From Okeania sp. (GTDB lineage: Bacteria > Cyanobacteriota > Cyanobacteriia > Cyanobacteriales > Microcoleaceae): 32,000 nucleotides of DNA. Position numbers and translations under genes: made by a program. The DNA lies in contig NZ_JAYKGW010000155.1 in assembly GCF_035285525.1 (NCBI RefSeq), positions 3,225 through 35,224 on the forward strand. Reading direction: 5' to 3'. The notes under the pieces were generated by a model. It made no database searches. It was not told the DNA's origin and saw only the letters and a list, made by a program, of their open reading frames with translations. This document shows, in pieces, positions 1 through 32,000 of this stretch; the stretch's first letter is position 1, and every line of letters starts with the position of its first letter.

Positions 1-754
1 TTTGTAATGCTTCTAATGGAGACTGTTTTATACCATCACTAACTACTTGATCTACACTAACCAACTCTTCAAGTTCCAGAACAATATTACGTTCTACTTC
101 AGTCACCCGATAAGGTTTACCAATAGGACGACAACCTTGAGCTACTATTGTTTCTAAAATTATCTTACCCGAAAGAGATACACCTACAGTTCCTTCTTGG
201 TAGAAGCGACCTTCACAGAATAGCCCTGTACCTTGACCATTTAATCCGCTACTAGCTAATCCTCCTACCTTGGGAGAATTTGGGTAAGCATAATCTAATC
301 CTTGAAGTAAATCGTTAATTTTAGTAAAAAATGGATCGGCAAGAATAATAAATTGAGGTTGGTCTGCGGTAGGTACTCCAATAAGATTACACCATAGGTC
401 AGGAGAACTATCTAAATCTGGTAAGTGTCCTGCTGATATATGAAAAGCTTTTATTGCTACTTCTGGTAAATGTGCCAAACTAAGGCTAATGGCAATTTGT
501 TGTTCTACTTCTTCTGGTTTATCATTTTCATCCATACCAACAATACCACCGCCACCACAGCCTATCATAATAGTTTCTGGTAGATACTCTTTTAATAGTG
601 GCATTAGTCGTGGATATTCACTGGTAAAAGCTGACGAGATAAATACCAGTCCCAAATCTGCTGTAGCTCCTAATAATTCTAAACTTTTTTCTGCTACTTC
701 TTTAACTGCTGCTTCTAATGAAGGACGAGTTGATAGAAAATTTGACCACCGCAT
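1..754 (-). CDS. FIST-domain signal-transduction protein, N-terminal part (ORF runs off the left edge of the window)
   Basis: Reverse-strand translation from ATG (complement of 752-754) reads MRWSNFLSTRPSLEAAVKEVAEKSLELLGATADLGLVFISSAFTSEYPRLMPLLKEYLPETIMIGCGGGGIVGMDEN...KVGGLASSG...FCEGRFYQEGTVGVSLSGKIILETIVAQGCRPIGKPYRVTE and stays open to position 1. Layout and motifs match cyanobacterial FIST_N/FIST_C proteins as I remember them. It is absent from the ORF track because no stop lies inside the window. Confidence 0.7.
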   Translation of the reverse strand, partial: MRWSNFLSTRPSLEAAVKEVAEKSLELLGATADLGLVFISSAFTSEYPRLMPLLKEYLPETIMIGCGGGGIVGMDENDKPEEVEQQIAISLSLAHLPEVAIKAFHISAGHLPDLDSSPDLWCNLIGVPTADQPQFIILADPFFTKINDLLQGLDYAYPNSPKVGGLASSGLNGQGTGLFCEGRFYQEGTVGVSLSGKIILETIVAQGCRPIGKPYRVTEVERNIVLELEELVSVDQVVSDGIKQSPLEALQ

Positions 755-1228
755 CTGTTTGACGCTCCTTATAATTATGTATGATTATATTCTCTAATCT
801 TAATATCTAGACAGTAGAAAGTTCTAGGAATAATTATTACTAGCTAAGGCTTTCAGCTATCTAAAGGTGAGAAACTTTATATTGGGAACTTTCAGTATAT
901 TCTCCTATTCTAAATTTGTACTCTCCAGTTAATATTTCAATTGTGAATATAAAATCACGAATAGGGCAAAAACCGAACCTGGAAATAAGGTAGAATATTA
1001 GAGAATGGAATTAATTTTCTTAGTCCTTATGAGTTGGTCAGTAAATCTTAAAAGATCAAGATCATTTGGTTAGGAAACCCGAAAAACCTATATATAAAGA
1101 TAAAGAGGGATAATCTTAGCTAATTTATTGGACTATCCTTTAATTCCTAGCCCCTTTTATCGTGTTCTAGTTTAGTTAAAAATATAGAACTTAAAATTTG
1201 TAGGTAGTAAATCAAAATAAAAAAAACT

Positions 1229-1456
1229 ATGACTAATCAAAACATTCAAGAAAAAATCGAGCAAGAGCGCGAGAATGCTCGTGAAGCTTGTGATATTTCT
1301 GGTGCTAACTCTAAAGAATGTGCAGCAGCTTGGGATGCAGTCGAAGAACTTCAAGCGGAAGCTTCTCATCAAAGTAAGACAAAACCAAAAAATTCCTTTG
1401 AAACTTATTGCGATGATAATCCTGATGCTCTTGAGTGTCGAGTACATGATAACTAG
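1229..1456 (+). CDS. cp12: CP12, Calvin-cycle GAPDH/PRK regulatory protein
   Basis: 75-aa ORF with the CP12 core motif AWDAVEELQAE and the C-terminal Cys pair YCDDNPDALECRVHDN. Size is typical for cyanobacterial CP12. Confidence 0.9.
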   Translation: MTNQNIQEKIEQERENAREACDISGANSKECAAAWDAVEELQAEASHQSKTKPKNSFETYCDDNPDALECRVHDN

Positions 1457-1484
1457 GATTAACTGATTTAACTACTAATAATTG

Positions 1485-1512
1485 AATAAACTACATCAAA
1501 ATGCAGTTTATT
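1485..1512 (+). terminator. Candidate terminator hairpin downstream of cp12
   Basis: AATAAACTACA-TCAAAA-TGCAGTTTATT forms an 11-bp stem with one mismatch, 29 nt after the cp12 stop. The stem is AT-rich and the T-tract weak. Confidence 0.3.
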
Positions 1513-1522
1513 TAATATGATC

Positions 1523-1611
1523 AGGATTTACGCAAAGTCACTATATATAGAGTCTGGGTGCGTTAGCGGTAGCGTAACGCACCCTACCAATAGCGTTCAT
1601 GTGTAAGTCCT
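1523..1611. repeat. Hairpin-ended small dispersed element (AGGAyTTACGCA...GTAAGTCCT family, class a)
   Basis: AGGATTTACGCAAAGTCACTATATATAGAGT...GGTAGCGTAACGCACCCTACCAATAGCGTTCATGTGTAAGTCCT. The ends are inverted repeats and the interior closely matches the copy at 8119-8207. Confidence 0.8.
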
Positions 1612-1888
1612 AATTATGTTCAGCAAATAAGCAACTGAAGTCCTTGAGTTTGTGGCTCAGTTGCTTAATATTGAACTAATATCAGAAAATCAATTAATAC
1701 AGTTTAGATAATTAAACTAGATTTCCATATAGACAAGCAATATGCTTGTGTTGCTGAACAGTATGGCACTGTAAAATAAATAAATTTTTATTGTTGAATT
1801 ATTCATGTTTATAGCAGTTTCTAGCAATAGAGAAAACTATCTTCAAAAACAAAACCATTTTTAGGAATTTTCTTAGTTAAAGAGTAAT

Positions 1889-2138
1889 TAACTAGGGTTT
1901 GCTGATTAAACCTAAAATAATTTACAGATAAAAAAGTCACCCTTTTCAGACTCTAAAAAGAGTAAGTTTTTACGTCTGAAAAATTAAAAAAAGTTAGAAT
2001 TTTGGGGTAACGCGAGGCAGACAAACAAAGGAACCTTTCTTAAAAAATACCTTCTCTATAACTCCTAGTTCGTCCTGATTTTTAACTACTCCCTAATCCC
2101 TACCTCCATAAAAAGACTTTCCATACCCAAACCCTAAA
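1889..2138. mobile_element. MITE, TAGGGTTTGC-terminus family (variant with ACTCCCT heptamer tract)
   Basis: Left end TAACTAGGGTTTGCTGATTAAACCTAAAATAA and right end ...AAAAAGACTTTCCATACCCAAACCCTAA are inverted. Length is ~250 bp with no ORF. The layout matches the copy at 18269-18537. Confidence 0.65.
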
Positions 2139-2406
2139 TAAAAACTATGTAAGCATTTCCTACAGAATGCTTCGCCAACAGTCCTCAGCTAAAAGCCAAC
2201 AGCTATCAGCTATAATTTATTAACTGATTATATGATAATCTTGGAATCAGAGATTAGCTTTCCAGGAAAATTAAAAGTTATTAGTAAAGTATACTCCTGT
2301 AACCTGAAAAATAATTATTCATTATTTGCTGATTGCTGAGGTGCTAATATTTCAATGCTTACAAAACTACTATCTATAGAAAATATCGATAAATTACTAA
2401 GTTATT

Positions 2407-3027
2407 ATGTTGAATTATTTACCCTTAGCTATTACATCTGAATTAGATATTTGGGTTTGGCTAGACTATAGATTAGCAGTATTATTTACTGTGATAATAC
2501 CTCTATTTTTATTAGTTTGGGCTTTTGTCAAAAGAGCTGAATCTATTCAACACTTGTTGATTATTTATTGGCGAGTTGCTAGTTTATTGGCAATCACAGT
2601 TTACTTAATGATTGCTGCAATACCTATCAGTTTTTTCACATCATTAATAGCTAGATTATTAATTCCTATATCTTTATGGTTTTGGGTAGATTTGAATGAA
2701 GAAATTAGAGAAGCTCGAAATTCTCCTCTCAAAACAAGTTTTACTTCTTGGCGCGTTGCCTGTACTATTTATAATATCATCGGCGTAATACTGCAAATTC
2801 CTTTTGGACTTTGTGGTTTTAAATCCCGAAGTGAATTACTAAGCGATCCTTTGTGTAATGTTTGGTTAAATCCACCTTGGGCATTTAAAGAAATTTTTCA
2901 TCCAGATTGGCCTCAAGAATTTATAGGTTTTTTGGGATTTTCTGGATTAATAATTTATACAATTTTTCTTTGCTATTTCGCTTTAGTAAAGCTACAAAGA
3001 CAAGGACGATCTGCTACGGGAAATTAA
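2407..3027 (+). CDS. Conserved cyanobacterial integral membrane protein (possibly DUF3177-like; family assignment uncertain)
   Basis: 206-aa ORF with several hydrophobic helices (LAVLFTVIIPLFLLVWAF, VASLLAITVYLMIAAIPISFF, LLIPISLWFWV, FIGFLGFSGLIIYTIFLCYFALV). It is a long open frame in stop-rich AT-rich DNA. Confidence 0.65.
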   Translation: MLNYLPLAITSELDIWVWLDYRLAVLFTVIIPLFLLVWAFVKRAESIQHLLIIYWRVASLLAITVYLMIAAIPISFFTSLIARLLIPISLWFWVDLNEEIREARNSPLKTSFTSWRVACTIYNIIGVILQIPFGLCGFKSRSELLSDPLCNVWLNPPWAFKEIFHPDWPQEFIGFLGFSGLIIYTIFLCYFALVKLQRQGRSATGN

Positions 3028-3229
3028 TAATATTAAGTATCTAAATTAAATTCTTTTGAGAGGCTTAATTATTTATTATTCTTTTTCATCCAAACGACTA
3101 CTAAAATGACGTACTTCTTCTAAGAGAATATTAAATAGTTGATCGTTTTCCTCTTGACTTTGTGTTATTTCCAGATATCTCTGAGTTTGTGCTGCTACTT
3201 GAAGTAAAGCTTGAGTTGAAAAATAAAAA

Positions 3230-3529
3230 ATGAACAAGAATATTGCTCATCGTTTAGAACAGTACACAATTAAACGACCAAATCAAGTATTAATAGTTAA
3301 GACAGTAATTAATGAACAGCCAGATGAAATAGCTATCTTTAAAGGTTTCTCTAGTTCTCTAATGCAGTCTACTAATTTTAACCCAGATATACCAGTATTA
3401 CCAGAAACAACTAAAATTATCAGTATTGATATACTTGCTAGTCCCTACAATCCAGAATCACCTATCTATATTCAACAGGGACTGACTTGGGAACAAATGC
3501 AGTCCCTGTTAATAGAAGTAAGACTTTAG
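3230..3529 (+). CDS. Hypothetical protein (99 aa)
   Basis: Open frame with an ATG start and protein-like composition. I recognised no family. It converges on atpC with overlapping stop codons. Confidence 0.5.
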
Positions 3530-3939
3530 TTAACCATTCCACCTGCTGCTTGCAAACGCGCTCTGGCTCGCTTTAAGGTTTTTTTAGCTTGAATCTTTTC
3601 TTCAAGATTATCACCACTTTCAGCACTTTGCAGACGTTTTTCAGCTTCATCAAAAGCTAGACGAGCTGCTTCCTTATCAATGTCTTCTCCTTTTTCCGCG
3701 CCATTAACAAGTATAGTTACTTCATTTTCTTCCACTTCCGCAAAACCACCCATAAGGGCGATCGGTGTCCAGTCCTTTTCCGCACGAACTCGCATTACAC
3801 CTGCATCAAGAGCAGTCAACAGAGGAGCGTGTCCACTTAAAATGCCTAATTGGCCTGTCGTACTAGGTAAAATTACTTCTTGAGCTTCTGAGTCCCAAAC
3901 TGTTTTGTCGGGAGCTATTACACGCACAGTTAATGTCAT
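3526..3939 (-). CDS. atpC: F0F1 ATP synthase subunit epsilon
   Basis: [52 protein letters not shown]... is the canonical F1 epsilon N-terminal beta-sandwich, followed by a helical C-terminus. It lies downstream of the beta subunit, as in the cyanobacterial atpBE operon. Confidence 0.95.
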
Positions 3940-4233
3940 TTGTCAATAATTTGTTATTGTTTTTTATATTTCAGTTATTTGAGTTATCAGTTATTAGTTA
4001 TCAGCTAGAGCACTTTCCATCGCTATTAAGTACATATCTAAGGATAAATATGACCATATTACAAGTACTTTAAGATTTATGCTTGTACATCAATCGATCT
4101 AAAATATACTCTATAAGGAATAACTTCTGACTTCTGACTGCCGATCCATACCTCTGGATAAAACCAGAGGTTTGAGACCTGATCTTTTCGTCAAGATTTA
4201 TCTGATAACTGATGGGTAAGAGAGAAGGTCTAA

Positions 4234-5778
<1,545 letters not shown>

Positions 5779-6364
5779 TCAATTATCAATTAGCTATCAG
5801 CTTTTAGCATTCAGCTAGTCTCTTGCAGAGGAACTGCGTTAACAGCTTTTTGCAGCTCTGGGAGCAAATGCCCCAGCTATTTATTGTGCAGGATTGTTGA
5901 GTTGGAGTGAAAATCTCCAACTCATAGTGTCAAAAAATAATCTTGCTGACTGCTGAGTGCTGGCCGCTGACCGCTTTTTTTTAAGAAAAACCCTAACAGG
6001 GCTAGGGTTGAAACCCAATTTTTCGGTCATATTTTAGAGTATCATTGAAGGGTTCATCCGAGATGATATTAATTTTTTTGCTCAGAAATTTTTTCTAATC
6101 ATACTAGAGGAATTTTTAATATCACTTTATGTTTATATTGTCAAATATATAAAACAGATATAATAACTCAATAGTGTAAAGTTATAGGAATAACTACTTG
6201 TAGCTAAGGCTTTCAGCTATCTAAAAGTATTCAGGATTGTAGGTAATGTAAGCCTTTTCCAGTAATACTTTCAGCCTGAAAAGCAAATGATTTTTTAGGA
6301 TAACTTTGTACTCTCAAGATCATAACAATATTAAAATTATTACTTGTATTTGTTATACTATTAC

Positions 6365-6655
6365 TCAACTATTATTATTCTCAGTATTTGGGTTAGCTTT
6401 AACACGTCTAATTGGTAAATTGGCCACCAAAGCTGTAGCTCTTTGATTATTTTCCAACAAAAATTCTGAGTCCCTATCATCTATTTCGACATAACGGGAC
6501 ACTACTTCCATAATTTCTTTTCTCATGGCTTCAATGGTTTCTGGATTAAGGTCAGCACGGTCATGGGCAATAACCAATTTCAGGCGACGCTTAACTTCTT
6601 CACGACTCTTAGAAGCATTTCTAGAAAAAAGTTTTTCTATAATTTCATTTAACAT
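6365..6655 (-). CDS. minE: Cell division topological specificity factor MinE
   Basis: [59 protein letters not shown]...LVANLPIRR matches MinE. I place the start at the internal ATG (complement of 6653-6655), giving 96 aa. The ORF track's longer version (to 6721) adds 22 residues that are not MinE-like. Confidence 0.85.
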
Positions 6656-6717
6656 TAGCTTATCTTGAACTAACATAATTAGTTTACGAGGTAGGTTGAG
6701 GTAAGTTTTTTTTAGGA

Positions 6718-7524
6718 TCAAACAACTTTAGATGACAATAATTTACGCAACCAAGTAAAAAAATTTTCTTGAGGAGGGTTTAAGTCAAGAAACTCTACTC
6801 TTTCTCCATCTAAACGACGAGCAATATTATTAAATTCCAAACCTGCTTGAGAAGGATTTTCTGCTAAGACTAAAGGTTCGCCTCGGTTAGTAGAGACAAT
6901 TACTTTTTCATCATCTGGAATAATTCCCATTAGTGGAATAGCCAATATTTCTTTAACGTCTTGTACAGACATCATTTCATCAGCTAGCACCATATTTGGT
7001 CTAATGCGATTAACGATAAGATTGATTTTCCGGACATTATGTGCTTCTAGGAGTCCAATTACTCTGTCTGCATCACGGACTGCAGATATTTCTGGAGTAG
7101 TAATAATTATAGCTTCTTGGGCTGGTGCAATTGCATTCTGGAACCCTTGTTCAATACCAGCAGGACAGTCAATCAAAATATATTCATATTTTGGCACTAA
7201 CATATTGACTAATTCCTGCATTTGTTGAGGAGTAACTGCTTCTTTCATGCGGTTTTGAGCCGCCGGTAAAAGGGATAAACGGGGTTGTCGTTTATCCCTA
7301 ACTATTGCTTGTTCCAGACGACATTCTCCTGCTAAGACCTCCATTGCTGTATAAACAATTCTATTTTCCAAACCCAAAAGTAAGTCCAAATTTCTCAAAC
7401 CGAAATCTGCATCAATTAGTGCAACTCGGCGACCTTGTTGAGCTAAAGCCATACCTAGGTTGGCTGTGCAGGTAGTTTTTCCTACTCCACCTTTACCAGA
7501 AGTAATCACAATAATTTTGCTCAT
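6718..7524 (-). CDS. minD: Septum site-determining ATPase MinD
   Basis: 268 aa with the deviant Walker [29 protein letters not shown], and a C-terminal amphipathic tail FFTWLRKLL. Confidence 0.95.
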
Positions 7525-7695
7525 AAGCTATTAGATATTAAGTATAAGTAATATATATATAGTCAATTTTTGTTATAGTACAAAGGAGGCTTTTATAAAT
7601 AAAATTTTATTTTTGCCAAATTTTAAGTCAGTCAGCCAAGATCTTCAAGCTTGTATATTCTAAACTTTATATGAGTATTTTTCCCTAAAAATTTT

Positions 7696-7971
7696 TAACT
7701 AGGGCTTGCTGAAAAAGTCTTTTTGTCAGAGGAGAATCCAGGAGAAATGAGAAATGAGAAACATAAAAGAGTAGGGACCTTGGATGCAAGTTGCGTACAA
7801 AAGAATCAACATTATGATTTTCTGCCCCTCGAAATTCCCAAAATCCTAGAATGCATAATTTTTCGGGAACCGTACTGGAATCACCTAAAAGCTGGTACTT
7901 TATTAGTCTCTGTAAAAGCTGAAATCTTTACCAGTAAACACTTTTATATTTACATACGCAAACCCTAACTA
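7696..7971. mobile_element. MITE, TAGGGTTTGC-terminus family (diverged copy) inserted between minC and minD
   Basis: Left end TAACTAGGGCTTGCTGAAAAAGTCTTTTTGTCAGAGG and right end ...CATACGCAAACCCTAACTA are inverted. The interior block CACCTAAAAGCTGGTACTTT...AAAAGCTGAAA is shared with the copies at 14392 and 17507. Confidence 0.65.
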
Positions 7972-8118
7972 TTTATCAAAATAATTAATTGGGTCTAAAA
8001 CCCCGCTTTGATCGGCGAAATGTTTTTGGAGCTTTACTCAAATCCCCGTTACAAAAACAACTTCTGATTTCTGATTTCGTGAACTTGAGGCCATTAATTG
8101 TGACTGATTAAAAATACT

Positions 8119-8207
8119 AGGACTTACGCAAAGACACTATATATAGAGTATTGGTGCGGGACGAGGTATGTAACGCACCCTACCAGTAGCGTTAATGCGT
8201 AAGTCCT
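8119..8207. repeat. Hairpin-ended small dispersed element (class a)
   Basis: AGGACTTACGCAAAGACACTATATATAGAGT...TAACGCACCCTACCAGTAGCGTTAATGCGTAAGTCCT, near-identical in layout to 1523-1611. Confidence 0.85.
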
Positions 8208-8258
8208 AAATACAATTTTTGTAGACTATTAATTATACATCATAAATAATATTTATCC

Positions 8259-9041
8259 CTACATCCTAGCAAAATCTCTAGCTCTACTAATACGAATACT
8301 TTGATCTACCACATAAGCCACTTCTGGATAAAATTGGACTGGTGGTTTTTCTGGCCCTCTAGCGACTTGCTCGGCAATCCTAATTAGAGCTGGTTCCATC
8401 TGCAAAGTCATAATTACGCTCTTAGAATTTCCTCTAGCACCTGCATGGACTACTCCCCGTAAACGACCCCACACCAGAATATCTCCATCTGCAATTACAG
8501 AGCCACCAGGATTTAGGTCTCCTACAACTATTACAGTACCTGGATGCCGAATTTCTACTCCAGAACGTACAGTCATTTCTAGATAAAGTGGTTCAGCTAA
8601 AGGTTGAACTTTTTCTGGGGAATTTTGGTTGAGACTGGTGGAAATAGATTTTTGTTCCACAGAATAACCTACTGTAGCTGCTGCTACAGCAGTTTGACGA
8701 CGTGAGGTGTGAACTTTCTCTAGTTGTAGTTTTTCTTCTTGAAGAGCTTCGGCTATTTCTTGCAGTTGGCGAGTATCTAATAGACGGTCAAATGCAATTA
8801 GCTCTACTTCTGTTTTTGGTTGCCAAAATTTCTCTCCTGCGATGAGGCGTTGTTTTAACTGTTGCCAAATTTCTGTCCAAGTCATGGGTGTTGGATTTTC
8901 TATCTCTCCATTATTAGATTCGGGAGGCAATAATAATAACAATTTTCCCTCCTCTGTTTTGAACCGTACTTGTAAATTGGTATCTATTTGTTTTTCTGGT
9001 TCTGAGGTAGAAGTGGTTGAGGTGGAAGCATCAGAAGACAT
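8259..9041 (-). CDS. minC: Septum site-determining protein MinC
   Basis: The C-terminal beta-helix domain VRSGVEIRHPGTVIVVGDLNPGGSVIADGDILVWGRLRGVVHAGARGN...IRIA is typical of MinC. It lies upstream of minD-minE on the same strand. Confidence 0.9.
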   Translation of the reverse strand: MSSDASTSTTSTSEPEKQIDTNLQVRFKTEEGKLLLLLPPESNNGEIENPTPMTWTEIWQQLKQRLIAGEKFWQPKTEVELIAFDRLLDTRQLQEIAEALQEEKLQLEKVHTSRRQTAVAAATVGYSVEQKSISTSLNQNSPEKVQPLAEPLYLEMTVRSGVEIRHPGTVIVVGDLNPGGSVIADGDILVWGRLRGVVHAGARGNSKSVIMTLQMEPALIRIAEQVARGPEKPPVQFYPEVAYVVDQSIRISRARDFARM

Positions 9042-9208
9042 AGAGTATGGGTTATTTTCTATCTTTTCTTATGGTTTAGATGAGCATATTATATAATCAT
9101 TAGTCCAGAGTTTGGTTATTGTGTTATTTAGATTTTTTTACCATAAGATACAGCAGTAGTCAAGTTATAATTTCAAGTCGTAAAGGGTAAGGCAGAAGGC
9201 AGGAGGGT

Positions 9209-9347
9209 GTAGGGGAGTAGGGGGAGTAGGGGAGTAGGGGGAGTAGGGGAGAAAGATTCTGGTTGGGTTTCGCATTTCCATGCTCCGCAACCCTAAAGGG
9301 AACAACCCAACCTATATTGAACCATTTAAGGTGTGTCAGTCTAGTAG
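9209..9347. repeat. Composite repeat: GGGGAGTA-type short tandem array, GGTTGGGTT...AACCCAACC hairpin and CATTTAAGGTGTGTCAGTCTAGTAG module
   Basis: GTAGGGGAGTAGGGGGAGTAGGGGAGTAGGGGGAGTAGGGGAG is followed by AGATTCTGGTTGGGTTTCG...CAACCCAACC and CATTTAAGGTGTGTCAGTCTAGTAG. The same three-part order recurs at 25705-25838. Confidence 0.75.
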
Positions 9348-9720
9348 AGGACTGTTTCATCTAATAACTGTGCAGAGGGATTTTCTCTCTTGCTACCTTG
9401 TCTACCTTGTCTAGACACAATCAAAAAGTAATGCACCATTTAAGATGAAACAATACAGTACTGATTATCCAAAAATCATATTAGTAGGATTTATTTGAGT
9501 TAGTAAAGCTATTACAGGCAAGATGTCTGTACGTCTGTGGTACTTCAATCATCATAACTTTTAAACAGGTGACATGATTGATTCGACTTGATTCTATTTT
9601 TCTGATCGCTTATCCTACAGAATACTGGTCAACTGGAAGATTGGAAAAACTATTGGAAATAGGTGTTAATCAGATTTAATTAGGACTGACAAATTCTGTT
9701 CGCAGAAATCTCATGAAACT

Positions 9721-9821
9721 AGGACTTGCGCAGAAACTGGGTTGATTTAGGGAAATTTTGTTGTTTGAAGAACAATATCACCGCCATCAACCTGGTTTCT
9801 TGGTTGTGCGTGCGTAAGTCC
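9721..9821. repeat. Hairpin-ended small dispersed element (class b)
   Basis: AGGACTTGCGCAGAAACTGGGTTGAT...CCTGGTTTCTTGGTTGTGCGTGCGTAAGTCC. The interior matches the copy at 17339-17454. Confidence 0.8.
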
Positions 9822-9894
9822 AGATGAAGTCATTTGTAAGAAAAAATTTTAGGGGTTTCGAGACCAAACCCCGTTAGATAAAATATTACAATGT

Positions 9895-10087
9895 CAGAAC
9901 TAAAGGCATGAATGCTAATTTTAGGGTGTGTTTTGACTTTATTATGTCTGTCCCGGAGCATTTTGCTCCGGGACATGTTTGCGGAAATGTAGCATCCCGT
10001 AGGGAATCATTCCGCAGGAAAGGAAAAAGCGCACAACGCACAACGCACCAAGACTCTATAGATAGATAGTACCTTTGCATAAGTCCT
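9895..10087 (-). repeat. Hairpin-ended small dispersed element (expanded class a, reverse orientation, degenerate left end)
   Basis: It ends ...AAAAGCGCACAACGCACAACGCACCAAGACTCTATAGATAGATAGTACCTTTGCATAAGTCCT. This is the reverse complement of the left half of the 24825-24981 copy. Confidence 0.6.
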
Positions 10088-10384
10088 GATATATTTAAGT
10101 TTCCTGAAAAAGTCTAATAGTGATGATAGGGAACATTTAACTAGGAAATTGATTTTGCATAACAGTCATTGCGACGATAGAAAGCAATTTCAGAGACCTA
10201 AAGAGATTGCTTCTTTCCACTTCTAATGACTTAAGTATAGAATTATCCGGATTTTATATACTTTGGATATTATTGCGGAATGGGAGCACATTCCGCACCG
10301 AAGAACTGACGTCTAATATCTGAATGGGAGCGCATTCCACAGGAAATGCTTACATTAGGAATTATGAATAATTACTTTATGTAT

Positions 10385-10412
10385 TAGGGGGTTAAGGATG
10401 ATTAACCCCCTA
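10385..10412 (+). terminator. Strong GC-cored hairpin, terminator-like (copy A)
   Basis: TAGGGGGTTAA-GGATGA-TTAACCCCCTA forms an 11-bp perfect stem, followed by TAAATTTTGTATATTTTC. It is conserved in copy B with a slightly different loop. Confidence 0.4.
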
Positions 10413-11031
10413 TAAATTTTGTATATTTTCATCTTTTTGTAACTTATCATACATTATGAAAATATAGATTTAATTTGATGGGTTTACCTAATTAATTAAT
10501 TAGGGTATGTAAATATAGCAATTTATATACTGATGAGGTCAAAAGTTTCGATTTGAGCTAACCTTAACCAGGAATAAAAAGAAAAAGATAAGTTTATCTC
10601 ACGAGCTTAAAAACCGCTATACATTTTTTCCTACTTTACGATAACTTCATATTAGTCATAATATCTTGTTTTCACTACAACATATAAATGACTAGGTAAC
10701 ATTTTTTATTTTGTTATTTTGCTCAGTATAATTTTGGTTTCAAGCCTATATTAATACAAATATAGTAATCTTATTTTCATCCTATCCAAAATTGCTTTGC
10801 TTTGAGTGCATAAGGAACAGAGAATAGTAAATAGGTGAAAGTTTAGGTTTTTTTATTGACTTTTTGATTTATCGGAAACAATTTAGGATGGCTATATAGC
10901 TTCAGTATATTAAATGTGTTTAGGTATAAAATGATCATAGACTTAGATGAAATATTTCCGTATAAAAACTATTGAAGCGAGTTAAATACCAGAAGAGTTT
11001 TTAAAGATTCAGTAAATTTATAGACAAAGGG

Positions 11032-11061
11032 TTGTCATGTTTAAGTAAGAATGGCTATAGT
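11032..11061 (+). promoter_or_regulatory. Candidate sigma70-type promoter of PEP-CTERM gene A
   Basis: TTGTCA, 18 nt, TATAGT. The sequence is conserved in copy B (13299-13328). It would give a ~280-nt 5' leader. Confidence 0.35.
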
Positions 11062-11316
11062 GTATTTGTCAGGGAAAAAAAAGTTAACTAACCCTCCAAA
11101 ACCAGGAAAAGAACTGCAAGCTTCTATCTACGAAAATATCTAAATAAACTAATCATTGATGTCATCATTACTGACTGAATAGTAAGAGTAGCTATTGTCT
11201 GTATGTCAGTGAAAAAAAAGTTAACTAACCCTCCAAAATCAGGAAAAAAACTTCAAGTTTCTGTCTACACAAATATCTGAAGAAACTAATCATTTACCTC
11301 ATAATTACTGAAAAAA
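11043..11316 (+). repeat. Two tandem 137-bp leader modules upstream of PEP-CTERM gene A
   Basis: Unit 1 (11043-11179) and unit 2 (11180-11316) share [A/T]AGTAAGA.T.GCTAT.GT.T.T.TGTCAG.GAAAAAAAAGTTAACTAACCCTCCAAAA.CAGGAAAA..AC...CAAG.TTCT.TCTAC..AAATATCT.AA.AAACTAATCATT......CAT.ATTACTGA. Confidence 0.8.
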
Positions 11317-11347
11317 ATTCGACATAATTAATTAAGGAGTTCTCAAA

Positions 11348-12031
11348 ATGAAAAACCAAATCGTTGCTTCCATTCTTGCTGTTCCTTTCGCTTTAGGTGC
11401 TGTATTCGCTGGTGCTGCTAATGCTTTTGAAGGTAGTGCTCAACTAAATGGTACTCCACTATTTGAATTAGATTGGAGTACAGAAGGAAATACAACAGCT
11501 ACATTATCTAGTAATTCATTGACCTTTACTCCAGATGTAGCTGGTGTGTCACTGACATCACAAACAGGAGATTTTTTAGGTTTTGACATTGCACAAATCC
11601 AAGATGTGATTACATTTGACCCTTTTGAGGCAGAAAACCCTTTTCTAGACTTCGGTTCAGTCATTCCAGAGGGTCTATCTCCTACAAACTCTACTATTAA
11701 TGATGGTGAAAATGTTTTTATCCTCACTGATTTGGATTACGATGTTAGACAAGTGGCAACTAACTTAGTCGGTATTGATATAATACTTTATGGAGACTTT
11801 AATATTGGTGGAGAAGTAACTTCTGGTCAAGGTCTCTTCACATTACAATATGCTCAAAACGGTGCAACAGTAGATTCAGTCAACGCACAAATTAATAGTG
11901 ATACTGGTCTCGAAGGTCTAGCTCTTTCTGGTGCTGTGTTCACTACTTCTGTTCCTGAACCAACTGCATTATTCGGTATTGGTGTTTTTGCTACAGGTTT
12001 AGTTGCTAGTCGTCGTCAGAAAAAATCTTAA
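11348..12031 (+). CDS. PEP-CTERM sorting-domain secreted protein, paralogue A
   Basis: Signal peptide MKNQIVASILAVPFALGAVFAGAANA and C-terminal VPEPTALFGIGVFATGLVASRRQKKS, i.e. PEP motif, TM helix and basic tail. A GGAG lies 8 nt upstream of the ATG. Confidence 0.9.
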   Translation: MKNQIVASILAVPFALGAVFAGAANAFEGSAQLNGTPLFELDWSTEGNTTATLSSNSLTFTPDVAGVSLTSQTGDFLGFDIAQIQDVITFDPFEAENPFLDFGSVIPEGLSPTNSTINDGENVFILTDLDYDVRQVATNLVGIDIILYGDFNIGGEVTSGQGLFTLQYAQNGATVDSVNAQINSDTGLEGLALSGAVFTTSVPEPTALFGIGVFATGLVASRRQKKS

Positions 12032-12188
12032 GTAAAAATCTGGCGTTCGGGTGAGCGATCGCCCTACCTTTACTGAGAAACTCGGTTCAGATTCAATGCT
12101 GAATACATACACAGGACTCCTGATGAAGTCATTTGTGAGAAAAAAACTATAGGGGTTTGGTCTTCAAACCCCTACCATAAATAAAATT

Positions 12189-12302
12189 AGGACTTACGCA
12201 AAGCAAGGTATTTCTGTCCGATACGAGCGACAGCGTTTGCGGAGCATTCCGTCAGGAAAGCAATCTCAAATGACCAAAGCTCCTCGATTATGCGTAAGTC
12301 CT
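12189..12302. repeat. Hairpin-ended small dispersed element (class e)
   Basis: AGGACTTACGCAAAGCAAGGTATTTCTG...GCGGAGCATTCCGTCAGGAAAGC...GATTATGCGTAAGTCCT. Confidence 0.8.
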
Positions 12303-12510
12303 GTAAAATGTTACGATATATTTAGGGTTTCCTGAAAAAGTCTAGTAGTTATGACAGGGAACACTTAACTAGGAAATTGATTTTGCATAACAACTCTAAG
12401 TAGTCCCTATCCATGATAGGAAGCAATTTCAGAGCTGCGTAGAGATTGCTATCCTTACCGAATGCTGCGCCAATCTTCCACTCCGTTTCAGTTCCAATGA
12501 CTTAAATATC

Positions 12511-12599
12511 AGGACTTACGCAAAGGTACTATATGTAGAGTTAAAAAACTATTGCGCAATAGTTTTAACCACTATATCTAGGGTCGCTGCGTAAGTCCT
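12511..12599. repeat. Hairpin-ended small dispersed element (class c)
   Basis: AGGACTTACGCAAAGGTACTATATGTAGAGTTAAAAAACTATTGCGCAATAGTTTTAACCACTATATCTAGGGTCGCTGCGTAAGTCCT. The interior matches 24673-24770. Confidence 0.85.
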
Positions 12600-12606
12600 G
12601 ATATAT

Positions 12607-12699
12607 AGGACTGAAGCCATGAGTTACGAAAAACAGGGGTTTGAGATTGCTTCTCTTCGGTCGTATCGAACGAAAATACGTTGCAGTTGCGTAAGTCCT
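12607..12699. repeat. Hairpin-ended small dispersed element (class d, degenerate left end)
   Basis: AGGACTGAAGCC...GGTTTGAGATTGCTTCTCTTCGG...AAAATACGTTGCAGTTGCGTAAGTCCT. The interior is related to 14640-14784. Confidence 0.65.
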
Positions 12700-12847
12700 G
12701 ATAGAATTATCCGGATTCTATATACTTTGGATATTATTGTTGAATGGGAGGGGATTCCACAGAAAGAGCTGACAGTTAATAGCTGAATGGGAGCGCATTC
12801 CACAGGAAATGCTTACATTAGGACTTACGAATAATTACTTTATGTAT

Positions 12848-12875
12848 TAGGGGGTTAATGATTATTAACCCCCTA
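12848..12875 (+). terminator. Strong GC-cored hairpin, terminator-like (copy B)
   Basis: TAGGGGGTTAAT-GATT-ATTAACCCCCTA forms a 12-bp stem, followed by TGAATTTTGCATAC. Confidence 0.4.
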
Positions 12876-13298
12876 TGAATTTTGCATACTTTCATCTTTT
12901 CCTAATTTATAATTCATTATGAAAATATAAAGTTAACTTTATGGCCTTACCTAATTAATTAAGGTATGTAAACATAGGAATTTCTATACTGATGAGGTAT
13001 AAAAGTTTGGATTTTAGCTAACATTAATAGGCAATAACAAAGATAAATAGATTAGTTTGCCCCACAAACTTGAAAAACACATACATTTTTTCATGTTTTA
13101 CTATAACTTAATATTAATAAAAATATTTTTTCACTTCATATAAACGACTAATTAAAATTTATTATTTTGTGGTTTTCATAACTATAATGAGGATTTTAAG
13201 CCTATATTCCTGGAAATATAGTCATCTTATTTTAGCATTAAGATCAGTTAAATTACACAAGATTTTTTTAAAGATTCGGTAAATTAATAGATAAGGGG

Positions 13299-13328
13299 TT
13301 GTCATACTTAAGTAAGAATGGCTATAGT
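13299..13328 (+). promoter_or_regulatory. Candidate sigma70-type promoter of PEP-CTERM gene B
   Basis: TTGTCA, 18 nt, TATAGT, in the same position relative to the leader modules as in copy A. Confidence 0.35.
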
Positions 13329-13580
13329 GTATTCATCAGGGAAAAAAGTTCATTAACTCTCCAAAATAGAGAGAATAAATTCAAGCTTATATCTACGAAA
13401 ATATCTTAATAAACTAATCATTGATGTCATAATTACTTACTAAATAGTAAGAGTAGTTATTGTATATATATCACTGAAAAAAAGTTCACTAACTATCCCA
13501 AACATGGAAAAGAACATCAAGTTTATGTCTATACAAATATCTGAATAAATTAATCATTGACATCATAATTACTGAAAAAA
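13311..13580 (+). repeat. Two tandem ~135-bp leader modules upstream of PEP-CTERM gene B
   Basis: Units start at about 13311 and 13446. They are homologous to each other and to the two units of copy A (GAAAAAA.GTT.A.TAAC..TCC.AAA...CAAG.TTAT.TCTA..AAATATCT.AATAAA.TAATCATTGA..TCATAATTACT). Confidence 0.75.
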
Positions 13581-13610
13581 CTCGACATAACTAATTAAGG
13601 AGTCCTCAAA

Positions 13611-14237
13611 ATGAAAAACCAAATCGTTGCTTCCATTCTTTCTGTTCCTTTTGCTTTAGGTGCTGCTGTATTCGCTACTACTGGTGCTGCTAATGCTGCT
13701 TCTTTAAGTGGTAGTTTCCAATTTGATGGTTCAGGCGATCCTCCAACTACCCTTATTCTTACCGATGATCAACTTGATTTCAATCCTGATGATGCACAGC
13801 TTGACCTCAAACTACAAACAGAAAGTTTTACATCTTTTGATTCTGCTTTCATTTATGACTTAGAAAACCCAGTTAATCCTAATCCTAGTTTATTTATCGA
13901 TTTAGGCGATCAAGATGGTGAGAACCTTTTATATGTTAACAACATAGGAGAATATGTCTATACTGGTGTTGGTTTGTCAACTATTATAGGTATTTCATTC
14001 GATGGTTTCTTTGAGAGCACCACTGGTGAAATATCACAGGCAACAGGTTTAATTAGTCTCACCGCAAACGATACTGTTGCAAATGTACAAAATGCTGTAG
14101 AAAATGGTACTGGTATTCAGGCAAGTTTCACTGGTTTTAGTGTTGCTACTACTTCTGTTCCTGAACCAACTACATTATTTGGTCTAGGTGTTGTTGCTAC
14201 AGGTTTAGTTGCTAGTCGTCGTAAGAAAGATGCTTAA
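13611..14237 (+). CDS. PEP-CTERM sorting-domain secreted protein, paralogue B
   Basis: Signal peptide MKNQIVASILSVPFALGAAVFATTGAANA and C-terminal VPEPTTLFGLGVVATGLVASRRKKDA. A GGAG lies upstream of the ATG. Confidence 0.9.
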   Translation: MKNQIVASILSVPFALGAAVFATTGAANAASLSGSFQFDGSGDPPTTLILTDDQLDFNPDDAQLDLKLQTESFTSFDSAFIYDLENPVNPNPSLFIDLGDQDGENLLYVNNIGEYVYTGVGLSTIIGISFDGFFESTTGEISQATGLISLTANDTVANVQNAVENGTGIQASFTGFSVATTSVPEPTTLFGLGVVATGLVASRRKKDA

Positions 14238-14391
14238 GTAAAAATCTGCTGATAGGGTGAGCGATCGCCCTACCCTCTGCTTTCCTCCAAAGTGTAACTA
14301 TTCAACCGGACATGATCGGGACTTACCCAAAGAAACGCGGTTTCTAAAGTAAATCATTGTTTTTGACAATAAACATTTACCGAAGAATTAA

Positions 14392-14637
14392 TAATTAGAG
14401 TTTGCGCTTCTTCAGTCTTTTAGTAGCGGGGAGGAGCCAGAATCGAGCAATCCAGAAGGAATGGTCATTACAGAAGAGGTAGGAGGAAGAATTATCCCTT
14501 GATTTTCTGTCACAATTAGCCAAAAATACTAGACTTTTTAGCTTTCAAGATCTAAAAGCTGGTACTTTTTCCCGACTAAAAAAGCTGACACCTTTATCTA
14601 TTAATGCTTTCATGCTTTTTTCACAGACCCTAATTAA
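14392..14637 (+). mobile_element. MITE, TAGGGTTTGC-terminus family, copy flanking the PAD-like gene (3' side)
   Basis: TAATTAGAGTTTGCG...CACAGACCCTAATTA. The central ~110 bp (TCCAGAAGGAATGGTCATTACAGAAGAGGTAGGAGGAAGAATTATC.CTTGATTTTCTGTCACAATTAGCCAAAAATACTAGACTTTTTAGCTTTCAA) differs by one base from the copy at 17507-17758. Confidence 0.8.
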
Positions 14638-14639
14638 CC

Positions 14640-14784
14640 AGGACTTACGCATTAGAAATGCAATTTCAAGGTTTGAGATTGCTTTCCTTCAGAATGCTGC
14701 GCTTTCCATGTCGCGAAGTGAAACGCTGTTGCTTGCGCTGCGAGTCGCGCCATGACAAAAATACGCTGCGGGTGCGTAAGTCCT
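14640..14784. repeat. Hairpin-ended small dispersed element (class d)
   Basis: AGGACTTACGCATTAGAAATGCAATTTCAAGGTTTGAGATTGCTTTCCTTCAG...AAAATACGCTGCGGGTGCGTAAGTCCT. Confidence 0.85.
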
Positions 14785-14937
14785 GTTAACATTAACTTAG
14801 GTTGAATTATCAAAAAATTGATTCTGTTTATGCTAATGAGTTAATAACTGGAGTCTTGCCCAAGCATAGCACTATTTTTAGGAATTGGTATAAAACAAAT
14901 GTAGAGTCTCTCCAATTACTGAGGTAAAGTTAGTTTT

Positions 14938-15001
14938 CTTCTTTTCTTCTTTTCTTCTTTTCTTCTTTTCTTCTTTTCTTCTTTTCTTCTTTTCTTCTTT
15001 T
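14938..15001. repeat. Perfect octanucleotide microsatellite (CTTCTTTT)x8
   Basis: Eight uninterrupted units are read directly. The array ends one base before the complement of the PAD-like gene's TAG stop (15002-15004). Confidence 0.95.
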
Positions 15002-17293
15002 CTACTCCCTATTCCCTAAAAAAGATTTCCAGAAAGAATAATTTTTTCCTAAACGAGTTGTATTCGTAGCATCCTGAACATTGCCTTTCAATTCTTGATA
15101 ATATTTATCGTCCATAAAATTAATATTTAAACTAGAATCAGCCACCAATCTCCGGAATTTTTCCTCAGTATAATCTCTCCCATTAATTAATGCTCCTCCA
15201 GGATTGGAAACCAATAATTCTCCATTAATCGCTACCGAATTAACCATATTCGGCCACCAAGCATAACCGCTATATCCAAACATTGCTGGCACTCTAATTA
15301 TCTGTTGATCAGTCAGATTAAATTCCTGTTTTAACTTCTCTATTAATGGATTTATTTTTTCCCTTTGTAAATAGAGATTATGCTCAATTAATCTAGTATT
15401 TTTTAAAGTAGCTCTTACTGTTGTTTGAGTGCTTGAACCACGATTTATAGCAGCTTGACCATAACCTTGTTGACTCAATTCTTCTAATAATTTAACCCCC
15501 GCTTCTGGACTCACAATTAACATTAATGGTTTGCCAAATTTGCTAGGAATAAAATTAATAATTTCATCAACATGACGAATCATTAACCAAGAAGTATCAA
15601 TATCAACTGGCGGACCTTGAACTTTCTGTGCTTTAATAAAGTCAATAATTTCAGGATTCATACCTACTTCTCCTGCTTTACCATAATATATTCTTCCCAT
15701 CGGATATCCTGGTAAAGATGGTGTCACCTCCAGATTTCCATAACCATCCACCCATCTATTTAGAGGATCAAGTCGTCTAGGTTGACCAACTTCAAACCAA
15801 CCAAAATTTTCTTTGAGAAGACTGAGAGAATATTGGTCATTTTCCCCCTCACGATTAGCTTTGAGGACCACATTCATATTATGGAGCTGACCTTGACTGG
15901 GAAACTGCACATAACCTATTTCTTGAGTGTCTTGCATCCAGGTAGTGCCACCAGGATTAATTTTTGCTGTGGCACCTGTTTTTTCAATAATTTCTCTAAT
16001 TTTATTAATAAACTCTTCATTGGCAAAACCACGATCGCTCACATGAAGTTCTTTGACTGGAGCAGTATTAGGAGACATTAACCAAGGAACCACACCTATT
16101 TGAATACTATCAGTAGCAATTTGTTGACCATTTTTTTCAGCGATCGCCTTCAAATTAACTACTCCTTTCCAGTTGCGATCAGCAAATTGTTTTGCTTCTA
16201 CACCTAATACTATTTTATCCCCAGGTATCAAAGCTTCAATGCCAGAAATATCTACTCTTTCCCATCCATATTCTGTTTTTTGGAAAACATTGATATAATC
16301 ACTAACATTTGCATCTGTAGAAATATAAATTTGAGCATCCCGATAAGTTTCTGCCAATTGAATATTAATCATAGCTAAATCTGCTACATCACTTTCACCA
16401 TTAACATATTGATCTTCCCAGTCTGGAATGAAATCATTGTTATCATCATCATTATTAAATAACATCAACGCACCTGTTGATAAAGACCATTTTTCTCTAT
16501 CTGACTTATCAGTTTCATCCAGTTTCCCATCTCTGTTAGTATCACCATAAATTGTGAAACCAGGGGATAAACTATATGCAATAGGTGAATGAGTTTCAGT
16601 ATTATTATTTATTTGATTTTCTGTATCTTCTTCCCATGCTCTTGCTGCTATTACTTTTTCATAACAAGCAACTGCTAAATACCCCTGGTATTCTATCATT
16701 TTTTCAATCGCTCGATCTGTCATCAATGAATCTTGAGGTATTTGTCGCAAAGTTTCAATTGCCTCTAACCATAAATTTTCTGCTTCTTGCCATGTTTGAT
16801 AATTTGGCTGTTTATTTTTTCCTTTTGCTACTGCATTAGTTGCTATGCTCAGTGCTTGTTTCCAATTTTCAACAGCTTTTTCTTCTTTAATAATTCTTGC
16901 TTCTAAACTACGGAAATCTTTCAAAGTTTTTTCATATTGTCGCACTTGAAATTGGTATTGCCAAGGTTCTATTTTATTTTGAAAATTTGGCATTTTAGAT
17001 ACTTTATCAAGTTCTTTTTTTAGTTGGTTTTTAACCTCGTAAAGTTCTGGTAGAGAAGTTATTTGTTCAGGAATTTTTATACTGTTATTTGCCAAATTAA
17101 TAGTTTCTAACAAAGAAACTTCTGAACTTTCTGGTTGAAGAAGTGAAGATTGTGCTACTGCTTGAGGCATAGGTATCCAAATAATTCCTACCAATGCTCC
17201 CACAGTATTAACTAGAGCTATTTTAACGTATCGCATCCAACCCATAGTATAAATCCTTTCTAAGAAACCTATAATAATCTCTAAAGTATACAA
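15002..17293 (-). CDS. Secreted peptidylarginine deiminase (PAD) family protein with the active-site Cys substituted (predicted pseudo-deiminase)
   Basis: 763-aa ORF. PAD_M and catalytic-domain motifs align by eye to human PADI4: VVPWLMSPNT, TWMQDTQEIGY, YGNLEVTP, YPMGRIYYG, IRHVDEIINFIP, WWPNMVNS, ALINGRDYTEEKF. The nucleophile motif is GNVQDATNTTR where PADI4 has GEVHCGTNVRR. A signal peptide follows the internal Met17/Met20 (MRYVKIALVNTVGALVGIIWIPMPQAVA/Q), so the true start may be 17245 or 17236. Confidence 0.85.
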   Translation of the reverse strand: MYTLEIIIGFLERIYTMGWMRYVKIALVNTVGALVGIIWIPMPQAVAQSSLLQPESSEVSLLETINLANNSIKIPEQITSLPELYEVKNQLKKELDKVSKMPNFQNKIEPWQYQFQVRQYEKTLKDFRSLEARIIKEEKAVENWKQALSIATNAVAKGKNKQPNYQTWQEAENLWLEAIETLRQIPQDSLMTDRAIEKMIEYQGYLAVACYEKVIAARAWEEDTENQINNNTETHSPIAYSLSPGFTIYGDTNRDGKLDETDKSDREKWSLSTGALMLFNNDDDNNDFIPDWEDQYVNGESDVADLAMINIQLAETYRDAQIYISTDANVSDYINVFQKTEYGWERVDISGIEALIPGDKIVLGVEAKQFADRNWKGVVNLKAIAEKNGQQIATDSIQIGVVPWLMSPNTAPVKELHVSDRGFANEEFINKIREIIEKTGATAKINPGGTTWMQDTQEIGYVQFPSQGQLHNMNVVLKANREGENDQYSLSLLKENFGWFEVGQPRRLDPLNRWVDGYGNLEVTPSLPGYPMGRIYYGKAGEVGMNPEIIDFIKAQKVQGPPVDIDTSWLMIRHVDEIINFIPSKFGKPLMLIVSPEAGVKLLEELSQQGYGQAAINRGSSTQTTVRATLKNTRLIEHNLYLQREKINPLIEKLKQEFNLTDQQIIRVPAMFGYSGYAWWPNMVNSVAINGELLVSNPGGALINGRDYTEEKFRRLVADSSLNINFMDDKYYQELKGNVQDATNTTRLGKNYSFWKSFLGNRE

Positions 17294-17338
17294 TTCTCTA
17301 TTTTATTCGAGTTTCAATGAGAATTGTTTAAATATTTT

Positions 17339-17454
17339 AGGACTTACGCAGAAACCGGGTTGATCAGACAATTTTTCGGGAACCGTATTTCCTGGTTTGA
17401 ACCACAATATCACAGGCCAAAACCCGGTTTCTTGGTGGCGCGTGCGTAACTCCT
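17339..17454. repeat. Hairpin-ended small dispersed element (class b)
   Basis: AGGACTTACGCAGAAACCGGGTTGAT...AACCCGGTTTCTTGGTGGCGCGTGCGTAACTCCT. Confidence 0.8.
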
Positions 17455-17506
17455 GTATTTAATTTACACAAATAGAAAACTAACTGCTATCCTTAGCCAA
17501 ATTTAG

Positions 17507-17758
17507 TAATTAGGGTTTGCCTAAAAAGTCTTTTAGTAGGGAGGAGGCTCCAGAATCGGTGAATCCAGAATCCAGAAGGAATGGTCATTACAGAAGAGGT
17601 AGGAGGAAGAATTATCTCTTGATTTTCTGTCACAATTAGCCAAAAATACTAGACTTTTTAGCTTTCAACACCTAAAAGCTGGTACTTTTTCCTGACTGAA
17701 AAAGGCTGAAACCTTTATTTAATGGTGCTTTTATGCTTTTTTCAGCCAGCCCTAATTA
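17507..17758 (+). mobile_element. MITE, TAGGGTTTGC-terminus family, copy flanking the PAD-like gene (5' side)
   Basis: TAATTAGGGTTTGCCTAAAAAGTCTTTTAGTAGGGAGG...TTTTTTCAGCCAGCCCTAATTA, in the same orientation as 14392-14637. Confidence 0.85.
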
Positions 17759-18025
17759 TAATAAATCCGGTTCGTGGAGAGAAATTTACTCTGAAGGTAA
17801 GGCAGTCAAGATGAGAGAGCAAGAGCAAAAAGTGACCTCTTTAATAACCGGATTTAGTATGATATAAAGTTCTGCAAGAATTGATTTGATTTTTTATTTT
17901 TGGAGATGTCTATTCTTATCTTTCTTTTAGCTTTTTTTTAGTAATTATATTGTCTTGGGATAATAAAATAAGTGATAAAAAAATTTATCATTTCTCACCT
18001 TTTCTTTCCTTCTACCTTCTGCCTA

Positions 18026-18236
18026 TTGACCAATAAAAATTTTAACTTTTTTAGGCTTTGATTTCTCGGAAACCGTAAAAGTAGGAGTTTTTAGGTCCCT
18101 CAGGTTAAAAAAGTAAGCTTTTAATCCTGACTAGGGCAGAAAAATCAAGGGATAATTGTTCTAATTTATCGGGAACCGTCTATATCCTCTTAACTCTTAA
18201 CTACTCCCTACTCCCTACTCCCTAACTTAACAAAAT
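18026..18236 (+). repeat. Internal fragment of an ACTCCCT-tract MITE (no terminal repeats)
   Basis: TTGACCAATAAAAATTTTAAC...GGCAGAAAAATCAAGGGATAATTGTTCTAATTTATCGGGAACCGT.TATATCCTCTTAAC...ACTCCCTACTCCCTACTCCCTAACTTAACAAAA is collinear with the interior of 18269-18537. Confidence 0.7.
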
Positions 18237-18268
18237 GAGATTACTGTATATTTCCGGTTGATAGATCG

Positions 18269-18537
18269 TAATTAGGGTTGGCTGAATAAATCTAAAATTA
18301 TTACTGACCAATAAAAGTTTTAACTTTTTTTAGGCTTTGATTTATCGGGAACCGTAAAAGTACGAGATTTTTTTGCTCATACATAGAGGAACAAAAATTA
18401 GTATTTAGGTAAGACCAAGGCAGAAAAATCAAGGGATAATTGTTCTGATTTATCGGGAACCGTGTATATCCTCTTAACTACTCCCTACTCCCTACTCCCT
18501 AACTTAACAAAAAGACTTTTTCAGCAAACCCTAATTA
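18269..18537 (+). mobile_element. MITE, TAGGGTTTGC-terminus family (ACTCCCT-tract variant), complete copy
   Basis: Left end TAATTAGGGTTGGCTGAATAAATCTAAAATTA and right end AAAAAGACTTTTTCAGCAAACCCTAATTA are inverted. It contains (ACTCCCT)x3. Confidence 0.8.
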
Positions 18538-18644
18538 TATATAAATTTTATAGGATAGTTAATAAATACCTTATTTGGCTTCATATTATCTGCCTAATTA
18601 TGACTTTTCAACCGGAAATTTTTGTCATATTCTTTAACCCAATC

Positions 18645-19400
18645 CTAATTTGGTTTTACCCAATTAGCTGTTTCTAGATTATTCGCACTAGCTCCATTAT
18701 TAGGTAACTCTAAACAGTAACCAGCACCGTATACTGTTTTAATAAATCGAGGATGACGAGGATCTGGTTCCATCTTCGTTCTCAAATGTCTAATATGGAC
18801 TCGAATCGTCTCAATATCATCATCTGGATCATAACCCCAAACTTCCTTGAGAATTTCACTAGGAGATACTGTTTGGCCATGACGTTGCAATAAACAGTGG
18901 AGTAACTCAAATTCTAAATGAGTTAGTTTAACTGTTTGATCAAACCAAATAGCCTCAAACCTTTCTGGAACTAAAGTCAGAGGGCCATAACTGAGTATTT
19001 CGCTATGTTTAGCTGCTTGAGGAATTCGATCTGTCCGTCGCAGTAAGGCACGCACTCTTGCTAATAATTCTTCAACTTCAAAAGGTTTTGTTAAATAATC
19101 ATCTGCTCCAGAATTGAAGCCTTCTACTTTATCTTGGGTTTGACCCAAAGCAGTTAACATCAATATAGGAATATCTGCTGTCCGTTCATCACGACGCAGA
19201 CGTTGACATACCGTAAACCCATCTACTTTTGGTAGCATTAAATCTAATACTATCATGTCTGGTAATAGTTGCAAAGCTAGGGCTTGCCCTTTTATACCAT
19301 CCTCTGCTTGACTAACTTCATAGCCAGCCATTTCTAGGTTTACGGCAACGAGTTCTGCGATCGCAGGATCATCATCAATGACGAGTATTCTAGGCATCAT
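18645..19400 (-). CDS. rpaA: OmpR-family response regulator RpaA (circadian/global output regulator)
   Basis: The protein matches remembered Synechococcus RpaA over almost its full length: [127 protein letters not shown]...[68 protein letters not shown]. Confidence 0.9.
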
Positions 19401-19806
19401 TTGTTACATCTAACCTACGATTTTTTTCTTATTGTAATGTTTAATTAAGATTTTTAAGTTTTTTCTATATTTTTTTCATTAAATCTTAATTCTTTTTGAT
19501 CAACATCATTTTTCTTTAAAAGTTTTATAATTGCGCCATTGTTCCTTAACACAAATTTATTTTATTGTCAAGGCACTAAATGATACTGAATTGATACTGT
19601 GTAAGAATCTTGCATACAACACTTTTAACTACTCCCTAGAACCAAAGAACTTTGTACCTCAGACTTTTCAGGAATTGCCGTAGAAAATATTGTACTATTA
19701 GACATCTGCAAAAATTACAAATATAATCAATTATTATCCAGAAATCATCAATTACTTCCCCTTGTTCCCAGTTAAGTGTTAAGTTTTCCCTCTTTTCTGG
19801 AGATGT

Positions 19807-20535
19807 CTATTTGGAAATTATTGGTAAAAATCGAGCTTGCTCCTTTAAATATTTCCATGAAATTAATTCTGGGTCTTTTTGACTACTCCATTCACTAAAA
19901 TCAGGTTTTGTTTTCCGCTTACTAATAGTGCTACTATGAACCTTTAGCCGTGCTGCCAACTCTTTCTGAGTCAAAGAAACTACTTTATCTATATCCTCAG
20001 AATAATTATTTTCTGGGGTAAATTTAAAACCGCCATTTATCTGAGAATCCTGGGATGGAGTCCAAGAAGTTGATACTTCTTCTAAAACCGACTCTCCATT
20101 GTACCCTAAAATTTCATCTACAGGTACTTCAATTATATCTTTTTGAGCAGCCACTAGAGATACAGCAGTCGGAAAATAGTACAATAAACCACCTTGCTCT
20201 GTAATTTCTAACTCAGCACCAAACTCTTTGGCTCTTTCATCAAGAAACTTTTGGACAACTTTCCCTGACAGTTTAGAGTTGATGGCTAAATCTAAAGCTG
20301 TAATATGTCCCTTATTCTCCCGGATTAACTTATAGAATAGAGTATTTAAACTGTTTTGTTGGTGTTTTTTTTGTTCTTGATAACGTCGAAAAGTCCACAA
20401 CACTCCAAAACCAATAATGATAATTGCCAACAAGCGCCAGGGTAAACTGAGCATTAGTAACCCTAACCCAATACAAATCATAATGGGAGAGTTATAGATA
20501 GGATTTTTGTCAAGGTTTTTGGGTATTTTGGACAT
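19807..20535 (-). CDS. Membrane-anchored hypothetical protein with a C-terminal helix-turn-helix-like segment
   Basis: 242 aa. Two N-terminal hydrophobic helices (IMICIGLGLLMLSL, LLAIIIIGFGVLWTF), a middle segment that looks winged-helix-like (ITALDLAINSKLSGKVVQKFLDERAKEFGAELEITEQGGLLYYF), and a C-terminal HTH-like SLTQKELAARLKVHSSTISKRK. Confidence 0.6.
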   Translation of the reverse strand: MSKIPKNLDKNPIYNSPIMICIGLGLLMLSLPWRLLAIIIIGFGVLWTFRRYQEQKKHQQNSLNTLFYKLIRENKGHITALDLAINSKLSGKVVQKFLDERAKEFGAELEITEQGGLLYYFPTAVSLVAAQKDIIEVPVDEILGYNGESVLEEVSTSWTPSQDSQINGGFKFTPENNYSEDIDKVVSLTQKELAARLKVHSSTISKRKTKPDFSEWSSQKDPELISWKYLKEQARFLPIISK

Positions 20536-20608
20536 AATTAGTGTTTTTGAGCCAGATTTTCTGCTTCTAAGGCGTACCTCCTAAATTTATTTAATACAAT
20601 TTTAAAAT

Positions 20609-21073
20609 ATGTTTCGTAAACTAACAATTATTAGTGGCGTTATTATAGTTTGTTTATCAATCGCTGGTTGTGGCGGTAGTAAGGTTTTTCAGTGTAGTCA
20701 ATTAGTTTCTATTGTTAACAAAGGTAATACTCTTGTCAATGCTCAAACTTCTTATGATGCGACGACAACTAATGAACTTGGAGAAGAGTTAGAAGAAATT
20801 GCTCAGGAGTTAGAAAATTTAAAACTGAAGGATGAAAATTTGCAACAGTTTCAGCAGGAATTTTTTGAAAGTTTTAGAGAACTTTCTCAAGAGTTTGTTA
20901 ATATGAGTTTAGGTCTTAAAACTAGCAGAAAAATAGAAGCTTCATTAGAAGGTAGCAAAAAATTTAATCAGGCTAAAGATCAAGTTACTCAAGCTGGGGA
21001 ACAGGCAAATAAATTGGCGAATAATCAAGATATTTTACTAGAAGAGCTTATTAGTTACTGTCAAAATAATTAG
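20609..21073 (+). CDS. Putative lipoprotein, helical/coiled (hypothetical)
   Basis: Signal peptide with lipobox MFRKLTIISGVIIVCLSIAG/C. The rest is E/Q/L-rich. Confidence 0.6.
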   Translation: MFRKLTIISGVIIVCLSIAGCGGSKVFQCSQLVSIVNKGNTLVNAQTSYDATTTNELGEELEEIAQELENLKLKDENLQQFQQEFFESFRELSQEFVNMSLGLKTSRKIEASLEGSKKFNQAKDQVTQAGEQANKLANNQDILLEELISYCQNN

Positions 21074-21300
21074 GGTTTAATCAATAATGAATCATTGCTC
21101 ATTAGGGTTTCCTGATTCAATCTCAAAGCATTTACACTTTAGACCAACACAGCTCAAATAGTGCATTAGGTAATCAAGGTTCCTAGGGACGGGATGGATA
21201 ATTAACAATTAATAATTACTTCTTGTTAAAACCGAGATATATTAAGCAAGTACATAAACCTTATTTCATTATCAATTGTCAATTATCCATTATTAATTAT

Positions 21301-21786
21301 TCATTGTATTTCTAGCTCTAGCACATAATGTCCCATGGGTAACTGTTGAGACCAGAGTTCATATTCTAGGCGCAGATAATTGGGAATTGGCGTTCCCTTA
21401 ACTACTAAATTACGGGTAAAATTACGCAGTCGTAATTGATAATGTAAATTTAATGAATCATCTTGAAGCCAATAACGACAGATACCATAAACCCCTCTTT
21501 CCCAAAGATGGCGGTAACAATATTTCCCACTTCCTTGCATTGTCAGAATGATTCTAGAAGGAGAAACTTCTAGCCATAAAAGTCTGGGTTTGGGAATATT
21601 TGGTAATATAGATAATTCATTACTAGATGATACTGCTCTCTCAATAATTGCAGGTTCATGCAATAATATGTGGAACTGGTCTCGATCTTTATGATAGAGA
21701 GTAGCTGCAGTTTCAACTAGAGACCAAATAGGTAAGTCTGTTGATATTAATGACAAACTTACAGGTTTGCGTTGATAAGTTAGCAT
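21301..21786 (-). CDS. Hypothetical protein (161 aa), family not recognised
   Basis: Clean ATG-to-stop ORF with balanced, globular-looking composition (W/Y/R-rich beta-like C-terminal half). Confidence 0.55.
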   Translation of the reverse strand: MLTYQRKPVSLSLISTDLPIWSLVETAATLYHKDRDQFHILLHEPAIIERAVSSSNELSILPNIPKPRLLWLEVSPSRIILTMQGSGKYCYRHLWERGVYGICRYWLQDDSLNLHYQLRLRNFTRNLVVKGTPIPNYLRLEYELWSQQLPMGHYVLELEIQ

Positions 21787-22446
21787 ATATTTTTTCTAAT
21801 TGTGATTGTTGATTTAATAGCTATTTTGAAGAAGGAAGAAGGAAGAAGAAAAGTAGATACACTGCCTTTCATTTTTATGAGGTACAACTGTAGCGGGCGT
21901 ATCGATCAGACCCCACTACAATAATTTTATCATTCACGCGCTGGGCAGCATTCCGCAGGAAAGGAAACGATATTGGATTTAATAGTTATTATTTTCTTGA
22001 CTGAAAAATAAGGTATCAAGTTTCTTCTTTTCAGATGATAAAGAAAGAAAATGAATGGGTTTATCTAACATTTTGAAGAAAGCCAAAAAAACAGGAAATA
22101 GAAAAAAGTATTTTGGCAAATATGAGTAAGATGCACCCAATTATTAATTATTCAATTCTTCTCCACATATTATTATTATTATTATTCAAAAGCTTAAGAG
22201 AATGTATAAAACTTCCTGATAAATTTTCATAAATTATTTTTATCCTATCACATCAGAAATATTTGCGGAGAAGAAATAGTTATTTACCAAACAATCTTAA
22301 AATTATCTATAGTTTATCCTGTATAGTAGTTAAATTGAATTATTATTCTAAGTTTAATTGCATTTTTTTTGCTTTTGTTCCAAATTTTTAACTTAGGATA
22401 GTAATCCTAGTAATATTATTCCTGTGTAAAATTTATAGTTACTTTT

Positions 22447-23793
22447 ATGATAGCTGCCGTAGTTAGTACAGAAATTACAAATAGTCAGGAAACTTTAATA
22501 ATTCAGAGACCAAAATCAGGTCTATCTCTTCAAGGTAATATCTCAATTCCTGGAGATAAATCAATTTCTCACCGCGCTCTAATGTTAGGAGCGATCGCTG
22601 AAGGACAAACTAATATTCAAGGTTTACTTCTCGGAGAAGATCCCCGTAGCACTGCTAAATGTTTTTCTCTTCTGGGAGCTAATATTTCTCAGCTCAATAC
22701 AAAATTAGTAGAAGTTCATGGTGTAGGTATAGGCAATCTTAGGGAACCATCTAGTATTTTAGACTGTGGTAATTCTGGTACGACAATGCGACTAATGTTG
22801 GGCATTTTGGCATCCCATCCAGAACATTACTTTACAGTTACAGGGGATAATTCTTTAGTTAATCGTCCAATGTCCCGGGTTATTAAACCACTTACAGAAA
22901 TGGGCGGTCAAATTTGGGGTAGAAAAGGGAATACTTTGGCACCTTTAGCAGTTCAGGGACAAAAGTTAGGACCAATTCATTATCATTCTCCTATAGCTTC
23001 CGCTCAAGTAAAATCTTGTATTTTGTTTGCTGGTTTAATGGTAGAGGGGAAAACTACAGTAACTGAACCTGGTCTATCACGAGACCACAGCGAAAGAATG
23101 TTAAAAGCTTTTGGAGCAGAAGTTCAAGTTGATCCAGAAACAAATAGTGTGACAGTGACAGGTCCAGCTCAACTTCAAGGCCAAAATGTGGTTGTACCTG
23201 GTGATATTAGCTCCGCAGCTTTTTGGTTAGTTGCAGCAGCTATTGTACCTGGGTCAGAATTAATAATTGAAAATGTGGGTGTTAATCCTACCCGTACAGG
23301 TATCTTGGAAGTCTTGGAAATGATGGAGGCTAATATTATACAAGAAAATCAACGAATTGTGGCGGGAGAACCTGTAGCAGATTTACGGGTAGGTTATAGT
23401 TCATTGAAAGCTTGTGAAATTTCTGGTTCTATAATTCCCAGATTAATTGATGAAATTCCAATTTTGGCCGTAGCTGCTATGTTTGCTGAGGGGACAACTG
23501 TGATTCGGGATGCTGCGGAATTAAGGGTCAAAGAAAGCGATCGCTTGGCAGTTATGGCCACCCAGCTCCAAAAGCTGGGGGCCAAAGTGACAGAATTACC
23601 TGATGGTTTGGAAATTACTGGTGGTGTTTCGATAACTGGTACAGATGTTGAAAGTGATGGGGATCATCGAGTAGCTATGAGTTTAGCGATCGCTGCACTG
23701 AATGCTACTGGCACTACTAACATTCATCAAGCTGAAGCTGCTAGTATTTCTTACCCCAACTTTACGCAGACTCTGCGACAAATCTGTACTTAA
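22447..23793 (+). CDS. aroA: 3-phosphoshikimate 1-carboxyvinyltransferase (EPSP synthase)
   Basis: 448 aa with [65 protein letters not shown] and [13 protein letters not shown]. Confidence 0.95.
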
Positions 23794-23885
23794 AACAACT
23801 TATGTTAAATATTGCCTAAATTTTAGGCATCGTGAGTTATCAGAAATTAATTAATGCTTATTTATTAAAATCTGCTCAAGTATGG

Positions 23886-24308
23886 TTAACTATCAGATGA
23901 CTTATCACCTATTAGTTGATCTTTCCAAGCTTGAATTTCTTTTGATAACTCCTGGCGATTAGAAGCAAGAAGTAGATACCGATAAACAAACCAACCAGAA
24001 TAGATAATACCAATTAACTCAAAGGTTGGAGCTAGTAGTGGAATATCATTTAATGATTCAACTACTGCGAACATTACCTTGAAAATAATAATTGCTCCTA
24101 GAATTATACCCAGAGTAATGATTGGCTTTTGATATTTTCCAAAAAAGCCAGCAATAATTATTGGTAGTTCTGATAAGATTTCCAAGAATTGGTTTTTGAT
24201 ATCTTGAAATTGATCAGATTTTTCTTCAGAACTCTCTACTGTAACTAGAGAACTTGTCTCTGTAGAACTTACTCCTAATTTCTGTGTAGTATCTTCTTTC
24301 TCTTGCAT
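23886..24308 (-). CDS. CAAD-domain thylakoid membrane protein (CurT/CURT1-like)
   Basis: Acidic N-terminus, two closely spaced TM helices (PIITLGIILGAIIIFKVMFAVV, ELIGIIYSGWFVYRYLL) and a C-terminal amphipathic helix NRQELSKEIQAWKDQL. This is the typical CAAD/CurT architecture. Confidence 0.75.
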   Translation of the reverse strand: MQEKEDTTQKLGVSSTETSSLVTVESSEEKSDQFQDIKNQFLEILSELPIIIAGFFGKYQKPIITLGIILGAIIIFKVMFAVVESLNDIPLLAPTFELIGIIYSGWFVYRYLLLASNRQELSKEIQAWKDQLIGDKSSDS

Positions 24309-24672
24309 GAGAATCTCCTTTACTTAACTTAACAAATTAACTACGACAAACATCGAAGTTGTATAGGTTAGTAGTCCATTTTATAGGACATGGCCTACTT
24401 TACTGGGAAGTAATCTTGAGACTTACACCTAAAGCAGGAAAACCTAATATTGTTAAGAATAATCTATAGACTTGATATATGAATATTGATTTAATTATTG
24501 CTACAAATCTTAAAATATTAACTTCAAGTAGAAAAGAGGGAGTAGGAAGTAGACGGATATGAATTATAAGTTTTTCTTGATAAACCACATTTTTAAGGAG
24601 TAAGGGAGTAGGGGAGATAGATAAAGCTTCAAAGCTTTTTTGGGTCACAAAAAGTATCAAAAAATTACCAAC

Positions 24673-24770
24673 AAGACTTACGCAAAGGTACTATATATAT
24701 AAAATATATAGTCAAAAAACTATTGTGCCATAGTTTTAAGCACTATATCTAGGGTTGCTGGGTAAGTCCT
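24673..24770. repeat. Hairpin-ended small dispersed element (class c)
   Basis: AAGACTTACGCAAAGGTACTATATATATAAAATATATAGTCAAAAAACTATTGTGCCATAGTTTTAAGCACTATATCTAGGGTTGCTGGGTAAGTCCT. Confidence 0.8.
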
Positions 24771-24824
24771 GACCAAGTTAATCTTTAAAACTCTGGATTT
24801 TTCCTCACAAAACTTAGAAAAATC

Positions 24825-24981
24825 AGGACTTACGCAAAGGCACTACATAAGGGGTATTAGTGCGTTGTGCGTTGCGCGCTTTTCATGTCGCGTAGCGTTT
24901 CGGCGCTTGAGCCGACATATAAAGCGGAGCTTTGCGGAACGCAAAACGCACCCTACCAATAGCGTTCATGGCTCTAGTCCT
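24825..24981. repeat. Hairpin-ended small dispersed element (expanded class a)
   Basis: AGGACTTACGCAAAGGCACTACATAAGGGGTATTAGTGCGTTGTGCGTTGCGCGC...AACGCACCCTACCAATAGCGTTCATGGCTCTAGTCCT. Confidence 0.8.
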
Positions 24982-25012
24982 GAAAATGTAGAAAAATTAA
25001 CGCCTGTAACTA

Positions 25013-25540
25013 TTACCCTCTGATAATAAAATCATCAGCTGCAGGCAGTGCTTTATTGCTCAAAGTTGCAAACTGACCACCATCACCAAAACCACTGGCA
25101 CTACCATTATAATTGTAGAATAAAGCACCATTATTAACGTTGTCAACAATTACAGCATCAGAAGTTGCAGCACCTGCTGTAACAGTAGCAAAATCTACAA
25201 TATCTGTAAATGTAGTTAGAACCAAGATAATTTTATCTTGACGAACAAAAAAATCAGTAATTACATCTACTATCATTAGAATCAAATGGTTGGTTGGTAG
25301 CAAAGATGAAACGGTCAATACTCGCTCCACCAGTTAGGTGTCATCTCCCGAACCAGCATTTAGGCGATCATTGCCTTCCCCACCAAAGATATGGTAAAAC
25401 CCAAGACGACCATCTAAAAAATCATTGCCATTTTTTCCATAGAGAGAGTCATTATCCTGACTACCAATAATCGTATCATCACCACCTTGACCAACGAGAG
25501 CATTATCTCCCGCTCAACCAATAATGAGATCGTCTGCACC
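25013..25540 (-). pseudogene. Remnant of an RTX (hemolysin-type Ca-binding repeat) protein: 5'-truncated, one nonsense codon and at least two frameshifts
   Basis: The reverse strand reads GADDLIIG*AGDNALVGQGGDDTIIGSQDNDSLYGKNGNDFLDG...GGEGNDRLNAGSGDDT* (GGxGxD nonapeptides; TGA at complement 25514-25516, TAA at complement 25334-25336). The homology then continues in another frame as LTGGASIDRFIFATNQPFDSND and returns to VDVITDFFVRQDKIILVLTTFTDI...GALFYNYNGSASGFGDGGQFATL...DDFIIRG*. The 5' end is cut by the repeat at 25540. Confidence 0.8.
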
Positions 25541-25838
25541 ATTTAAGGTGTGTCAATCTAGTAGGGTGCGTTACATTTCATTAACGCAGCGCATATCCTG
25601 TATATTTAGGTGGGTTGGGTTTATAGACGATGGCTGTATTTCGGTGCGTTACGGAAGTGCGGCTAACGCACCCTACTGGACTGACACACCTACAAATGTG
25701 CATTAGGGAGTAGGGGAGTAGGGAAGTAGGAAAGTAGGGGAGTGGAGGAGTAGGGGAGAGAGATTATTGTTGGGTTTCGGGTTCCTTAACCCAAAAATAA
25801 TCTATTGCATCATTTAAGGTGTGTCAGTCTACTACTAG
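25540..25838. repeat. Composite repeat: ~160-bp inverted-repeat element, GGGGAGTA-type array, GGGTT hairpin and CATTTAAGGTGTGTCAGTCTACTACTAG module
   Basis: CATTTAAGGTGTGTCAATCTAGTAGGGTGCGTTAC (25540-25574) pairs with TAACGCACCCTACTGGACTGACACACCTACAAATG (ending 25698), about 30 of 34 positions. Then come GGGAGTAGGGGAGTAGGGAAGTAGGAAAGTAGGGGAGTGGAGGAGTAGGGGAG, TTGTTGGGTTTCGGGTTCCTTAACCCAA, and a second CATTTAAGGTGTGTCAGTCT module. Confidence 0.75.
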
Positions 25839-26048
25839 ATAAAATCAATAGTAGGGGAGGGTTTTAGCTAGAATTTTAATGCTTACTCTCAGACTTACAT
25901 AAACCCGCCCTCATGCACAAAATTAGTTACGGTAGTTTACTAAAATTTTTGCTATTTTTTTGTACAAAGTTTGACATAATTAGCATCTGCTGAATAAATA
26001 TAGCTGAATAAATATAAAAGTATTCAGAGATAAAGATTTCAGTATTTT

Positions 26049-26263
26049 TATGGTCAGAAAAAGTGCAAGTTTTTAGGTGGCTAAGGTTCAAAACCTGAGC
26101 ATTTTAGATTCACACTTGAGGTGAAAAATTAAGAGACAATTCTTACTTATAGGTAATCTATAACTTTCATTCCTCCTAAATTCTTCTCCTGGGATGGGTT
26201 AGGGGTGGGTTTACTCCCTACTCCCTACCTTAACAAAAATACTTTTTCAGCAAACCCTAATTA
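26049..26263 (+). mobile_element. Partial MITE (right end only) immediately upstream of purL
   Basis: It ends ...ACTCCCTACTCCCTACCTTAACAAAAATACTTTTTCAGCAAACCCTAATTA, identical in layout to the right end of 18269-18537. I found no matching left terminus, and the left boundary is approximate. Confidence 0.5.
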
Positions 26264-26314
26264 ATGAGATAATAAAACAGCCAAAAAATTAACTCAATTT
26301 TCCAGTTATAAATT

Positions 26315-28642
26315 ATGTCACAAACTCCCTTTTCTCCAGAAGAAATAGCATCCGAAGGTATCAAAGCCGAAGAATATCAAGAAATTATCAACCGTCTTGG
26401 TCGCCACCCGAATAAAGCAGAACTAGGAATGTTCGGGGTCATGTGGTCTGAACACTGCTGCTACAAAAACTCCCGCCCTCTCCTCAAACAATTTCCAACC
26501 ACCGGGAAACGCATCCTTGTCGGACCGGGAGAAAACGCTGGAGTGGTAGACTTAGACAACGGACTCCAACTCGCTTTCAAAATTGAATCCCACAACCACC
26601 CATCCGCTGTTGAACCATTCCAAGGTGCTGCCACTGGAGTCGGGGGTATTCTCCGAGATATTTTCACAATGGGTGCGCGTCCTATCGCCGTACTCAATTC
26701 TCTCCGTTTCGGTTCCCTAGAAGATGCCAAAACTAAACACCTATTTACTGGAGTCATTTCTGGTATTTCTCACTACGGGAACTGTTTCGGTGTACCTACC
26801 GTCGGTGGAGAAATTTATTTTGATCGCGCTTACGCAGGCAACCCCCTAGTCAATGTGATGGCATTGGGATTAATGGAAACACCCGAAATTGTAAAATCTG
26901 GTGCATCCGGTATTGGCAACCCAGTTTTATACGTCGGTTCCACCACAGGTAGAGACGGTATGGGAGGAGCAAGTTTCGCCAGTGCCGAACTCAGCGAACA
27001 GTCAATAGATGATCGCCCCGCCGTCCAGGTAGGCGATCCATTTTTAGAAAAATGTTTAGTGGAAGCTTGTTTGGAAGCATTCAAAACTGGAGCAGTAGTA
27101 GCAGCACAAGATATGGGAGCTGCTGGTATCACCTGTTCCACTTCAGAAATGGCAGCAAACGGAGGTGTTGGTATTGAATTTGACTTGGATAAAGTACCAG
27201 TCCGAGAAACTGGCATGGTTCCCTACGAATATTTGCTCTCAGAATCTCAGGAACGAATGTTATTTGTTGCTGAAAAAGGTCGCGAACAAGAATTAATTGA
27301 TATTTTTGAACGTTGGGAACTTCATGCAGTGGTAGCAGGTACAGTTATCGAAGCACCTATTGTGCGCATTTTCTTCCAGGGAAAAATTGCTGCCGAAATA
27401 CCTGCTAGTGCTTTGGCAGATAATACTCCTCTTTATCACCGGGAATTATTGACTGAACCGCCAGGATATGCTAAAAAAGCTTGGCAGTGGAATGTGGAAT
27501 CATTGCCATCATGTACGGAACAGGGTATGGAAATTAAGGGAAATTTTCAAACCTGGAATCAGATTTTACTGACTTTATTAGACACTCCAACTATTGCTTC
27601 TAAAAATTGGGTGTATCAGCAATACGACTATCAAGTACAGAATAATACTGTGATGTTGCCTGGTGGTGCTGATGCTGCTGTGATTCGGTTACGTTCCCAA
27701 ATTTATGATTTTAACAACCCAACTACAAATTCCGGTGTTGCTGCCACAGTTGATTGTAATTCCCGTTGGGTTTATCTCGATCCCTACAGGGGTGCAAAAG
27801 CGGTAGTAGCAGAAGCAGCAAGAAATCTCAGTTGTGTGGGTGCTGAACCTGTGGCAGTTACAGATAATCTCAATTTTGGTAGTCCGGAAAAGCCTGTAGG
27901 ATATTGGCAGTTAGCAGAGAGTTGTCGTGGTATTGCTGAAGGTTGTCGGGAGTTGGGAACTCCTGTGACTGGTGGGAATGTATCTTTATATAATGAGACT
28001 TTGGATGCTGACGGTGTTCCCCAGGCAATTTATCCGACTCCAGTGGTGGGAATGGTGGGATTAATTCCTGATATCACTCGTATTTGTGGTCAAGGTTGGC
28101 AAACTGAGGGCGATATTATCTATTTAATTGGAAATTTAATGGGTAGTTCTTTAGCTGCTTCTGAATATTTGGCAACTGTTCATGGTGTGGTTGCTGGAAA
28201 ACCGATGGAAGTAGATTTTGATTTGGAAAAGCGGGTGCAAGGAGTTTGTCGTTATGGTATTCGTGAAGGTTGGTTGCGTTCTGCTCACGATAGTGGTGAG
28301 GGAGGTTTAGCGATCGCTTTGGCGGAATGTTGTATTAGTGGGAAGTTAGGAGCTAAGATTATTTGGGAATTATCTGATGTTTCTGCTTGGCGATGGGATG
28401 AATTTTTATTTGGTGAAGGTGGTTGCCGAATATTGGTTTCTGTTGCGCCAGAAAATCAGATAATCTGGGAATCATATCTTCAGGAAAATTTGGCAGATTT
28501 TTGGCAGAAAATTGGTTTGGTGGAGAATGCTGAAAGTGATTTACAAATTTTAGTTAATGAGAGTTTGTGTTTGATTAATGTAGAAATGGGAGAAATGAGC
28601 GATCGCTTTGAAAATTCTATTGAAAGACGTTTGAATTTTTAG
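26315..28642 (+). CDS. purL: Phosphoribosylformylglycinamidine synthase subunit PurL (FGAM synthase II)
   Basis: 775 aa with [68 protein letters not shown] and AAQDMGAAG. These are the typical small-type PurL motifs. Confidence 0.97.
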
Positions 28643-28663
28643 CTTGAAGTAGTTAGTTTGTAG

Positions 28664-29317
28664 TTGGTGCGTGACACTACAAACCCTACAGGAGAAGTGA
28701 CTCCTCCGTTCACTATTGATTTAACAAAATTGGAAGGGTTATCCCAGGATATACTTAGTAAACTTGGGAATCTTTCAGTAATTGTTCAAGAAATTGATAG
28801 TGCTCAAGGTATTGATACTGAAGGTATTAAACAAAAGCTTACGGACATCAAGACCAGTGTAGACCTTGCCCAATCTCAGTTTTCTGGCGAGATCAGCGTA
28901 GGATTTGGCACAATAAATGCTGCAGCTAATGCTATAAATGCTGCTGTAGCAGCTCTTGACTCAAATACATCAAGATTGCTTCAAGACTTAAAAACTATTG
29001 GTATAGACAGTGTTTATCGTCTTGATGATGTGGTTAACTTTTCTGAGATGAACTTGAGCGAAATGATGAAAGCTAACGCAGAACTTGCAGGCGTTAAGAC
29101 TGGCGTTCTGGCGCTCAAGGCAGAACATGACGAGAGTCAAGCAAAACAAGACTTGCAGCGACAAGTTAGTGAAGAGACTAACAGATTATTAGCTCCTAAA
29201 AATCTCCTACACAAGAGTGTTATTGTGGATTTCTCTTCTCTTCAAACAATTACCATAACGGGAGGCACTGGTAATTTTTTTTCATCTACCTACTCAAACA
29301 CAATTACTAATTATTAA
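28664..29317 (+). CDS. Orphan hypothetical protein (217 aa) with a non-ATG start, wedged between purL and the polA remnant
   Basis: 217 codons stay open in stop-rich DNA, which is unlikely by chance. It begins TTG-GTG directly after an in-frame TAG, and the first ATG is far inside. The product is Ser/Thr/Asn/Ala/Leu-rich and helical-looking (GTINAAANAINAAVAALDSNTSRLLQDLK), and I recognised no family. By eye it uses more G/C-ending codons (gac, aag, cag, ctc) than neighbouring genes. Confidence 0.45.
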   Translation: MVRDTTNPTGEVTPPFTIDLTKLEGLSQDILSKLGNLSVIVQEIDSAQGIDTEGIKQKLTDIKTSVDLAQSQFSGEISVGFGTINAAANAINAAVAALDSNTSRLLQDLKTIGIDSVYRLDDVVNFSEMNLSEMMKANAELAGVKTGVLALKAEHDESQAKQDLQRQVSEETNRLLAPKNLLHKSVIVDFSSLQTITITGGTGNFFSSTYSNTITNY

Positions 29318-32000
29318 TTATCCACTAATGAAAAATTCTCCTATCGTTCCTACTGGGCTTTTGCTAAAAGTCGTACTGGAGGTTTGAAAACTTCTACAGG
29401 GATTCCCACCAGTGTTTGTTTTGGTTTCCTGAAATCTTTACTAGAAGTAATAGATACGGAAAAACCAGAATATTTAGTCATTGCTTTTGATTTAGCAGAA
29501 CCTACTTTTCGTCATAAAGCTGATATTAATTATAAGGCAGATAGACCTAAGCCTCCAGAAAATTTAATTATTGATTTAGAAAATTGAAAGGAGCTTTTAA
29601 ATGCTTTTAATTTAAAAGTTATTACTTTTCCTGGTTATGAAGCTGATGATATATTGGGAACTTTAGCACGAAAAGCTAGTGCTGTTGGTTGGCGAGTAAA
29701 AATTCTTTCGGGAGACCAAGATTTATTTCAATTAATAGATGTAGAAAAAGGTATTAGTCTTTTACATTTACCTGGGGGTAAAGGTAGTACACCTAAAGAA
29801 TTTTTGGCTGAAGAAGTGAAGCAGAAATTGGGAATTTTGCCGAGTCAAGTTGTTGATTATAAAGCTCTTTGTGGAGATAAGTCTGATAATATTTCTGGTG
29901 TTAGAGGGATAGGGGAAAAAACTGCTAGTAAGTTGTTGAATGAATATGGCTCTCTAGGAATAATTTATCTTTATATAAATAAAATTGAAGAAGTAAATCG
30001 AAAAAAGTTAGTAGCAGGAAAAGCTGATGCAGAACGTTCTGAGTTTATAGCAGTAATAGAAGTAAACGTGCCGTTAAATATTAGCATAGAATAGTTTTGA
30101 ATAAAAAGATTTTCTCGGTCAAAAATTGAACCTGTTTTGCAAAGGCTAGAATTACAAAATTTTCTCAATCAAATTCCTAATTTAGAACAGCAGTTTGATA
30201 GGTTAGCTAGAGTTAAGTCTTGGCCGGATGAATCAGAAAATAACCAACCATAAAAATCGACAAATACTTTTGTTAAAGTAGAAAGTGATGATTGTTTTTT
30301 CAGCACCGAAGATCAAAAGATAGCTCAGCAACAAATTTCTATAAAATCAGAAATTCCGCCTCAAATTATTGATACTCCAGAAAAGTTAAAGGAGTTAGTA
30401 AATATTTTAAAACCACAGAGAAATTTTCAGACTCCAGTTGCTTGGGATACGGAAACAACATCTTTAGAACCGAGAGATGCTGAGTTAGTTGGAATAGGTT
30501 GTTGTTGGGGAAAAAATATAGAGAATGTTGCCTATATTCCGACCGGACATAAAATTGGAAAAAATCTGGATAAGGTGATAGTATTGGAAGCTTTAAAGCC
30601 AATTTTGGAAAGTGCCGAACATCCGAAAGTTTTTCAGAATACTAAGTTTGATAGATTAGTTTTTCGGTGTCAAGGAATTAAATTAGCTGGAGTGGTTTTT
30701 GACACAATGTTGGCAAGTTATGTATTAGATCCTGGAGCCAAACATAGTCTGGAAGAAATATATATTAGATATCTCAGATATCTGGAAATAAGTTGACGAA
30801 GTTATAACGATGTAGTCTCCAGAAATCAAACTATTGCTGACCTAGATATTGGGAAGGTAGCTGACTATTGTGGTACTCAAGTTTTTGTGACTTTTCAGTT
30901 AGTAGAAAGATTAAGAACAGAATTAGAAAAAGCGGATAAAAATCAATCTACTGAAAAGTCTTTGTACAAATTATTAGTAGATATAGAACAACCTTGAGAA
31001 GTTGTTTTAGTCGAAATTGAATTTCAGGGAATTAAGATAGATATTGAATCTCTGAAAAAATTATTAGTTCAACTGAGAAATCTTTGTCTAAATTATTAGT
31101 AGATATAGAACAACCTTGAGAAGTTGTTTTAGCCGAAATTGAATTTCAGGGAATTAAGATAGATATTGAATCTCTGAAAAAATTATTAGTTCAACTACGA
31201 AAAGATAAAGATGCTGAGCAAAATCAATCTGCTGAAAAGTCTTTGTCTAAATTATTAGTAGATATAGAACAACCTTGAGAAGTTGTTTTAGCCGAAATGG
31301 AATTTCAGGGAATTAAGATAGATATTGAATCTCTGAAAAAATTATTAGTTAAACTACGAAAAGACAAAGATGCTGAGAAAAATCAATCTACTGAAAAGTC
31401 TTTGTACAAATTATTAGTAGATGTAGAACAACCTTGAGAAGTTGTTTTAGCCGAAATTGAATTTCAGGGAATTAAGATTGATATTGAATCTCTGAAAAAA
31501 TTATTAGTTAAACTACGAAAAGATTTAGAAGAAATTGAAAAAAGAGCTTGTCAAACAGTAGATATTCAAATTTTACAAGAATATCTGAAGACAGAAATTA
31601 ATAAAATAGATTCTAATTCATTTACCAATCAACAAGAATTAAAAAAAACAATATCTAGCCCTATACTCAAAGCATATATCAGTAAATTATCAAAAGAGCA
31701 AAGACAAAATTCAGCAACTATTGAAAAAGAAATAAATCAAACAGAAACCAGCGACTTATTAAACCTAAACTCTCCATCTCAATTAAGCGAATTATTGTTT
31801 CAAATTATCAGTCAAAATCAGAAAAAAACTCGCCAAATAAAAACAGGTTATTCCACCGATGTAGTAGTCTTATAAAAATTACAAACAGAACCAGAACATC
31901 ATCCTATTATTGATGAAATATTAAATCATCGAACCTTATACAAACTCTTTTCTACCTATGTCGAAGCCATACCAAAATTAGTTCGTTCAGATACTCAAAG
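29318..32000 (+). pseudogene. polA: DNA polymerase I pseudogene (continues past the right edge)
   Basis: PolA homology is continuous: FAKSRTGGLKTSTGIPTSVCFGFLKSLLEV, PTFRHKAD..YKADRP, GYEADDILGTLA, ILSGDQDLFQLID, CGDKSDNISGVRGIGEKTA, AWDTETTSLEP, FQNTKFD, DTMLASYVLDP, LNLNSPSQLSELLF, KTGYSTD, HRTLYKL.STYV. It is interrupted by in-frame stops at 29585, 30092, 30098, 30251, 30794, 30995, 31117, 31276, 31435 and 31873, and by one frameshift near 31070. The N-terminal VDGHSLAFR motif is degraded to STNEKFSYR. Confidence 0.9.
30936..31524 (+). repeat. Four tandem copies of a 159-bp (53-codon) unit inside the polA pseudogene (copy 1-to-2 spacing 122 bp because of ~37 bp of deletion)
   Basis: The marker CAACCTTGAGAAG recurs, with its TGA at 30995, 31117, 31276 and 31435 (spacings 122, 159, 159). 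The units encode ...NQS.EKSL.KLLVD.EQP*EVVLAE.EFQGIKIDIESLKKLLV.LRKDKDAE. Confidence 0.95.

Follow-up and report, generated by a model that had tools for sequence, protein, structure and literature searches.

PADs have been studied mainly as citrullinating enzymes. Chemistry in the guanidino-modifying (pentein) superfamily proceeds through a Cys thiolate that makes a covalent intermediate; PAD mutants with this Cys changed to Ser or Ala are inactive, and we know of no enzyme of the superfamily with a carboxylate nucleophile. Porphyromonas gingivalis PPAD, an exported bacterial member acting on peptidyl-arginine, is kin of the agmatine deiminases as opposed to the PF03068 PADs, is Ca-independent and has a catalytic Cys. 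A key paper on PAD evolution states that PADI homologues conserve the catalytic residues in full (PMC8826395). In published trees, sequences from Trichodesmium, Lyngbya, Arthrospira and Planktothrix fall with the two-domain bacterial PADIs (PMC8826395 supplement), and in that paper's own alignment the sequences from these four genera lack the Cys. In mammals, hPADI6 has Ala at the catalytic Cys position, retains the Asp/His/Asp residues and is inactive in vitro on standard substrates, and PADI6 is a structural component of oocyte cytoplasmic lattices that is maintained by selection (PMC11402830). A literature search for Trichodesmium or cyanobacterial PAD pseudoenzymes found nothing.

We analysed a 32,000-nucleotide stretch of DNA from an Okeania sp. 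(the window), which contains an uninterrupted PAD-like gene (Table 1). A preliminary description had reported the maximal open reading frame, 15002..17293 on the minus strand, which begins at an upstream TTG and encodes 763 residues. While this frame exists, the real start is almost certainly the ATG at 17245-17243, Met17 of the preliminary description, because an AGGA lies 8 nt upstream and every orthologue, as well as the identical database protein P0001 (747 aa), begins there. A scan of the whole window against Rfam gave no match, and a promoter and terminator scan returned sites no commoner than in shuffled sequence. The sole candidate was a weak terminator-like hairpin at 14778-14762.

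Table 1. Features of the PAD-like gene and its surroundings, in window positions; residues are numbered along the maximal open reading frame.
Feature	Position	Strand	Details
PAD-like CDS	15002..17245	-	747 aa from ATG 17245; stop TAG 15004-15002
Shine-Dalgarno-like GAAAGGA	17254..17260	-	8 nt upstream of ATG; read directly
Hydrophobic putative export segment	17153..17245	-	residues 17-47; MGWMRYVK, then IALVNTVGALVGIIWI, then PMPQAVA followed by QS; judged by eye
Clade-specific four-helix domain replacing PAD_N	16607..17053	-	residues about 81-229; AF2 helices, pLDDT mostly >90
PAD_M (middle, Ig-like) domain	16148..16543	-	residues 251-382; Pfam PF08527 1.9e-8
Acidic Ca3-5 cluster	16379..16456	-	N280, D282, D284, D291, D294, D302, D305; retained
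PAD catalytic (pentein) domain	15026..16120	-	residues 392-756; Pfam PF03068 4.8e-63; Foldseek to PADI4
D455	15929..15931	-	PAD4 D350 (guanidinium-binding Asp); retained
H574-V-D576	15566..15574	-	PAD4 H471/D473; retained
Q740 and D741	15071..15076	-	cag 15076-15074 and gat 15073-15071; replace PAD4 H644-C645
Tandem array, perfect (TTTTCTTC)x8.8	14934..15003	.	abuts stop codon
~233-nt dispersed intergenic repeat, downstream copy	14414..14637	+	brackets PAD-like gene
~233-nt repeat, upstream copy	17527..17758	+	88% identical overall; 136-nt core 96%
OmpR-type response regulator	18645..19400	-	syntenic upstream neighbour in Dapis/Okeania/Trichodesmium

Homology to PADs is far above chance. The profile search and the fold comparison with PAD4 that had been proposed were both positive: Pfam recovered the middle and catalytic domains, a phmmer search of the PDB gave human PAD4 (4.5e-51), and an AlphaFold2 model (pLDDT 81.7) matched human PADI4 (8r8u_A) in Foldseek with E 3.3e-46, a TM score of 0.73 and an rmsd of 2.6 Å. 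The Pfam scan gave no match to PAD_N (PF08526), and an NCBIfam scan of the protein returned nothing meaningful. The label 'animal-type', under which the protein was first described, does not hold, given the missing PAD_N, the loss of the Ca2-site residues and the placement in the tree. By sequence, it is a member of the bacterial two-domain PAD branch and lies outside the three-domain 'animal-type' clade (Clade Ai of PMC8826395). In our neighbour-joining (NJ) tree PAD4 joins P0173/176/185/186/189/192, distant from the query clade.

At the N-terminus, the hydrophobic segment has the look of a Sec-type signal peptide, with A-V-A as its cleavage motif, or alternatively of a signal anchor; the latter is possible because the segment is unusually conserved across genera (dN/dS 0.08-0.26). 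The four-helix domain has no Pfam match, and a fold search against the PDB brought up nothing beyond generic helical bundles (best E 0.15). It is present in a Cys-keeping Zarconia relative (blastp 1e-13) and absent from P0121 (Microcoleus sp. FACHB-68) and P0124 (Sodalinema/Phormidium OSCR). These observations support the earlier proposal of a predicted export signal, again judged by eye, and of a helical region where PAD_N would otherwise be.

The active site was mapped using an HMM-based alignment, for which the PAD4 numbering of the reference fragment was checked. The catalytic tetrad Asp350/His471/Asp473/Cys645 is incomplete: the first three residues are kept as D455, H574 and D576, as the preliminary description had it, and Cys645 is replaced by Asp741, the cag and gat codons being exactly those it gave. 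The sole Cys of the whole protein, C210, sits in the N-terminal helical region outside the PAD domains, so a substitute Cys nucleophile elsewhere in the fold is ruled out. The earlier expectation that the protein does not perform conventional Cys-dependent deimination is thus upheld; since pentein chemistry runs through a Cys thiolate intermediate, we infer that deimination has been lost. Among the calcium-site residues, E366 of Ca3-5 is kept in addition to the acidic cluster. The query's subclade also retains Ca1, along with D455, H574, D576 and W452, the residues that bind the guanidinium group. The conservation of D350/H471/D473 and of the Ca1 and Ca3-5 sites is common to human PADI4/PADI2 and the three-domain Cyanothece 8801 cyanoPADI (PMC8826395). 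Unlike these proteins, the query lacks PAD_N, has lost the Ca2 site (E351T, D369K, S370A and N373E, at T456, K478, A479 and E482 respectively), has Gly at the R374 position and Asp at C645, and sits on a separate tree branch; it is putatively exported rather than cytosolic or nuclear.

The Gln-Asp pair had been presented as one event, yet an alignment of orthologues at the His-Cys position, as had been suggested, separates the two. Asp741 is common to all close orthologues and ancient in the Trichodesmium/Okeania/Dapis subclade (hereafter the D-subclade), with GAT in 16/16 other aligned sequences, while H740Q is a later, single third-base change (CAT/CAC to CAG) private to the query lineage and represents minor extra drift at an already unconstrained position. 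Residues D741, D455, H574, D576, R481 and W452 are invariant in 14 close orthologues. As a counterpoint to a non-catalytic reading, pocket residues that are invariant in the query's subclade could also mean a retained, altered catalytic site.

Of the 120 closest homologues, 118 are full-length sequences and none of these has the Cys, the position being D, S, T, G, A, Q or N. Carriers include Dapis, Okeania, Trichodesmium erythraeum IMS101, Lyngbya, Planktothrix, Arthrospira, Kamptonema and Microcoleus, and the Cys-less proteins group in a single clade (NJ bootstrap 96/100) restricted to filamentous Oscillatoriales. A Cys-less member is therefore not the oddity it was first taken for, the Cys being missing throughout a monophyletic group of many genera. 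The D-H-D-H-C set is kept in 137 of the 150 more distant 50%-identity representatives listed, the remainder being mostly truncated. Cys-keeping neighbours in the tree are P0121 (99/100) and Zarconia (100/100), and on these sequences the Cys-less clade is sister to Cys-keeping, putatively exported cyanobacterial PADs. A sole candidate for an active paralogue beside a Cys-less protein, in Oscillatoria sp. Prado101 (L054), was rejected, as it is the Cys-keeping P0121-type protein itself. The statement that PAD genes are rare in bacteria is also called into question by 991 clusters at E<=1e-10, a count that is a hint only, coming from a 50%-identity representative library without taxonomy. Databases name the Cys-less relatives 'protein-arginine deiminase (family protein)'; judged from their sequences, the name 'protein-arginine deiminase' probably mis-states their activity.

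We define the clade by a predicted export segment, the four-helix domain, PAD_M and PAD_C, a non-Cys residue at 645 and Gly at 292 (PAD4 numbering), all of which are found in the query, which is 77-84% identical to Dapis/Okeania/Trichodesmium members. The D-subclade itself has a bootstrap of only 67/100. Subclade signatures differ (AHDHS, GHDYS, DQDNA, DHSYT, DQDQS, ENDHS) and some subclades also lack D350, H471, D473 or R372 (PAD4 numbering), so the clade has no common catalytic set. Of 31 sites conserved at >=93% in Cys-keeping PADs, 28 persist and only H644, C645 and D155 are released. P0121, the Zarconia navalis LEGE 11467/Geitlerinemataceae proteins and P0124 likewise combine PAD_M and PAD_C with an N-terminal hydrophobic segment, at 44-60% identity, and have nearly all clade-conserved residues in common with the query clade. 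In contrast to these proteins, in which His-Cys is kept, the clade replaces the Cys and newly fixes only R292 to Gly and W141 to Leu (PAD4 numbering), G400 and L271 in the query, which argues against wholesale remodelling.

Mammalian PADI6 is similarly a PAD-fold protein with a non-Cys residue at the catalytic Cys position and Asp/His/Asp kept, and it sets a precedent for a PAD without catalysis. However, its origin is independent: it is a weak match (E 2.8e-22, far weaker than PADI1-4) and groups with the three-domain proteins of vertebrates. The Ca sites of PADI6 are gone and its flanking cysteines remain, whereas the cyanobacterial clade retains Ca3-5 (plus Ca1 in the query), has no Cys in its PAD domains and is predicted to be exported. 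The resemblance is one of analogy only.

From 80 loci recovered, we extracted 32 coding sequences across about 10 genera, among them that of T. erythraeum IMS101 (NC_008312, about 7.515-7.517 Mb), and all 32 are uninterrupted (about 724-902 codons) and end in the family's C-terminal motif. The dN/dS estimate suggested by the preliminary description gave 0.15-0.26 overall and 0.16-0.17 in PAD_C. On the query branch, which is ~3x longer than that of its Dapis sister, omega is somewhat raised, at 0.26-0.38 against 0.14-0.24, and it is well below 1 both on this branch and in every domain. These values, together with the intact orthologues, indicate that the gene is kept by purifying selection and is not decaying.

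Across the 80 loci, synteny is kept only within genus groups and no cross-genus conserved partner gene was found. In Microcoleus/Tychonema, a pair of small ORFs that look toxin-antitoxin-like lies upstream, and a 308-aa Pro/Thr-rich ORF and a 990-aa ORF, PutA-like by appearance, lie downstream. The query locus lacks a downstream gene that 16 relatives conserve, and the coding density of the window is low. Orthologue homology stops at 15021, the last 6 codons forming a replaced C-terminal tail at a point where family members differ in length.

With a probability of roughly 0.7, we consider the protein to be a selected, non-deiminating pseudoenzyme, the best fit among the three readings offered in the preliminary description. 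On this view the protein comes from an old, monophyletic group of two-domain PADs exported by filamentous Oscillatoriales/Microcoleaceae cyanobacteria; this group would have lost the nucleophilic Cys once, at its base, with arginine deimination by the query protein given up. Sec-dependent export would take the pseudoenzyme to the periplasm, cell envelope or lumen, and the Ca2+-stabilised PAD fold may work together with the conserved orphan four-helix domain. In Trichodesmium/Okeania/Dapis the pocket would offer three carboxylates (D455, D576, D741) plus H574, on account of which non-turnover binding of a guanidinium/arginine-bearing or otherwise cationic ligand appears the likeliest mode of action. 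A specific arginine/guanidinium-binding mechanism is put forward tentatively. It is more doubtful that the clade keeps the exported PAD fold as a Ca2+-dependent arginine/guanidinium 'reader' in the envelope, or that the D741 subclade is a thiol-less enzyme.

A structural or scaffolding role common to the Cys-keeping sisters, for example in envelope or filament architecture and with the pocket uninvolved, is a possible if less expected alternative to the pseudoenzyme. The mere two newly fixed residues, the erosion of the pocket in several subclades, the strongly conserved hydrophobic segment and four-helix domain and the restriction to filamentous Oscillatoriales are all consistent with such a role, for which PADI6 as a lattice component sets a precedent (PMC11402830); a pure scaffold would not, however, require the invariant pocket of the query's subclade, and the 80 loci gave no partner or neighbourhood evidence for it. 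We think it unlikely that the D-subclade is still enzymatic with altered chemistry, whereby Asp741 (or an activated water) would act with H574/D455/D576, without a thiol intermediate, to hydrolyse or transfer a guanidino or related group. There is no known precedent for a pentein carboxylate nucleophile, C-to-S/A mutants of PADs are inactive, the position varies clade-wide, and sister subclades of equal architecture and conservation lack other catalytic residues; set against this and the low bootstrap of the D-subclade are the residues invariant in the 14 orthologues, W452 and R481 among them, the uniform GAT codon and a PAD_C dN/dS of about 0.16.

Early pseudogenisation in an eroding genome, another reading from the preliminary description, is very unlikely. 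The long query branch with its raised omega, the private H740Q, the tail replaced where the tandem repeat abuts the gene, the missing downstream gene and the low coding density would fit decay, but the 747-codon frame is intact under omega well below 1, the Cys loss is clade-wide and much older than the query genome, and the replaced tail falls where length is variable anyway. It is scarcely credible that Gln-Asp results from a sequencing or assembly error. Nothing speaks for this beyond Q740 being unique to the query genome, separate assemblies of the D-subclade share GAT, and a Logan assembly of run SRR19514071, possibly from the same reads, is 100% identical to window 14974-17579 (2606 bp).

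A conserved, predicted exported clade of Cys-less PADs would correct the 'protein-arginine deiminase' annotation, and its carriers include the model diazotroph Trichodesmium erythraeum. The natural sister pair of Cys-keeping and Cys-less proteins (Zarconia/P0121 versus the clade), with few fixed differences, is suited to mechanistic dissection. Should a thiol-less Asp741-subclade enzyme prove true, it would be the first pentein-fold enzyme without a thiol nucleophile. Whether that or the 'reader' role is true, no bacterial lineage of PAD pseudoenzymes would have been described earlier, and mammalian PADI6 would have its natural counterpart. The clade provides a bacterial system in which to ask what a PAD fold is for once catalysis is gone, the question that PADI6 also poses.

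The PAD-like open reading frame of the preliminary description is present, with cag and gat correctly read at the catalytic motif. Its biological start is Met17 of that frame, ATG 17245, which is preceded by GAAAGGA and agrees with the identical database protein P0001 (747 aa) and with all orthologues. PAD homology was borne out both by Pfam profiles and by superposition, the AlphaFold2 model of the query (built on 50 homologues, pLDDT 81.7) matching human PADI4 8r8u_A in Foldseek with E 3.3e-46, TM 0.73 and rmsd 2.6 Å. The closest solved relatives are human PAD4, PAD3, PAD2 and PAD1 (4.5e-51 to 1e-48). Residues were mapped by profile alignment onto a PAD4 reference fragment rebuilt from the HMMER alignment, with numbering verified against known catalytic and Ca-site residues. 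This confirmed that the Asp, His and Asp of the active site are kept while His-Cys reads Gln-Asp; the query lacks the full catalytic tetrad that defines a PAD enzyme. Within the modelled catalytic domain, confidence is lowest in the Ca2/R374 loop (PAD4 368-388 equivalent; pLDDT 62-67). Another Cys as nucleophile is ruled out, because the only cysteine, C210, sits in the N-terminal helical region. The label "animal-type" did not hold: on all three tests of the three-domain clade the query came out negative, with no Pfam match to PAD_N, a substituted Ca2 site and a tree position far from PAD4. By homology, it is assigned to the PAD family as a two-domain bacterial type.

Features of the PAD-like gene and its surroundings (window coordinates; dN/dS by Nei-Gojobori, query against 14 orthologues)
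Feature	Window position	Query residues	PAD4 residues	Detail
Full ORF	15002-17293 (-)			
Gene from ATG 17245	15002-17245 (-)			747 aa
Export segment	17153-17245 (-)	17-47		dN/dS 0.08-0.26
Helical domain		about 81-229		dN/dS 0.31-0.44
PAD_M		251-382		Pfam 1.9e-8; dN/dS 0.14-0.31
PAD (PAD_C)		392-756		Pfam 4.8e-63; dN/dS 0.16-0.17
Catalytic		D455, H574, D576	D350, H471, D473	kept
Catalytic dyad	15076-15074, 15073-15071 (-)	Q740, D741	H644, C645	cag, gat
Pocket		W452	W347	
Pocket		R481	R372	
Substrate binding		G483	R374	
Ca1 site			Q349, E353, E411	kept
Ca2 site		T, K, A, E	E351, D369, S370, N373	lost
Ca3-5 sites			N153, D155, D157, D165, D168, D176, D179, E252	all kept
(TTTTCTTC)x8.8 array	within 14934-15021			perfect
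GGGAGTAG arrays	9205-9251; 25706-25758			octamer
~233-nt direct repeat	14414-14637; 17527-17758			88% identical; 136-nt core 96%
Weaker copies	1888-2010; 7885-7930; 26005-26076			
Convergent ORF	13611-14237 (+)			208 aa
Upstream ORF	23886-24308			
Long-period tandem repeats	11044-11311; 30950-31523			137 nt x2; 122/159 nt x2-2.8; 95-96% identity

Loss of the cysteine, thought to be unusual and perhaps unique to this genome, proved to be clade-wide. Among the best 120 homologues out of 5.8 billion clusters, two are truncated before the motif and all 118 full-length sequences lack Cys, carrying D, S, T, G, A, Q or N at this position while the rest of the motif, YYQEL.GN..x[AG].NT, is conserved. 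Where a source is named, it is Dapis, Okeania, Trichodesmium, Lyngbya, Capilliphycus, Planktothrix, Kamptonema, Arthrospira or Microcoleus. When 1.84 billion 50%-identity representatives were searched exhaustively with HMMER, 991 proteins matched at E<=1e-10. Among the matches listed, 137 of 150 representatives retain D-H-D-H-C in full, and truncation before the catalytic site accounts for most of the other 13; the non-truncated exceptions are two query-clade representatives and a small independent Cys-to-Arg group. This metagenomic group (P0164, P0167, P0201, P0256), with H-R or Y-R at the dyad and D473 or H471 also lost in some members, is a second Cys-less PAD lineage unrelated to the query clade. 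Scanning GTDB species genomes yielded 186 relatives, and 80 loci were fetched. Dapis sp. BLCC M229 comes closest (84% identity), which makes the source of the window an unsampled relative of Dapis; T. erythraeum IMS101 has an orthologue (L007), and in Zarconia navalis (L064, 44% identity) both His-Cys and the N-terminal helical domain are present.

In a neighbour-joining tree all Cys-less proteins form one clade (bootstrap 96/100), sister to the Cys-keeping P0121 of "Microcoleus sp. FACHB-68" (99/100), followed by Zarconia (100/100) and the Sodalinema/Phormidium OSCR protein P0124; a distant branch carries PAD4 together with the Ca2-site-keeping representatives. A P0121-seeded search identified further, independent Cys-to-Ser/Thr changes among the sister proteins that otherwise keep Cys (P0298, P0302-P0304; Oscillatoriaceae bacterium SKW80 is a named source). 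The thiol has therefore been lost repeatedly in this probably exported cyanobacterial lineage.

In 137 Cys-keeping PADs, 31 positions reach at least 93% conservation; 28 of them are retained across 25 non-redundant Cys-less proteins, only H644, C645 and D155 being released. Conservation of D350, H471 and D473 falls to 0.76, 0.72 and 0.92 in the Cys-less set, and R372 is present in 8/25 versus 115/137. Signatures at D350/H471/D473/H644/C645 vary by subclade: DHD(H/Q/R/G)D, DHSYT, GHDY(S/T), DQD(N/H)A, DQDQS, ENDHS, AHDHS and DHDQG. To judge from these residues, a common catalytic apparatus survives nowhere clade-wide, which is the main argument for a shared non-catalytic function. Against 16 Cys-keeping sister sequences, the only newly fixed residues are Gly at PAD4 R292 (25/25; query G400), a position that is Arg in 99/137 active PADs, and Leu at W141 (23/25; query L271). 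The protein has therefore not been rebuilt, and looks like its sister enzymes minus catalysis.

The putative export segment begins with positive charges (n-region), continues through a hydrophobic core of 16 residues and closes with P-M-P-Q-A-V-A/Q-S, a pattern that by eye fits the proposed Sec signal peptide. Its conservation across genera, however, exceeds by far what cleaved signal peptides typically show (invariant Gly, near-invariant Trp/Tyr/Asn), so the segment may instead be a functional membrane or signal anchor. Cys-keeping sisters likewise have hydrophobic N-terminal segments, which suggests that export is ancestral. The helical region described in place of PAD_N corresponds to four long, confidently modelled helices, with no Pfam match and no PDB fold match.

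Beyond 15021 no homology to orthologues is left, and a tail of about 20 residues is replaced by the last six codons (…SFLGNRE). These codons contain GGGAGTAG, and the TTTTCTTC array adjoins the stop codon. We attach no functional weight to the replaced tail because tail length varies across the family. The ~233-nt repeat flanking the gene, with weaker copies also in Dapis, Okeania and Trichodesmium loci, belongs to a dispersed family of intergenic repeats. Only about half of the 32-kb window is taken up by ORFs of at least 100 aa, which would fit the repeat-rich, low-density genomes of the Trichodesmium group. Synteny common to Dapis, Okeania and Trichodesmium is kept upstream over about 9 kb (OmpR-type regulator, three unannotated ORFs, aroA and the upstream ORF) and broken downstream; tblastn found no trace in the window of the 145-aa same-strand gene lying 3' of the PAD-like gene in 16 related loci (L001 12487-12924). 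At its C-terminus the convergent ORF has a PEP-CTERM sorting motif (Pfam 1.9e-4, just above the cutoff). In Microcoleus/Tychonema loci (L050-L080), a 308-aa Pro/Thr-rich ORF and a 990-aa ORF lie about 1.8-5 kb downstream of the Cys-less PAD gene, an arrangement conserved only within this genus group. The 990-aa ORF is a candidate for PutA (proline/P5C dehydrogenase), an enzyme of the cyanobacterial arginine-proline catabolic route.

Pentein/guanidino-modifying enzymes act via a covalent S-alkylthiouronium intermediate on the catalytic Cys. Proteins of this old, monophyletic clade lack that nucleophile, and purifying selection acts on the gene; the protein would not citrullinate, and probably binds or scaffolds as an exported protein stabilised by Ca2+. 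In the query's subclade (Trichodesmium, Okeania and Dapis members), the retained W452, D455, R481, H574 and D576 and the gained D741 would tentatively favour binding, without turnover, of a guanidinium or cationic ligand (probability roughly 0.3). A pure scaffold role that leaves this pocket unused overlaps the main reading and is a possibility well short of even odds. Altered chemistry using Asp741 is rather unlikely. GAT occupies the nucleophile position in all 16 other subclade sequences aligned, so D741 is old and conserved there; CAG replaces the CAT or CAC of the 14 closest orthologues, so Q740 is a private single-base change. Only the Asp of the Gln-Asp pair is thus shared by close orthologues. 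Gene decay, also raised in the preliminary description, is rejected as very improbable given a whole-gene dN/dS of 0.15-0.26. Branch estimates from triplets give omega 0.26-0.38 for the query lineage and 0.14-0.24 for the Dapis sister, the query branch being ~3 times longer: the lineage is somewhat faster and slightly relaxed, yet clearly still constrained. Moreover, the ORF is uninterrupted (724-902 codons, ending in the family C-terminal motif) in all 32 relatives' loci with extracted coding sequence. The chance of a sequencing or assembly artefact is negligible.

Mammalian PADI6 is the closest functional analogue: its Cys is replaced by Ala with Asp/His/Asp kept, and it is inactive in vitro and has a structural role (PMC11402830). 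It differs in its independent origin, lost Ca sites and cytoplasmic location. Cummings et al. (PMC8826395) already included sequences of the Cys-less clade in their supplementary alignments and trees; their main text describes the catalytic residues as all fully conserved across PADI homologues and makes no mention of cysteine. No account of a Cys-less cyanobacterial PAD turned up in our literature searches. The Gln-Asp observation stands overall, and the query is more aptly described as a member, itself carrying a private H740Q, of a clade-wide and previously uncommented family of probable exported PAD pseudoenzymes in Oscillatoriales.
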